A DNA stretch of 59,981 bases, the filler included. It is 8 parts of 8 records of this genome, joined end to end, with 100 filler letters (N's around TTAATTAATTAA, not from the genome) between each part and the next. Parts side by side here need not be neighbours in the genome. Positions count along the whole stretch, not along the records: positions 1 to 5,913 come from SRR31156797_6835; 7 more parts are not named here. One strand, 5' to 3'. Of the stretch, positions 1 to 59,981 are shown piece by piece; positions within the stretch are counted from its first letter, which is position 1, and each line of letters starts with the position of its first letter. Under the pieces are notes generated by a model. It was not told where the DNA came from and did no database searches. It worked only from the letters and a program-made list of their open reading frames with translations. Made by a program: the position numbers and the translations under genes.

Positions 1-24
1 GTCTCATAAGTAATTGATTATTAA

Positions 25-183
25 TCATTGAATCAGGAGTTCTGAAATTACCATCGGTTTGGCTTTGTTTTTCAGACTTACCCCGCCAACCTTTTCGCAG
101 TTGAAGGATTCCTTTACTTGTTGGTAATATGCTGTACTGATCATGTTTTTTCCGGAGCCGGCATCAGAAACCAACAGTTTCAA
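25..183 (-). pseudogene. Degenerate duplicate of the 3' end of a class III adenylate/guanylate cyclase gene
   Basis: The minus strand reads ...MISTAYYQQVKESFNCEKVGGVSLKNKAKPMVISELLIQ*. Positions 51-145 align without gaps to 5819-5913 at 76/95 identical nt (hand count). An in-frame stop lies just upstream, so only this fragment is present. Confidence 0.75.
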
Positions 184-236
184 TATTTAAAACTTTCAAT
201 ACCTTTGACTACCAAAGCAAACTTAACAAACCGAAA

Positions 237-1124
237 GTGGAAGAAAAAGTTGATATGGAGCATAAAAAGAAACTTTACAAGCAATTACTAATTAAGTCTT
301 TTCCAAAAAATTTATTGATTGAGAAACCCTATTTGGGATCAATCGTTTTTTTCGTCGTACTTTTTGTCTTTTTAGCCATTTACCGTCCATTGGATGTGCG
401 TGCATCGGGAGATCTGGGTTTTTATCTAACGATGCTCGCCTATTGTTCCATCATTTCATTAACCGAACTGGCTCTGGCCCTTACGATTTCACACACCAAT
501 TGTTTCAGGCCCAAAGGCAACTGGACCATCCTCAGTGAATTGCTATCGATCGTAGTGATATTAACCGGTATCGGGATTTCAGTATATTTTGCCGGGTTTA
601 TGCTGGAGCCTGCAGATTCACGATGGAACCTCGCTACCTTTTTCGATTCGTTTTCACGTTCCATGCTTATTGGCGCAATCCCTGTTGTTTTACCATCGCT
701 GCTTAATATTCGGTATGCTTTTGCGAATGAGACTTTTCAAAGCTTTGAACAAAAAAACAACGCTGGTGAAGACCAACGCATATTAATTCATATTGAATCG
801 AAAGCCAAAAAAGAACACCTGGAATTTTATGATGATGAATTTGTTTATGCCGAATCAAGTGGAAATTATGTGGATTTTCATCTCCAGAAGCAAGACAAAA
901 AAGAAAAGGTAATCATCCGAAACTCCATGAGCGAAATTGAAGTCCAACTCCACGGCTTCCCATATTTTATGCGCACGCATCGCGCTTTTATTGTTAACCT
1001 GAATAAAATATCCTCGCGAAAAGGAAACGCTTTGGGGTATCGGTTAACGCTAACAGGGTTTGAAAATAAACATGTTCCCGTTTCGCGCCAGAATGTCCGC
1101 AAATTCGAAGAAATGATGAGCTGA
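237..1124 (+). CDS. Membrane-anchored LytTR-family transcriptional regulator
   Basis: About four hydrophobic N-terminal segments, then a C-terminal LytTR domain (YAESSGNYV...FMRTHRAFIVNL...VPVSR). The true start may be the ATG at about 255. Confidence 0.9.
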   Translation: MEEKVDMEHKKKLYKQLLIKSFPKNLLIEKPYLGSIVFFVVLFVFLAIYRPLDVRASGDLGFYLTMLAYCSIISLTELALALTISHTNCFRPKGNWTILSELLSIVVILTGIGISVYFAGFMLEPADSRWNLATFFDSFSRSMLIGAIPVVLPSLLNIRYAFANETFQSFEQKNNAGEDQRILIHIESKAKKEHLEFYDDEFVYAESSGNYVDFHLQKQDKKEKVIIRNSMSEIEVQLHGFPYFMRTHRAFIVNLNKISSRKGNALGYRLTLTGFENKHVPVSRQNVRKFEEMMS

Positions 1125-1139
1125 TTCCGGCTTTCCGTT

Positions 1140-1219
1140 CATAACAATAACCTTGCTTCTCATCCCAATTTTATTCCGGGATTTGCCTGTTATCACAATT
1201 GTTAGCTGAGTATCCCAAC
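1140..1219 (+). promoter_or_regulatory. Putative LytTR-binding direct repeats
   Basis: Four copies of YATMMCAA at 1140, 1161, 1191 and 1211 (spacings 21, 30, 20) lie between the LytTR gene and the receptor gene. Confidence 0.5.
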
Positions 1220-1276
1220 TATTTGGTAAGTACCTGTAACCGTGTATTTCTTTGCATTAAACCTTAAAATTTTAAT

Positions 1277-3637
1277 GTGATGAAAAACTTAGTTATCAAA
1301 TCATTCCAGGTATTAATTTACACCTTCTTTGGGGTGTTACTTTTCAATGCATCGGGCTTGTATGCCCAAAACACCTCTTCCGTAAAAGGACAGGTTTTTG
1401 ACAAAAAGAGTAACCAGCCGGTACCTTTTGCAACAATCCGTTTGGAAAAAATATCAGGCCAGACATCAACACTCGTAACCGGAACCATCAGTGAATTCAA
1501 TGGCACTTTTCAAATTGATGAAATAGACGGGGGTAAATATAATTTAAGGATCAGTTCGATTGGTTTTAAGCAGGCAATAAAAACGATTGAAATATCAGGC
1601 CAACGCACAATTGATGCAGGAACATTTTTTCTTCAGGATTCGGCAGCGTTGCTTCAGGAATTCGTTGTAAAAGGTGACCGCATTAAAGGAAAGGCAGAAA
1701 AAGATAAGTCCATTTATTTTATAGATAAAAAAGTGCATAGCGCTACCGGCAACACGCCGGGGCTCCTGAGGCACATTCCGGGTGTGCAGGTCGATCTGAA
1801 GCAAAATATTTCGGTCAACGGAAACACTGACATCCTGATTTTTGTGGACGGAAAAGAACACGACAAAAGTTATATCAGTCAGCTTAACCCATCACGAATA
1901 GCCAAAATAGAAGTGATGGATACGCCTCCATCCAATTATGACGGGAACGTGTCCGGAGTTATCAATATCATCCTGAAAAAAGAAAAAATCAGCGGTATAA
2001 GCGGACATGTATTTTCTGAAATACCCACTTCTAAGGCGGTGGTTTATTCGTTCCCAACTGCCGGTATCAATTACAGCTACAATAAAGTGAACCTTTACAC
2101 TTCGTACAACGGCGAAATAAACTATGAAGACATTGATGAAAAAACGATCTGGCAATTTGAAGGCAACAATACACCCAGGGAAATCACTTCCATCCAGCAC
2201 GTCAGACAAAAAAACCTGTCACACAAATTTAATTATGGAATAGATTATCACCTGACTTCGAGAGACGTTATCAATTTTTACGGCTTTTATAACCACTACG
2301 CTTACGAACAGGATGGCGATGCAGTAGTGCAGGCCAATGAAAGCAATGCCGACTTATGGAATACAACCAAAGATGAAACAGATAAAAATCAAAACCTGTT
2401 TAACTCACTTTATTACAAACATTTGTTTAGCACTGAAGGAAGTGAAATTTCAATCGATATCAGCAATGCACATATCCAATCCAACAACAAGATTTCATAT
2501 ATCTATGATTCCCTCATTCATGTCAATACAAAACGACCGGAACAAAAAACCAACAGCATAAGGGTTGATTTTAAATCGCCATTTGGCAACAGGTTTCAAT
2601 TCAGTTCGGGGGTAAAGTTCAAATCAAGGAAAATGCACGACAATTCATCTGATGGGTTCCAATACAATGAGCGTGTTTATGCCATATATGGCTCGTTGAA
2701 CTACGCACTTTCAAAGTTTGATTTCAATATTGGCCTGAGGGCAGAAGATGCTGTAACTGAACTAAACGACAGCCAAAAATCATCCTGCTTTTCATTGTTG
2801 CCATACACTGCTGTGCATTACAAGATTGATGAACAAAACAGCCTCAACTTTTCCTATCGCCGGTCAGTCACCCGTCCTTCGGTGTATTTGCTTACCCCTT
2901 ACTCCTATTTTGAAACTCCGTTCAACATCCAAACCGGAAACCCCAATCTAAGTCCGGCATTCTATAACCAGGTTCAGTTAGAATTTGCCACCCAAATAAA
3001 AGGTAATTTCTTATCTGTGCGCCTATTTCACCAGTCAACATCCAATGCCATTAACAATTTAACGTATTTAAACAGTAACGATATAATAGTAACCCAACCC
3101 CAAAACCTCGGTAACATCGAACAATATGGTGTGCAGTTAACAGGGTCTTTCGTGGACGGAATGGTTTCTATAAATCCTTCATTCCGCTTGTACAACCAGG
3201 CAACCGCGCCAAACAACAAGGCAAAACAATACGGTATAAGCAGTAAAAACAATCTTGTTTTTGAAACCGGATTTTCATCCATCATTTCATTTCAAAATGA
3301 CTATGCCTTGTCGCTTATTTTCCAATATAAATCAACAATAGAAAATATTCAGGACAACTCATACAGTGACGCCCTTTATTTTATTTCGCTCGATAAAACC
3401 TTCCGGGAAAAAATTAAGGTTGGAATTGTCAGTGCCCTTCCGTTTGCCAAAAACTTTGTTTATCAGGGAGCGGATATTAAAGCGCCCGGTTTTTCCAGTG
3501 AATACACCGGCAATTTAAAACTCCCTAAAATTCCTCTGATGTTCAGGATCAATTACCAGTTCAATACCGGGAAAAACAGGAACAAAATCAGCCGCACCAT
3601 GGAGCAGGTTGACAGAAAGCCCAAACAGGGATTATAA
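1277..3637 (+). CDS. TonB-dependent receptor / outer-membrane beta-barrel protein with N-terminal carboxypeptidase-regulatory-like domain
   Basis: Signal peptide, VKGQVFD...PVPFATI domain, plug motifs (LLRHIPGVQVD, PSNYDG...GVINIILKK), GNPNLSP, and a terminal beta-strand RINYQF. Confidence 0.88.
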   Translation: MMKNLVIKSFQVLIYTFFGVLLFNASGLYAQNTSSVKGQVFDKKSNQPVPFATIRLEKISGQTSTLVTGTISEFNGTFQIDEIDGGKYNLRISSIGFKQAIKTIEISGQRTIDAGTFFLQDSAALLQEFVVKGDRIKGKAEKDKSIYFIDKKVHSATGNTPGLLRHIPGVQVDLKQNISVNGNTDILIFVDGKEHDKSYISQLNPSRIAKIEVMDTPPSNYDGNVSGVINIILKKEKISGISGHVFSEIPTSKAVVYSFPTAGINYSYNKVNLYTSYNGEINYEDIDEKTIWQFEGNNTPREITSIQHVRQKNLSHKFNYGIDYHLTSRDVINFYGFYNHYAYEQDGDAVVQANESNADLWNTTKDETDKNQNLFNSLYYKHLFSTEGSEISIDISNAHIQSNNKISYIYDSLIHVNTKRPEQKTNSIRVDFKSPFGNRFQFSSGVKFKSRKMHDNSSDGFQYNERVYAIYGSLNYALSKFDFNIGLRAEDAVTELNDSQKSSCFSLLPYTAVHYKIDEQNSLNFSYRRSVTRPSVYLLTPYSYFETPFNIQTGNPNLSPAFYNQVQLEFATQIKGNFLSVRLFHQSTSNAINNLTYLNSNDIIVTQPQNLGNIEQYGVQLTGSFVDGMVSINPSFRLYNQATAPNNKAKQYGISSKNNLVFETGFSSIISFQNDYALSLIFQYKSTIENIQDNSYSDALYFISLDKTFREKIKVGIVSALPFAKNFVYQGADIKAPGFSSEYTGNLKLPKIPLMFRINYQFNTGKNRNKISRTMEQVDRKPKQGL

Positions 3638-3734
3638 AAATCGCTAATTTAAAAAGCTCTTATTTATTCGAGGCATGAATTAGGATTACCATAAAAAAAG
3701 ATTAAGCATACTTTTGACTATCGGACCAAAAACA

Positions 3735-3821
3735 ATGTTCAAACAACCTTACAAAAATATAGCTGACATTCTGTACAAGGCACCAGGGAGTAACAACGAA
3801 CCAGACTATATCAGGAGATAA
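3735..3821 (+). pseudogene. Decayed 5' remnant of a type I restriction-modification methyltransferase (HsdM N-terminus)
   Basis: Reads MFKQPYKNIADILYKAPGSNNEPDYIRR*. This resembles, from memory, HsdM N-termini of the form MFEQTFKNIDDILHKDAGCGSELDYVEQ. The frame is lost after about 26 codons. Confidence 0.5.
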
Positions 3822-4022
3822 ACTTAGCCATTTATGGTACCTAAAAAAACCCATTCCCCATAAGGCTTTACTGGAAAACATACTTTAGCCGACCCGACAA
3901 GCAACGAATAATATAATGCCGTTTGAGCCAGATAAAAGAGACAGAAAAAACTATAAATTTGTATGCGAAGAAAAAGTACATCTTAACGTTAAGAAAAAAA
4001 AGAGAATTTGTTTGGGTAGGTT

Positions 4023-4916
4023 ATGAAAGGAATGTATTACAGAAGAAAATTATTATTGGCTTTACTTCAGGTTTTTGATGGCAGGCTCGAAAAACTCAGT
4101 TTACAAAAACTTTTGTTTTTAGTTACCCGTCAGCAGCGCGTAAAAAGCTATGATTTTGTACCCTACAAATTTGGTTGTTTCTCATTTCAGGCAAATGCCG
4201 ATTTGCATACACTTACAAAATACAATTTGATACGCGAATCAACATCAAACTGGGAACGTACGGATGAATCCTGTTATATTGATACTTTAAAAAAAGAAGA
4301 CAAGGCCATTATTCTTGATGCAAGACATCAATTTGGCAATTTAAGCACCAACGCATTAATTAAGTTGACATATCAAAAGCACCCATACTACGCAATCAAT
4401 AGCACCATCTTAAAAGAAGTATTAAATGCACAGGAATTAAAAAAGGTAAAAAGGCAAAAAAGAACCAGCAACAAAAATGTTCTGTTTACTATTGGTTATG
4501 AAGGCATTTCCCTGGAAACCTACATAAACAAGTTGATAATAAACGATGTGAAGCTATTGTGCGATGTACGAAAAAATTCGTTTAGCATGAAGTACGGTTT
4601 TAGCAAATCACAATTGAGTAATGCTTGTAATGGCGTTGGCATAAAGTTCGTGCATATCCCCGAACTTGGCATTCAATCGGAAAAAAGACGAGCATTGAAC
4701 AGCCAGACAGATTATGATGTGTTATTTGAAGAATACAAAAAAACAGTGCTAAAGAATTTTGTTGATAAACAAAAGGAGATTCTACAATTATTGAGAAGCG
4801 AAAAACGAATTGCAATAACTTGTTTTGAGAAAAACATAAATCAATGCCACCGAAAACATCTCGCCTATTCAATAGAAAGTCTGGATGAATTTAGTTTCCC
4901 TGTAAAACATATATAA
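4023..4916 (+). CDS. DUF488-domain protein with N-terminal winged-helix (SocA/Panacea- or DarG-C-like) domain
   Basis: The C-terminal half has DUF488 motifs FTIGYEG, DVR, ELG and CFE-x5-CHR. The N-terminal about 140 aa carry an LQKLLFL...YDFVPYKFGCFS pattern. Confidence 0.85.
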   Translation: MKGMYYRRKLLLALLQVFDGRLEKLSLQKLLFLVTRQQRVKSYDFVPYKFGCFSFQANADLHTLTKYNLIRESTSNWERTDESCYIDTLKKEDKAIILDARHQFGNLSTNALIKLTYQKHPYYAINSTILKEVLNAQELKKVKRQKRTSNKNVLFTIGYEGISLETYINKLIINDVKLLCDVRKNSFSMKYGFSKSQLSNACNGVGIKFVHIPELGIQSEKRRALNSQTDYDVLFEEYKKTVLKNFVDKQKEILQLLRSEKRIAITCFEKNINQCHRKHLAYSIESLDEFSFPVKHI

Positions 4917-5728
4917 TGGCAAGAACAAAAGTTTTAATAACCGTAAAAACATACCCGTCAATTTCTACAAAATATGAGGAAATAGTCTGTACCGCAGGTA
5001 TGAAAGAAACCGGTGAGTGGATTAGAATTTATCCTGTGCCTTTCCGAAAGCTGCCTTATGCCCAACAGTATCCAAAGTATCAATGGGTAGAAATAGATAT
5101 GGTGAAAAATACCAGCGATTTCAGACCGGAAAGTTATCGGCCAAGAAACATTGACGCAGAAGACCTTATTGTTATCGGAGAAAAGATTGACACAAAACAC
5201 AAGTGGGCAAAACGAAAAGAAATCGTTTTACAAAATGTATATACGAATTTAAGTAAGTTAATCGATGAGGCTAAAACAGAAGGAGAATACACGTCTTTAG
5301 CAGTGTTTAAGCCAACCCGCATTAAAGATTTTATTGTAGAGAAAGCAGCTCGTGACTGGAATGATAAGCAAAAGGCTGCCCTACAGCAAGGGAATCTCTT
5401 TGAGGATAAAAGCGATTTTGAAGTTGTGAAAAAACTGCCCTACAAGTTTAGCTATGTTTTTGAAGATTGCTACGGGAAAGAAAGTACGCTAATGAATGAA
5501 GATTGGGAAGTTGGCGCACTTTATTGGAATTGTTTAAAAAACAACAACGGAGACGAAAAATCTGCTTGTGATGATGTAAAGAAGAAGTACTGGGATGACT
5601 TTGCCAAAACAAAAGACCTACATTTTTTCCTGGGTACAACCAAGTTAAATCAACTGAGAGCGCCGAATCCTTTTGTGATTATCGGAACCTTTCATCCGCC
5701 AATTGAGTTGCAACAAAGTTTATTCTAA
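4916..5728 (+). CDS. Uncharacterised DUF488-associated protein, probably dual-OB-fold-like, with beta-clamp-like motifs
   Basis: Coupled to the DUF488 gene by a TAATG overlap. The N-terminal VCTAG...GEWIRIYP resembles the CxAG...GxWIRP signature of dual-OB proteins. It contains QGNLF and ends in QQSLF. Confidence 0.7.
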   Translation: MARTKVLITVKTYPSISTKYEEIVCTAGMKETGEWIRIYPVPFRKLPYAQQYPKYQWVEIDMVKNTSDFRPESYRPRNIDAEDLIVIGEKIDTKHKWAKRKEIVLQNVYTNLSKLIDEAKTEGEYTSLAVFKPTRIKDFIVEKAARDWNDKQKAALQQGNLFEDKSDFEVVKKLPYKFSYVFEDCYGKESTLMNEDWEVGALYWNCLKNNNGDEKSACDDVKKKYWDDFAKTKDLHFFLGTTKLNQLRAPNPFVIIGTFHPPIELQQSLF

Positions 5729-5795
5729 CTTGCATTACCCCATCCTCCAACTCAGGTTCTGCAAAAAAAAATGACAGGATTTGCATCTGAAATTA

Positions 5796-5912
5796 CTACT
5801 CCACCACCTCATAAATCACCATGGGTTTGGCTTTGTTTTTCAGGTTTACTTCGCCCACCTTTTTGCATTTGAAGGACTCTTTTACTTTTTCGTAAGAACC
5901 CTCACTGATGAT
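5796..5912 (-). CDS. 3' end of a class III adenylate/guanylate cyclase domain protein (truncated by contig end)
   Basis: Reads IISEGSYEKVKESFKCKKVGEVNLKNKAKPMVIYEVVE*, a typical cyclase C-terminal pattern (I-S-x3-Y...G-x3-LK-x-K...IYEV). It is missing from the ORF track. Confidence 0.8.
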   Translation of the reverse strand: MISEGSYEKVKESFKCKKVGEVNLKNKAKPMVIYEVVE

Positions 5913-5913
5913 G

Positions 5914-6013
5914 NNNNNNNNNNNNNNNNNNNNNNNNNNNNNNNNNNNNNNNNNNNNTTAATTAATTAANNNNNNNNNNNNNNNNNNNNNNNNNNNNNNN
6001 NNNNNNNNNNNNN
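5914..6013. other. Artificial contig linker
   Basis: N44-TTAATTAATTAA-N44, with stops in all six frames. Confidence 0.99.
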
Positions 6014-6101
6014 AAGCGCCCGCTACCCCCTCTGCGGGGGACACCCCCGCAACGCCCCCGGGGGAGGTTTTTGGCCGGGTGTATTGTTTTGGGGGTGGGG
6101 T

Positions 6102-7397
6102 GTGAGAGAGGGGTGGTTTGAAACTACTATTGGTGAACAAGTTACTTTGCAGCGTGGATTTGATATAACAAAAAAGCAGCAAGTTCCAGGAGAAGTTCCT
6201 GTCATTTCTTCTGGCGGAATCTCTAGTAATCATAATGATTTTAAAGTTCATGGACCCGGAGTAATTCTTGGACGAAAAGGTTCATTGGGAACTGTTTTTT
6301 ATTCAGAAAGAAACTACTGGCCTCATGATACCACCTTGTGGGTAAAAGACTTTAAAAAAAATAATCCAAAGTTTGTGTATTACTTTTTCTTAAATATGGC
6401 AGATACATTAAAATCTATGGATGTTGGAGCTGCAAATCCGGCATTGAATAGAAATCATGTTCATCCTATCGAAATAACATGGCCGGATCGTTTAGAGCAA
6501 GATCGGATTGTCGAAATATTATCTTCTCTTGATAATAAAATCGATATTAACAATCAAATCAATACCACCCTTGAAGTCATGACTCAGGCTCTCTTCAAAT
6601 CCTGGTTTGTGGATTTTGATCCGGTTAAGGCTAAGATTGAGGTTTTGGAATCCGGAGGCACTGCTGAAGAGGCGGAGATTGCTGCCATGGGGGCAATCAG
6701 TGGGAAGAGTGCTGAAGAGTTGAAGGTTATGGAAGATGCCGATCCTGACTCCTATGCTCAACTGAGGGACACGGCTGCTCTTTTTCCGGATAAGCTTGTG
6801 GAGAGTGAGTTGGGATTGATCCCGGAGGGGTGGGAGGTTAAGTCGCTAGACGAATTAGCACATTATCAGAATGGGTTAGCGTTGCAGAAGTTTCGCCCGG
6901 AAGATGAAAATGATTTCTTACCAGTATTAAAAATCGCTCAACTGAAAAAGGGGACGACAGATGGAGCCGAGAAAGCATCTCCAAAAATAAAGCCTGAATG
7001 TATTGTAGCTAACGGAGACTTAATTTTTTCTTGGTCAGGTTCATTATTCGTTGATATCTGGTGTGGTGGACCTGCTGCTTTAAATCAACATCTTTTCAAA
7101 GTTACTTCAGTTAATTATCCTAAATGGCTATATTACTACTATACAAAACACCATCTTCAGGAATTTATTCGAATTGCGGCAGCAAAAGCCGTTACAATGG
7201 GACACATAAAAAGAGTACATCTTTCTCAAGCAAGATCTCCAATACCAAAGATTCAAGTTATTGAATCTTTATCGGGTTATTTTGCATCTCATTTGGATTT
7301 ACAGATTGAAAATCGGTTAGAAATTTCATCTCTCTCAACTCTAAGAGATGAATTATTAAGTAAACTTTTTTCTAGTGATGGAGCGGTGTTAAAATGA
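6102..7397 (+). CDS. hsdS: Type I restriction-modification specificity subunit
   Basis: Two TRDs separated by the conserved helical region (EQDRIVEILSSLDNKI...QALFKSWFVDF...ESELGLIPEGW) and a C-terminal LRDELL. GTG at 6102 is the likely start. Confidence 0.93.
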   Translation: MREGWFETTIGEQVTLQRGFDITKKQQVPGEVPVISSGGISSNHNDFKVHGPGVILGRKGSLGTVFYSERNYWPHDTTLWVKDFKKNNPKFVYYFFLNMADTLKSMDVGAANPALNRNHVHPIEITWPDRLEQDRIVEILSSLDNKIDINNQINTTLEVMTQALFKSWFVDFDPVKAKIEVLESGGTAEEAEIAAMGAISGKSAEELKVMEDADPDSYAQLRDTAALFPDKLVESELGLIPEGWEVKSLDELAHYQNGLALQKFRPEDENDFLPVLKIAQLKKGTTDGAEKASPKIKPECIVANGDLIFSWSGSLFVDIWCGGPAALNQHLFKVTSVNYPKWLYYYYTKHHLQEFIRIAAAKAVTMGHIKRVHLSQARSPIPKIQVIESLSGYFASHLDLQIENRLEISSLSTLRDELLSKLFSSDGAVLK

Positions 7398-9370
7398 AAA
7401 TGACAAAAATAAAAATTCAGGGATTTAAATGTTTCAATGAATCAACAGAGTTCGACTTAAATCCTTTAACGACCTTAATTGGCTCTAATGGTGTGGGTAA
7501 AACTGCTGTTCTGGAAGCATTAAACCGGATGTTTTGCATTGAAAAATCAAGACGCAAGATAAAAAATTCTGACTTTTATATTCCAGCTGGTGAACAATTG
7601 GATAGCAAGGAGGCAAGGTTTCTTGCCATTGAGGTGAGAATCGATTTTCCTCTTATTGGTACTGGGGGAGAAGAATCTGAAATCCCTGGAATGTTTGGTC
7701 AAATGGTTATTGATAGTGTGGGAGAACCTCCCTACTGCCGTATTTTATTGAAGGCTGATTGGTCAATCAGCAATATACCTGATGGTGAAATTACAGAGAA
7801 TATGTATTGGATCAGGACTGCTGCTGAACAATTTTCTGACAATGATTGCCAACTTTTTAAGCCTAGTGATCGTAATAAAATACATTTACATTATATTCCT
7901 GCAAATAGAGATCCTCAGAATCAGCTTCGGCAGACTGTTGGAACAATAATGTACCAGTTACTGAGAGCTGTAAATTGGTCTGAAGGGATTAAAGAAAATA
8001 TAAATAGTTATGCGAACGAGTTACAAGAAGCTTTCCAACGCGAAAATGGGGTCAAGACAATTCAGAGTACGTTTTCGAATAACTGGAAATCTTTCTTCAA
8101 CTCGCACCATTATTCCGAAGTAAATCTCAGTCCATTGAGTAGTGATTTTAATGATATAATAACGAGAGTCGAAGCATTGTTTTCCCCAAATCCTGAAGGA
8201 CATGATGATTCTCCGGAGAAATTAAGTGATGGAATGCGTTCTCTATTCTACTTAACGCTGATAAGCAGTCTATTTGATATTCAAGATAAGATTGGTAGGG
8301 ATATTGAAAATCATGGATTTAATCCGGAGCATTTGAATCAACCATTATTAACTATTTTTGCAATTGAAGAGCCAGAAAATCATTTATCTCCTCATTATAT
8401 TGGAAAGGTATTGAAAGCTTTTAAAAGGCTATTAGAGAACAATAAAGCTCAGGTGATAATATCAAGCCATTCAACTTCAATCCTTCATAGAATTGAACCG
8501 GAAGAAATTCGCTATTTACGACTTAAACAAGATCGGAGTACAGAGATAAAGAAGATCTTATTGCCAGAAGAAACGGATGAAGCATATAAATACGTCAAAA
8601 ATGCTGTTAAGGCATATCCTGAACTATATTTTTCTAAGGCTGTATTACTTGGAGAAGGTGATAGTGAAGAAATCGTTTTACCAATCATTGCTGAAGCATT
8701 AGAAACTTCGTTAGATTCCTCTTTTGTTTCTATGGTTCCACTTGGCGGAAGGCATGTCAATCATTTTTGGCGATTATTGAATGATTTGAAAATACCTCAT
8801 ATTACTCTTTTGGACTATGATAGAGGTCGAGGAGGTGGTGATTGGGGCCGGATTCAATATGTTATTAAAGAGCTTTTAAAAAATGAAGTAATATCATCGT
8901 CTGATCTGAAAGGTGAGTCGGGTGAAATACTTGATTATGAGTTAATGCATGAATGGAAATCCGATAATGAATTGGAGATAAAATGGATCAAATGGCTTGG
9001 GGAAAAAAATGTGTTCTTTTCATATCCGATTGATTTAGATTTCTTGATGTATAGTCATTATAAAACATCATATCAATCTTATATTCCGGAAAATGGTGGT
9101 CCCAGAATACCAAAGTCTGATGACCCTCAATATATTGATAAAGTAAAAAATGCTGTTGCTTCTGTACTAAAAAAGGAAAAAGAAGATATTGGCAATATTC
9201 CACGAGATTTCGAAAGCTATTATTGGTATCGATATCTATTTTTGGGTCGAGGAAAGCCGGTTTCTCATATTCATGCGATGTCTGTTCTTGATAAATCCGA
9301 TTTAGTAAAGAACTGCCCCTCTGTTTTTAAGAAAATTATAGAGAAATTAGATGAATATATTGCAGATTAG
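7394..9370 (+). CDS. OLD-family ATP-dependent endonuclease (ABC ATPase + TOPRIM), GajA-like
   Basis: Walker A GSNGVGKT, signature LSDGMRS, Walker B AIEEPENHL, H-loop SSHS, and TOPRIM motifs GEGDSE and DYD. ATGA overlap with hsdS. Confidence 0.92.
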   Translation: MKMTKIKIQGFKCFNESTEFDLNPLTTLIGSNGVGKTAVLEALNRMFCIEKSRRKIKNSDFYIPAGEQLDSKEARFLAIEVRIDFPLIGTGGEESEIPGMFGQMVIDSVGEPPYCRILLKADWSISNIPDGEITENMYWIRTAAEQFSDNDCQLFKPSDRNKIHLHYIPANRDPQNQLRQTVGTIMYQLLRAVNWSEGIKENINSYANELQEAFQRENGVKTIQSTFSNNWKSFFNSHHYSEVNLSPLSSDFNDIITRVEALFSPNPEGHDDSPEKLSDGMRSLFYLTLISSLFDIQDKIGRDIENHGFNPEHLNQPLLTIFAIEEPENHLSPHYIGKVLKAFKRLLENNKAQVIISSHSTSILHRIEPEEIRYLRLKQDRSTEIKKILLPEETDEAYKYVKNAVKAYPELYFSKAVLLGEGDSEEIVLPIIAEALETSLDSSFVSMVPLGGRHVNHFWRLLNDLKIPHITLLDYDRGRGGGDWGRIQYVIKELLKNEVISSSDLKGESGEILDYELMHEWKSDNELEIKWIKWLGEKNVFFSYPIDLDFLMYSHYKTSYQSYIPENGGPRIPKSDDPQYIDKVKNAVASVLKKEKEDIGNIPRDFESYYWYRYLFLGRGKPVSHIHAMSVLDKSDLVKNCPSVFKKIIEKLDEYIAD

Positions 9371-9373
9371 CTT

Positions 9374-11260
9374 ATGACTATTATTGACCCTAAAAAATGG
9401 AAACCGATCGATATAGAATCCTTGGAAAAAAGAGCGGAGAATGTAGTGCGTAATTCTTGTGACAATACATTAGTCACTGCCGGTCCAGGTGCAGGAAAAA
9501 CAGAATTATTAGCTCAAAAGGCCTGCTTCTTATTGCAAACAGGAGCATGTGGCAGACATAATAAGATCCTGGCTATCAGTTTTAAGAAAGATGCTGCAAA
9601 AAACCTACGAGAGCGTGTATTAGAGCGAGGAGGACGTGAATTTTCATCACAATTTGAATCCTTAACTTTTGATGCGTTTGCGAAGAGCCTTTTAGATCGT
9701 TTCTTGTCAGGATTGCCCGAAACATATAGAGTGAATAAAAATTATGAAATTGATTTTACCCTAGGAAGAGTTCAAGAGATTGAGGATAGCATAAGAGCGA
9801 TTATTGGAAAAACCGAAGTAGACAAAAAATTTTTATATGAAATTGATTTTAGGAATTTTGAACGGGAATACCTATGTGGTACTTGTTTGCCAATAAATGA
9901 GGAAAGTAATGAAAATATAATTGCCGGAGCTTTGTGGCAGTACTTTCTTTTTTATCATAATCCATCAAAGTTAAGTTTTTCGATGATTATGAGATTATCT
10001 GAATATATTTTAAACACCAACCCTTTATTATTAAAGTCTCTACGTTTAACCTATAAATATCTATTTTTAGATGAGTTTCAGGATACAACATCAATTCAAT
10101 ATGATTTTGTAAAAACTTGCTTTTTAGGCTCAAGAACTCTCGTTACTGCTGTTGGAGATAGTAAGCAAAGAATTATGGGTTGGGCTGGTGCTCTACAGAA
10201 CTCATTTGAAACTTGCCGGGAAGATTTTAAATGCAAAGAAGTTCAATTAATCAATAACTATAGATCCGTTCCTAAGTTGGTTAATATACAGAATAATATT
10301 GCACTGTATATCGAAGAAAACGGAATACCAAGTCAATCCAAGAGATCTGTTGATTTTGAAGAAGGATTCTGTTGTGTATACAAATACAATAATTATTTCG
10401 ATGAAGCTAAGGATATTTCGAATAGAATTAAGAGTATACTTTGTAGTGATAATATACATCCTCGTGATATTTGTATTATTGTACGGCAAACTCCTGATCA
10501 AATATGTTCAAATTTGATTGGTGAACTTTCAAAGTTTGAAGTGCAAGCGAGAATTGAAAATGATTATCAGGATCTATTTACAGAACCAATAATTGAGTTA
10601 ATAATTGCCACTCTCTCAATTGCTTTATGTGGAAAAGTACCTGAATATTGGCAAATCCTTGATGATTATTTTCAACGGGTTCTGTCAAACTTTGAAGACG
10701 ACAGTTTTGACACTACACCATATATTCAGAATCTGAAGGAAAATTGTGTTAATGTTGTTAAACAAAACCAAAATTTAACACGAGTATCGATTGGCAATAT
10801 TGTAATCGCAATTTTAGGTCTTTTAGAGGTACCTAACATTCAATCTTTATATCCACAGTATCAAGAAGATAGAGATTGGAAAAATCATGTAACAAAGTTT
10901 ATTGATCTGTTTGAAGGTAATTTGAAAAAAAACTGGAAGAAAAGTCTACTCTCTTTCATTGGGAAGGACTCCGTTCCTATTATGACTTTGCATAAAAGTA
11001 AGGGCTTGGAATTCCATACTGTCATCTTTATCGGTTTAGAAGATCAGCAATTATGGGGATTTCGACGAAATCCAGAGGAAGAGACTTCTGGATTTTTTGT
11101 TGCATTTTCTAGAGCAATAAACACTATGATTTTTACTTTAAGTTTAAAACGTAACAATCGTTTTGGTAATATTGAAACCAGAACAACAAGGGACTTAGAG
11201 CCATTATATCGATTATTATTAGAATCGGGAGTCAAGGTTATTCCTGTTGCTACAATATGA
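9374..11260 (+). CDS. UvrD/SF1A helicase, GajB-like partner of the OLD nuclease
   Basis: Motifs AGPGAGKT, DEFQD, VGDSKQRI, NYRS, TLHKSKGLEF and FVAFSRA. Starts 3 nt after the OLD gene. Confidence 0.92.
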   Translation: MTIIDPKKWKPIDIESLEKRAENVVRNSCDNTLVTAGPGAGKTELLAQKACFLLQTGACGRHNKILAISFKKDAAKNLRERVLERGGREFSSQFESLTFDAFAKSLLDRFLSGLPETYRVNKNYEIDFTLGRVQEIEDSIRAIIGKTEVDKKFLYEIDFRNFEREYLCGTCLPINEESNENIIAGALWQYFLFYHNPSKLSFSMIMRLSEYILNTNPLLLKSLRLTYKYLFLDEFQDTTSIQYDFVKTCFLGSRTLVTAVGDSKQRIMGWAGALQNSFETCREDFKCKEVQLINNYRSVPKLVNIQNNIALYIEENGIPSQSKRSVDFEEGFCCVYKYNNYFDEAKDISNRIKSILCSDNIHPRDICIIVRQTPDQICSNLIGELSKFEVQARIENDYQDLFTEPIIELIIATLSIALCGKVPEYWQILDDYFQRVLSNFEDDSFDTTPYIQNLKENCVNVVKQNQNLTRVSIGNIVIAILGLLEVPNIQSLYPQYQEDRDWKNHVTKFIDLFEGNLKKNWKKSLLSFIGKDSVPIMTLHKSKGLEFHTVIFIGLEDQQLWGFRRNPEEETSGFFVAFSRAINTMIFTLSLKRNNRFGNIETRTTRDLEPLYRLLLESGVKVIPVATI

Positions 11261-11444
11261 TTATATGGAGAGGTTTTTGGATATTTAGTTGCATCAAAAA
11301 TGCTTTCTTATTCATCGCTAATGGAGTTTTTGAAGGTGATTTTATATAACTTATTATATTGCATATATTTGCTTATTATATCGCAAATGGTGGTAGCGAA
11401 GCTTTTATATTCCTCTGTCAACTCATCAGGCAGGAGACTCCTCC

Positions 11445-11889
11445 ATGTCTAACTTCCAACCCCCGCCAATCACCCCGAAGATTCTCAAACTAGTCGAGCA
11501 AATCAGCGAACAGGTAGGGATCGTCAACGAACGAACCCAGCTGCTACGGCAGCTTCTTCTGCGAAGGGAAAACAAGGTTAGAACAATCCAGGCTTCCCTT
11601 GAAATCGAGGGAAATACACTCTCTTTGGAGCAGGTAACGGCCGTTCTGGATGGGAAAAAGATTATCGCCCCTCGTAAAGAGGTACAGGAGATCAAAAACG
11701 CTTTGGATGCCTATGACAGGATTGAAGAGTGGCAGTGGAATTCTCTGGATGATCTGTTGGATGCACACAAGCAATTGATGATGGGGCTGATCGATGATTG
11801 CGGTCAATTCAGAGCCGGCAGTGCCGGGGTTTCCCGGGGTGAAGAGGTTATTCATATTGCCCTCCGGCAGCCATGGTGCCCTCTTTAAT
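11445..11889 (+). CDS. Fic family protein, 5' part (apparent -1 frameshift near contig end)
   Basis: LRRENKVRTIQASLEIEGNTLSLEQV and G-x-FR motifs. Adding one C at about 11860 restores HIAPPAAMVPSL. The catalytic HPF motif would lie beyond the contig end. Confidence 0.85.
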
Positions 11890-11989
11890 NNNNNNNNNNN
11901 NNNNNNNNNNNNNNNNNNNNNNNNNNNNNNNNNTTAATTAATTAANNNNNNNNNNNNNNNNNNNNNNNNNNNNNNNNNNNNNNNNNNNN
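11890..11989. other. Artificial contig linker
   Basis: N44-TTAATTAATTAA-N44. Confidence 0.99.
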
Positions 11990-11990
11990 G

Positions 11991-13418
11991 GTCAACTCCA
12001 ACCCGGAAACGGTTTCCACTGATTATGACACCTCGGATAAGCTGTATTTTGAGCCGCTGACTTTCGAGGATGTCATGAACATCATCGAGTTCGAAAAACC
12101 GGACGGTGTTATCGTTCAGTTTGGCGGGCAGACACCGCTCAATTTGGCTTTACGGCTTATGGATGCGGGCGTGCCGCTTATTGGTACCAGCCCGGATGCC
12201 ATTGACCGCGCTGAAGATCGTGAGCGGTTTAAGCAGTTCCTGAACAAGTTGCACTTGAAGCAGCCACCGAACGGAACGGCCATGTCCATGGTTGAAGCTC
12301 GTGAAATCGCTGAAAGTCTCGACTTCCCGTTGGTACTTCGTCCCTCATACGTGTTGGGTGGTCGTGGTATGGACATCGTCTACACCATGGATGAATTCGA
12401 TCATTATTTCCGTCATTCAGCACGCATTTCCCCGGAACATCCGACCCTCATCGATAAGTTCCTGGAATACGCAATCGAAGTGGATGTTGATGCTCTGGCT
12501 GATGGCGAAGATGTTTATATCGGCGGTGTCATGGAGCACATCGAAGAGGCTGGTATCCACTCCGGCGATTCTGCCTCCGTGCTGCCTCCGTACTCCTTGA
12601 GCGGAGAATTGATTCGTGAAATCGAACGGCAGACTATCGCCATGGCCAAAGAGCTTGGTGTTGTCGGTCTGATGAATGTTCAGTTCGCCATTAAGGATAA
12701 CGAAGTTTATATCATTGAGGTCAACCCTCGTGCCTCCCGTACCGTGCCGTTTGTGTCCAAGGCCACAGGTGTTCCCCTTGCCAAGCTCGCTACCCGCGTC
12801 ATGCTTGGTGAGAAGTTGAAAGACTTGAAGCCCAAGGCGATGCGCAAGAAGGGCCATGTGTCCGTCAAGGAATCCGTATTCCCGTTTAGTCGTTTCCCCA
12901 ATGTGGACGTGCTGCTTGGACCTGAGATGCGTTCTACAGGCGAAGTCATGGGTATCGATCCAAGTTTTGGTCTGGCCTACATGAAAGCGCAGTTGGCAGC
13001 AGGACAGAAACTGCCTTTGGAAGGGACGGTCTTTATGTCCGTCAACGATTGGGACAAGTCCAAGATTGTTTTGGTTGCCCGTGACTTTGAGGCTATGGGC
13101 TTCCGAGTGTGTGCCACTGGCGGTACTGCCGATTTTCTGGCTGAAAAAGGCGTTAACGTCGAGAAAGTTTACAAAGTTCATGAGGGCCAGCGTCCCCACG
13201 TTGTCGACCATATCAAGAACGGCGAATTTGACTTGGTTATCAATACTCCGTCTGGCAAAAAGACCGTGAGCGATGCCAAGATGATTCGTCAGAATACATT
13301 GTTGTACGATATCCCGTATACCACTACGGTCTCCGGGGCCAAGGCCATTGCTCAGGCCATTCTTGAAGTAAGAGAAACCGGGCTGAAAGTTCAAAGCCTG
13401 CAAAAATATTACGGCTAA
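11991..13418 (+). CDS. carB: Carbamoyl-phosphate synthase large subunit, C-terminal half (5'-truncated)
   Basis: The frame is open from the contig edge (VNSNPETVSTDYD). It contains QFGGQTPL, RPSYVLGGRGM, IEVNPRASRT and an MGS domain. Confidence 0.97.
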   Translation, partial: VNSNPETVSTDYDTSDKLYFEPLTFEDVMNIIEFEKPDGVIVQFGGQTPLNLALRLMDAGVPLIGTSPDAIDRAEDRERFKQFLNKLHLKQPPNGTAMSMVEAREIAESLDFPLVLRPSYVLGGRGMDIVYTMDEFDHYFRHSARISPEHPTLIDKFLEYAIEVDVDALADGEDVYIGGVMEHIEEAGIHSGDSASVLPPYSLSGELIREIERQTIAMAKELGVVGLMNVQFAIKDNEVYIIEVNPRASRTVPFVSKATGVPLAKLATRVMLGEKLKDLKPKAMRKKGHVSVKESVFPFSRFPNVDVLLGPEMRSTGEVMGIDPSFGLAYMKAQLAAGQKLPLEGTVFMSVNDWDKSKIVLVARDFEAMGFRVCATGGTADFLAEKGVNVEKVYKVHEGQRPHVVDHIKNGEFDLVINTPSGKKTVSDAKMIRQNTLLYDIPYTTTVSGAKAIAQAILEVRETGLKVQSLQKYYG

Positions 13419-13445
13419 TTGCCGGATAGGACGAGAGAGTCTTCC

Positions 13446-14858
13446 ATGAAAAAAGAGTATTGCGGTCTTTTCGGAATCTACGGCAACAAAGAAGCCGCCA
13501 GAATGACCTACTTCGGTCTTTATGCCCTCCAGCATCGTGGGCAGGAGTCCGCAGGCATTGTCACCTGGGATGGTGAAAAGATCCGCGAACAAAAGGGCAT
13601 GGGCCTTGTAGCCGATGTTTTTAATGAGCGTCATCTGAGCAAGGAACTTAAGGGTTCCATCGGCATGGGGCATATCCGTTATTCCACGACTGGTGCATCA
13701 CTTATTCGTAACGCTCAGCCCTTTCGGGTTCGTCATGGCGACCTGCAACTGTCCGTGGCGCATAATGGAAACCTCGTGAATACGTATGAGTTGCGTTCCG
13801 AACTTGAAGCCAGTGGCTCCATTTTTCAGACGACTATGGATACCGAGGTTTTTGCCCATCTGATCATTAAGTACCTGCATGAGTCTGAGACCATTGAAGA
13901 GGCCATTGGCAAGGCATGTGGCCGTGTGCGTGGTGCATACTCCATGCTCATTCTCGCGGACGACAAGATGATTGCGATCAAAGATCCTAACAGTTTTCGC
14001 CCTCTGGCCCTCGGACGGGTGGGGGATTCCTATGTGTTCGCATCCGAGACTTGCGCTTTCGATTTGATTGAAGCTGAGTATTTGCGTCCTTTGGAAGCTG
14101 GTGAGATGGTGACCATTCACAAGGGAAAGCTTACTTCTCATCGTTTTGCCGAGAAAAAGAAGACCAGTAAGTGTATTTTTGAGCTGATCTATTTTGCTCG
14201 TCCCGACTCCTATGTTTTCGGTGATGTGGTTTACGAACGTCGTAAGGCCATGGGGGCTATGCTCGCCAAGGAAGCTCCAGTGGATGCCGATTTCGTTATG
14301 CCGTTTCCCGACTCGGGTAACTACGCGGCTGTCGGGTATTCTCAGGAATCCGGCTTGCCGCTGGAACTTGCCATGATCCGTAATCATTACGTGGGCCGTA
14401 CTTTTATTCAGCCTTCGCAGGATATGCGTGATTTTTCTGTGCGAGTGAAGCTGAATCCAGTCAAATCCATGATCAAAGGCAAGCGCATTGTCATCGTGGA
14501 AGATTCCATTGTTCGCGGAACGACCATTCGTGCCCGTGTCAAAAAGTTGCGCGAGTTGGGCGCAAAGGAAATTCATCTGCGCGTCAGTTGTCCGCCGATT
14601 ATGAATCCGTGTTTTTACGGAATCGATTTCTCTAGCAAGGGCGAACTGATTGCAGCTAACCATACACCGGAAGATATCGCCCGTTTCATGGGTATCGATT
14701 CTTTGCATTATCTGACCATTCCCGGCTTGCTTGATTCCGTGACGCAGAACGATTGGTGTCTGGCCTGTTTTGATGGCAAGTACCCCGTGCCTTTGGCGGA
14801 TCATATGGGCAAGGACTGCCTTGAAGCAGAACCTGGTATTATTAAAGAGTTTTGCTAG
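13446..14858 (+). CDS. purF: Amidophosphoribosyltransferase
   Basis: MKKEY-CG N-terminal nucleophile, LQHRGQES, HNGN, VEDSIVRGTT, and Fe-S cysteines (PCFYG, CLACF). Confidence 0.97.
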   Translation: MKKEYCGLFGIYGNKEAARMTYFGLYALQHRGQESAGIVTWDGEKIREQKGMGLVADVFNERHLSKELKGSIGMGHIRYSTTGASLIRNAQPFRVRHGDLQLSVAHNGNLVNTYELRSELEASGSIFQTTMDTEVFAHLIIKYLHESETIEEAIGKACGRVRGAYSMLILADDKMIAIKDPNSFRPLALGRVGDSYVFASETCAFDLIEAEYLRPLEAGEMVTIHKGKLTSHRFAEKKKTSKCIFELIYFARPDSYVFGDVVYERRKAMGAMLAKEAPVDADFVMPFPDSGNYAAVGYSQESGLPLELAMIRNHYVGRTFIQPSQDMRDFSVRVKLNPVKSMIKGKRIVIVEDSIVRGTTIRARVKKLRELGAKEIHLRVSCPPIMNPCFYGIDFSSKGELIAANHTPEDIARFMGIDSLHYLTIPGLLDSVTQNDWCLACFDGKYPVPLADHMGKDCLEAEPGIIKEFC

Positions 14859-14872
14859 CGGAGCCGGTGTTT

Positions 14873-15886
14873 ATGACATGCAATTCCAAAAGAACTGATT
14901 GGTTGAATCTGGCGCGTGAAGTTCTGGATATTGAAATCCAGGGCTTGGCAGCGGTTAAGGATCAACTGGGTGAACCCTTTGTGGAAGCTTTGACTGCTTT
15001 GGCTGAATGCGAAGGTCGTGTCGTCATTACTGGCGTCGGTAAATCCGGGTTGGTCGGTCGCAAAATTGCAGCCACATTATCCAGCACTGGAACTCCGTCT
15101 TTTTTTCTGCATCCTGTAGAAGGGGCACATGGAGACATGGGGATGATTCGCAAGGAAGACGTGGTGATAGCCATGTCCAACTCAGGCGGAACGGATGAGG
15201 TAAATACTATTATTCCGGTGCTCCGGTCCCTTGGAGCCACGGTTGTCGCCATGACGTCCAATACTGCGTCCGCTATGGCACAGCTTTCCGATATTACTAT
15301 AAAAGTCAGTGTGCCGCGTGAGGCGTGTGCGCTTGGGCTGGCTCCAACGTCTTCCACGACCGCACAACTGGCTGTGGGCGATGCTTTGGCCGTGTGTCTC
15401 ATGGAGTGGAAGTCTTTTGGCAAGGATGATTTCAAAAAGTATCATCCTGGCGGTTCACTTGGACAGCGGTTGGCTATTTGTGTGGATCAACTTATGCACA
15501 CCGAAGATCTTCCCACTGTCCGGGAACATGTCTCGTTGGCGGCCGCCCTGAAAGTGCTCAACGATGGTGGACTCGGCCTTGTTGCTATTGTAGATGCTGC
15601 AAATCTTCTCAAGGGTGTTTTTTCAGACGGAGATGTACGCCGGCTCGTGTGTGATGATGCCTTGGACGGGAATCAGACCATCAGCGAGGTTATGACTGCT
15701 TCGCCTCGGCGTGCGGTCGCAGGCGATAGTTCAGCTCATGTACTCGATGTGATGGAACGCAATGAAATTACCGTATTGCCTGTTGTGAGTGAAGACGACG
15801 CCTTGGTTGGCATGGTTCATATGCATGATCTGTTGGGCAAGGGAGAACTGCGATTTTCCAATGGTCATAACGGAGAAGCCGGATAA
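14873..15886 (+). CDS. kdsD: KpsF/GutQ arabinose-5-phosphate isomerase (SIS + CBS pair)
   Basis: GVGKSG, HGDMG, APTSST and HPGGSLG motifs, followed by two CBS domains. Confidence 0.93.
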   Translation: MTCNSKRTDWLNLAREVLDIEIQGLAAVKDQLGEPFVEALTALAECEGRVVITGVGKSGLVGRKIAATLSSTGTPSFFLHPVEGAHGDMGMIRKEDVVIAMSNSGGTDEVNTIIPVLRSLGATVVAMTSNTASAMAQLSDITIKVSVPREACALGLAPTSSTTAQLAVGDALAVCLMEWKSFGKDDFKKYHPGGSLGQRLAICVDQLMHTEDLPTVREHVSLAAALKVLNDGGLGLVAIVDAANLLKGVFSDGDVRRLVCDDALDGNQTISEVMTASPRRAVAGDSSAHVLDVMERNEITVLPVVSEDDALVGMVHMHDLLGKGELRFSNGHNGEAG

Positions 15887-15894
15887 TCCGGCGG

Positions 15895-16467
15895 GTGTGG
15901 ACTGTGTCCCAAAATCAGATTGACGACTCGGACGTTTGCAGACGGTGTTCCCTTCAGGGACCGACCTGTTGTCGTATCGCAGCTGGTCAGGAAGAATTTT
16001 GTTTTCCTCTTTCTCAGGTTGAGAAAGAACGCATTCAAGAGCATGTTCCCTTTACCGGTGGCTTTGTGCTGTCACCCAATTCCAAGGCGTTTATCGATTA
16101 TGTCTGCCGGTTGTTTCCGGGAGAAGAAGACGCGGCACGGGAATTGTTTCCTGAAGGTAAGGAACATTTCCGATTGGCGGTGGATTCCATGGGAGCCTGC
16201 CGTTTTCTAGGCCCGGAAGGGTGCGAGATTCCGAAGGAAGCGCGGCCTTATTATTGCCGTTTGTTTCCGTTTTGGATGGCGGGAAGTAGCGTAACATTTT
16301 TTGATTCCCCGACTTGTCTGGCTCGGCGGGAAGGGCGAACGCTTACACGAATACTTGATCGGCTTGATACCAACAGGGCGACGATCAAGGACCTGTACGG
16401 GCGATTGCGGCTCGTATGGGGGCTCGCGCCACGAAAAGGCGCATGCCGGGTCAATAAAAAGTTCTGA
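15895..16467 (+). CDS. YkgJ-family cysteine-cluster (CxxCxxCC) protein
   Basis: CRRC...TCC, CRFL...GC and RPYYCRLFPF. Confidence 0.85.
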   Translation: MWTVSQNQIDDSDVCRRCSLQGPTCCRIAAGQEEFCFPLSQVEKERIQEHVPFTGGFVLSPNSKAFIDYVCRLFPGEEDAARELFPEGKEHFRLAVDSMGACRFLGPEGCEIPKEARPYYCRLFPFWMAGSSVTFFDSPTCLARREGRTLTRILDRLDTNRATIKDLYGRLRLVWGLAPRKGACRVNKKF

Positions 16468-16478
16468 CGGATAGGTCC

Positions 16479-18830
16479 ATGAAAGTACTGAAAGTTTTAC
16501 TGATAATATTCCTTTTGTGCACGTTGGCTGGAGTCGGTGGTGCTGTGTGGGTGTATAACTGGGCGGCCAGCGATCTGCCGGGTTTTAAGAATATTACGGA
16601 TTACAATCCTCCCTTGGTGACCACTGTGTACGCTCAGGACAATGAGGTCCTCGGGTATTTCTATAAGGAAAAACGATTTCTTGTCACTCTTGATCAGATG
16701 AGTCCATGGATCCCCAAGGCTTTTCTTGCTTCGGAGGATGCGAGTTTTTATGAGCATGATGGTGTTGATTTAACCGCTATTGCTCGTGCTTTTATGGCGA
16801 ATCTCAGGGCTGGACATACTCGTCAGGGTGGCTCCACTATTACGCAGCAGATTATTAAACGGTTGTTGCTGACTTCGGAGAAGAGCTACAAGCGTAAGCT
16901 TAAGGAAGCGATTCTTGCCTTCCGGTTGGAGAACTATCTGACCAAGGAAGAGATTCTGACTATCTATCTTAATCATATTTTTCTTGGCGCTCACTCCTAT
17001 GGAGTTGAAGCTGCTTCCAGAACGTATTTTGCAAAACACTCCAATGAATTGTCTATTGCTCAGGCGGCCATGTTGGCTGGCCTGCCTCAGGCACCGACCC
17101 GGTATAATCCGTATAGAAATATGCGGCACGCCCGGAAGCGTCAGGAATACGTGCTTGGACAAATGCGTCACCTCGGTTGGATTACTCCTGAACAGTATCA
17201 GGAAGCCATGGATGAAGAGATTGAACTTAAATCCATGCCAGACCCATCGTGGAAGACCGGAGCTTATTATCTCGAAGAAGTACGGCGTTGGCTGATTTCC
17301 GAATACGGTGAGGATGCGACCTATAACGGTGGCCTGACTGTGACAACGCCGTGCAGCATGAAGCATCAACGGGCTGCGGAAAAAGCGGTCAAGCGTGGAC
17401 TGCTCAATTCAGCCAAACGACGTGGTTGGACCGGACCCATCGGGAATTTTACGCCTGCAGACATGCCTGGCATTCTAGAAGAGGGGCCGCAGGACACCGA
17501 AGAGATCATGGACAAGACCCGGCTGATGAAGGCTTTTGTCACTAAGGTTGTTGCCGATAAGGTTTTGGTGAGTTTTGGTGTCTTCAAGGGCGAAATCCCG
17601 ATCAAGGCCCTGTGGTGGGTGCGCGAACCGAACATCAAAAAATCTCACGAAGATGTTCCCAATCCGAAAGATGCCCGCAAGATTCTCAAGAAAGGCGATG
17701 TCGTTTGGGTGACTGTTGCCAAGGCTCCCAAGGAAGAGGGTGGCACCTGGATTCTCGATCTTGAGCGCGAACCGAAGGTTGAAGGAGCTATGGTGTCCAT
17801 TCAGCCTGATACCGGTGAAGTCGTGGCTCTTGTTGGTGGATATGCTTTTGAGAAAAGTCAGTTCAATCGTGCCACGCAGGCCAAGCGTCAGCCGGGTTCC
17901 GCGTTCAAGCCTATTGTGTATTCTACGGCCATTGATAACGGTTTCACACCGTCTACATTGGTTCTTGATGCTCCGATAGTTTACGCCAATGACGAAGAAG
18001 GCAAGCTGTGGCGTCCCCAGAACTTTGAAGGCACCTTTGATGGTCCGGTTTTGTTGAGGACGGCTCTGGTTAAGTCCAAGAACCTGTGCACTATTCGTGT
18101 GGCTCAGAAAATCGGTATTCGTAAGATTATCGAACGGGCAAAAGCTATGGGACTTAAGACGGAATTCCCGCATGATCTGTCAGTCTCCCTTGGTTCAGCT
18201 GTAGTGTCACTGATGAATTTGTGCGAAGCATATACAGCATTTCCTCGTGGTGGTTCCTACGTTAAACCGCGCACTGTTTTGTCTGTGAAATCCGCATGGG
18301 GTGAAGATCTGTTTACGTCGGCTCCTGAAGTCTCTGATGCTATCAGCCCGCAAACCGCTTTTATCATGTCCACATTGATGAAGCAGGTCGTTCAGAACGG
18401 GACTGGTTGGCGTGCTCGGGTGCTTAAGCGGCCAGTGGCAGGCAAAACCGGAACCTCCAATAACGAGCAGGATGCTTGGTACATGGGATTTTCTCCGTAC
18501 TTGCTGACTGGTGTGTATGTTGGGTTTGACGAATTGACACCTATGGGCAAGTGGGAAACAGGTTCACGTGCGGCAAGTCCTATCTGGGTGAGCTATCGTA
18601 AGGCCGTTGAAAAAGATTATCCGTATGAGGACTTCACCGAGCCGCCGGGAATTGTTATGGTCCGAGTAGATGGCACGACGGGCAAGCTTGCATCGCCGTC
18701 TTCGACTAAGGAGTTTTTCCTGCCGTTCAAGGTTGGGTCGGAGCCTACAGAAATGTCTCGATCCGGTGGGAGTGGGAGTAACAGTGGTAGTCCTGTCTCC
18801 GATGATGATCTGTTCAAGCAGACCTTCTAG
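16479..18830 (+). CDS. mrcA: Penicillin-binding protein 1A
   Basis: N-terminal TM, transglycosylase motifs (EDASFYEH, GGSTITQQ, RKLKE) and transpeptidase motifs (SAFK, SKN, KTG). Confidence 0.95.
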   Translation: MKVLKVLLIIFLLCTLAGVGGAVWVYNWAASDLPGFKNITDYNPPLVTTVYAQDNEVLGYFYKEKRFLVTLDQMSPWIPKAFLASEDASFYEHDGVDLTAIARAFMANLRAGHTRQGGSTITQQIIKRLLLTSEKSYKRKLKEAILAFRLENYLTKEEILTIYLNHIFLGAHSYGVEAASRTYFAKHSNELSIAQAAMLAGLPQAPTRYNPYRNMRHARKRQEYVLGQMRHLGWITPEQYQEAMDEEIELKSMPDPSWKTGAYYLEEVRRWLISEYGEDATYNGGLTVTTPCSMKHQRAAEKAVKRGLLNSAKRRGWTGPIGNFTPADMPGILEEGPQDTEEIMDKTRLMKAFVTKVVADKVLVSFGVFKGEIPIKALWWVREPNIKKSHEDVPNPKDARKILKKGDVVWVTVAKAPKEEGGTWILDLEREPKVEGAMVSIQPDTGEVVALVGGYAFEKSQFNRATQAKRQPGSAFKPIVYSTAIDNGFTPSTLVLDAPIVYANDEEGKLWRPQNFEGTFDGPVLLRTALVKSKNLCTIRVAQKIGIRKIIERAKAMGLKTEFPHDLSVSLGSAVVSLMNLCEAYTAFPRGGSYVKPRTVLSVKSAWGEDLFTSAPEVSDAISPQTAFIMSTLMKQVVQNGTGWRARVLKRPVAGKTGTSNNEQDAWYMGFSPYLLTGVYVGFDELTPMGKWETGSRAASPIWVSYRKAVEKDYPYEDFTEPPGIVMVRVDGTTGKLASPSSTKEFFLPFKVGSEPTEMSRSGGSGSNSGSPVSDDDLFKQTF

Positions 18831-18844
18831 CATAGGGGGAACCC

Positions 18845-19627
18845 ATGGATCTCGAACTCTATCAGGTAGACGCATTCGCTGATACGGTGTTCAGTGGCAA
18901 TCCGGCGGCGGTCATTCCTTTATATGAATGGCTTTCCGACGAGTTGATGCAGAATATCGCCATGGAAAACAATCTGTCTGAGACAGCGTTTTTCGTGCGT
19001 AAAGGTGAGTATTTCGAGTTACGATGGTTTACTCCTGAAAGTGAAGTTGATCTGTGCGGCCATGCCACATTGGCAAGCGCGCATGTCCTTTACGAGCATC
19101 TTGATTATAATGATCCTGTCGTGGTTTTTGAGACAAAGAGCGGACGATTGTTTGTGGACCGTGAAAGCGGTTTTTATTCCATGGACTTCCCTGCCTGGCC
19201 TTTTCATGAAATTCAGGTAACCGAACGTGTGGCTGCAGCTCTTGGAGCGCGTCCTGAGAAACTCTACATGGGACATCGTGACATGATGGCCGTGTTTGAA
19301 AATGAAGCACAGGTCCGTGAATTGAAGCCAGATTTTAGATTGGTAGCCAAGGTGGATGGGCTTTGTATTATCTGCACGGCTCCCGGTTTGGACTATGACT
19401 TCGTATCCCGTTTTTTCACACCAGATGTGAGTATCCCTGAGGACCCTGTTACCGGCTCTGCGCACTGCATGTTGGTGCCATATTGGGCAAAACGTTTGGG
19501 TAAATCTCAACTTACCGCATTTCAAGCGTCGGCTCGCGGCGGTGTGTTGAAGTGTGAAAATATGGGTGACCGTGTGAAGATCGCAGGCGAAGCCGTGACG
19601 TATATGAAGGGAATGATTGTTTTATAA
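18845..19627 (+). CDS. PhzF-family isomerase
   Basis: QVDAF, GNPAAV, SETAF, LCGHATLA and EDPVTGSAH. Confidence 0.95.
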   Translation: MDLELYQVDAFADTVFSGNPAAVIPLYEWLSDELMQNIAMENNLSETAFFVRKGEYFELRWFTPESEVDLCGHATLASAHVLYEHLDYNDPVVVFETKSGRLFVDRESGFYSMDFPAWPFHEIQVTERVAAALGARPEKLYMGHRDMMAVFENEAQVRELKPDFRLVAKVDGLCIICTAPGLDYDFVSRFFTPDVSIPEDPVTGSAHCMLVPYWAKRLGKSQLTAFQASARGGVLKCENMGDRVKIAGEAVTYMKGMIVL

Positions 19628-19644
19628 AATAGTTTGAACGTCAT

Positions 19645-19685
19645 AAAAAAAGCCTCCATACCGATTTCGGTATGGAGGCTTTTTG
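19645..19685. terminator. Bidirectional rho-independent terminator
   Basis: A-run, AGCCTCCATACCGA/TCGGTATGGAGGCT hairpin and T-run, between convergent genes. Confidence 0.9.
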
Positions 19686-19695
19686 CATTTAGAAA

Positions 19696-21684
19696 CTACA
19701 GTAATTTGAGTCGCAGGTTGAATTCACTGGTCCGTTTGGGGCGCGGGACATCTTTGGGCCATTCTTCCTTGATGGTGACGAAAGATTTGAATCCGAGGCG
19801 TTCCAGCTTGCGGAATTCTTTCGTCATGTCCAATTCCCAACCGGGGTAAATCCAATTATTCTGTCCGTGTTTACGTACGAAGGAGACTTCGTGCATGGGG
19901 CTTTTGATAGTCTCGTTCATCTTGACGGATTCTGTTTCAAAGCGGGCAAGCCCAAAGGGCCACAATCCTTTGATGACGAACCCGAGCGGCAAAGGCGAAT
20001 TCTGCGATAAGGTTTCAATGTCCTCGAATGGCAGTTCTGGGCTAATAATGGCTGCAGAAAAACCGATATCTTTAAGTACACCGAGAGCCAGTCTATTGGA
20101 TATGTTGCAAAATGGGCCTGCTATCAATTTGGCGTTTTTTCGGTCTTCAAAATATCCGGCCTGCCAGGGAGCGTTCAACACGAATTCCCGTGCGCCTTTT
20201 TTGACTGCTTCTTTGATCAAGGAGCGGTATTTTTTGTCTTCGTCTGGCCAGATGACAGGTGGCAGCCACCATTGTGCCCGAATCACTGATGATTGTGGTA
20301 CTTTGCTGACAGTGGATTTTTCCAACCAAAAAGCGGTCTTGTCATAAATACGGCCGCGAGGCGGTTGACGGAACAGGTTGATGGACTCAGCCCGGTTCCG
20401 AGTCTTGCCACGAGCTGCGGCTTTGGGCCACGTAGGAGTGAAACGGGATTCCTTGGACTCAGGGGCCGGGAACATGTCGAGTTCGTTAGTCAGCCCTTTA
20501 ATGAGTTTTGTCAGTTCCGGTTCACGTCGGTCAACGAGAAAGACCTTGGTGCCAGTTGGCAATGCGGGGCCTTTATGTTGTTTGGAAAAGGGAATATCCA
20601 TGCGGCCGCGTTTTGGCACACGGCGACGAATGGGGATGGTTCGATGACCGGGCTGGTCTTCATAACCGATTCGAATAAGGTCGCCGGGATTGAGTACTTC
20701 ACGGGGTTGGAAAAAAGGTTTCTTCTGGTCGCGTTTGATTTCACCGATGAGTCTGCCGGAACTGGTCTGTTCTTTGGGTTGCACAGGTTGAAAGGGACGT
20801 TGCGGCAAGAAAGTGGAGTGACTTGTTGGTCGCCCAAGCGCTTGATCAAGGAGGTCTTGAGCCGCCTTTTTAATCTTTGCGTCGTTAGGATTGTCGCGAA
20901 GCATTTGGTATGCCTTGACCGTATAAAAGACGTAGTGGGGACCTTTCTTGCGTCCTTCAATTTTCCATGCTGCGACTTTGGGCATGGAGAGCAAGGGCTT
21001 GGTCAACACATCCAGTGAAAGATCGGAACAGGAGAACAGGCGTTCCGGCTGCTGTTTACCCTGAGTGTAGAGTCGGCGACAGGGTTGGACACAACGGCCG
21101 CGCAGACCTGATTTTCCACCCAGATAACTGGACCAGTAACATCGACCCGACACGCAGTGGCAGAGCGCCCCGTGAACGAAAATTTCCAGATCGAGATCTT
21201 TCGGGCATGCTTCGGCCATGAGTTTGACTTCGTCGAGATTGAGTTCGCGAGGTATGACTACTCGGGATGCTCCGAGTTTTTTGGCGGTGGCGAGTCCGGT
21301 CGGATGACTGATGTTTGCCAAAGTGGAAAGATGCAGTTCCCCGGTGAATCCGGCCTGTTTTGCCAGAGTCAGCATGGCCAGATCCTGAACAATGAGCGCA
21401 TAGGGCTTGACGGTTCGTTGCAAACGTTCGATAAGCCGCCCTGCGGATTCGGGGTCGCCGGGTTTAACCAGCGTGTTCATGGCTACATAGGTCTTGGTGC
21501 CCCTGTCTCTACCGAGGCTTGCCAGTTGTGCAAGCTCACTGATAGAGAAGTTCTTGGCCTGCATGCGGGCCGAAAAGTGTTTCAGACCTACGTAGATAGC
21601 GTCCGCTCCGGCGGCGACGCCAGCAAGGTAGGAGTATTTGTCCCCTGCGGGGGCCATAATTTCAGGTAAATGTTTTTTACTCAT
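19696..21684 (-). CDS. Peptidase U32-family protein (RlhA/TrhP-like Fe-S RNA hydroxylase)
   Basis: PEIMAPAG, GADAIYVG, HGALC-x6-C...C-x3-CR and KIEGR. Confidence 0.9.
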   Translation of the reverse strand: MSKKHLPEIMAPAGDKYSYLAGVAAGADAIYVGLKHFSARMQAKNFSISELAQLASLGRDRGTKTYVAMNTLVKPGDPESAGRLIERLQRTVKPYALIVQDLAMLTLAKQAGFTGELHLSTLANISHPTGLATAKKLGASRVVIPRELNLDEVKLMAEACPKDLDLEIFVHGALCHCVSGRCYWSSYLGGKSGLRGRCVQPCRRLYTQGKQQPERLFSCSDLSLDVLTKPLLSMPKVAAWKIEGRKKGPHYVFYTVKAYQMLRDNPNDAKIKKAAQDLLDQALGRPTSHSTFLPQRPFQPVQPKEQTSSGRLIGEIKRDQKKPFFQPREVLNPGDLIRIGYEDQPGHRTIPIRRRVPKRGRMDIPFSKQHKGPALPTGTKVFLVDRREPELTKLIKGLTNELDMFPAPESKESRFTPTWPKAAARGKTRNRAESINLFRQPPRGRIYDKTAFWLEKSTVSKVPQSSVIRAQWWLPPVIWPDEDKKYRSLIKEAVKKGAREFVLNAPWQAGYFEDRKNAKLIAGPFCNISNRLALGVLKDIGFSAAIISPELPFEDIETLSQNSPLPLGFVIKGLWPFGLARFETESVKMNETIKSPMHEVSFVRKHGQNNWIYPGWELDMTKEFRKLERLGFKSFVTIKEEWPKDVPRPKRTSEFNLRLKLL

Positions 21685-21695
21685 AAGGTATCTCT

Positions 21696-22481
21696 ATGTC
21701 ATTGAGGAATTGCCGCAATGTGAAGGTATTGGAAGTTTCCCCGGTCGGTCAATCAAAAGCTGCGGGTGAATTCTTCGAGTTGAAGCTTGAATATCCGGAT
21801 TGGGACGGGTGGAAGCCCGGCCAGTTCGTTATGATTCGTCCGGTGGACTGGGAATTGGATTTGCTTTGGGGCAGACCTTTTTCCATTTGTTCCGCAGATG
21901 GTGAATCCGTGACCCTGTTCATTCAGAACGTGGGGCGCGGCACCAGTCGCATCGCCCAACTTCAGCCCGGCGACACGGTCGCCATGTGGGGGCCGCTTGG
22001 CAATTCCTTTGCCATGGAGCCGGAAACACCGACTTTGCTCCTTGCCGGGGGCATCGGCATCGCACCTTTTCGCGGTTATGTCGAGTCTCATCCGCATCCA
22101 GAAAATTTGCAACTTTTTCTGGCACACCGGATGCCTCTCGAGTGTTACCCCTTTGAAACGCTGTCAGACAAGGTGGAAGGGCAATGTATCATTGAAGAAA
22201 AGCCCGAGGATCTGGACGCTATTATCAATACGATGAAGGGTTTGATTCAGGAATACGCCAAGAAAGACGGTTTGATCCTTTCGTGTGGGCCGACCCCATT
22301 TATGAAAACCGTCCAGCGGTTTGCGAATGAATTTGGCGCACGCGCGCAAGTCTCTTTGGAAAATCGTATGGCATGCGGCGTTGGAGCCTGTCTTGGTTGC
22401 GTTACCAAGGATGGCGAAGGGCATCATGTGCAAGTTTGCACCAAGGGTCCCGTGTTCTGGGCCGACAAAGTGGAACTCTAG
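21696..22481 (+). CDS. pyrK: Dihydroorotate dehydrogenase electron-transfer subunit
   Basis: PGQFVM, RPFS, GPLGN, GGIGIAP and the 2Fe-2S motif MACGVGACLGC...C. Confidence 0.93.
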   Translation: MSLRNCRNVKVLEVSPVGQSKAAGEFFELKLEYPDWDGWKPGQFVMIRPVDWELDLLWGRPFSICSADGESVTLFIQNVGRGTSRIAQLQPGDTVAMWGPLGNSFAMEPETPTLLLAGGIGIAPFRGYVESHPHPENLQLFLAHRMPLECYPFETLSDKVEGQCIIEEKPEDLDAIINTMKGLIQEYAKKDGLILSCGPTPFMKTVQRFANEFGARAQVSLENRMACGVGACLGCVTKDGEGHHVQVCTKGPVFWADKVEL

Positions 22482-22493
22482 GGAGCTGGCTCT

Positions 22494-23411
22494 ATGGATA
22501 TGAACGTTTCTTTCGGCGGGCTTGAACTCAAGAACCCTGTCATGACCGCTTCCGGCACTTTTGGGTTTGGATTGGAATTTGCGCCCTATGGCGATTTGGA
22601 GAAGCTCGGGGGCATCGTCGCCAAGGGGTTGTCGCTTAAACCGCGTGAGGGCAATCCTATGCCCCGTATAGCAGAGACTCCGTGTGGTATGCTCAACGCC
22701 ATTGGTATTCAGAATCCCGGAGTTGAGGACTTTGTTACCCGGGCACTTCCCGCATTGGCAGGAAAAGACGTGGCCGTGGTTGCCAATCTTTATGCATGTG
22801 ATGCCGAAGAGTTTGGCGAACTGGCAGGAGTTCTTGCGGGTGAAGACAGTGTGGCTGCTTTGGAAGTCAATGTCTCCTGTCCCAACGTGAAGGAAGGCGG
22901 TATTGCTTTCGGTCAGGACCCGGCCCAGATCGGCAGGGTGACAGAAGCGGTGAAGAAGCAGGCAGGCAATAAGCATGTCATGGTTAAACTTTCGCCAAAC
23001 GTGACGGATATTGCTGTATGTGCACGTGCGGCCGCCGAAGGCGGTGCAGACTCGTTGTCGTTGATTAATACGCTTTCAGGCATGGCTGTGGACATCAGGA
23101 ATCGTAAACCGCGCATAGCGAATGTCATCGCCGGTCTTTCTGGTCCTGCCATCAAACCTGTGGCATTGCGTTGTGTCCATCAGGTGGTTCAAGCTGTGGA
23201 TATTCCGGTAGTTGGTATCGGCGGCATTGCTTCCGCAGAAGATGCGTTGGAATTCATTCTTGTTGGTGCTCATGCCGTACAGGTGGGGACGGCAAATTTC
23301 CTTCGTCCGGATTTTGCTTTTACTCTTGCCGACGAGATGGAATCGCTTTTGGAAGAGTTGGGAGCAGCGAGCTTGGATGAATTTCGGGGCAGTCTGCAAC
23401 TCCCTTTGTAA
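22494..23411 (+). CDS. pyrD: Dihydroorotate dehydrogenase (family 1B) catalytic subunit
   Basis: ASGTFG, NAIGIQNPG, NVSCPN, KLSPN and GLSGPAIKP. Confidence 0.96.
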   Translation: MDMNVSFGGLELKNPVMTASGTFGFGLEFAPYGDLEKLGGIVAKGLSLKPREGNPMPRIAETPCGMLNAIGIQNPGVEDFVTRALPALAGKDVAVVANLYACDAEEFGELAGVLAGEDSVAALEVNVSCPNVKEGGIAFGQDPAQIGRVTEAVKKQAGNKHVMVKLSPNVTDIAVCARAAAEGGADSLSLINTLSGMAVDIRNRKPRIANVIAGLSGPAIKPVALRCVHQVVQAVDIPVVGIGGIASAEDALEFILVGAHAVQVGTANFLRPDFAFTLADEMESLLEELGAASLDEFRGSLQLPL

Positions 23412-23481
23412 AAAAGTAAAATTAGACCGTTTTTTTGCTTGCCAAGGCACATCATATTGGTTAGTTACTGCCTCTCAGCGC

Positions 23482-23509
23482 GGAGAGGTGTCCGAGTCCG
23501 GCTTAAGGA
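23482..23509 (+). tRNA. 5' fragment of a tRNA, most like tRNA-Ser (cut by contig end)
   Basis: GGAGAGGTGTCCGAGTCCGGCTTAAGGA fits the acceptor stem and D-arm of serine tRNAs. The anticodon is not present. Confidence 0.75.
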
Positions 23510-23609
23510 NNNNNNNNNNNNNNNNNNNNNNNNNNNNNNNNNNNNNNNNNNNNTTAATTAATTAANNNNNNNNNNNNNNNNNNNNNNNNNNNNNNNNNNN
23601 NNNNNNNNN
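23510..23609. other. Artificial contig linker
   Basis: N44-TTAATTAATTAA-N44. Confidence 0.99.
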
Positions 23610-23622
23610 CAAGAAATAGATA

Positions 23623-23824
23623 CGCAGAGTACGCTAAGTATAAGTGTTATTAAATCGCTTAGCGTTCTTAGCGCAATGCTTAGCGTTCTTAGCGAGAAAC
23701 CATGTATTGTTTAAATAGATTGAAGTAAGATATGCAGCATTTCACGTAAAGTATGCCAATAAAGGAATTCGCAGAGTACGCAAAGTTTTAAGTGTTATTA
23801 AATGGCTTAGCGTACACTGCGAGA
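23623..23824. repeat. REP-like palindromic repeat cluster
   Basis: Two copies of CGCAGAGTACGCWAAGTWTAAGTGTTATTAAATSGCTTAGCGT at about 23623 and 23770, each able to fold into a hairpin, plus tandem CTTAGCGTTCTTAGCG units. Confidence 0.75.
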
Positions 23825-23831
23825 TATTGTT

Positions 23832-26192
23832 TTATAGTTTTACAACTGTTTTTTTTCCTGTATAACGAACTGTTTTGCTTGTATTATTATCCAGTATTAT
23901 GGTAAAAGTACGATCCGTTAACATACCATTATAATTTCCTTTTCGAGTGCCGATGGTTAATTTTCGAGAGGCGTTGTTCCATGTAAATGGTATTTCGGTA
24001 TATGCGCCATCCTCATAGTTGTAGTTGTCAAATTCATCTTCGTATAAAGTAAAAGTTCCATTTGCCCCGGAGTATACTTTTAGCTCCAGGTTATCCCAGG
24101 CTTTTTCAGTCGCAAATTGTACTTTAGGTCCAATAGGTAAAATTGAACCGGCTTTTATGTAGAGTGGTATAATATCTAAAGGTGTTTTTTTGTGAATTGT
24201 TTGTCCTCCATTATGTTTTTCTCCAGTCCAAAAGTCTATCCAATCTGTTCCTTTGGGTAAGTACAGCTCTTTGGAATGTATTGCGCTATAGTCCGTTTTT
24301 CCATCTTTATTATACATGCTATAGGTAACAGGACATACCAATATCGATTTGCCAAACATAAACTCATCATTGATTTGAACGGCCACTGTATCTTCTGCAA
24401 AATCCATCATTAATGCCCGCATCATACTCGATTGTTTTTGGCTAACATCCCATGAGCTTGAGTAAATATAAGGAAGCAGGCTATAGCGAAGATGAATGTA
24501 TTTTTCAATGGCATCGTAAACTGGTTCTCCCTTTTTGCCAAATTGATATATTTCGCGAGGATAGCCTTCTCCATGTGAGCGCATCATAGGGCAAAAAGTA
24601 CCAAATTGCATCCAGCGTACATGTAGTTCTCTATAATCGGGGTTATGCAACGGGTTTTTAAAGTTCCACAAAAAGAAACCGCCTATATCAGTGTTCCAAT
24701 GAGGAATTCCGCAAAGAGAAAAATTTAAACCGGCAGAAATCTGGTTTTTAAGTGCTTTCCAAGAAGCAACCACATCTCCTGACCAGGTGTTGGCACCATA
24801 ACGTTGCTGTCCGGCAAAGGCAGAGCGAGTTAAAATAAACACCCTTTTATCAGAACTGACAGCGCGCTGATGATCATATACTCCGCCAACAGACATCAAA
24901 GGATAAGCATTACGTACTTTACGGAATGAACCTAAGTGTGTTTGCGTATCTAAATCTTCCGGTTTTTTATCCAAATGATCAGGTTCTGTAGAGTCCATCC
25001 ACCAGCCATCCATGCCGAGTTTAAATATTCCGTTATTCAGATACTTCCAATAAATATCGCGGGCTTTAGGATTGTAAGCATCATATACACGAACTCCGGA
25101 AGGATAATCCATATTAGGAGGCCATTTTTGAATAGCAGATTGCGGCCAGGTGTTAAAACTAAAAAGCGCATCAATTTCTTTTAATTCCTTAAACTGTTTT
25201 GTGTGAGGACCAAAAGATGACCAAATGGAAATAATCATATGGGCATTCATATTATGAACATCATCAACCATTTTCTGAGGATTATGGAATCCGGGATTAA
25301 GAAACTCCATGGCATTCCACAGGTAATTGTTACCCCAGTATTGCCAATCCTGAATTATACCATCCAGAGGTACATTTAACTCTCTGAATTTTTTTACTAC
25401 CTCTGTTAATTCATTTTGGCTTTTGTATCTCTCTCTGCTTTGCCAAAAACCATAGGTCCATAAAGGAAACATGGGAGCCTCGCCAGTTAAATTTCGCATG
25501 CAGGAAATTACGCCATCTGCATTTTTACCGTACATAAAGTAGTAATCGATACAATCAGCCACTTCCGACTCAAAAAAAGTTTCCTTTTCACTATCGGCAA
25601 AAGTGGTGGGAGAATAGTTATCCCAAAACAGTCCATACCCTTTTATAGATTGGAAGAAAGGAATGTAATCATCGGTATTTCCCTGCACCATTTTTATGTT
25701 GAGGTTTCGTTGCACCATTTTGCCTTCTTGCTGTTGTCCCAATCCGTATATAGCTTCTTTAGGTTCTAATACAAAAGACTGTTTTGCACTATAGGTTTTA
25801 ACACCTGCATCATCAAAATGGGTAAAACTATTTTCATTTTCATTTAACAAATATTGACCGTTCAGGTCTGAAAAGGATATATTACCGTTTTCCAGGTTAA
25901 CAGCTACTTGAAGTTGTTTACTTTTTATAATAGTCTGGTTTTCATTTTCACTAATAGATAGTTTAACAGATTCCGGTTCTTTTATTACAGAAAGGCTTTT
26001 TTTAGAATAGGAATGATCCTGCGGTGATTTAATAATTCTAACAATGGCTGGGCTGTAAAACTGGATTTCTACATCTATGGAATTAATATTTGCTTTAATT
26101 CCTGTATTTGTTTTTTGATACTTTTGAGCCATTCCTGTTGCACTCAATAATAACAACAAGACTGCAAATTTACCAACTAAACTTTTTTTCAT
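23832..26192 (-). CDS. Glycoside hydrolase family 31 (alpha-xylosidase-like), secreted
   Basis: Signal peptide, IIQDWQYW, nucleophile motif WWMDSTEP, WSGD, DIGGF and a C-terminal LYEDE domain. Confidence 0.93.
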   Translation of the reverse strand: MKKSLVGKFAVLLLLLSATGMAQKYQKTNTGIKANINSIDVEIQFYSPAIVRIIKSPQDHSYSKKSLSVIKEPESVKLSISENENQTIIKSKQLQVAVNLENGNISFSDLNGQYLLNENENSFTHFDDAGVKTYSAKQSFVLEPKEAIYGLGQQQEGKMVQRNLNIKMVQGNTDDYIPFFQSIKGYGLFWDNYSPTTFADSEKETFFESEVADCIDYYFMYGKNADGVISCMRNLTGEAPMFPLWTYGFWQSRERYKSQNELTEVVKKFRELNVPLDGIIQDWQYWGNNYLWNAMEFLNPGFHNPQKMVDDVHNMNAHMIISIWSSFGPHTKQFKELKEIDALFSFNTWPQSAIQKWPPNMDYPSGVRVYDAYNPKARDIYWKYLNNGIFKLGMDGWWMDSTEPDHLDKKPEDLDTQTHLGSFRKVRNAYPLMSVGGVYDHQRAVSSDKRVFILTRSAFAGQQRYGANTWSGDVVASWKALKNQISAGLNFSLCGIPHWNTDIGGFFLWNFKNPLHNPDYRELHVRWMQFGTFCPMMRSHGEGYPREIYQFGKKGEPVYDAIEKYIHLRYSLLPYIYSSSWDVSQKQSSMMRALMMDFAEDTVAVQINDEFMFGKSILVCPVTYSMYNKDGKTDYSAIHSKELYLPKGTDWIDFWTGEKHNGGQTIHKKTPLDIIPLYIKAGSILPIGPKVQFATEKAWDNLELKVYSGANGTFTLYEDEFDNYNYEDGAYTEIPFTWNNASRKLTIGTRKGNYNGMLTDRTFTIILDNNTSKTVRYTGKKTVVKL

Positions 26193-26233
26193 GATTGATC
26201 TTTTTGATTAGTTTTTAATAGTTTAACTACTTG

Positions 26234-26241
26234 CAAAAGTA
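26234..26241 (-). promoter_or_regulatory. Bacteroidota sigma-A -7 element upstream of GH31
   Basis: TACTTTTG on the minus strand matches TAnnTTTG, about 40 nt upstream of the start. Confidence 0.55.
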
Positions 26242-26290
26242 TCTCAAGCTACTCAGTAAAGGATAATAAGCATGTTGAATCGATTAGTAC

Positions 26291-28876
26291 CTATGTTGAT
26301 TTTCTTGTTTTTTGCGCATATTCCGAAGGACGGCAACCATACGTTTCCTGGAAACATCTACTCAAATAACTGGCACTACTAAAACCAACTTTTTCGGCAA
26401 TCTCGGTAATGTTGAATTTTTCTTCCAATAATAGTTGTGCAGCCTTTTGTAAACGAATACCTCTGATAAATAATGAGGGTGATTTATCCAGTAAACTAAT
26501 TAATTTTCGATACAGCCCTGTACGATCCATACATAAGTCACGGCTTAATTGCTCTACAGAGTAATCCGGTGTATTTAAATTTTCTTCAACCAGAGCAATT
26601 GCTTTTGACAAGAATTCAGAATCGATGGAATTTAATTCATTATTCGTATCAGATATGTTTGATTCCGCATCTGATTCCTCCCATGAAGTATTCTTTTCAG
26701 CTTCAAGTTTGTTGTATTGTTCAATTAAATTCCGAATTCTGAGTAAGAGTATTTCTTCACGGTGTTGGCGTTGAAGCTTTTTTCGGGAGAGATAATTATA
26801 TAAGAAAATACCGCTTGACACTAATATGAGAACAAAAATAAGGTATAACACATAAGCAGTTCGTGTTTTCCACCAAGGTGCATGAATGGTTATTTTAAGT
26901 AAAGTAGGCTTTTTATCCCATTGGTTGTTATTGTCAGAAGCCATCACTTTGAACAGGTATTTTCCGGGAGGTAGATTGGTATAGGAAACTTGTAGTTTAC
27001 CTTTTTTGCCAATTTGGTTGTTATCAGCATAGCTTTCTACCCATTCATTATCCAAACCCATAAGTTGGTATCTATATCGCGTTTGATGTGAGTTAAGATA
27101 ATTAAGAGCGGAAAATTCCAGTTTTATAAAGTTTTGCTTGTAAGATAAGTCGAGTGCAGTAGTGTATGGCGCAGTTTTGGTTAATATAATACGCCCATCG
27201 TATAAATTGCCAATCTCTACTTTTTCCCCTTTTAAATATAATTTTGTGAATATGGGTTTGAAAGGTAAGGGTGCTAAAGGTTTAATATGGTCGGGTTTTA
27301 ATATATTAAAACCATTTACCCCGCCAAAATATAGAGTTCCATCACTAGCTTCATAAACGGCACCATTTACATATTCTCCATCCAGCGTGCCATCTAAGGG
27401 GTTAAAATTTAAGAATTGGACTTTATTACTTATGGAGTCAGGCAAGATCTTTGAAATTCCATAACTGGTTGTTATCCACAATTGATGATTACTATCTTCA
27501 ATTAAGCCGTGAATAAAATTATTTGTTAAGCCATCTTCTGTATAATATGTTTTCTCCACCTGACTACCCGGTTTGTATAATTTTAAACCATCCTTTGTTC
27601 CAAACCATTTCCAAGCTCTTGAATCTTTTAGAGAACAAGTAAAGTCATTATTAGAAGAAGTATATTCTTTTGTAAGGAATAATTTACGGTGTACTTCATC
27701 GGATATAGAACTTAAATCAACCCGTTTTATTTCATGATTATGCAAAGCCATGGAATCAAGTTTGTACACCTGCGATTGGCTTTTGATATAAATATTTCCA
27801 TGTTTATCTTCAGCAAAGTTCTCAATAAGAATATCTCCGTAGGGCCGATTTTGAAAGTAGGAACGGCCAATATATGAAAAACGATATCTGTGCGGATGAT
27901 AATATAAGAGTCCCTGATTAAATGTGCCCAACCACAAGCCTCCTTGTTTATCCTGAAAAGCGGTACTTATTTCTGTTTGGATTGTTTGACCGTCAACGGT
28001 TTTCAATTCAGGATAGAATTGTTTATGTCCATTCATGAGGTTGATGATCCATATTCCATTTTTACAAGTGATATATGCAGTATTGTCATTGGGGACAATC
28101 AAAGTATTTAAAGTGTAGTTGGTTTCAAGTAGTTTTTTCCAACTTCGGTTTATGGTATCGAAGAATAAAAACACACCATTGCTTCCATTTCGTAATTGGT
28201 AAATACCGTTATCTCCCTTTACAATTAAAGAAGTATTGTTATAAAGTTTACTTTCTTGCTTAGAATAGGCAGAAACTGAATAGCTTTTATTTTGAGTTTG
28301 CAAATCATGACAAGCAACATCCCCATTACTATAAAATAAATATAAATGATTCTTGTCTGAAGTAAGATCCTGTAAATTACTTCGATTCGTTGAAATATCC
28401 AGTAAAATTTGAGTGTCTGGATTAAATAAACCTTCAGTTGTTAATATCCACCATCTATGCTCCGAATCAACAAAAAAGTCTGTAACATGTTGGTCAATTC
28501 CACGGCTGCTAAAGTATTGCTTTAAATTGGGGATGTACTGTTCTTTATGCAGATTCACACACATTAGTTTGTGTGTATCCTTTATCCAAAGGAGTGAGTC
28601 TTCTGATTGGTAAATACGGTAGTGACCCTTATAATTCTTTAACTGATATATATTCTCCGTAGTTCTGTGAATATACTTTATGTTGGTTCCATCGTATATG
28701 TTTAAGTTACCACTGGTTGTAAAAACCATCCTTCCGTCCGGTAACTGTAATATGTATCGTATCTGATTATCACTTAAGCCATGAGAAACGTTGATTGGAG
28801 AAAATAAAAAATTGGCATCTGATACCTGAGTAAGCACAAAAAGACAAATTGTAATGATCCACCTTAAACGATTCAT
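26291..28876 (-). CDS. HTCS-like membrane sensor/AraC regulator lacking kinase and receiver domains
   Basis: Reg_prop beta-propeller repeats (GLSDNQI, QDKQGGLWLGT, DGLTNNFI), a Y_Y_Y domain (YTNLPPGKY) and a TM after PWWKT, followed directly by an AraC HTH. Confidence 0.88.
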   Translation of the reverse strand: MNRLRWIITICLFVLTQVSDANFLFSPINVSHGLSDNQIRYILQLPDGRMVFTTSGNLNIYDGTNIKYIHRTTENIYQLKNYKGHYRIYQSEDSLLWIKDTHKLMCVNLHKEQYIPNLKQYFSSRGIDQHVTDFFVDSEHRWWILTTEGLFNPDTQILLDISTNRSNLQDLTSDKNHLYLFYSNGDVACHDLQTQNKSYSVSAYSKQESKLYNNTSLIVKGDNGIYQLRNGSNGVFLFFDTINRSWKKLLETNYTLNTLIVPNDNTAYITCKNGIWIINLMNGHKQFYPELKTVDGQTIQTEISTAFQDKQGGLWLGTFNQGLLYYHPHRYRFSYIGRSYFQNRPYGDILIENFAEDKHGNIYIKSQSQVYKLDSMALHNHEIKRVDLSSISDEVHRKLFLTKEYTSSNNDFTCSLKDSRAWKWFGTKDGLKLYKPGSQVEKTYYTEDGLTNNFIHGLIEDSNHQLWITTSYGISKILPDSISNKVQFLNFNPLDGTLDGEYVNGAVYEASDGTLYFGGVNGFNILKPDHIKPLAPLPFKPIFTKLYLKGEKVEIGNLYDGRIILTKTAPYTTALDLSYKQNFIKLEFSALNYLNSHQTRYRYQLMGLDNEWVESYADNNQIGKKGKLQVSYTNLPPGKYLFKVMASDNNNQWDKKPTLLKITIHAPWWKTRTAYVLYLIFVLILVSSGIFLYNYLSRKKLQRQHREEILLLRIRNLIEQYNKLEAEKNTSWEESDAESNISDTNNELNSIDSEFLSKAIALVEENLNTPDYSVEQLSRDLCMDRTGLYRKLISLLDKSPSLFIRGIRLQKAAQLLLEEKFNITEIAEKVGFSSASYLSRCFQETYGCRPSEYAQKTRKST

Positions 28877-29014
28877 AAAGATTTAACCTTTGGTTATGGG
28901 CTTTAAAGGTATTGAAGTGCAGGCTTTATTCAATAGATAAATACATTAAATTGTTATTTAATCTCTATATTTGATTTGCTTCAAGTAAATTAACAAACCT
29001 AAATTTAAGAGAGC

Positions 29015-29902
29015 ATGCAAAACCCAGCTTATTTTACTCAATTGCATAAACCGGGAACTAAAAAACGATTTCTTCTATCTGGTTTATTTCTTTTGTTTTC
29101 AGTTATAGTATTTAGTCAAAGTTTTGATTTAAGCAGCCATTGGACCGAAATTACAACTAGTGTTTTTGATGAGACGATGGAGGAAATTAACGACTTTAAA
29201 TTGCAAGGTGACACTGTTTTGAATGAGCAAACCTACAGAAAGCTATACCGGAATGGTATTTTCTTGATGGGGCTAAGAAACTCTGACGATAATAAGGTAT
29301 ACGTATGTTTGGGTAAAGATGAACAGGAGTATTTGTTATATGATTTTGATTGGTCAGTTGGAAAAGTTTTACAAGGTCAAATGTATGGAGAAGATGGTTA
29401 TTTTACCAGTGCAACAATAGAAGAAATAAATTCTATTCAACTCTTGGATGGGAATACTTACGATTGTATCAGAGATCATGAAGACGAGGTTTTTTTAATT
29501 CAGGGAATAGGTGATCTAAAAGGATTTTTATTTGGATTTTCTGGTGTTACATACTGTGGTTGTTTTACAGAAACCCTTTGTTTTTATAAAGGTTCGAAGT
29601 TAGTCTATAGTAACCCAAAATATAACTATTGCGGAACAACGGCATTGAAACAAGTAAAATGCAATAAACCACTTAGAATATATCCCATTCCTTCCAGAGG
29701 ATCGGTTACACTTGAGCTACCCCAAGATGAAATAACAGATTGGGTAAATGTGTATGGTGCTAATGGCGTTTTGGTGCAAAGCCAAAAAGTAAAGAATCAG
29801 GGAAATATACAGATAGAACAACTGCAACCTGGGCTGTACATATGTCAGGTGTTGTTTAAAAGTGGAAAAGTAAAGGTGAGTGAGTTTGTTGTTTTAGATT
29901 AA
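29015..29902 (+). CDS. Secreted protein with T9SS type A C-terminal sorting domain
   Basis: Hydrophobic signal region and a C-terminal IYPIP...LQPGLYI...FVV pattern. Confidence 0.8.
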   Translation: MQNPAYFTQLHKPGTKKRFLLSGLFLLFSVIVFSQSFDLSSHWTEITTSVFDETMEEINDFKLQGDTVLNEQTYRKLYRNGIFLMGLRNSDDNKVYVCLGKDEQEYLLYDFDWSVGKVLQGQMYGEDGYFTSATIEEINSIQLLDGNTYDCIRDHEDEVFLIQGIGDLKGFLFGFSGVTYCGCFTETLCFYKGSKLVYSNPKYNYCGTTALKQVKCNKPLRIYPIPSRGSVTLELPQDEITDWVNVYGANGVLVQSQKVKNQGNIQIEQLQPGLYICQVLFKSGKVKVSEFVVLD

Positions 29903-29930
29903 GAGGATCAGTTTCCAAAAATTAATGTTA

Positions 29931-30024
29931 CCTGTTCCTTTCTCCCTGTTCCTTTCTGCTAACTGCAAACTGTTTACTGCTAACTGATCACTGTTTACTG
30001 TTTACAGAAGCCTGTTCCCTGTTC
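29931..30024. repeat. Degenerate heptamer tandem-repeat tract
   Basis: Ten in-register 7-mers from 29955 (TCTGCTA ACTGCAA ACTGTTT ACTGCTA ACTGATC ACTGTTT ACTGTTT ACAGAAG CCTGTTC CCTGTTC), preceded by further CCTGTTC units. Confidence 0.75.
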
Positions 30025-30778
30025 ATTTGTCCAACCAATCCTTAAATTTAGAAGACTTAGCGGTACTGACCAATACATCTTCATTGGCTTGCGGTTCTAG
30101 TTTTAGTTTAATGCGACTCTTTGATAAAACGGAAATATTAGTGATGGCATCAAAACTCACCAGGAATTGTCGGCTTACTCTAAAAAAGGTTTCAGGAGAA
30201 AGCAATTGTTCCAGCTTATCCAGTGAAAAATCAATGGGTAGGTATTGGTTTTCTTTGGTGACGAGGTATGTGCTTCGGTCTTCAGAAGTAAACCAGGCAA
30301 TATTTTCGGTGTTAATGGTTTTAATTTTGTGCCCTACATTTACCACAAACCTCTTTTTATAACTTTTTTCGCCCGAACCTAAAACCTGTTTTAATAGATC
30401 TAAATCCACGTTAGAATTTTTAGAGGAGAAGTGCCTGAATTTATCGAGGCTCTTCAGCAACTTATTTTCATCAATGGGCTTTAAAAGGTAATCGATGCTG
30501 TTTAAGTCAAAAGCACGAATGGCGTATTCATCGTAAGCGGTGGTGAAAATGATAAAACTATCAACCTGAATGCGCTCAAATATCTCGAAGCTTAAACCAT
30601 CTGCCAACTGAATATCTAAAAATATAAGAGGAGGATGGGGGTTGTTTTTTAACCACTCAACAGCCGATTCAACGGAGTCAATTTTTTCCAGTACTTCTAT
30701 TTTATCATCTAGTTTTAAAAGCAGTTTTTCCAGTCGGTCTGCTGCTCTGAACTCATCTTCAATAATAATGGTTTGCAT
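30023..30778 (-). CDS. LytR/AlgR-family response regulator
   Basis: REC domain (IIEDE, FLDIQL, TTAY, YLLKP) plus LytTR domain (FFRVSRQ). Start taken at MQTII. Confidence 0.93.
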   Translation of the reverse strand: MQTIIIEDEFRAADRLEKLLLKLDDKIEVLEKIDSVESAVEWLKNNPHPPLIFLDIQLADGLSFEIFERIQVDSFIIFTTAYDEYAIRAFDLNSIDYLLKPIDENKLLKSLDKFRHFSSKNSNVDLDLLKQVLGSGEKSYKKRFVVNVGHKIKTINTENIAWFTSEDRSTYLVTKENQYLPIDFSLDKLEQLLSPETFFRVSRQFLVSFDAITNISVLSKSRIKLKLEPQANEDVLVSTAKSSKFKDWLDK

Positions 30779-30850
30779 GGCAATTGATTTGTTTTGGTTT
30801 AGTTTATCAAATACAAGAGCAGGTAAATAAAGTCCTAATAAACTCATGTT

Positions 30851-30928
30851 TTAAGGAATTAGCGGTGTGGTAATTTTAAAATAATCATCAGTATCTACCA
30901 CCTTTATTTCTTGTTGGGTCACTAGCCT
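30851..30928 (-). CDS. C-terminal tail of a LytS-type histidine kinase (truncated)
   Basis: Reads RLVTQQEIKVVDTDDYFKITTPLIP*, directly upstream of the LytTR response regulator. Confidence 0.6.
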   Translation of the reverse strand, partial: RLVTQQEIKVVDTDDYFKITTPLIP

Positions 30929-30947
30929 CCGAAAGTTTTAGAGAAAT

Positions 30948-31047
30948 NNNNNNNNNNNNNNNNNNNNNNNNNNNNNNNNNNNNNNNNNNNNTTAATTAAT
31001 TAANNNNNNNNNNNNNNNNNNNNNNNNNNNNNNNNNNNNNNNNNNNN
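30948..31047. other. Artificial contig linker
   Basis: N44-TTAATTAATTAA-N44. Confidence 0.99.
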
Positions 31048-32397
31048 ATATTAATAGTAGACGACAACAAAAGCATTATCAGCACATTGGAGATTTTGCT
31101 GGGGCCGGAGTTTGACGAAGTAAAAGGAATCACCAATCCAAACCGGATTCCGGAAGAGTTACGAACAGGAGATTATAACCTGGTTATTCTTGATATGAAC
31201 TTTCAGGCGGGGATAAATACCGGAAATGAAGGTTTATACTGGCTGAATCAAATTAAAAAAAGCTACCCCGATATTTCGGTAGTTCTAATAACGGCTTACA
31301 GCGAGGTGGAGTTGGCCGTAAAAGCGCTAAAACAGGGAGCTACTGATTTTGTTCCCAAACCCTGGGAAAACAGCAAGTTACAGGCAACGGTTAAGGCCGC
31401 TGTTCAACTTAACTTTTCAAAAACGGAAGTTGTCCAATTGAAACAAAAGGAACAACAACTGAAGGAAGAGCTAAATCGGGAACATAAATACATCTTAGGT
31501 TCTTCGCCCCAGCTGATGAAGGTTTTAAACATGGTTAGAAAAGTGGCAAAAACCAATGCCAATATTCTAATTACGGGGGAAAATGGCACGGGTAAAGAGT
31601 TAATTGCCCGCGAAATTCATCGATTATCGCAACGCAACCGGGAAGTTATGGTAAGTGTAGACATGGGAGCCATTAGCGAAACACTTTTCGAAAGCGAACT
31701 TTTTGGCCATGTAAAAGGAGCTTTTACTGATGCCCGCGAGAACCGCGCCGGAAAATTTGAAACCGCACATAAGGGTACTCTTTTTCTGGATGAAATTGGC
31801 AACCTTTCGTTTCATCTTCAGGCCAAACTGCTGGCGGCCATTCAAAACAGAGAATTTATGCGACTTGGCTCCGACAAACCCATTCCTGTTGATATACGTT
31901 TGGTTTGTGCCACCAATAAAAACCTGGAACAGATGGTAAGCGACGGACTTTTCCGCGAAGACCTTTTATACCGCATAAACACCATTCAAATTGAAGTGCC
32001 TCCTTTACGCGAACGAGGAGATGACATTATTGTTTTGGCCGATTTTTTTCTAAAAAAGTTTTCGGGGAAATACGAAAAACACGGACTAAAAATAAACCAG
32101 GCCGCACAGGAAAAACTACAAAAATACCCTTGGCCCGGAAACATACGCGAACTACAGCACACCATCGAAAAAGCCGTAATCTTAAACGATTCGAATGTAT
32201 TAAAACCTGAAGATTTCTTTTTCAGACAGCTGATTTCGGCAAAATTTGAAGAAGAACACCTTACTATCGAAGAAATGGAGAAACGAATGATTCTTTCAGC
32301 CATTGAAAAACATGACGGAAATATGAGCATGGCCGCAGAGAAGCTGGGTGTTACGCGCCAAACCCTTTATAACAAAATGAAAAAATACGGCTTATGA
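31048..32397 (+). CDS. NtrC-type response regulator (REC-AAA+-Fis HTH), 5'-truncated
   Basis: The frame is open from the edge (ILIVDDN). It has [35 protein letters not shown] and an HTH. Confidence 0.95.
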
Positions 32398-33746
32398 TTA
32401 GCAAAAATCTATACATCCAGATTCTTCTCCGGGTTTTGTTAATGGTACTTACTGCCCTGGTTTTTGCCTGGAGTATTTTTGAAGGCAACACTCCAGTAGT
32501 TTCTGTTATTCCTGCACTGGTGCTGCTTATTGCTACCATCAACCTCATCTATTTTCTGAATCGGATTAACCGGCGTATCTACTACTTTTTCGACGCTATA
32601 AAAAACGAAGATTCAACGCTCCTATTTCCCAAAAATAGCTCCAACAAAATAATCAACGATATTAACCAAAGCCTGGTAAAGGTGAACAAACAAATTCAAC
32701 AGATTTATGTTGAAAACCGTCAGCAGGAACAATACTTTCAGGCTTTGCTCGAACATGCAGCTACGGGCATGTTTACCTTCAATAAAAAAGGATTTATTTT
32801 GCATTCGAACAAACTGGCAAAACAACTTTTTTCGGTTGAAGTACTAACCCACATCAATCAGTTTGAAAGAATTGATCCAAGGCTTTTTCTTACCGTTAAA
32901 GAGATCCAGTCGAACGAACAACGTTTAATCACCATTCACAACAAATCAGGAGTAATTCAGTTGTTGATCAAATCTAATTCCTTCATATCAGACAAAGAAG
33001 AGTTAATGCTGGTTTCTATTCATGATATTAAAAACCAACTGGATGAAAAAGAACTTGATTCGTGGCGAAAACTTATACGGGTAATGATGCACGAAATTAT
33101 GAATTCAATTACACCGGTTACATCTTTATCCGAAAGTCTGGCAAACTATTTTTATGACAACGGAAAAGAAAAAACGCCTGACCAAATTGATGAAAAAACA
33201 ATAAAAACCACCATACGTGGTCTTGAAGTAATTCGGGAACAAGGAAAAGGACTTATAAATTTTGTTGAATCGTACCGAAAAATAACCCGATTGCCTACAC
33301 CCGAAAAGAAAATATTCCCGGTTAAAAACCTGATTGATAATATCCGTATACTTTCTTCATCTTTCGAAAATGCAGAAAACATTAAAATAAGATACAACGT
33401 TATTCCCGAAGAATTAGAGTTGCATGCCGACGAAAAACAAATTGCTCAGGTGTTGATCAATCTGGTGAAGAACGCTATTCAGGCGAATGAAAACAATACA
33501 AATGCACAAATAATAGTTGAAGCAACATTAACAGAAAATGGCCACCCTGAATTAAAGGTGAGCGACAATGGTCCTGGAATACCAGGTGAATTGATGGATA
33601 AAATATTTGTTCCTTTTTTTACCACCAAAGAGTCAGGATCGGGTATTGGATTAAGCATCTCGCGACAAATTATGCAAATGCATGGGGGTCGATTAAAAAT
33701 TACTTCTGAACCGGGTAAAACGACAAGTGCTGTTTTATATTTCTAA
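32394..33746 (+). CDS. Sensor histidine kinase (NtrY-like)
   Basis: Two TMs, a PAS-like region, H-box HEIMNS, N-box NLVKNA, DNGPG and GSGIGL. Confidence 0.93.
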   Translation: MISKNLYIQILLRVLLMVLTALVFAWSIFEGNTPVVSVIPALVLLIATINLIYFLNRINRRIYYFFDAIKNEDSTLLFPKNSSNKIINDINQSLVKVNKQIQQIYVENRQQEQYFQALLEHAATGMFTFNKKGFILHSNKLAKQLFSVEVLTHINQFERIDPRLFLTVKEIQSNEQRLITIHNKSGVIQLLIKSNSFISDKEELMLVSIHDIKNQLDEKELDSWRKLIRVMMHEIMNSITPVTSLSESLANYFYDNGKEKTPDQIDEKTIKTTIRGLEVIREQGKGLINFVESYRKITRLPTPEKKIFPVKNLIDNIRILSSSFENAENIKIRYNVIPEELELHADEKQIAQVLINLVKNAIQANENNTNAQIIVEATLTENGHPELKVSDNGPGIPGELMDKIFVPFFTTKESGSGIGLSISRQIMQMHGGRLKITSEPGKTTSAVLYF

Positions 33747-33858
33747 TTCCTTCTGTCTGTTTTTGAAAGGCTCAGGTTAGTAAAAAGATAGCCTCTTCAA
33801 TGATAAGATAGTCCATCATTTAGCGAAATTGCTTATTTAAAAACTACTTGTCTGACAC

Positions 33859-33866
33859 TACTTTTG
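33859..33866 (+). promoter_or_regulatory. Bacteroidota sigma-A -7 element for the sugar operon
   Basis: TACTTTTG 23 nt upstream of the porter ATG. Confidence 0.55.
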
Positions 33867-33889
33867 CAAGATCTAAATCATTTTACTTT

Positions 33890-35281
33890 ATGAAACCGAT
33901 AAAAGTAAACAAACCATTTATTCTGAGAATTACCCTGGTATCAGCCATGGGCGGATTACTATTTGGTTACGACTGGGTAGTAATAGGTGGAGCCAAACCC
34001 TTTTATGAGCGTTTTTTCGAAATTTCACAATCAGCAAACCTTCAGGGCTGGGCCATGAGTAGTGCACTGATTGGTTGTTTGTTTGGTGCGCTTTCCTCCG
34101 GTTATTTCTCCGACCGATACGGCAGAAAAATACCTTTAATACTTGCGGCTGTTCTGTTTACAGTCTCCGCCATCGGAACTGGAGCAGTCAATCATTTTAC
34201 ACCTTTTATCGTTTATCGTTTGGTGGGTGGTTTGGCCATTGGAATGGCATCGGCTATCTCACCTATGTACATCGCCGAAATTGCTCCGGCGCAAATGCGC
34301 GGGCGTTTGGTGGCCGTTAATCAGCTAACCATCGTAATTGGTATTCTTGCTGCTCAGATAATCAATTATTTAATTGCCGAAAAAGTTCCGGATAATGCCA
34401 CAGATGAATTTATCGCCCAATCGTGGAATGGACAAATGGGTTGGCGTTGGATGTTTTGGGCTGAAACCGTTCCGGCGGCGGCATTTTTTCTGTTGGCTTG
34501 TTTTATTCCTGAAAGCCCTCGTTTTTTGGCCAAGATCGGTAAAGCCGAAGAATCAATAAAAATTTTAGAGAAAATTGGTGGAGTGGCTTATGCCCAATCC
34601 GAAGAACAAAACATCGCCGAAACGCTAAACCATACCGAAACAAAAATTGATTGGAAAGCACTTAAAGCTAAGAAAATACGTCCGGTATTGATTTTAGGAA
34701 TCGTACTTGCCTTTTTTCAACAATGGTGTGGTATTAACGTTATTTTTAATTATGCCGAGGAAGTTTTTACCTCGGCAGGCTATTCCGTTTCCGATATGCT
34801 TTTGAATATTGTAATTACCGGTACGGTAAACCTGGTGTTTACACTGGTGGCCATGCGAATTGTTGATAATTGGGGTCGTAGAAAAATGATGTTGCTGGGA
34901 GCTTCTTCATTGGCCATCATTTACACTTTTTTGGGCACCAGTTATTATTTTCAAATACAGGGACTCTCCATCCTTATTCTGGTTGTATGTGCCATTGCAT
35001 TTTATGCCCTAACCCTGGCACCGGTAACCTGGGTGGTTCTTTCCGAAATTTTTCCAAACCGCATTCGTGGAGCGGCCATGGCCATTGCCACTACTGCACT
35101 TTGGATCGCATCTTTTATTTTAACCTATACCTTTCCTCTTTTAAACAAAACACTCCATGCTTCCGGCACCTTTTGGCTTTATGCTTCCATATGTTTAGCC
35201 GGTTTTATATTTATTCTGAAAAAGCTACCTGAAACTAAAGGAAAAAGTCTTGAAGAAATTGAGAAAACAATAACAAACTAA
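33890..35281 (+). CDS. Sugar porter family MFS transporter (XylE/AraE-like)
   Basis: GGLLFGYD, DRYGRK, PESPR, QQWCGIN and PETKGKSLE. Confidence 0.95.
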   Translation: MKPIKVNKPFILRITLVSAMGGLLFGYDWVVIGGAKPFYERFFEISQSANLQGWAMSSALIGCLFGALSSGYFSDRYGRKIPLILAAVLFTVSAIGTGAVNHFTPFIVYRLVGGLAIGMASAISPMYIAEIAPAQMRGRLVAVNQLTIVIGILAAQIINYLIAEKVPDNATDEFIAQSWNGQMGWRWMFWAETVPAAAFFLLACFIPESPRFLAKIGKAEESIKILEKIGGVAYAQSEEQNIAETLNHTETKIDWKALKAKKIRPVLILGIVLAFFQQWCGINVIFNYAEEVFTSAGYSVSDMLLNIVITGTVNLVFTLVAMRIVDNWGRRKMMLLGASSLAIIYTFLGTSYYFQIQGLSILILVVCAIAFYALTLAPVTWVVLSEIFPNRIRGAAMAIATTALWIASFILTYTFPLLNKTLHASGTFWLYASICLAGFIFILKKLPETKGKSLEEIEKTITN

Positions 35282-35292
35282 ATCTGCTAAAT

Positions 35293-38121
35293 ATGTATCG
35301 TTATCTTCTTGTTGTAATTTTTGCTGCAATATTTTGCAGTGCCTGCAACACAAAAACTACAAATGAAATTGAATTAGCCGGAGAATGGCAATTCAAAATA
35401 GACAACAGCGATGTTGGAGAAAAAGAACAATGGTTTAACCAGGATTTTGAAGAGATTGTTCATCTTCCGGGATCGATGGTTGAAAACGGAAAAGGTTTTG
35501 ACATTACCATGGAAACCCAATGGATAGGTGGAGTTATGAATAAAGAGTGGTACAAACATCCTTTTTATGCTCCTTATCACGACGATAATAATGTACGTTT
35601 TCCGTTTTGGCTCCAGCCAGAAAAAAAATACACCGGAGCCGCTTGGTACAAAAAAACACTAACTGTACCCGATAACTGGGCCGGCAAACCGGTATTTATA
35701 AACCTGGAACGACCACACTGGGAGTCTGTGGTTTGGGTGAACGGGCAAAAAGTTGGTCTTCAAAACAGCCTGGCAACTCCTCATGTTTATGGCATTACCG
35801 AATTTTTAAAACCGGGTGAAAACAGCATTACTATCCGCATCGACAACCGTATTAAAAATTTTGATGTTGGAGAAAACTCTCACAGTATTTCTGACCATAC
35901 CCAATCGAACTGGAACGGAATTGTTGGTGATTTATCGCTAAGTGTTAAGAATGAAATATTTGTTGAAAGAACTGACATTTTTCCGAATGCCGAAACAAAA
36001 AGCATTGAGGTAAAACTTAGCGTTTTAAATACTAGCGAAAAAGAAGAAAATATCTCTATACCGGTTTTTGCTCAGTTGAAAAACGGAGATGCCTCAACAG
36101 CGAAAGAAAACTACATGTTCTCAGTTGATCCCGGTAAAAACATGCTAAGCTTTAATTACAAATTAGGCGATGATGCTTTGTTGTGGGACGAATTTAATCC
36201 GAATGTGTACAACCTTGTTCTGGAGTTAAAATCGGAATTTGGAACCGAAAAAATAGCAGAGGTTTTTGGGTTACGCGATTTTGCAGTTGATGGTACACGT
36301 TTTACGATAAACAATCGCCCGGTATTTTTACGTGGTACACTAGAATGTGCCATTTTTCCAAAAACAGGCTACCCTCCCACCGAAATTGCCGGTTGGGAAA
36401 AGGTATATTCAGCTGTAAAAGCACACGGGCTTAACCATGTTCGCTTTCATTCGTGGTGTCCTCCCAAAGCAGCTTTTGATGCGGCCGACAAAATGGGTAT
36501 TTTCCTTCAAGTTGAATGCTCATCGTGGGCCAACCAAAGCACCGAACTCGGGAGCGGATTTGGCGTTGACCAATACATTTGGGATGAAAGCAAACGAATT
36601 GTGAAAGCATACGGAAACCATCCTTCGTTTGTAATGATGGCCTATGGAAACGAACCCGGAGGCCCGAATTATAAAGAATACTTAAGCGAATTTGTAAACT
36701 ACTGGAAAGAAACTGACAATCGCAGATTGTACACCAGTGCTGCAGGATGGCCGGCAATAGCTGCCAACCAATACCATAATCTTCCTGATGCACGTATTCA
36801 GGCCTGGGGGCAAGGATTAAACAGCATGATCAACAACGAGCCTCCAACAACCAATTTCGACTGGACAAATAAAATGCCCAAAGATGATAAACCTGTAGTG
36901 AGCCACGAAATTGGACAGTGGTGTGTTTACCCGAATTTTAAAGAAATAGAAAAATATACCGGGGTGCTAAAAGCCAAAAACTTTGATTTTTTCAGGGAAA
37001 GCCTTAATGCTCATAACATGGGGCATTTGGCCGACAGCTTTTTATTGGCATCGGGTAAATTACAGGCACTTTGTTACAAGGCTGATATTGAAGCGGCCTT
37101 ACGAACTCCAGGATTTGGTGGTTTCCAACTGCTCGACTTGCACGATTTCCCCGGACAGGGAACTGCGCTAGTGGGTGTGCTCGATCCTTTCTGGGAAGAA
37201 AAAGGATATATCTCGCCCGAAGAATACAGCCGTTTTTGCAATGCTACTGTTCCGCTGGCCCGATTAGATAAAAGAGTTTTTAAAGAAGGAGAAACAATGA
37301 CAGCAGCGATTGAAGTGGCTCATTTTGGGGAGTTCGCTTTGGACGGTGTTAATCCAACCTGGGAAATTACCGACCAGGGAAATGTTGTTGCCAACGGAAC
37401 TTTTGGGCAACGCGACATAGAAATTGGAAATGGCATTTCGCTTGGTCAGTTAAATTACCAGTTTCAGAAAGAAAACAACGCTCGTAAACTTACTTTAACT
37501 GTTAGCGTTGAAGGATTTTCAAATCATTGGGATATATGGGTTTACCCGGAGATTTCTGCAGTTGAGAACGATGAAATATTGGTAAGCGAATCGTTGGACA
37601 ACAAAACATTACAATACCTTACAAATGGCGGGAAAGTACTGCTTAGCTTGGGAAAAGGCAAAGTAGCCTCGGCAATGGGCGGTGATGTTGGTGTTGGCTT
37701 TTCAAGTATTTTCTGGAACACCGCATGGACCAGTAATCAAAAGCCACATACATTGGGAATTCTTTGCAATCCTGCCCATCCGGCACTGGAATATTTTCCA
37801 AGCGAATACCATTCGAACTGGCAATGGTGGGATGCCATGCACCACGCCGATGCTATTCAGTTGGATTCGTTTTCGGCAGAACTCAAACCGATTGTGAGAA
37901 TAATTGATGATTGGGTATCGAACCGAAGACTAGCCCTGCTACTTGAAGCACAGGTTGGCAAAGGTAAAATTTTGATTAGCGGAACCGATCTCAAAAACGA
38001 TTTGGAAAACCGACCAGAGGCACAACAACTATTGTTTAGCCTTAAAAAATACATGCTGGCAGAAGAATTTAAACCAGCGAATGAGCTAAAAAAAGAAGAA
38101 TTGTTAAGCATTTTAAAATAA
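35293..38121 (+). CDS. Glycoside hydrolase family 2 lipoprotein
   Basis: Lipobox-like CSAC, sugar-binding domain (YTGAAWY, WNGIVG), GLNHVRFHSW, NHPS...GNE and HEIGQW. Confidence 0.9.
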   Translation: MYRYLLVVIFAAIFCSACNTKTTNEIELAGEWQFKIDNSDVGEKEQWFNQDFEEIVHLPGSMVENGKGFDITMETQWIGGVMNKEWYKHPFYAPYHDDNNVRFPFWLQPEKKYTGAAWYKKTLTVPDNWAGKPVFINLERPHWESVVWVNGQKVGLQNSLATPHVYGITEFLKPGENSITIRIDNRIKNFDVGENSHSISDHTQSNWNGIVGDLSLSVKNEIFVERTDIFPNAETKSIEVKLSVLNTSEKEENISIPVFAQLKNGDASTAKENYMFSVDPGKNMLSFNYKLGDDALLWDEFNPNVYNLVLELKSEFGTEKIAEVFGLRDFAVDGTRFTINNRPVFLRGTLECAIFPKTGYPPTEIAGWEKVYSAVKAHGLNHVRFHSWCPPKAAFDAADKMGIFLQVECSSWANQSTELGSGFGVDQYIWDESKRIVKAYGNHPSFVMMAYGNEPGGPNYKEYLSEFVNYWKETDNRRLYTSAAGWPAIAANQYHNLPDARIQAWGQGLNSMINNEPPTTNFDWTNKMPKDDKPVVSHEIGQWCVYPNFKEIEKYTGVLKAKNFDFFRESLNAHNMGHLADSFLLASGKLQALCYKADIEAALRTPGFGGFQLLDLHDFPGQGTALVGVLDPFWEEKGYISPEEYSRFCNATVPLARLDKRVFKEGETMTAAIEVAHFGEFALDGVNPTWEITDQGNVVANGTFGQRDIEIGNGISLGQLNYQFQKENNARKLTLTVSVEGFSNHWDIWVYPEISAVENDEILVSESLDNKTLQYLTNGGKVLLSLGKGKVASAMGGDVGVGFSSIFWNTAWTSNQKPHTLGILCNPAHPALEYFPSEYHSNWQWWDAMHHADAIQLDSFSAELKPIVRIIDDWVSNRRLALLLEAQVGKGKILISGTDLKNDLENRPEAQQLLFSLKKYMLAEEFKPANELKKEELLSILK

Positions 38122-38137
38122 GCCAAATTTTTATTTG

Positions 38138-38938
38138 ATGAAAGTTAAAGCCTGGAAAGAACAGGTCACTATTCCAACCTATGGAATTGGAAAGCCTGAG
38201 AAAAATCCAATGTTTCTGGAAAAACGTGTTTATCAGGGAAGTAGCGGCGTTGTATATCCCCATCCTGTTATTGAAAAAATTCTGGATGAAAAAGAAGACA
38301 AAGTATATCAGGCAATTTACCTGGAAAACGACTATGTGAAGATAATGCTACTGCCCGAGCTTGGCGGAAGAGTGCAAATGGCTTGGGACAAAATAAAACA
38401 GAGGCATTTTGTGTATTACAACCAGGTTATAAAACCGGCTTTGGTAGGACTTACAGGCCCCTGGATTTCAGGAGGAATTGAGTTTAACTGGCCACAGCAC
38501 CATCGCCCTTCAACCTTTGAACCTACTGATTTTAAGATTGAAGAAAACAAGGATGGAAGTATAACCGTTTGGTGCAACGAACTGGAACGTATGTTCCGAA
38601 CCCGTGGCATGGCTGGTTTTACGCTTTATCCCGACAAAGCTTACCTGGAGATAAAGGTAAAATTGTACAACCGCACCAAACATCCGCAAACCTTTTTGTG
38701 GTGGGCCAATCCGGCAGTAAAAGTTAACGACGAATATCAGTCGGTATTTCCACCCGATGTAAATGCAGTTTTTGATCATGGAAAACGCGATGTTTCCGAA
38801 TTCCCAATCGCCAAAGGAACTTATTACAAAGTAGATTATTCTCCCGGAACTGATATTTCGCGCTATAAAAATATACCGGTTCCCACATCGTATATGGCCA
38901 TTACATCGGATTATAATTTTGTTGGAGGTTACGAAAAC
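38138..38938 (+). CDS. DUF5107-domain protein (3'-truncated)
   Basis: EKRVYQGSSGVVYP, LPELGGR and GPWISGGIEFNWPQHHRP. Runs into the linker. Confidence 0.85.
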
Positions 38939-39038
38939 NNNNNNNNNNNNNNNNNNNNNNNNNNNNNNNNNNNNNNNNNNNNTTAATTAATTAANNNNNN
39001 NNNNNNNNNNNNNNNNNNNNNNNNNNNNNNNNNNNNNN
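38939..39038. other. Artificial contig linker
   Basis: N44-TTAATTAATTAA-N44. Confidence 0.99.
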
Positions 39039-39051
39039 CCAGGAGGTTAGA

Positions 39052-39843
39052 ATGAGAACGATCACAACACATCCAAGGCTGGGAATACATTTCATGAAAA
39101 ATGACTGTAGTTCGTCCTGGATTCAGCCCCTGAATGCTCTACAAGGAATTCATGTGCAGGAAACAGAACAACAGAAGCCTGATACCACACAGCGGGTATT
39201 CATGTTAACGAACCACCTCGTGAATACACGACTCTCGGCAATTGCCCTGTCGCTGGACACGCAGGTGGAGTACACCGCCACCCCTCGAGAGTTGATCGAG
39301 AGCATCAACCGTCACAAGTGGGGAATCGTGCTGGTATCATTTCGTGGTTCTGAAAGAACAGCAACCCAAGCCCATCCAATCTGGAACGTGTTGGCCGGCC
39401 TGAGGGAAAACAATATCACGATCCCGGTAGTCGTCGAAGCAGAAAACCTAAGCACGAACGATGTCGTAAACCTGATGAAAGCAGGAGTACATGACGTCCT
39501 GCTAGAGTCATCAACGCCGAATCTCTGCAAGAAAAGCCTGACCAAGGCGTTCTCAACGGGTACGGAATGCTGGAAGCGCTGGAAAGCCACTCAACAATTC
39601 AGAAATCTGTGGAACCTTCTGACCACTCGAGAGATGGAAGTCACCCAGTACGTTCTTCGAGGATGGGCAAGCAGAGACATTGCAGGCAGCATGAACGTCA
39701 GCCTGAAAACCATTGAAACCCATCGTGCCAATGTTCTTCGTAAAACACAGACAAAAGGAACCATGGACCTGTACAGGCAAGCCCTGGGAGCTGGTCTGAT
39801 CGATGCAGAAATCCATGCTAGCGATCCAGTTGAACAGAATTAA
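39052..39843 (+). CDS. FixJ/LuxR-type regulator with degenerate receiver domain
   Basis: C-terminal LuxR HTH (LTTREMEV...IAGSMNVSLKTIETHRANVLRK) preceded by a REC-like region. AGGAGG RBS upstream. Confidence 0.85.
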   Translation: MRTITTHPRLGIHFMKNDCSSSWIQPLNALQGIHVQETEQQKPDTTQRVFMLTNHLVNTRLSAIALSLDTQVEYTATPRELIESINRHKWGIVLVSFRGSERTATQAHPIWNVLAGLRENNITIPVVVEAENLSTNDVVNLMKAGVHDVLLESSTPNLCKKSLTKAFSTGTECWKRWKATQQFRNLWNLLTTREMEVTQYVLRGWASRDIAGSMNVSLKTIETHRANVLRKTQTKGTMDLYRQALGAGLIDAEIHASDPVEQN

Positions 39844-39921
39844 ATGCAATCCGGAGAGGTATGAGGTTCTCTGGCTCAATCAAAAAACACTTTGAACCCT
39901 GAGCAGATCCTCGAACTTGAA

Positions 39922-39963
39922 GCATGACGGCCAACGGTTCATCCGTTGGCCGTCACGCTTTTT
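39922..39963 (+). terminator. Rho-independent terminator
   Basis: TGACGGCCAACGG-TTCAT-CCGTTGGCCGTCA stem followed by a T-run. Confidence 0.85.
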
Positions 39964-40140
39964 ACCAGCAGGCATCACCTCCCTATTCTCGAAAGAGAAG
40001 CTGTCTACATCTGCTTACAAACCATATTTCCTTAATCAGCAAACACTTAAGATAGATTCGCAGAAGATCTGAAATTTCCTTTGGCTCTGATTGGTTTATG
40101 ATATATAATTATGATAGCACTTTGATATGGAGATACTATA

Positions 40141-41031
40141 ATGCTCGATATGACAAAAGAAAAGAACGTCAGTACATTCAGTGGCTGGGGCATGCTTCTT
40201 CTGTTGTTGCTGATGGCAGGATTCTGCTTCTGGTTGATTCGGAACTCTATACACCCCGGATTTGAAGGTTTTACTCTCTGGAAGCTGGTTACAGGAATCA
40301 CCCTTTCCCTGATATGGTTTACCCTGACAGCGGGTTTTTTTACGTTGCAGCCCAACGTGTCAGCGGTGCTTATTCTTTTCGGTCAATATAAAGGGACGAA
40401 CCGCCAGCAGGGATTTCGCTGGACGAATCCTTTCATGACGGTGAAAAAGGTCTCGCTTCGAGCTCACAACCTCAATGGCGACAAACTCAAAGTCAATGAT
40501 AAACGTGGAAATCCCATCGAGATTGCCGTCGTGGTTGTCTGGCGAGTAGATGATACCGCCCAGGCAAGCTTCGATGTCGAGAATTACTTTGAATATGTTC
40601 AGGTACAAAGTGAATCGGCAGTCAGACACCTTGCCACGAAACACCCATACGACCAGGCAAGCGATGCTGAAGAAATAACGCTTCGGGGCAGTATTGATGA
40701 AATCTCAGAAGACCTGCAGATCGAGTTGAGCCAGCGACTGGATAAAGCAGGCGTCATCGTGGATGAGGCGCGAATCAGTCATCTTGCCTATGCCCCTGAA
40801 ATCGCCAGTGCAATGCTTCAACGGCAACAAGCGCAGGCCATTGTTGCGGCTCGGCGTCTGATCGTCGAAGGAGCCGTCGGCATGGTCGAGATGGCCCTGG
40901 AGCACATGGAAGAACACAAAACGATCCAGCTGGATGAAGAACGAAAAGCCGTTATGGTAAGCAACCTGCTGGTCGTGTTATGCGGCGATAAATCTGCACA
41001 TCCAGTGGTAAATGCCGGCTCATTGTATTAA
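40141..41031 (+). CDS. SPFH/Band 7 domain membrane protein
   Basis: Two TMs, [31 protein letters not shown] and [10 protein letters not shown]. Confidence 0.92.
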
Positions 41032-41125
41032 AAAGCTGGCACGCTGAGTTCATGAATACATGCAAGAGCGATTGTTTGATTCGCTCTTGCTTCTGTGCAG
41101 CCAACAGGGATATCTATCTGAGCAA

Positions 41126-41305
41126 ATGGCCGAAAAGAAATCAATCCTGTTACGACTCCCACCCGAACTGTGGGAAAACATCAAGCACATAGCCGACTCA
41201 GAGCTTCGCAGTGTGAACGCCCAGATAGAATACATCCTTCGCCAGGAAGTACTCAAGCGCAGAGGAAAAGAGAACAATCCTCGACAAGCAGATATCGAAG
41301 ACTGA
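41126..41305 (+). CDS. Arc/ribbon-helix-helix DNA-binding protein
   Basis: KKSILLRLPPELWE...ELRSVNAQIEYIL, directly downstream of the SPFH gene. Confidence 0.85.
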   Translation: MAEKKSILLRLPPELWENIKHIADSELRSVNAQIEYILRQEVLKRRGKENNPRQADIED

Positions 41306-41313
41306 TTTTCTTA

Positions 41314-41802
41314 CTACTCAATCTGGGAAAGCAGTACGACGTAATTCTTCCCGTACTGTTTTGCGCACTTCGGGCAGGTCGTGTAATAGCTGTAGGATTT
41401 CTTTGCCTGTTTGCCCTTGGATTTGACCCAGTCGGCCATCGCCAGGCACCAGTTTCGTTCGTTTTTGAAATGTCCTTCGAAGACTTTGGAGAGAAACGTC
41501 CCTTCAATGCGGACGTTTTCGGCGTCCGGAACTTCGTGCGGCACTTCGATGTAGATGTCCATGTTCCAGAGAGAGGTATGCTCAGCCAGCACCGGGGGTG
41601 GTTCCGGAGTAAAGGCCTTGGCTTTCTCGATTTTCCCCATGGATCGGATCATTGTTTTGCCGAAGCCGACCGGAATGTGGAACAGGCAAAACACCTTGTC
41701 CTTGATGAACCGCTTGTTCTCCCAGCGAAGTTCCTTTTCGTCCCACGGTTCAGGCTCAAAACGCGGACAGCAACCGGTTTCGGATTGATACGGATTCTGC
41801 AT
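41314..41802 (-). CDS. Conserved hypothetical protein (GyrI-like fold suspected, Cys motifs)
   Basis: GCCPRF, VFEG and YYTTCPKCAK. Confidence 0.7.
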   Translation of the reverse strand: MQNPYQSETGCCPRFEPEPWDEKELRWENKRFIKDKVFCLFHIPVGFGKTMIRSMGKIEKAKAFTPEPPPVLAEHTSLWNMDIYIEVPHEVPDAENVRIEGTFLSKVFEGHFKNERNWCLAMADWVKSKGKQAKKSYSYYTTCPKCAKQYGKNYVVLLSQIE

Positions 41803-41902
41803 GACGTGTCCTCCACTATCAGTGTATCCCTTGCCCTGTCAGGATACCTTACTTTACCCTAACAGACAACTACAGTCAAGAACTCGTCACATTTTTTCAT
41901 AT

Positions 41903-42358
41903 TCAGTTTGATTTCTTGCCGGTCATGCTGTCGATTACGACCTTGAATACTGTTGTTTTTTGCATGCTTTTTTCGGAGAATGTGAACTCCAGATCCGAGT
42001 ACTGCTTCATGATCTGGTGAAGTGCCATCGTTTTTTCTTCGTCGGATTCAACGAATTCGACAGAACCGAACCCTATCACGCTTCGATACTGCACACCCCA
42101 GTTGCATGCTTCTTTCCCCGGTTGGATTTCCACACCCGCTTCCATCTCGAAACAAACTTTCGGATTCTTTCGAAGAATATCGATCTTCTTTCCTTCCGCC
42201 GCGCAGTGGAAGTACAGCGTCCTCTCCCGATACCCGAAGTTCAGAGGCACGACATATGGCTGATCTCCATCCGCCATCGCAAGGTGGCAGACCAGGGATT
42301 CGCGAATGACCGCTTCCATTGGTTCCTGATTTGAGATTTGTTTTTCAGCTCTTCTCAT
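41903..42358 (-). CDS. Pyridoxamine 5'-phosphate oxidase-like flavin-binding protein (NimA-like)
   Basis: MRR.EK, PYVVPLNFGY, YFHCA.EGKK, NPKVCF and YRSVIGFG. Confidence 0.9.
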   Translation of the reverse strand: MRRAEKQISNQEPMEAVIRESLVCHLAMADGDQPYVVPLNFGYRERTLYFHCAAEGKKIDILRKNPKVCFEMEAGVEIQPGKEACNWGVQYRSVIGFGSVEFVESDEEKTMALHQIMKQYSDLEFTFSEKSMQKTTVFKVVIDSMTGKKSN

Positions 42359-42374
42359 GATCAAGCCTTTCTCA

Positions 42375-42959
42375 TTATTCAGGCAGAAAACGACAAATAA
42401 GATCATAGTCATGTGCAGTAGCAAGAACAGGAATGGGTTTGACTAAGCAACCTTCCTTTACTGAGTTCCCAATCAACTCCTCGAACCGGCAAATCACCAG
42501 CATGTCAAGGATTTCGAATGCTTCATCGAGGTGAGGTTTGCTTTTCCAAATTTCATTTTCATGCCTCCAGGAATAGATTTCCTGAACATGCTCCATACCC
42601 ACAAGCGTTATCTCCGGACAATCTTCTGACTGCCAATCACTTAACCAATCCAAATCGTCGTTATCACTCGAATAACTGTCAAATGCGAAAAAATTGAAGA
42701 ACCATCGATCGTAATTAATATCAAACCCATTCATTTCACCATAAACGGATTCGACTGAAAACTGTTTCTGATGGTCTTCAATAAATGTATTCAACACCTT
42801 TAGAATTTCACTTGTCGAGTTCAAAAAACGAAGACCTGGCACCGCCGAAAAAACTTCTTTATCGAATTTCCCTAATTCCTCTTCCAGATATTGAATCGCA
42901 CCATCAATATCCATAGTTGAGAAGTAGCTTTCTATTTTCTTCCACAGTGCCATATTCAT
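42375..42959 (-). CDS. Hypothetical acidic protein
   Basis: 194-aa ORF collinear with its neighbours, rich in D/E and W/F/Y, with no recognised family. Confidence 0.7.
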   Translation of the reverse strand: MNMALWKKIESYFSTMDIDGAIQYLEEELGKFDKEVFSAVPGLRFLNSTSEILKVLNTFIEDHQKQFSVESVYGEMNGFDINYDRWFFNFFAFDSYSSDNDDLDWLSDWQSEDCPEITLVGMEHVQEIYSWRHENEIWKSKPHLDEAFEILDMLVICRFEELIGNSVKEGCLVKPIPVLATAHDYDLICRFLPE

Positions 42960-43049
42960 ATTCGAGTTCCCCGCTTGAGAATTGTTTTCATTAAAAAAGC
43001 ACAGTGACCATCATCACTGTGCTTTAGAAACTAAACCGGGTTGTACCAC

Positions 43050-44390
43050 TTACGCATGTGCCTCGCAACCACCGCCACATGAGGTATGTGACTGTGCTCT
43101 TCGGAACGCGTCGGCCTGCAGCACGAATGCCTCCAGTCGTGTATCCAGGCTCGGATCTTTCTGGCCGTCGTAGGCGATCGAGATCGACGGGATTCCACCG
43201 TTGTCTTCCGACAACTGTTTCATGATTCCGCCGACCACTGTCGAGGGCATGCATGTGAACGGCATCACGTTGACCAGACCGTGGAAGCCATGACGGGCGT
43301 ATTCGATCATCTTGCCGACGCTGACGCAGGCTTCGCCTTCGAAGGTATCGCCGATGTAGTCGTTGGCCGGGCCGAGGATTTCTGACATCTCCGGCTCGAT
43401 GGCGTTGGGCAGGAAGTCCTTGAACTTCTCCGCCAGGCGACGTTCCATCTTCTTCTGGTAATGGGCGGTCATCTTGTTCTTGAGCCACAGCTTCAGCGAC
43501 TTCTCGCGCCAGGAGGTCCGTTCGCGGGTGAAGTTCGTGTAGTAAATCCACTCGGTGAACGAAGCCAGGTCCACTTCAGCCCCAAGACGCTCAAGATGAC
43601 GGACAAGGTCCTGGTTGCTGAAGGTGTGGGAGCGAACGTAGATCTCGCCCACGATCCCGATCTTCGGTCGTCTGACGGACTTGTCCACATCAATGTCGAA
43701 GAACATGTCTGCCGCTTCGTCGGCAAACTCATAGACATCCGATTCCGATACATTCTTCGCGATCAGTTCACACAATCCATCCAAGCAATCCTGGTAGACC
43801 TTATCGGTATCGCCCGGATTTACTTCATATGGCCGGGTTGCATACTTGGCTTTGCTGAAGATTTCGACTGCCGCGATGCCGATCCAGGCCAGTCTGGTCG
43901 GATCGGTCGTGAACGCGGTGAAATCCTTATAAAACGACTTGTCCTGGGTCGGGGCAATGACCGGAATCTCGCTCAAGCCTTCTTCCTGCAGGACGACCTT
44001 CTGGTAGCAATTGTACTGCCCGAACCGGCAGGGTCCGCTACCGCCCGGCATGAAGAACGCAGCCTTGTCCGGGTTGAATCCATCCTCACGGCACTTCTTT
44101 AACATATCGCCTGTCGTGACGATACAGGGCAGGCATTCTTTACCCGTTGTGTGCCGACGTCCCAGTGAAAGAGTTTCTTCCGTTGCCATCGGAAGCACTT
44201 CTGCAGGCTGGCCGCATCCTTCGAATGCCGCTCTCAGGGCATATGAGGCGTCACCCATCCACGGGATATAGACCGTCTTGTGGTCGTAGGACACCCGCTT
44301 CTTGGTATAGAGTGTTTTTTCTTCGCCCTGGGAGATTTCGTCTGCGTGCTCAAGACTTTCGAGGAACGCTTCCAGACGCGTGACGACTCC
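43050..44390 (-). CDS. C-terminal part of a 2-hydroxyacyl-CoA dehydratase/activase-related multidomain protein (5'-truncated)
   Basis: The frame stays open to the contig edge (GVVTRLEAFLESL...). It has ECLPC, GPCRFGQY, IGIVGEIYVR, PFTCMP and TRLEAF. Confidence 0.85.
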   Translation of the reverse strand, partial: GVVTRLEAFLESLEHADEISQGEEKTLYTKKRVSYDHKTVYIPWMGDASYALRAAFEGCGQPAEVLPMATEETLSLGRRHTTGKECLPCIVTTGDMLKKCREDGFNPDKAAFFMPGGSGPCRFGQYNCYQKVVLQEEGLSEIPVIAPTQDKSFYKDFTAFTTDPTRLAWIGIAAVEIFSKAKYATRPYEVNPGDTDKVYQDCLDGLCELIAKNVSESDVYEFADEAADMFFDIDVDKSVRRPKIGIVGEIYVRSHTFSNQDLVRHLERLGAEVDLASFTEWIYYTNFTRERTSWREKSLKLWLKNKMTAHYQKKMERRLAEKFKDFLPNAIEPEMSEILGPANDYIGDTFEGEACVSVGKMIEYARHGFHGLVNVMPFTCMPSTVVGGIMKQLSEDNGGIPSISIAYDGQKDPSLDTRLEAFVLQADAFRRAQSHTSCGGGCEAHA

Positions 44391-44490
44391 NNNNNNNNNN
44401 NNNNNNNNNNNNNNNNNNNNNNNNNNNNNNNNNNTTAATTAATTAANNNNNNNNNNNNNNNNNNNNNNNNNNNNNNNNNNNNNNNNNNNN
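44391..44490. other. Artificial contig linker
   Basis: N44-TTAATTAATTAA-N44. Confidence 0.99.
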
Positions 44491-44736
44491 ATGGGTGCCG
44501 CGTTATTGGATTTGGAAGATCCTTCGAAAGTATTGTTCCGCACGCAGCCCTACTTGTTGGCTCCTGCTGCACCTTACGAATTGGCTGGCGATGTTCCAAA
44601 TGTGGTATTCCCTTGTGCGGCCTTAAACAATGGCGAGAAAATTGCCGTTTATTATGGCGCTGCCGATACTGTAACAGGTATGGCTTTTGGTTATTTGAAT
44701 GAAATTATAGAATTTATAAAAAAGCATTCGGTTTAA
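44491..44736 (+). CDS. C-terminal fragment of a GH130 mannoside phosphorylase
   Basis: [27 protein letters not shown] and YYGAADT. Confidence 0.88.
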
Positions 44737-44766
44737 CAGAAACAACCTGTAGGATATTTTATACAA

Positions 44767-44802
44767 AGAGGTGCGATTGATTTTCGTGCCTCTATTTTTT
44801 TT
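44767..44802 (+). terminator. Rho-independent terminator
   Basis: AGAGGTGCGA/TCGTGCCTCT stem with two G-U pairs, followed by a T-run. Confidence 0.65.
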
Positions 44803-44902
44803 ACGGCCTCAAAGAATTATCATAAATTCCAATACCTGCTAGCTACGGATTATTAGCATTTGCAAAACAACATCTTTACTGTGGCAATATCATATATTTT
44901 AA

Positions 44903-45421
44903 TTATTTCACCCCTTTAACAGCCGCCAATACCAAATCAGTAATATCTTCGCTTTCGGGTGAAATATAAGCTACTGCCCCATTACTAACATCAAGTATAT
45001 AGGTAAAATTTTGTGCTCCTGCAATATTGGCAACTTCTTGGTTTATCATTTGATAAACAGGCTGAATCAACTCCATGTTACGTTGTTGCAGGCGTTGCTG
45101 GGCAGAAGCATTAAATTCCTGAATCTTTTGTGCCTGTTCCATTATAGCCTTTTGTTTGGTTTCTTTTACAAAATCAGAGTAGCCCTCACTTTCCTCTTCA
45201 AACTTTTTAATGTCGGCCTCCTGTCCCTCCAACATTTCAGCATAAATCTCTTCCATATCTTTAGCTTCCTTTTCAATAATGGCCCGGATACTGTCCATTT
45301 CTGGATGTTTTTGAACCAACTCCTGAACATTTACATGCCCAATTTTTAACGGTTGCTGAGCTTTTGTTGCGACAGCGAATACAAAAAGAGAAATAACAAA
45401 AAGTAAAATACGGTTCTTCAT
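44903..45421 (-). CDS. OmpH/Skp periplasmic chaperone
   Basis: Signal peptide, KIGHVN, a coiled coil and YILD...DITD. Confidence 0.9.
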   Translation of the reverse strand: MKNRILLFVISLFVFAVATKAQQPLKIGHVNVQELVQKHPEMDSIRAIIEKEAKDMEEIYAEMLEGQEADIKKFEEESEGYSDFVKETKQKAIMEQAQKIQEFNASAQQRLQQRNMELIQPVYQMINQEVANIAGAQNFTYILDVSNGAVAYISPESEDITDLVLAAVKGVK

Positions 45422-45710
45422 TTCGCTTGTTTTAGATTTTTTATCAAAGATGAGTTAAAAATGGTTGGTTTGCTGCAAAGAGAAGTTAATTATAAGCCCC
45501 CAAAACGTTAACAAAAATAAAGAAGAATACTATTATTCTTAAATTATGTTACAGTTTTTAACCGATGTAAATAAGAAGTATAATTGATTAAATTGAATCT
45601 TGACCCGGAGGGTAATATTTTTTCAGGAAAAGAGAAGGGACACTAGTTTTACTTAAAGATACAGCACTGTCAGCTATTATTTGTAGTTTTTAATGTCTGT
45701 TTAAAGAATT

Positions 45711-45735
45711 AAAAAAGGGCGTAAAACGCCCCTTT
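45711..45735 (-). terminator. Rho-independent terminator
   Basis: GGGCGT-AAA-ACGCCC hairpin with an A-run on its left, downstream of the minus-strand gene ending at 45760. Confidence 0.7.
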
Positions 45736-45759
45736 ATATCTAGCTCGAAATCGGTAATA

Positions 45760-46473
45760 TTAATTAGCTGGTCGTGCAAAAATGGCATCATCAATTGGCT
45801 CATCAATCTTAATTTCTTCCATAATTATCGACTGTGTACCCATTGGCGTTTCAACCTCAATCTTTTTCGCCATCGAAATCCCGTTGATCGTTTGATACTC
45901 TACCATTTTCGTTTCAATATCCATTGATTGTCCCATTGCCTCAACTTTTGCCGTAACCTTCTGGATCATGTATGAATCAGCGTTAATAAAGTAATTCTTT
46001 ACACCTCCATCCTTATCGGTTAGTTTAATTTGATAAGCTTTTTCACCATCAGCATCTACTTTTCCCACAAGTTCAGCAGTAAAACCTTTTTCTTTATAAC
46101 CCAGCAACTCACCTTCCATATCTGCCTGTGTCATTGCCTGTTTAAGCTGATCCCCTTCAAGATCCTGAACACCTGATCCTGCCATTGGATTAATCATCCA
46201 ACCTTTTTCACCATCAAAAGCACTAGTTGTTTTACTGCCCATCATTTCAACGTCAACACGGAATTTATCCGGATTTTTTACTTTAATATCCATGGGCATA
46301 TCCATTCCCATCATACTCATTTTTGCTTTTATAGCAATGGTTTTAACATCTCCAACTTTCTCAACGCCCGATGCTTTATAATATTTTTTCAGAATATCGT
46401 CAAGTGATTGAGCTTGTGTGCCTGCAAATGCAACCAGCATTATCATGGCGGTTAAAATAAAGGTACGTTTCAT
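45760..46473 (-). CDS. LolA-like outer-membrane lipoprotein-sorting family protein
   Basis: Signal peptide, DILKKY...G, AFDGEKGW and a terminal IDDAIF. Confidence 0.7.
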   Translation of the reverse strand: MKRTFILTAMIMLVAFAGTQAQSLDDILKKYYKASGVEKVGDVKTIAIKAKMSMMGMDMPMDIKVKNPDKFRVDVEMMGSKTTSAFDGEKGWMINPMAGSGVQDLEGDQLKQAMTQADMEGELLGYKEKGFTAELVGKVDADGEKAYQIKLTDKDGGVKNYFINADSYMIQKVTAKVEAMGQSMDIETKMVEYQTINGISMAKKIEVETPMGTQSIIMEEIKIDEPIDDAIFARPAN

Positions 46474-46551
46474 TTTTAATGTGTTTTAATTTGTGTTTTG
46501 TATTGGTACGCCTAAAATACAAATATTACACTTGGCTGCAACTAAGTTGAA

Positions 46552-47220
46552 TTAAAAATAAATTTCAGCCAGAATATTTTCGTAGGCAATACCTTTTTCG
46601 ATTAACAAGTCGCGCACTTCAACCACCATTAATGCTTTTCCGCATAAATGATATTTCACATCCGGTAGTTCTTTCTGTTCCTGTAAGTATTTTGTCACTC
46701 TTCCCGGGTATGCGTCGCACGATTCCTCTTGCGAACAACAGCGAATATATTTTTCACCGAATGTCCAATCCAACTCATCTTCAAAATAAAACTGATTAAG
46801 TTGTCGCACTCCGTGTATTAAGGTCTTTTCCCGATCCATTCCCGATCGAAACATGCTAATAAAAGGAGCAATACCAGTTCCGGTTGCAATCCACCAGGCC
46901 GGTTCGTTTGTTCCCAGAAAACTTCCATAAGGTTCCGAAACCAAAAGAGAATCTCCGGGAATCATCGACGCCATTTTGGGGGTTAAAAAACCGTCTTCTT
47001 TAATATTAAAAAGAATCCGAACCTCATCTTCGTGGTTCCCGCTGCAAATGCTGTAAATACGTGGTGAGTGTTCTGTATCGATCCCAATCTTTACAACCTG
47101 TCCGGGTAAAAAATCCCAGTTTCTTTTAAATGAAAGAAGAAATACTCCTGGCGAAATCTCATCATTCGAAGTAATAATTTGCTCAAAAAGAATTGGTTCC
47201 TTTTTTATATTTTTAGCCAT
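46552..47220 (-). CDS. Ferredoxin/flavodoxin-NADP reductase-like FAD/NAD oxidoreductase
   Basis: PGQ, RIYSICS, ATGTGIAPF, LCG and a terminal EIYF. Confidence 0.88.
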   Translation of the reverse strand: MAKNIKKEPILFEQIITSNDEISPGVFLLSFKRNWDFLPGQVVKIGIDTEHSPRIYSICSGNHEDEVRILFNIKEDGFLTPKMASMIPGDSLLVSEPYGSFLGTNEPAWWIATGTGIAPFISMFRSGMDREKTLIHGVRQLNQFYFEDELDWTFGEKYIRCCSQEESCDAYPGRVTKYLQEQKELPDVKYHLCGKALMVVEVRDLLIEKGIAYENILAEIYF

Positions 47221-47261
47221 AATATCTTAAAACAATTATAGCTTGCTAACAATTAATTGTA

Positions 47262-48359
47262 CTAATTGTTTCTGAATGTGAAGGTAATAACCAGGTCTTC
47301 ATCAGCGCTAATTCTCATGTTTTTTACCCGGTAATAAACATTTAATTCTTGCGTGCTTGCTACTTCATCCGAATTGCCGCTAAAACTTAAAGCGGTAACA
47401 TGATGGGCTTTTAATTTTAACTTCTCCGGTACATCAAAACCAATTCCCGGTTGAACCAGTTCCAAGTCGTAATCCACATCAGAATTGTTTTCAAGATTGA
47501 TAACTCGTGTTTCCCCGTTTTTTAGTTTCAACGGTGCCTTTTCGTAGTTTAACGATGCAAAAAACAAGGGCTCCAACAGATTTGATTTCCCAACAATAAT
47601 ATTGTCGTAATAAACCGCGGTACGGCCACCAAATAATGCTTCTTTAATACCACCCTCTGTTCTGCTTTTTGAAAAAACAAGGGTTAAAGGCCGATGACCT
47701 TTCTTTACATCCATTGGACCGTGAATATCTGAATTACCCAAAATAGTCAGCTCCTTTTCAATCGACCAATTCATTGCTTCTTTACAAAATCCCCAATTAT
47801 ATACTTCAATTCCGTGTAACATATTGTTCTCGAGAAAATATGAGTGGTCGTCCCACCACTTTACGGTATCGGGCTGCTGTTCTTCCCAGCATGGGTGATT
47901 CCACATTATAAACGCTCCCTGATCGCGAGCTTCTTTCACAGCTTCTTTCGCGTCTTCCCTATCCAGAAGATTTGCATTTGTTATAAACAAAGCATTAAGG
48001 TGGCCCGGTGGCATACTCCTGGTAATTTCTGCCCCTCTGATCAAAATTATGCCACTTTGTTTTGCTAAGGGTTCCGCTAATTCAAACGAACGGTTATGAT
48101 CGGAAACCACATCGATAGAATGCGGCCGGTACTCAATATGATCGGTAATTGCAATTGCGTCTAATCCTTCTTTCCAGGCTTCTTCTACTCTAACTGTTGG
48201 CCATACTGTTCCATCAGAAAACACAGTATGCATATGAAAATCGCACTTAAGTGTCTGATAACCTTTAATATCTGGAATATAAATGATTTTGCGCGACTGC
48301 GCCAACAAGGTGTGCCCAAAACACACCATCAGAAGTAACAAAAACCACTTTTTAACCAT
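47262..48359 (-). CDS. Secreted PHP-family phosphoesterase
   Basis: Signal peptide, DFHMHT, SDG, TDH, NHP and NSDIH metal ligands. Confidence 0.88.
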   Translation of the reverse strand: MVKKWFLLLLMVCFGHTLLAQSRKIIYIPDIKGYQTLKCDFHMHTVFSDGTVWPTVRVEEAWKEGLDAIAITDHIEYRPHSIDVVSDHNRSFELAEPLAKQSGIILIRGAEITRSMPPGHLNALFITNANLLDREDAKEAVKEARDQGAFIMWNHPCWEEQQPDTVKWWDDHSYFLENNMLHGIEVYNWGFCKEAMNWSIEKELTILGNSDIHGPMDVKKGHRPLTLVFSKSRTEGGIKEALFGGRTAVYYDNIIVGKSNLLEPLFFASLNYEKAPLKLKNGETRVINLENNSDVDYDLELVQPGIGFDVPEKLKLKAHHVTALSFSGNSDEVASTQELNVYYRVKNMRISADEDLVITFTFRNN

Positions 48360-48554
48360 TTTCACTTTGTTTTTAACTTTTAATAACCATACTAAAGATG
48401 CCCGAAAATACACAAGAATAAAAGATTTTTACATTAATTTTTTATGAATTGTAAATGAATGGTTAATTTTAAATGAATTATGCATTTCTTTTTAATATTT
48501 TTAAAAAGAAACTTGTTTGATATTTAAATTATACTGATTTTTGCACCTACAGTT

Positions 48555-49772
48555 ATGGAAAAATTATTTAAAACCACAGGAAATCAAAGCCAGGCAGTTG
48601 AACTAAAAAAAATTGCTCAAAAAAAACACATCCTAAGGGCTATCTATTTTAATGGCCCATTATCGAACTCAGATTTAGCTAAACAAATTAAGTTAAGCAC
48701 ACCTAAAATCAACAGTCTTTTACTTGAGCTCATCGAAGATGGCCTGGTAATGGAATTAGGAAGGGGTGACTCTAGCGGAGGACGTCGTCCGAACATCTAT
48801 GGTTTGGTTGAAGACGGTTTTTATGTAATTGGCATAACCTTAAATGTTACACGCACCAACATCTCAATTTTTAATAGCTGTAACCAGGAAGTTAGCGGAC
48901 CAAACTATTTTCCCGTAAAAATATCACCCGATGTTCATATTTTCAATCAGGTTCAGGAAAAGCTGGAAGAGGTAATCGAAAAAAACAATATCGACAGAGA
49001 TAAAATATTAGTAATAGGAATTGAACTTCCGGGGTTAATTAACCAAAAGCAAGGAATTAACCAGACCTACTTTCCGGAAGAAAAAAACCTGTACGATAAA
49101 CTACAACAGATCTTTGGAATTCCTGTGTATTTTATGCACGATTCGAAAGTAAGAACTTTTGCCGAACAACATTTTGGGCTGGCTAAAGGCAAAAAAAACG
49201 TTCTGATGTTACAAGCCGACTGGGGGCTTGGACTTGGAATTATAGTAAATGGTAAACTTTACAACGGCCGATCGGGTTATTCCGGAGAATTCGGACACAT
49301 TCCTTTAGCCGACAATGGAGTTTTATGCGCTTGTGGAAAACAAGGTTGTTTGGAAACCATTGTTTCGGCCAATGCAATTGCGCGTCAGGCACGAGAAGGA
49401 ATACAAAAAGGTAATTCTTCGCTGATTAAAGAGCTTGTTAACGGAGATTTGGAAAAGATCGATATTTCTTCAGTAATCCAGGCAGCCAACTCTGGCGACC
49501 AGTTTGCAATTTCTCTTTTTTCGGAAGTTGGAAAATGGCTTGGACGGGGAATGGCCTACCTTATCCAGATTTTTAACCCGGAACTAATTATAATAGGAGG
49601 GCAGGTGGCAGTGGCCAACCAATTTATTCTCGCCCCCATACAACAATCTATTCATACATTTAGCAACCGCGATATTAGTAACGACACCGAAATCCTGTTT
49701 TCGGAGCTAGGCTCAAAAGCAGGAACCATGGGCGCGGCTGCTTATGCTCTGGAAAGAATATCAAAACAATAA
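48555..49772 (+). CDS. ROK-family transcriptional repressor (NagC/Mlc-like)
   Basis: N-terminal HTH with SSGGRRP, plus GEFGH and the CACGKQGCLE zinc motif. Confidence 0.93.
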   Translation: MEKLFKTTGNQSQAVELKKIAQKKHILRAIYFNGPLSNSDLAKQIKLSTPKINSLLLELIEDGLVMELGRGDSSGGRRPNIYGLVEDGFYVIGITLNVTRTNISIFNSCNQEVSGPNYFPVKISPDVHIFNQVQEKLEEVIEKNNIDRDKILVIGIELPGLINQKQGINQTYFPEEKNLYDKLQQIFGIPVYFMHDSKVRTFAEQHFGLAKGKKNVLMLQADWGLGLGIIVNGKLYNGRSGYSGEFGHIPLADNGVLCACGKQGCLETIVSANAIARQAREGIQKGNSSLIKELVNGDLEKIDISSVIQAANSGDQFAISLFSEVGKWLGRGMAYLIQIFNPELIIIGGQVAVANQFILAPIQQSIHTFSNRDISNDTEILFSELGSKAGTMGAAAYALERISKQ

Positions 49773-49776
49773 GTAC

Positions 49777-51936
49777 ATGAAACTCAATTTCACAAAAGTT
49801 GAAGAAGCATTTTTTGAAGAATCGAAGTCAAAAAAAATAACGACCCGAATTCCTTATATCACCACAGAAAGCTTTCCGAAACTCGGTTTACTTTCTGCAT
49901 TAAGTTTTTTAGAGTGGGTAAGCAAAAACCCAGAAGGCGTAGTAAGTTTACCAACTGGTAAAACAGCACAGTATTTTATCGACTATAGCCTGCTTCTTCT
50001 AAACAACTGGGACAATAAAAAAGGAAAGAACCTTCTGGAAAAATACGGGCTTGCAACGATAAAAAAGCCTGATTTAAGCAAAATCACTTTTGTGCAAATG
50101 GGTGAATTTTTCCCCATCGATCCGAATCAACACAACAGTCTTAATAACCAGGCACTAAAACAATACATTAAGCCTTTCGGCTTCAACAAAGAAAAAGCCC
50201 TTCTTATTAATTCTGAGGAAATTGAATTGGCTGAAGGAAAACATTTTTCAGAAATTTTTCCTGATTTTAAAATTGACCTTACTTTACGTTACCGCGAAGC
50301 AAAATCGCATCAGGAACAACTGCAGCAAGAGTCAATTTTTAAGATTGATAACTGGTGTACGGCTTACGAAAATAAAATCAGGGCTAAAGGAGGCATAGGC
50401 TTTTTTATGTGCGGAATAGGACCTGACGGACTTATTGCCTTTAATACAAGGGGATCCGGACACCATTCCTCTACCCGGCTTACCAAAACCAATTTTGAAA
50501 CGCAAGCCATTACAGCTGCCGATTTGGGAGGGATTGAGGTTTCGCGAAACCGCCTGGTAATAACCATCGGACTTGGAACAATTAATTTTAATCCGAAAAA
50601 CAAAACGATAATTTATGCTGCCGGAGAAGCAATTGCAGACACCATTAAGGCCTCGCTCGAGAACGAACCTTCGGTTACCTACCCTGCAACTGCTTTGCAC
50701 AAACTCGAGAATGCTCGCTTTTATCTTACTGAAGGTGCAGCTGTAACACTTGAAGACAGTATTGATTGTTATTATACCTGTACCCCATGGAACCACCGGA
50801 AAACTGAAAGAGCAGTAATTGAGCTGTGCAAAAAAATAAACAAATTCGGAACAAAGCTTGAACTGGAAGACCTGAAAGCGGACAAGTATTGCAGCATGAT
50901 TCCTGATTTGAACGAAAACACAGTTCAATCAGTAATCGATTCGATACTGGCCAAGCTAAAAAAGGGAATGGAAAAGGAATTGAACCAGGTATATTATCAT
51001 ACAGGTCCGCATCACGACGATATTATGTTGGGTATTATGCCCACAACAAACCGCCAATCGCGCGATGCCAGTAACGAGTTACATTTTTCAGTTCTTACCT
51101 CAGGATTTACCGCTGTTACCAATAAGTTTTTATATGATTTATTGATCGACACAAAAGACCTGATGAACCAAGGTAAAATTGAAATGATTAATTTTCCCGA
51201 TTTCTTTAAAGATGGTTACAAGTATAAGTGGGATAAAGACATTTATCATTACCTCGATAATATTGCTGCTCAAGACCATGAAGAAAAAAGAAGAGGGGTA
51301 TGTCACCGTATTGTGCGCGCCTTGGTTACTATATGGAAAATTAAAAATGAAGAGGAACTCAGAGAAACGATCTTTGAAGTGCTTACCATTCTGAAAAACA
51401 GCTACGATGGCGGTAAAAATCCTCCAAAAGTTCAGAAACTGAAAGGAATGATTCGCGAATTTGAAGAGGAGCTGGTGTGGGCACATTACGGGATTATGGT
51501 AAAAAATGTTCATCACCTTCGGTTAGGCTTTTATTCGGGTGAATCGAACTACGAAAAAGATATTTTACCAATACTGGAAGACTTTAGAAAATACAAACCA
51601 ACGGTTATCAGCCTGGCTATGGATCCGCAAGGAAGTGGGCCCGACACCCATTACAAGGTTTTGCAGGCCATTGCCCGGGCGATTGAAGATTGGAGCAAAG
51701 AGGAAGATTTAAGCCAACTCCGTATTGTAGGCTACCGCAACGTATGGTTTAAATACAATCCCTGGGATGTTGAGGTTATTGTTCCGGTTTCGTTAAACTC
51801 ACTGGCAACGCTCAACAAATCATTTACCGAATGTTACATCACCCAGGTAAATGCTTCTTTCCCCAGCTATCAGCTCGACGGTAAATTTAGCGATCTTACC
51901 CAACGTGTTTGGTTCGAACAACACAAACAAATTCAA
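49777..51936 (+). CDS. Glucosamine-6-phosphate deaminase-like / PIG-L deacetylase-like fusion protein (3'-truncated)
   Basis: NagB-like N-terminus (SLPTGKT, GIGPDG.IAFN, ITIGLGTI, PATAL) and deacetylase-like motifs PHHDD and DP...PDTH. Confidence 0.85.
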
Positions 51937-52036
51937 NNNNNNNNNNNNNNNNNNNNNNNNNNNNNNNNNNNNNNNNNNNNTTAATTAATTAANNNNNNNN
52001 NNNNNNNNNNNNNNNNNNNNNNNNNNNNNNNNNNNN
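51937..52036. other. Artificial contig linker
   Basis: N44-TTAATTAATTAA-N44. Confidence 0.99.
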
Positions 52037-52038
52037 AC

Positions 52039-52851
52039 TCTCAAACAGACTTTGTTGCTAAAAATGATCAATTTATTGCTCTTACAAATGAGATTACAGC
52101 TCATGTGCAAGCTGAGGGTTGTGCAACTCAAGAGGAGCTTCATAAAACTACTATCAATGGTACAAACTTTGAAGAGTATTTAAATAGTAAAATCGCAACT
52201 ATCGGTGAAAACTTAGTTGCTAGAAAAATGGCTACAATCACTACAGATAATGGAGTAGTAAATGGTTATGTGCACTTAGGAAAAGTTGGTGTTATGTTAG
52301 GTGCTACTTGTGATGAGGGTGCTAAAGAGAAAACAAAAGATCTTCTTAAAAAAGTTGCAATGCATGCTGCTTCTATGAAACCTTCTGTTATCTCTTATAA
52401 AGATTTAGCAGCAGATTTTATTGAGTCTGAAAATAAAGCAATTATTGCAGATATTGAAAAAGAGAATGAAGAGTTAGTAAGACTTGGAAAACCTCTTAAA
52501 AATATCCCACAATATGTTTCTAGAGTTCAATTAACTGAAGAAGCGATCGAAGCTGCTAAAGCAGAGATGAGAGCTGAGCTTATTGCTGAGGGGAAACCTG
52601 AAAAAGTTGTTGATGAAAGAATTATGCCAGGTAAAATTGCTAGATGGATTGAAGATAACTGTCAACTAGACAAAACTCATGCATTACTTTCTCAAACATA
52701 CGTAATGGATGATTCTATGACTGTTGAAGAAGCTATCAAAGCTTGTGATGAGTCTATTGAACTTGTTGAGTATGTTAGATTCGAACTTGGTGATGGAATC
52801 GAGAAAAAAGAGGAAGATTTTGCAGCTGAAGTAGCAGCGCAAATGTCATAA
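52039..52851 (+). CDS. tsf: Translation elongation factor Ts (5'-truncated)
   Basis: SQTDFVAKN, IGENL, AMHAA, GKPE and RFELGDGIEKKEEDFAAEVAAQ. Confidence 0.96.
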   Translation, partial: SQTDFVAKNDQFIALTNEITAHVQAEGCATQEELHKTTINGTNFEEYLNSKIATIGENLVARKMATITTDNGVVNGYVHLGKVGVMLGATCDEGAKEKTKDLLKKVAMHAASMKPSVISYKDLAADFIESENKAIIADIEKENEELVRLGKPLKNIPQYVSRVQLTEEAIEAAKAEMRAELIAEGKPEKVVDERIMPGKIARWIEDNCQLDKTHALLSQTYVMDDSMTVEEAIKACDESIELVEYVRFELGDGIEKKEEDFAAEVAAQMS

Positions 52852-52868
52852 ATCAAAAAAGTTGAACG

Positions 52869-53543
52869 ATGGATTGTGAAAACAATATAAAGAGTTCAAC
52901 TTTACTTTTTGATATAAAAGGGATAAGTCATAACTTTGATTATCCCCTTTTTGAAGATATCAACCTCTCCTTACAAAGAGGAGAATCTATCGCTATTATC
53001 GGTGTAAGTGGTAGTGGTAAATCAACACTTCTTAATATCTTTTCTTCCCTTTTGAGACCAAATAAAGGTGAAGTATACTACAATAATAAAAATATTTTTC
53101 AATTGTCACAAAAAGAGTTATTACAAATACGACGAGATGATTTTGGGATAATTTTCCAAGCACATTATCTATTTCGTGGGTTTAGTGCTATAGAAAACCT
53201 AGAGATCTCAAAGTTTTTAAGTGGGAATGATATTGATAAAGAGTTATTAAAAGCTTTAAAGATAGATCATGTCTTAACTCAAGGGATTGGAGAGCTTAGT
53301 GGTGGACAACAGCAAAGACTTTCAGCTGCAAGGGTTTTAACAAAAAAACCAAAGATCATCTTTGCAGATGAACCAACAGGTAACCTTGATTCTACAACAG
53401 CTAGTGAATTGATGAATGTGCTTTTTGAATATATTAAACAAAAAGATGCTGGATTGTTTATCGTGACTCATGAGGATGAGATAGCATTTGAATGTGATAA
53501 AGTATATAAACTGGATAATTATAAATTGGAGCAATTAAAATAA
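52869..53543 (+). CDS. ABC transporter ATP-binding protein (LolD-like)
   Basis: GVSGSGKS, LSGGQQQR, ADEPTGNLD and VTH. Confidence 0.93.
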   Translation: MDCENNIKSSTLLFDIKGISHNFDYPLFEDINLSLQRGESIAIIGVSGSGKSTLLNIFSSLLRPNKGEVYYNNKNIFQLSQKELLQIRRDDFGIIFQAHYLFRGFSAIENLEISKFLSGNDIDKELLKALKIDHVLTQGIGELSGGQQQRLSAARVLTKKPKIIFADEPTGNLDSTTASELMNVLFEYIKQKDAGLFIVTHEDEIAFECDKVYKLDNYKLEQLK

Positions 53544-53544
53544 G

Positions 53545-54393
53545 ATGAAGAATTTGATTTTAGTGTCAAGGAAGCCTATTGTTATTCAGATATTTACACT
53601 TGTTTGCAAAAAGCTTCAACTCTCTTTAGAAGTACTAGATGAGCCTCAAATAGATCATAAAGTTGATATTATTATTGTTGATAATGATTTTATTAGTGAG
53701 CGGATAAATGTATTTAAAAGTTATTCTAAACTTATTGGAGTTATTTCAAAAGAGGAACTCCCTTATGAGATCGCAAATGATTTTTTAATACCTTTACCTT
53801 TTTTACCATCAACTTTGCAGCAGATCTTAGATAAACAACTTGATATTTTAGAAGAGAGAGGCAGATCAAAAGTGTATGTCTCAAATATCGAAGTTCCTAT
53901 AGATGATGAGCAAGATGAGCCAAAAGTGAAAGAAGAAAATATAGAGGATCAACCTGATTTGGCAGTAGATTATCTTGAGGATTTAGCAGATAATATAGCT
54001 ACTGATATGGAAGAGGAAACGGATGATAGTATGGTTTCTTTTAGTTCTATAAAGCAAGGGGGCGTTTTGGATAATAAAGAGCTCTCTTTAATAGAAGAAA
54101 TGATCAATGATACGAATGAAAAACGAATCGATGAAATGACTGAGAATATCGATGATAAAGAGGAAGATCAATGGCTCGATCTCTCTTCTATTATTGATCA
54201 AGCGATCAACGAGGTTAATATGATCGATGATATGGATGATAGACCCTTAACGATCTATTTAAATAATTATGAAATAGATCAATTAAAACCGCTTTTAAAT
54301 CTTTTAGATCAAAATACTATTGATGATCTCTCAGAGGGAAAAGAGATACCTCTTATTTTAAAACTTGATACAGGTGAGTCAAAAAGTGAATAA
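53545..54393 (+). CDS. Highly acidic hypothetical protein
   Basis: D/E-rich 282-aa ORF between the ABC gene and gmk, with a REC-like N-terminus. Confidence 0.8.
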   Translation: MKNLILVSRKPIVIQIFTLVCKKLQLSLEVLDEPQIDHKVDIIIVDNDFISERINVFKSYSKLIGVISKEELPYEIANDFLIPLPFLPSTLQQILDKQLDILEERGRSKVYVSNIEVPIDDEQDEPKVKEENIEDQPDLAVDYLEDLADNIATDMEEETDDSMVSFSSIKQGGVLDNKELSLIEEMINDTNEKRIDEMTENIDDKEEDQWLDLSSIIDQAINEVNMIDDMDDRPLTIYLNNYEIDQLKPLLNLLDQNTIDDLSEGKEIPLILKLDTGESKSE

Positions 54394-55009
54394 AAAACAA
54401 ACTGGCGCAATACTATTGCTCTCTGGTCCTAGTGGGTGTGGAAAAAGTTCCCTACTTAAAAACCTTTTCCAATCTGTAGATAACTACTATTTTTCTATAT
54501 CAACTACTACACGAACGCCTAGGGCTGGGGAGAGTGATGGAGTAGATTACTTTTTTGTCTCAAAAGAAGCGTTTAAAAAAGATATAGATGATGGATATTT
54601 TTTAGAATGGGCAGAGGTTCATGGAAATTATTATGGGACTTCATTAAAGTTGATTCAAAAGGCTTTAGATGATGGAAAACTTGTTGTTTTTGATATAGAT
54701 GTACAAGGGTTTGAGCAAGTGATAGATAAACTAAGAGATATCACAACTTCAGTATTTATCACAACTCCTAGTTTAAATGAACTTCAAAGTCGTCTTACAA
54801 ATCGTCAAACTGATAGTAAGGATGTAATAGAAAAGCGGATAAAAAATGCAAAAGTGGAGATAGAGTATATTGATAAATATGATTATATTTTAATTAATGA
54901 TGATCTAGAATTAGCCTCAGAGCAACTTTTATCAATAGCTACTAGTGCAAGGCTCAAAACCACTTTAATGGATACTAAAAAATTTATTCAACAATGGAAT
55001 GAGGAATAA
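54386..55009 (+). CDS. gmk: Guanylate kinase
   Basis: SGPSGCGKS, STTTRTPR, EWAEVHGNYYGT and DIDVQG. Confidence 0.96.
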   Translation: MNKKQTGAILLLSGPSGCGKSSLLKNLFQSVDNYYFSISTTTRTPRAGESDGVDYFFVSKEAFKKDIDDGYFLEWAEVHGNYYGTSLKLIQKALDDGKLVVFDIDVQGFEQVIDKLRDITTSVFITTPSLNELQSRLTNRQTDSKDVIEKRIKNAKVEIEYIDKYDYILINDDLELASEQLLSIATSARLKTTLMDTKKFIQQWNEE

Positions 55010-56644
55010 CTAGACCTCATCCTTTGGAGAAGGTTTTCCGAAGTAGTATCCTTGCATATAACTAACACCTAACTCTTTAGTTGCTTCAAAAACCTCTTTT
55101 GTACTTACAAACTCTGCAACTGTTTTAATACTTAATTGGTCACAGAAGTTTGTTATAGATTCTACAATAAGTGCTTGTTTTTTCTCTTCATCAATTCTTT
55201 TAATAAGTGATCCATCTATTTTTACAAAATCTATATCTAAAGTTCCTAAGATATTAAAGTTTGAGTAACCTGCTCCAAAATCATCAATACCTATTTGGCA
55301 ACCAAATTTCTTTACATCAGTGATGAACTGGCTTACTAGATCATAATCATTGATCTCTTCACTCTCTAAGATCTCAAAATCTATATTTTTAGCTTGCTCT
55401 TTACAGCTTTCTAAAGTATCTAATATAAAGTGATAGGTCTCTTTATTAATAATATCATCAAAAGAAAGATTGATTGCTACTCGTATATTTTTCTCTTTTA
55501 TGATCTTAATTACTTCAGTTAACATGATCTTGATAATAATAGGATAGAGTTTTGCTTTTTTTGCAATAGATAAAAACTCAAAAGGAGCTATTTGGGTACC
55601 ATCATCTTCGATATAACGGATAAGAGCTTCATATTTATATACCTCTTGGGTATTTGTATCAACTATTGCTTGAAGATATGGCTGGAAGTTTCCATTGATA
55701 TATCCATTTTTAATTTTTTTGATCCAGTCGATATTTTTTTGGAAATCTTCTTTATGGTCAAACTGAGAGTTTTCAAAAACTAAGAGTTGAAGATATTTTG
55801 CTCTTGCTTTTTGTATAGCACGTTGTGCGTATTCAAAAGTGTGTTTATCATCAGATCGTGCAATACCTATAGTAACATTGATATCTACATTTGTTTCATC
55901 TATATTGATCCCACTTTGATCAATAGTTTCAGCAAAAGATTCACATAAAGATTTAAATTGTTCTAAAGTTGTATCCACATCAGCAGTAAACACTACAAAT
56001 CTATCAGATCCTACTCTATAGATCTTGTACTTTTCCCCTTGAAAATATTCTTTTAGACTTTGTGTAAAACCTTCAAGGATCTTATCTCCATTAGCCTCTC
56101 CATAAAGATCATTGAGAACTGAGAACTTATCTATATCTATGAGTGCCATAGAGGTTTCTAAGGTTTCACTATTTTTAATATCTCTAATAAGTGCATTTCT
56201 ATTTGCTGTATGGGTAAGTTGATCTGTATATAAATCTCTTAGTTCATGATAGAGAAGTGATTGTTTCATAGTATCGAGAAGCTTTTTGATATTGATTGGT
56301 TTTAAGACATATTTATCAATACCAAGTTCTATTGCTTCTAAAAGATACTCAGAGTTTGAAAAAGCAGTTGCAACAATGATTGGAATATTTGGGTTGATCG
56401 CTTTGATCTCTTTTGCCATCTCTAAACCATTCATTTTTGGCATATTTACATCAGTGATAATTAGATCAATTGTATCTTGATTTTCTAAGAAGAGATTAAG
56501 TCCAACCTCTCCATCTTCTGCAATGAATTGTTGTTTTGTAAATGATTCAAGTATCCCTTTTGTTACATCACGAAGATATTGTTCATCTTCACAATATAAA
56601 ACAGTGATATCTTTTAATCGTGATACATCGTTTGCTTTTTCCAT
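55010..56644 (-). CDS. Response regulator REC-GGDEF(degenerate)-EAL c-di-GMP phosphodiesterase
   Basis: REC motifs (CEDE, TDVNMP, KP), GGDEF replaced by GSDRF, and intact EAL, DDFGAGYSN and QGY motifs. Confidence 0.92.
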   Translation of the reverse strand: MEKANDVSRLKDITVLYCEDEQYLRDVTKGILESFTKQQFIAEDGEVGLNLFLENQDTIDLIITDVNMPKMNGLEMAKEIKAINPNIPIIVATAFSNSEYLLEAIELGIDKYVLKPINIKKLLDTMKQSLLYHELRDLYTDQLTHTANRNALIRDIKNSETLETSMALIDIDKFSVLNDLYGEANGDKILEGFTQSLKEYFQGEKYKIYRVGSDRFVVFTADVDTTLEQFKSLCESFAETIDQSGINIDETNVDINVTIGIARSDDKHTFEYAQRAIQKARAKYLQLLVFENSQFDHKEDFQKNIDWIKKIKNGYINGNFQPYLQAIVDTNTQEVYKYEALIRYIEDDGTQIAPFEFLSIAKKAKLYPIIIKIMLTEVIKIIKEKNIRVAINLSFDDIINKETYHFILDTLESCKEQAKNIDFEILESEEINDYDLVSQFITDVKKFGCQIGIDDFGAGYSNFNILGTLDIDFVKIDGSLIKRIDEEKKQALIVESITNFCDQLSIKTVAEFVSTKEVFEATKELGVSYMQGYYFGKPSPKDEV

Positions 56645-56711
56645 TGCTTCTCTTTATTTATATTAGTTTCATTATAATACAAAAAAAACAATAAAGAGTG
56701 AATTATAAGCA

Positions 56712-57218
56712 ATGGATTCAAATAACGAAATTTTGATTTTGAATACGGGTGGAACGTTTAATAAATATTATGACCCTATTAAAGGTGAATTAAAAGTAAG
56801 CAGTGAAAATAATTTTTTAATTGATATTTTTAAAAGAGCAAAAATTTCAAATATTAAAATAGATGGGATTTTGTATAAAGATAGTTTGGAAATAGATGAT
56901 ACAGATAGACAAGAGCTTAAAAACTATCTATTAAATACCCCTTATAAAAAAGTGATCATAGTACATGGTACAGATACTATGGATATAAGTGCACAATATA
57001 TTGCAGATGAGTTAAATGATAAAACAATCATATTTACAGGAGCTATGAAACCTTATAGTATAGAAAGCGTTGAAGCAGTATCAAATCTTATGATAGCATA
57101 TGGATATCTTTTAGGAAGAGAAAACAAAGGTATCTTTATCTCAATGCATGGGATGGTAAAAGCGCATACACAACTTGTAAAAAATAGAAAACTTGGAATA
57201 TTTGAATGTCAGAATTAA
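56712..57218 (+). CDS. Short single-domain asparaginase
   Basis: TGGT, DSL, HGTDT and TGAMKP. The usual C-terminal domain is absent. Confidence 0.88.
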   Translation: MDSNNEILILNTGGTFNKYYDPIKGELKVSSENNFLIDIFKRAKISNIKIDGILYKDSLEIDDTDRQELKNYLLNTPYKKVIIVHGTDTMDISAQYIADELNDKTIIFTGAMKPYSIESVEAVSNLMIAYGYLLGRENKGIFISMHGMVKAHTQLVKNRKLGIFECQN

Positions 57219-59599
57219 TAAAGTGTGATCATTGCCATTTAGAGTTTGATAAATCGGTGATGATTGAAGAGAAAGATTTAAATAAAGAGAGTTTATACTT
57301 CTGTTGTAATGGTTGTCAAGGAGTGTATCATCTTTTAAAAGATGATGGCTTTGGAAGCTTTTATGAGAAGGTTGGTAAAAAAACTTTAGCACAACCTCTA
57401 GCTATTGGTGAAGATAGTAGTAATTTTGATATGGAGAGTTTTCGACAAAAATATATCAAAACCACAAAAGATGGCTTTAGTAGTGTTGATCTGATCATTG
57501 AGGGGATACATTGTGCTGCGTGTATCTGGCTCAATGAAAAAGTACTTGATAAAACTGATGGTATCTTAGAAGCAAGTATCAACTTTACTAATAATAAAGC
57601 AAAAATCATTTGGGATGAAGATACTATAAAACTCTCCATGATCATCGATAAAATTCGAAGTATAGGATACAATGCCTATCCTTATGAGCGAACAGAAGTG
57701 GAGAAAAAAGCAACTAAAGAGAATCGTGATTATTTTTTAAGAATGTCTATAGCTATCTTTGCATCTATGAATATTATGATGATTGGTGTTGCTAAATACA
57801 CAGGCTTTTTTACTGGAATGGATGAAGAGATGCTTCGTATTGTCCATATGGCAGAATTTATTTTTTCAACTCCTGTTTTATTTTATAGTGGATGGGTCTT
57901 TTTTAAAGGAGCATATTATGGACTTAAAAACAAAATAGTCAATATGGATCTCCTTGTGAGTGCAGGAGCTACTTTAACCTATATATATTCTCTTTATGTA
58001 CTTTTTGGCGGAGCAGGGCATAGTTATTTTGATAGTGTTGCGATGATTATTACTTTTGTATTAGTAGGAAAGTATCTAGAAGTGATCGGTAAAAAAGGTG
58101 CTATGGATACAATGGATACCATAAAAGCACAGATTCCACTTGAAGCTACCATTATAAAAGATGGTGATAAAGTAGTCGTTCCTTTAGAAAAGATTGAGAT
58201 TGGTGATGTTATTGAAGTAAGACATGGTGAGAAAGCAACTGTTGATGGAAAGATATTATCTTATAAAACAAGTTTTGATGAGAGTAGTATCACAGGTGAG
58301 TCTTTACCTATTCCTAAAAAAGAGGGTGACGATATCTATAGTGGATGTATCAATGTTGGAGAGGTGATCCGTTATGAAGCTACTAAAACCTATGCTGATT
58401 CTACACTTAATAGTATTGTGGAGCTTTTAGAGGATTCTTTAAATTCTCGTCCAAAGATTCAAGAGACTACTAATGAGCTCTCCCGTTATTTTTCTGTTTC
58501 AATTTTAACTATTGCTTTTATTACATTTGCAGGATGGTATTTTTATTCAGGAATGTTTGAAACAGCACTAATCATTGCAATATCAGTGATTGTCATAGCT
58601 TGTCCTTGTGCTCTTGCTTTAGCAACGCCAATTGCTAGTTTAGTGGGAATCAGTTGGTTAGCAAGAGAAGGGATACTTTTTAAAGAAGCAAAGTTTATTG
58701 AGACATTTGCAAAAGCCGATACCGTAGTTTTTGATAAAACAGGAACTATTACAACAGGAAAACTAAAAGTGACTCAAATAGATGGAAAGCTTGATGATAA
58801 AAATATAATGAATCTTTTATATACTCTAAGTGAAAGCTCAATCCATCCCGTAAGTAAAGCAGTAAAAAACTATCTTGAAGAAAAGTATGATACTTTAAAG
58901 AGAGTAGAGCTTCAAAATATTGAACAGATCCCAGCTGTTGGACTAAAGGCACAATATGAAGGCAAGACTCTTTTTGGGGGACGTGGGGATGAGAATAGTC
59001 AAACCACAAGCTACATCTTCAGTATTGATGATAAGCAGATAATATCAATTGAATTAGAAGATAGTGTTAAAGAGGGTGCAAAAGAAACCATAGAGTATCT
59101 CAAAAAACAAAATATTAAGGTGATCATGTGCAGTGGTGACAATGAAAAGGTCGTTGAGAAAGTAGCAATGGAGACGGGGATAGATTCATATAGATCTAAA
59201 ATGACACCTATTGATAAAGCTGAGTTTATTAGATCTTTAAGAGAAAAAGGGAATAGTGTAGTGATGGTAGGTGATGGGATCAATGATTCCTTAGCTCTTT
59301 CAAGAGCAGATATTGCTATTGCTATGGGAAATGGAGCAGATATTGCCTTGAGTGTAAGTGATGTGGTAGTTTTAAATGATAAGATCGAAGGGTTAAAAAA
59401 AGCTTTTTATATATCAAAAAGAACTTTTGGATTTATCAAACAAAATTTAGCTATATCTTTAGTTTATAATGTGATCACTATCCCAATTGCAATTGCTGGA
59501 TATGTGATACCTTTAGTAGCAGCTTTATCTATGAGTTTAAGCTCCCTACTAGTAGTTGGAAATAGTGCACGGATAAAACAAGGAAAAATAGATGGATAA
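57206..59599 (+). CDS. ccoI: Heavy-metal (Cu) P1B ATPase, CcoI/FixI type
   Basis: N-terminal CxHC/CCxGC, HMA motif CAAC, TGES, CPC, DKTGT, HP and GDGIND. Adjacent to ccoS. Confidence 0.9.
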   Translation: MSELIKCDHCHLEFDKSVMIEEKDLNKESLYFCCNGCQGVYHLLKDDGFGSFYEKVGKKTLAQPLAIGEDSSNFDMESFRQKYIKTTKDGFSSVDLIIEGIHCAACIWLNEKVLDKTDGILEASINFTNNKAKIIWDEDTIKLSMIIDKIRSIGYNAYPYERTEVEKKATKENRDYFLRMSIAIFASMNIMMIGVAKYTGFFTGMDEEMLRIVHMAEFIFSTPVLFYSGWVFFKGAYYGLKNKIVNMDLLVSAGATLTYIYSLYVLFGGAGHSYFDSVAMIITFVLVGKYLEVIGKKGAMDTMDTIKAQIPLEATIIKDGDKVVVPLEKIEIGDVIEVRHGEKATVDGKILSYKTSFDESSITGESLPIPKKEGDDIYSGCINVGEVIRYEATKTYADSTLNSIVELLEDSLNSRPKIQETTNELSRYFSVSILTIAFITFAGWYFYSGMFETALIIAISVIVIACPCALALATPIASLVGISWLAREGILFKEAKFIETFAKADTVVFDKTGTITTGKLKVTQIDGKLDDKNIMNLLYTLSESSIHPVSKAVKNYLEEKYDTLKRVELQNIEQIPAVGLKAQYEGKTLFGGRGDENSQTTSYIFSIDDKQIISIELEDSVKEGAKETIEYLKKQNIKVIMCSGDNEKVVEKVAMETGIDSYRSKMTPIDKAEFIRSLREKGNSVVMVGDGINDSLALSRADIAIAMGNGADIALSVSDVVVLNDKIEGLKKAFYISKRTFGFIKQNLAISLVYNVITIPIAIAGYVIPLVAALSMSLSSLLVVGNSARIKQGKIDG

Positions 59600-59846
59600 T
59601 AGTATTTTATGGTTAGAGTTAGTTATAGGGATTATTGTAAGTTTTACCCTTTTAGGGATCTTTATTTGGGCTGTTAAGGGTGGACAGTTTGATGATGGGA
59701 AGAAGATGATGGACGGACTGTTATTTGATAGTACAGAAGATCTTCAAGATGCCATTGAAAAAGATGAAAAAGTAAAAAAGATGAAAGAGAGTAAGTCTCA
59801 AAGAAATGAAGAACAAAAAGAGCAGGATAAAAAAGATAGAGAATAA
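59592..59846 (+). CDS. ccoS: cbb3-type cytochrome oxidase assembly protein
   Basis: TM helix followed by WAVKGGQFDD. Confidence 0.9.
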   Translation: MDNSILWLELVIGIIVSFTLLGIFIWAVKGGQFDDGKKMMDGLLFDSTEDLQDAIEKDEKVKKMKESKSQRNEEQKEQDKKDRE

Positions 59847-59883
59847 AAAAAGGGGAAGATGATTAAACATCTTCCCCTTTTTT
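59845..59883. terminator. Bidirectional rho-independent terminator
   Basis: A-run, GGGGAAGATG/CATCTTCCCC stem and T-run, between convergent genes. Confidence 0.9.
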
Positions 59884-59897
59884 AGTTGGTAGAAAGA

Positions 59898-59981
59898 TTA
59901 TTTACCAGCTTTAATATCAGCAGCAGCTGCTTTAAGATCAGCTTCAGAATATCTAGCAACTTGACCTTTCATAACACCTTT
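59898..59981 (-). CDS. C-terminal fragment of a cytochrome c553-like protein
   Basis: Reads KGVMKGQVARYSEADLKAAAADIKAGK*, typical of Campylobacterota c553 C-termini. The heme motif is outside the window. Confidence 0.7.
   Translation of the reverse strand, partial: KGVMKGQVARYSEADLKAAAADIKAGK

Follow-up and report, generated by a model that had tools for sequence, protein, structure and literature searches.

The gene pair and its contig

The window, by which we mean the whole stretch of 59,981 nucleotides that was analysed, is made up of eight contigs joined through N44-TTAATTAATTAA-N44 linkers, and the gene pair described here is located on a 5,913-nt contig (positions 1-5913). The features assigned at the locus are the following.

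4023-4916, plus strand: gene 1, an open reading frame (ORF) of 297 aa encoding a two-domain protein (PADLOC PDC-M19A, phrog_14939)
4023-4430, plus strand: Panacea (SocA/DUF4065)/DarG-C-like domain of gene 1, residues ~1-136 (hhalign, sub-threshold Pfam match, DarG chain 7yk3_B)
4512-4865, plus strand: DUF488 domain of gene 1, residues 164-281 (Pfam PF04343)
4914-4918, plus strand: TAATG stop/start overlap leading from gene 1 to gene 2, read directly
4916-5728, plus strand: gene 2, an ORF of 270 aa encoding a divergent relative of DuOB (dual OB) proteins (PADLOC PDC-M19B, phrog_25907)

Gene 1 starts either at 4023 or at 4032, an ATG that matches the start of most homologues in the alignment. 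The rest of the contig carries, according to Pfam, just a LytTR regulator along with a gene resembling those of TonB-dependent receptors, which we count against a role in defence. An earlier note on this DNA had placed the pair just after an hsdM remnant, and this could not be upheld: the contig holds no R-M gene, four HsdM proteins searched with tblastn against positions 1-5914 gave a best E of 0.36, and a 28-aa ORF at 3735-3818 had no Pfam match. Adjacency to R-M genes fails at this locus because the hsdS, GajA and GajB genes at 6084-11260 belong to a different contig across a linker. The same note had described a repeat-bracketed block. A direct repeat of 101 nt (80% identity) does exist at 45-145 and 5813-5913, and corresponds to the 3' end of minus-strand, cyclase-like genes. 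In the probable source run the contig spans exactly 1-5913, and both of its ends recur at higher depth in several other contigs; the bracket therefore marks an assembly break at a multi-copy sequence and does not demonstrate the boundary of an element. An integrated island bounded by the repeat was accordingly dropped, since the repeat falls at the ends of the contig and exists in multiple copies. A scan for sigma-70 promoters and terminators gave nothing exceeding shuffles, the Rfam search of positions 1-5913 gave no match, and no RNA record is listed as containing the stretch. As a separate observation, contigs of one microbial-mat study match parts of the stretch at ~95% identity.

Gene 1 joins a Panacea-like domain to DUF488

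The motifs that had been quoted for gene 1 are all present, with LQKLLFL at residues 27-33, YDFVPYKFGCFS at 43-54, TIGY at 156-159, DVR at 181-183 and CFE-x5-CHR at 267-277, and they are invariant or nearly so across 18 homologues (alignment A4), all 18 of which retain the two-domain architecture. The motifs of gene 2, VCTAG and GEWIRIYP, are likewise at or near invariance across 82 homologues; they are found at residues 24-28 and 33-40, thus near the N-terminus and not, as had been stated, at its very start. Because of this conservation in the homologue alignments, the quoted motifs of both genes are not due to chance.

The DUF488 domain with its intact motifs is recognised by Pfam PF04343 at E 1.7e-22 (80.7 bits against a gathering cut-off of 22.2), and the same model matches every one of the 18 homologues. 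Invariant in the family (18/18) are G158-Y159-E160, D181-V182-R183, C267, E269 and C275-H276-R277. The Cys/His/Arg motif has a catalytic role in active DUF488 forms, where "active" follows the title of the Pfam family. There is, in addition, a sub-threshold Pfam match of gene 1 to DUF488-N3a.

The N-terminal domain had been likened to SocA/Panacea and to the C-terminal domain of DarG, and comparison of profiles bears this out: hhalign of 23 N-domains (A6) against 17 Pfam-positive Panacea domains (A5) gave 93.9% at E 1.5e-7 over 114 columns. Matches of the single sequence are weak, with E 0.008 for Pfam SocA_Panacea and ~1e-3 for the DarG models of PADLOC and NCBIfam. The score for PF13274 (SocA/Panacea) is 17.5 bits, below the gathering cut-off of 25.7; at E<=1 this model matches nine of the 18 homologues, all of them below the gathering score. 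When PDB was searched, the single sequence gave no match and the A4 profile matched only the DarG chain 7yk3_B (E 0.28 over residues 22-54). The GPV signature of Panacea is absent, as gene 1 reads G51-C52-F53 at this position, with the G invariant across the 18 homologues; the aligned position reads GPF in locus L019 and GSY in L016. Domain matches of gene 1 in Pfam, PADLOC and NCBIfam were limited to DUF488 and the weak Panacea/DarG-C hits, with no macro or NADAR domain among them. The earlier note had labelled the N-domain a wHTH; the C-terminal domain of DarG, to which the N-domain is homologous, is termed a helical domain in PMC13621843.

Gene 2 is a divergent DuOB relative

Gene 2 had been called dual-OB-like, and this reading stands as homology to Pfam DuOB: hhalign of its alignment (A2) against 48 DuOB sequences gave 96.6% at E 6.1e-10 over 192 columns, aligning query positions 15-272 with template positions 15-238. 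The near-invariant G, R and E of DuOB correspond to G28, R37 and E72 of gene 2. Single-model searches miss the relationship: gene 2 has no Pfam or NCBIfam match, none of the 82 family members matches PF22557 (Pfam DuOB) at E<=1, and two distant homologues reach no better than E 0.002 with this model; in the pair-carrying genome G001 the DuOB model matched nothing. The A2 profile found no match in PDB at E<=10, and a Pfam match to DarT is likewise absent from gene 2.

An AlphaFold2 model of gene 2 (pLDDT 93.9, pTM 0.90) is beta-rich in its N-terminal half, where the elements of residues 4-90 follow one another as strand-strand-strand-helix-strand-strand, the order of an OB fold; for the second half, the secondary structure of the model alone gives no clear picture. 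The OB-fold assignment rests on profile homology together with secondary structure. A strongly conserved polar site is formed by K11, E22, C25, R37, D68, R70, E72, D196 and E198. We also considered ARPP as a candidate identity for gene 2, compared by description only; in PMC9503650, ARPP is said to partner enzymes of the rhodanese-phosphatase type, to conserve one Cys and one Gln, and to consist of a beta-meander and a barrel. In Atlas, which lacks the window's protein, the homologue P0007 returned unnamed clusters and, at rank 28 with a score of 0.82, DuOB, which we note as a lead only.

Coupling, conservation and decay

The TAA of gene 1 and the ATG of gene 2 share one base, and the translational coupling that had been proposed from this 1-nt overlap extends to the family: among 46 homologous pairs, 14 overlap by 1 or 4 nt and 16 are separated by 0-4 nt, together 30 of 46. 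The pairs are also conserved together, a check that the earlier note had suggested. Full-length gene 1 stands directly upstream of gene 2 at 17/17 genome loci with upstream DNA, and the same order was found for 20/22 hits in an even draw from one phylum and at 14/17 viral-contig loci. The more conserved partner is gene 2 in 42 of the 46 pairs, with a median identity to the window's proteins of 59.7% (gene 1, 47.0%).

Decay of the pair is asymmetric. Gene 2 is broken or fragmentary, with gene 1 open and its CFE..CHR intact, at L042, L053 (identical to L054), L057 and L058, and the reverse was seen once, at L047, which keeps gene 2 and has a broken N-domain in gene 1. The asymmetry amounts to four independent events, and we count this small number, as well as L047, against the explanation favoured below. 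Fused forms also occur: the database protein P0392 holds both proteins in one ORF, which speaks against a toxin and its antidote, and the fused gene 2 forms are five singletons and carry little weight.

Distribution and defence neighbourhood

The pair is patchily distributed and single-copy, being present in 22 of 401 sampled genomes, and proteins 60-85% identical are found across different phyla. For its neighbourhood, control loci were taken 50 kb away and one defence-gene rule was applied to both sets; ORFs in the related loci were called crudely, as the longest non-overlapping ones of at least 70-75 aa. Defence genes lie within four ORFs at 12/20 pair loci as compared with 6/20 control loci, and make up 24/150 ORFs at pair loci and 6/120 at controls (one-sided Fisher, p 0.055 for loci and p 0.003 for ORFs). 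The enrichment that the earlier note had asked about is therefore found, and it is modest. Type I R-M genes or their remnants occur within four ORFs at 6/20 loci (first sample), and at L003, L004, L006 and L007 the pair shares the strand of a type I R-M operon, into which, or immediately ahead of which, it is inserted. That the module lacks DarT was also borne out, as PF14487 is absent from four of five pair-carrying genomes and in the fifth DarT lies on another contig. Judged from genomic context, a role in conflict is plausible.

About half of the pair loci have housekeeping-like surroundings (recA and sigma-54 are the neighbours at L009 and L010), which, with the modest enrichment, we count against a defence function. 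These surroundings, and the finding that DUF488 alone is widespread and matched 7/14 well-known control genomes, would suit an ordinary housekeeping role in DNA or RNA repair, with the pair lying in variable regions by chance. Such a role is very improbable in our judgement, given the small share of genomes that carry the pair, the pseudogenisation of several copies, the highly similar proteins in different phyla, and the carriage on phages and plasmids described below.

Phage and plasmid copies

Plasmid copies amount to 23 records, 11 of them typed conjugative. Phage genomes harbour the pair as well, which the earlier note had not anticipated. In Gordonia phage Nymphadora, a DUF488 gene and a gene 2 homologue are flanked by the immunity repressor on one side and the integrase on the other. 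At 10 of 17 viral-contig loci the pair has head, tail, connector, lysis or packaging genes as neighbours within four ORFs; many of the phage copies are co-directional with packaging and structural modules, in or beside which they lie, and could serve the phage itself, a point that we count against the explanation favoured below.

This mobility, with the patchy distribution, the toxin-antitoxin-like layout and the antitoxin-type domain, could be taken to indicate a selfish addiction cassette of the toxin-antitoxin kind that stabilises its mobile elements and has no antiviral role. We regard this as improbable, because mobile-element genes are missing within four ORFs of many chromosomal copies, and because R-M and other defence genes accompany the pair more often than they do the controls.

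The association of DUF488 with DuOB-like proteins is far wider than the fusion to a Panacea-like domain. In the wider family, DUF488 comes without that domain and usually as a separate, convergently overlapping gene, a layout found in phage Nymphadora and on plasmids of Rhizobium, Streptomyces, Arthrobacter and Burkholderia, and DuOB is flanked by two DUF488 genes at six of the eight DuOB loci inspected (L026, L027, L028, L030, L031, L032). Separate, convergent and two-DUF488 layouts suit cooperating enzymes at least as well as a toxin and its antidote. The main rival account, which we consider possible if somewhat doubtful, is accordingly that of a pair cooperating in nucleic-acid processing, for repair or counter-defence. 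The DuOB-like protein would capture single-stranded DNA or RNA, or an end, and hand it over to DUF488, which might remove a terminal phosphate or an adduct of the sugar-phosphate or ADP-ribose type. The Panacea-like domain would then serve solely to bridge the two proteins, or would act as a decoy for some foreign toxin. In bacteria the pair might repair damage caused by conflict systems, and in phages it might act in repair or counter-defence, much as orphan enzymes of an antitoxin-like type reverse the damage done by DarT.

Besides the breadth of the association, this account draws on the viral-contig loci near structural, lysis or packaging genes, on the single-ORF protein P0392, and on L018, where NADAR, exonuclease and PRTase-CE genes lie just upstream of the pair. 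Burroughs and Aravind, moreover, reportedly predicted in 2023 that enzymes of the DUF488 clade are DNA-end processors within conflict systems. It is also established that some phages encode orphan enzymes of the antitoxin type that counter DarTG (PMC11825919). The account explains neither the loss of gene 2 where gene 1 is kept (four cases, one reverse) nor the fusion of an antitoxin-type domain to the enzyme, and same-strand insertion at type I R-M operons would be unexpected for an anti-defence gene. The absence of DarT from four of five host genomes also counts against it, though this is neutral for a role on the phage side.

Comparison with known systems

The earlier note took the module to be uncharacterised and proposed a PADLOC search for an existing name. 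It is in fact already catalogued, as the PADLOC phage-defence candidate PDC-M19 (gene 1 being PDC-M19A and gene 2 PDC-M19B) and as two PHROG families. The module is real and its domain reading correct, and it is not new. Gene 1 matches PDLC04505 (PDC-M19A) at E 1e-124, residues 4-297 on model positions 1-294 of 294, and gene 2 matches PDLC04508 (PDC-M19B) at E 6.9e-124, residues 1-270 on 1-269 of 269; both matches are thus full-length, and the genes are adjacent and on the same strand. The PHROG families, both of unknown function, match at E 2.4e-71 (phrog_14939) and 2.1e-67 (phrog_25907). PDC-M19 is listed by PADLOC (Payne et al. 2024 preprint; PADLOC-DB v2), and PDC systems are described as candidates; PDC-M19 is among them on the ground that cassettes of this type occur within R-M, BREX or DISARM systems, whereas the present contig has no such system. 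A cold-seep study did not include PDC-M19 among the PDCs assayed there. Our literature search found no mention of "PDC-M19" by name, no title on the mechanism of DUF488 among the matches listed, no experimentally demonstrated function of DuOB-like proteins, and no reported toxicity, binding or phage phenotype of the pair, the last of which we count against defence.

The link between DUF488 and DuOB was reportedly already described by Burroughs and Aravind in 2023, who are also said to be the source of the DUF488-N3/DuOB three-gene systems (Pfam PF22751, PF22557). These likewise couple a DUF488 enzyme genomically to a DuOB-type protein; they have two DUF488 genes, whereas the present pair has one, fused to a Panacea-like domain, and gene 2 is longer than their DuOB, has helical insertions and is missed by the Pfam DuOB model.

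The likeness to DarTG lies in gene 1, which unites an enzyme domain and a predicted DarG-C/Panacea-like binding domain in one protein and stands upstream of, and next to, a partner whose target is probably single-stranded nucleic acid. In DarG, toxin binding and enzymatic reversal are combined (PMC8832971, PMC13621843). The pair differs from DarTG in having neither DarT nor a macro or NADAR domain and in its reversed domain order; its enzyme is a DUF488 and its partner is DuOB-like, not an ADP-ribosyltransferase. With the PanA/PanT (Panacea) type II toxin-antitoxin pairs it shares translational coupling and a Panacea-like domain encoded just ahead of a partner that is unrelated and better conserved, and it differs in that this domain scores below the Pfam gathering threshold, has GCF in place of GPV (the signature given in PMC8832971) and is fused to an enzyme. 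Panacea antitoxins neutralise many unrelated toxins through direct binding (PMC8832971). Orphan counter-defence enzymes of phages, such as the NADAR protein AdfN and DarG mimics, are likewise phage-borne, antitoxin-like enzymes without a cognate toxin, but the pair belongs to another enzyme family, always has its DuOB-like partner and occurs also in bacterial R-M loci.

Interpretation

The pair is the PDC-M19 form of a wider association of DUF488 and DuOB-like genes, carried by bacterial chromosomes (often beside R-M or other defence genes), plasmids and phages. As its best explanation we tentatively favour, at somewhat less than even confidence, a mobile, DarTG-like toxin-antitoxin or defence/abortive-infection module. 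This reading draws on the conservation and coupling of the pair, the Panacea homology, the asymmetric decay and the higher conservation of gene 2, and also on the patchy distribution, the defence neighbours, the proximity to R-M genes, the PDC-M19 listing and the position in phage Nymphadora. Gene 2 would be the effector, a harmful DuOB-type protein that binds single-stranded nucleic acid and bears the conserved polar site. Gene 1 would be a two-in-one neutraliser, in which the Panacea/DarG-C-like domain may bind and block the gene 2 protein and the DUF488 domain, as a cysteine enzyme of the rhodanese-phosphatase fold, may reverse or pre-empt its action on nucleic acid. Infection, or loss of the gene 1 protein, would free the effector, with defence against phage as the putative outcome.

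A more specific version, which we think rather unlikely, is that PDC-M19, phage copies included, is a DarTG-like system of two layers built on different chemistry. The DuOB-type protein would act on single-stranded nucleic acid, either clamping or modifying it, and one polypeptide would both plug the OB surface, by means of a DarG-C-like domain mimicking single-stranded DNA, and erase the lesion through DUF488. The cassette of a phage might then exclude superinfecting phages or provide a portable antidote against those defences of the host that modify nucleic acids.

Significance

Four points are added here to the PADLOC listing: the DarG-like layout of gene 1, a binder plus an enzyme; the identification of gene 2 as a DuOB relative that Pfam misses; the decay of gene 2 where gene 1 persists; and the frequency of the cassette in phage genomes, for which reason both the defence and the counter-defence reading need testing. 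The pair represents a compact, highly conserved and readily cloned form of the DUF488-DuOB association, and the two cysteines, the Panacea-like G51 and the conserved polar site of gene 2 offer experimental handles. If the two-layer version were true, it would provide a first function for DUF488, a domain that is also present in E. coli.

Genomic context

Eight contigs, each 5.4-11.5 kb long and ranging in GC content from 0.32 to 0.51, make up the stretch, and because they are joined through linkers (N44-TTAATTAATTAA-N44), gene neighbourhoods are unreadable across the junctions. The contig carrying the pair corresponds exactly to positions 1-5913, and a contig of equal length in the probable source run spans it completely. 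The sequence reads TAATG at 4914-4918, with one base common to the gene 1 TAA and the gene 2 ATG, which bears out the overlap described in the earlier note.

Features of the pair's contig and of the next contig, with the linkers of the stretch
237-1124, LytTR regulator, pair's contig
1277-3637, TonB-dependent-receptor-like outer-membrane protein, pair's contig
4023..4916, + strand, gene 1, ORF of 297 aa
4916..5728, + strand, gene 2, ORF of 270 aa
7394-9370, GajA, PADLOC E 1e-239
9374-11260, GajB, PADLOC E 7e-199
5914-6013, 11890-11989, 23510-23609, 30948-31047, 38939-39038, 44391-44490, 51937-52036, linkers

The hsdM remnant proposed just upstream of the pair was not recovered, as four HsdM proteins used as queries against 1-5914 found nothing (best E 0.36) and the short ORF at 3735-3818 had no Pfam match. 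Likewise, the restriction-modification (R-M) neighbourhood falls away: hsdS, GajA and GajB (6084-11260) sit on the separate contig that follows, and their closeness to the pair is a concatenation artefact. On that next contig, hsdS (type I specificity subunit, 6084-7397) is directly followed by a complete Gabija pair, and the arrangement looks like Gabija inside, or next to, a type I R-M locus truncated where the contig ends.

The pair had further been described as lying in a repeat-bracketed block. A direct repeat of 101 nt and 80% identity does exist (45-145 and 5813-5913), representing the coding 3' end of minus-strand cyclase-like genes, but the contig ends carrying it are common to several other contigs at higher depth, so that the repeat belongs to a multi-copy gene family and the bracket marks the place where the assembly broke at such a sequence. 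The two similar C-terminal peptides encoded at 25-183 (-) and 5799-5912 (-), ...VKESF.C.KVG.V.LKNKAKPMVI..., look like class III cyclase ends, and these short pieces had no match in Pfam.

Domain composition

All motifs quoted in the earlier note were present, namely LQKLLFL, YDFVPYKFGCFS, TIGY, DVR and CFE-x5-CHR in gene 1, as well as VCTAG and GEWIRIYP close to the N-terminus of gene 2, and their residues were invariant or nearly so across the aligned homologues (18 for gene 1 and 82 for gene 2). DUF488 covers gene 1 residues 164-281 (Pfam, E 1.7e-22), and G158-Y159-E160, D181-V182-R183, C267, E269 and C275-H276-R277 are invariant in the gene 1 family. For the N-terminal domain, single-sequence matches were weak (Pfam SocA_Panacea, E 0.008; DarG models of PADLOC and NCBIfam, about 1e-3; PDB 7yk3_B, E 0.28). 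A profile of 23 N-domains could be aligned with one built from 17 Pfam-positive Panacea domains (93.9%, E 1.5e-7, 114 columns), and G51-C52-F53 stands at the place of the GPV that the available text of PMC8832971 gives as the Panacea signature. Gene 1 is thus judged homologous to Panacea by profile comparison, below Pfam-level membership, in line with the SocA/Panacea/DarG-C-like assignment made earlier. In a 2026 paper (PMC13621843), DUF4065 (Panacea) proteins are stated to share homology with the C-terminal domain of DarG, which is helical and inhibits DarT.

Gene 2 had no match in Pfam or NCBIfam, and Pfam DuOB matched 0 of the 82 gene 2 family members at E<=1, while reaching E 0.002 for two distant homologues (one in a Gordonia phage, the other on a Sulfolobus plasmid). 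When 48 DuOB proteins were gathered from genomes and a protein collection, their profile and that of gene 2 aligned at 96.6% (E 6.1e-10) across 192 columns, nearly the full length of both proteins; with a smaller set of seven sequences, the alignment had been confined to 31 N-terminal columns. G28, R37 and E72 of gene 2 correspond to the near-invariant G, R and E of DuOB. The AlphaFold2 model of gene 2 is confident (pLDDT 93.9, pTM 0.90), and over the first 90 residues its strands and helices succeed one another as in an OB fold. By profile comparison, gene 2 is accordingly taken as homologous to DuOB, below Pfam-level membership, and its dual-OB-like reading holds in this sense.

Existing names

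Both proteins have full-length matches in PADLOC-DB, gene 1 to PDC-M19A (E 1e-124) and gene 2 to PDC-M19B (E 6.9e-124), and both belong to PHROG families of unassigned function (phrog_14939, E 2.4e-71, and phrog_25907, E 2.1e-67, respectively). The PDC systems are, in the preprint by Payne et al., 145 'phage defence candidates' derived from cassettes that lie inside BREX, DISARM or type I R-M loci. A literature search found no mention of the name 'PDC-M19', and the available text of a cold-seep study does not have it among the candidates tried. The locus adds a member to an uncharacterised candidate family that had been catalogued before. The earlier note read the domains well, but it overrated the novelty and leaned on a neighbourhood that is absent. 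Burroughs and Aravind are said to have published, in 2023, the DUF488-DuOB coupling together with a predicted role in DNA-end processing in conflict.

Conservation, coupling and decay

Relatives of gene 2 at E<=1e-3 number 6,521, and many of these, from several phyla, are 60-85% identical. In a first sample of 20 homologous loci (numbered with L), three began inside gene 2 and hence had no upstream DNA, and all 17 genome loci with upstream DNA carried a full-length gene 1 directly upstream of gene 2. An even draw of 401 genomes from one phylum yielded 22 gene 2 matches, one per genome, with the full-length gene 1 type upstream in 20, a convergent DUF488-only gene in one and no such gene in one. 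The full pair was also present in 14 of 17 IMG/VR loci. After removal of two duplicate loci, 46 pairs remained, overlapping by 1 or 4 nt in 14 cases and separated by 0-4 nt in 16, and gene 2 was the better conserved gene in 42.

Gene 2 decays before gene 1: it was interrupted or a fragment beside an open gene 1 with intact motifs in L042, L053 (identical to L054), L057 and L058, the reverse was seen in L047 only, and in L055 gene 2 was degraded with no gene 1 detected. At L075 (5812-8806), a degraded gene 2 without gene 1 lies beside a retron-type RT-Toprim gene split over three ORFs and apparently pseudogenised, and the locus looks like a decaying defence islet. Two singleton fusions were also found among database proteins, P0392 being a single 595-aa ORF that unites the Panacea-like domain, DUF488 and gene 2, and P0391 (876 aa) joining a gene 2-like N-terminal part to a KAP-family NTPase.

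Association with defence genes

Among 118 neighbour ORFs of the first sample scanned with Pfam, 57 of these also with PADLOC, type I R-M genes or remnants occurred within four ORFs of the pair in 6/20 loci (L002, L003, L004, L006, L007, L008). L018 had exonuclease, PRTase-CE and NADAR genes upstream and a helicase downstream, L005 a MazF toxin, and the remaining neighbours were unnamed or housekeeping-like. In a second sample of 20 loci (PADLOC at E<=1e-12 on 150 of 155 neighbour ORFs), matches were found at 12/20 loci and in 24/150 ORFs, including type I, IIG and II R-M, Kiwa, LmuB and retron fragments, compared with 6/20 loci and 6/120 ORFs for twenty control loci taken from the same contigs at a distance of 50 kb (one-sided Fisher test, p 0.055 by locus and 0.003 by ORF, the ORFs not being independent). 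The link between homologous pairs and defence genes is real, if modest. L063 (4258-7300) stacks several systems within a single R-M locus: after type I hsdS come KwaA and KwaB (Kiwa), and after these the PDC-M19 pair, in which gene 2 has a premature stop at the same place as in L042.

Phages, plasmids and possible function

Searches with tblastn located gene 2 homologues in 23 plasmid records and seven phage records, the latter without exception Gordonia phages. In phage Nymphadora (NC_031061.1, L034), the homologue gp43 follows the immunity repressor gp44 and is overlapped convergently by gp42 (5819-6271, -), which is labelled 'HipA toxin' but is DUF488 by Pfam (E 1.2e-29); an integrase lies three genes away. 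A DUF488 gene adjoins the gene 2 homologue in five of six plasmid loci, convergently in four, with the Calothrix neighbour detected by a custom HMM (E 4e-15) and none detectable at the Sulfolobus locus. According to PHROGs, head, tail, connector, lysis or packaging genes lie within four ORFs of the pair in 10/17 viral-contig loci, whereas at two further loci the nearby phage genes are limited to integrase or replication functions. The pair is antisense within a head module in L123 and L134, and immediately upstream of terminase genes in L132 and L135. At L026, L027, L028, L030, L031 and L032, a Pfam-positive DuOB is flanked by two DUF488-like genes, one of the ...DVRS.PYS... and the other of the ...D.R.N..SQLAGF... 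type, consistent with the three-gene 'N3' layout to which the Pfam names DUF488-N3a and DUF488-N3i go back.

The convergent layouts, the copies in phage structural modules and the wider association of DUF488 with DuOB without any Panacea domain favour the main rival explanation, a pair processing its substrate cooperatively for repair or counter-defence, for which the phage orphan antitoxin-like enzymes of PMC11825919 provide a precedent. We consider this somewhat less likely than a reading in which gene 1 neutralises gene 2, and we give lower odds to a pure addiction cassette or to housekeeping repair. The pair is distinct from DarTG, as no DarT, macro or NADAR domain was found; the description of the module as DarT-less stands.

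By the title of a 2023 study by Deep et al., the DarG C-terminal domain reportedly mimics ssDNA, and a similar plug in the OB groove would be an attractive but unsupported guess. DarG carries both an enzymatic eraser and a helical domain that binds the toxin (PMC13621843), and Panacea antitoxins bind their own toxins directly (PMC8832971). The pair itself is mobile and tightly coupled, a Panacea/DarG-C-like-DUF488 fusion followed by a better-conserved DuOB-like protein, and its likeness to DarG and Panacea tentatively suggests, as the likeliest of these readings though at less than even odds, that gene 2 is an effector acting on single-stranded nucleic acid, which gene 1 would neutralise through binding and DUF488 chemistry.
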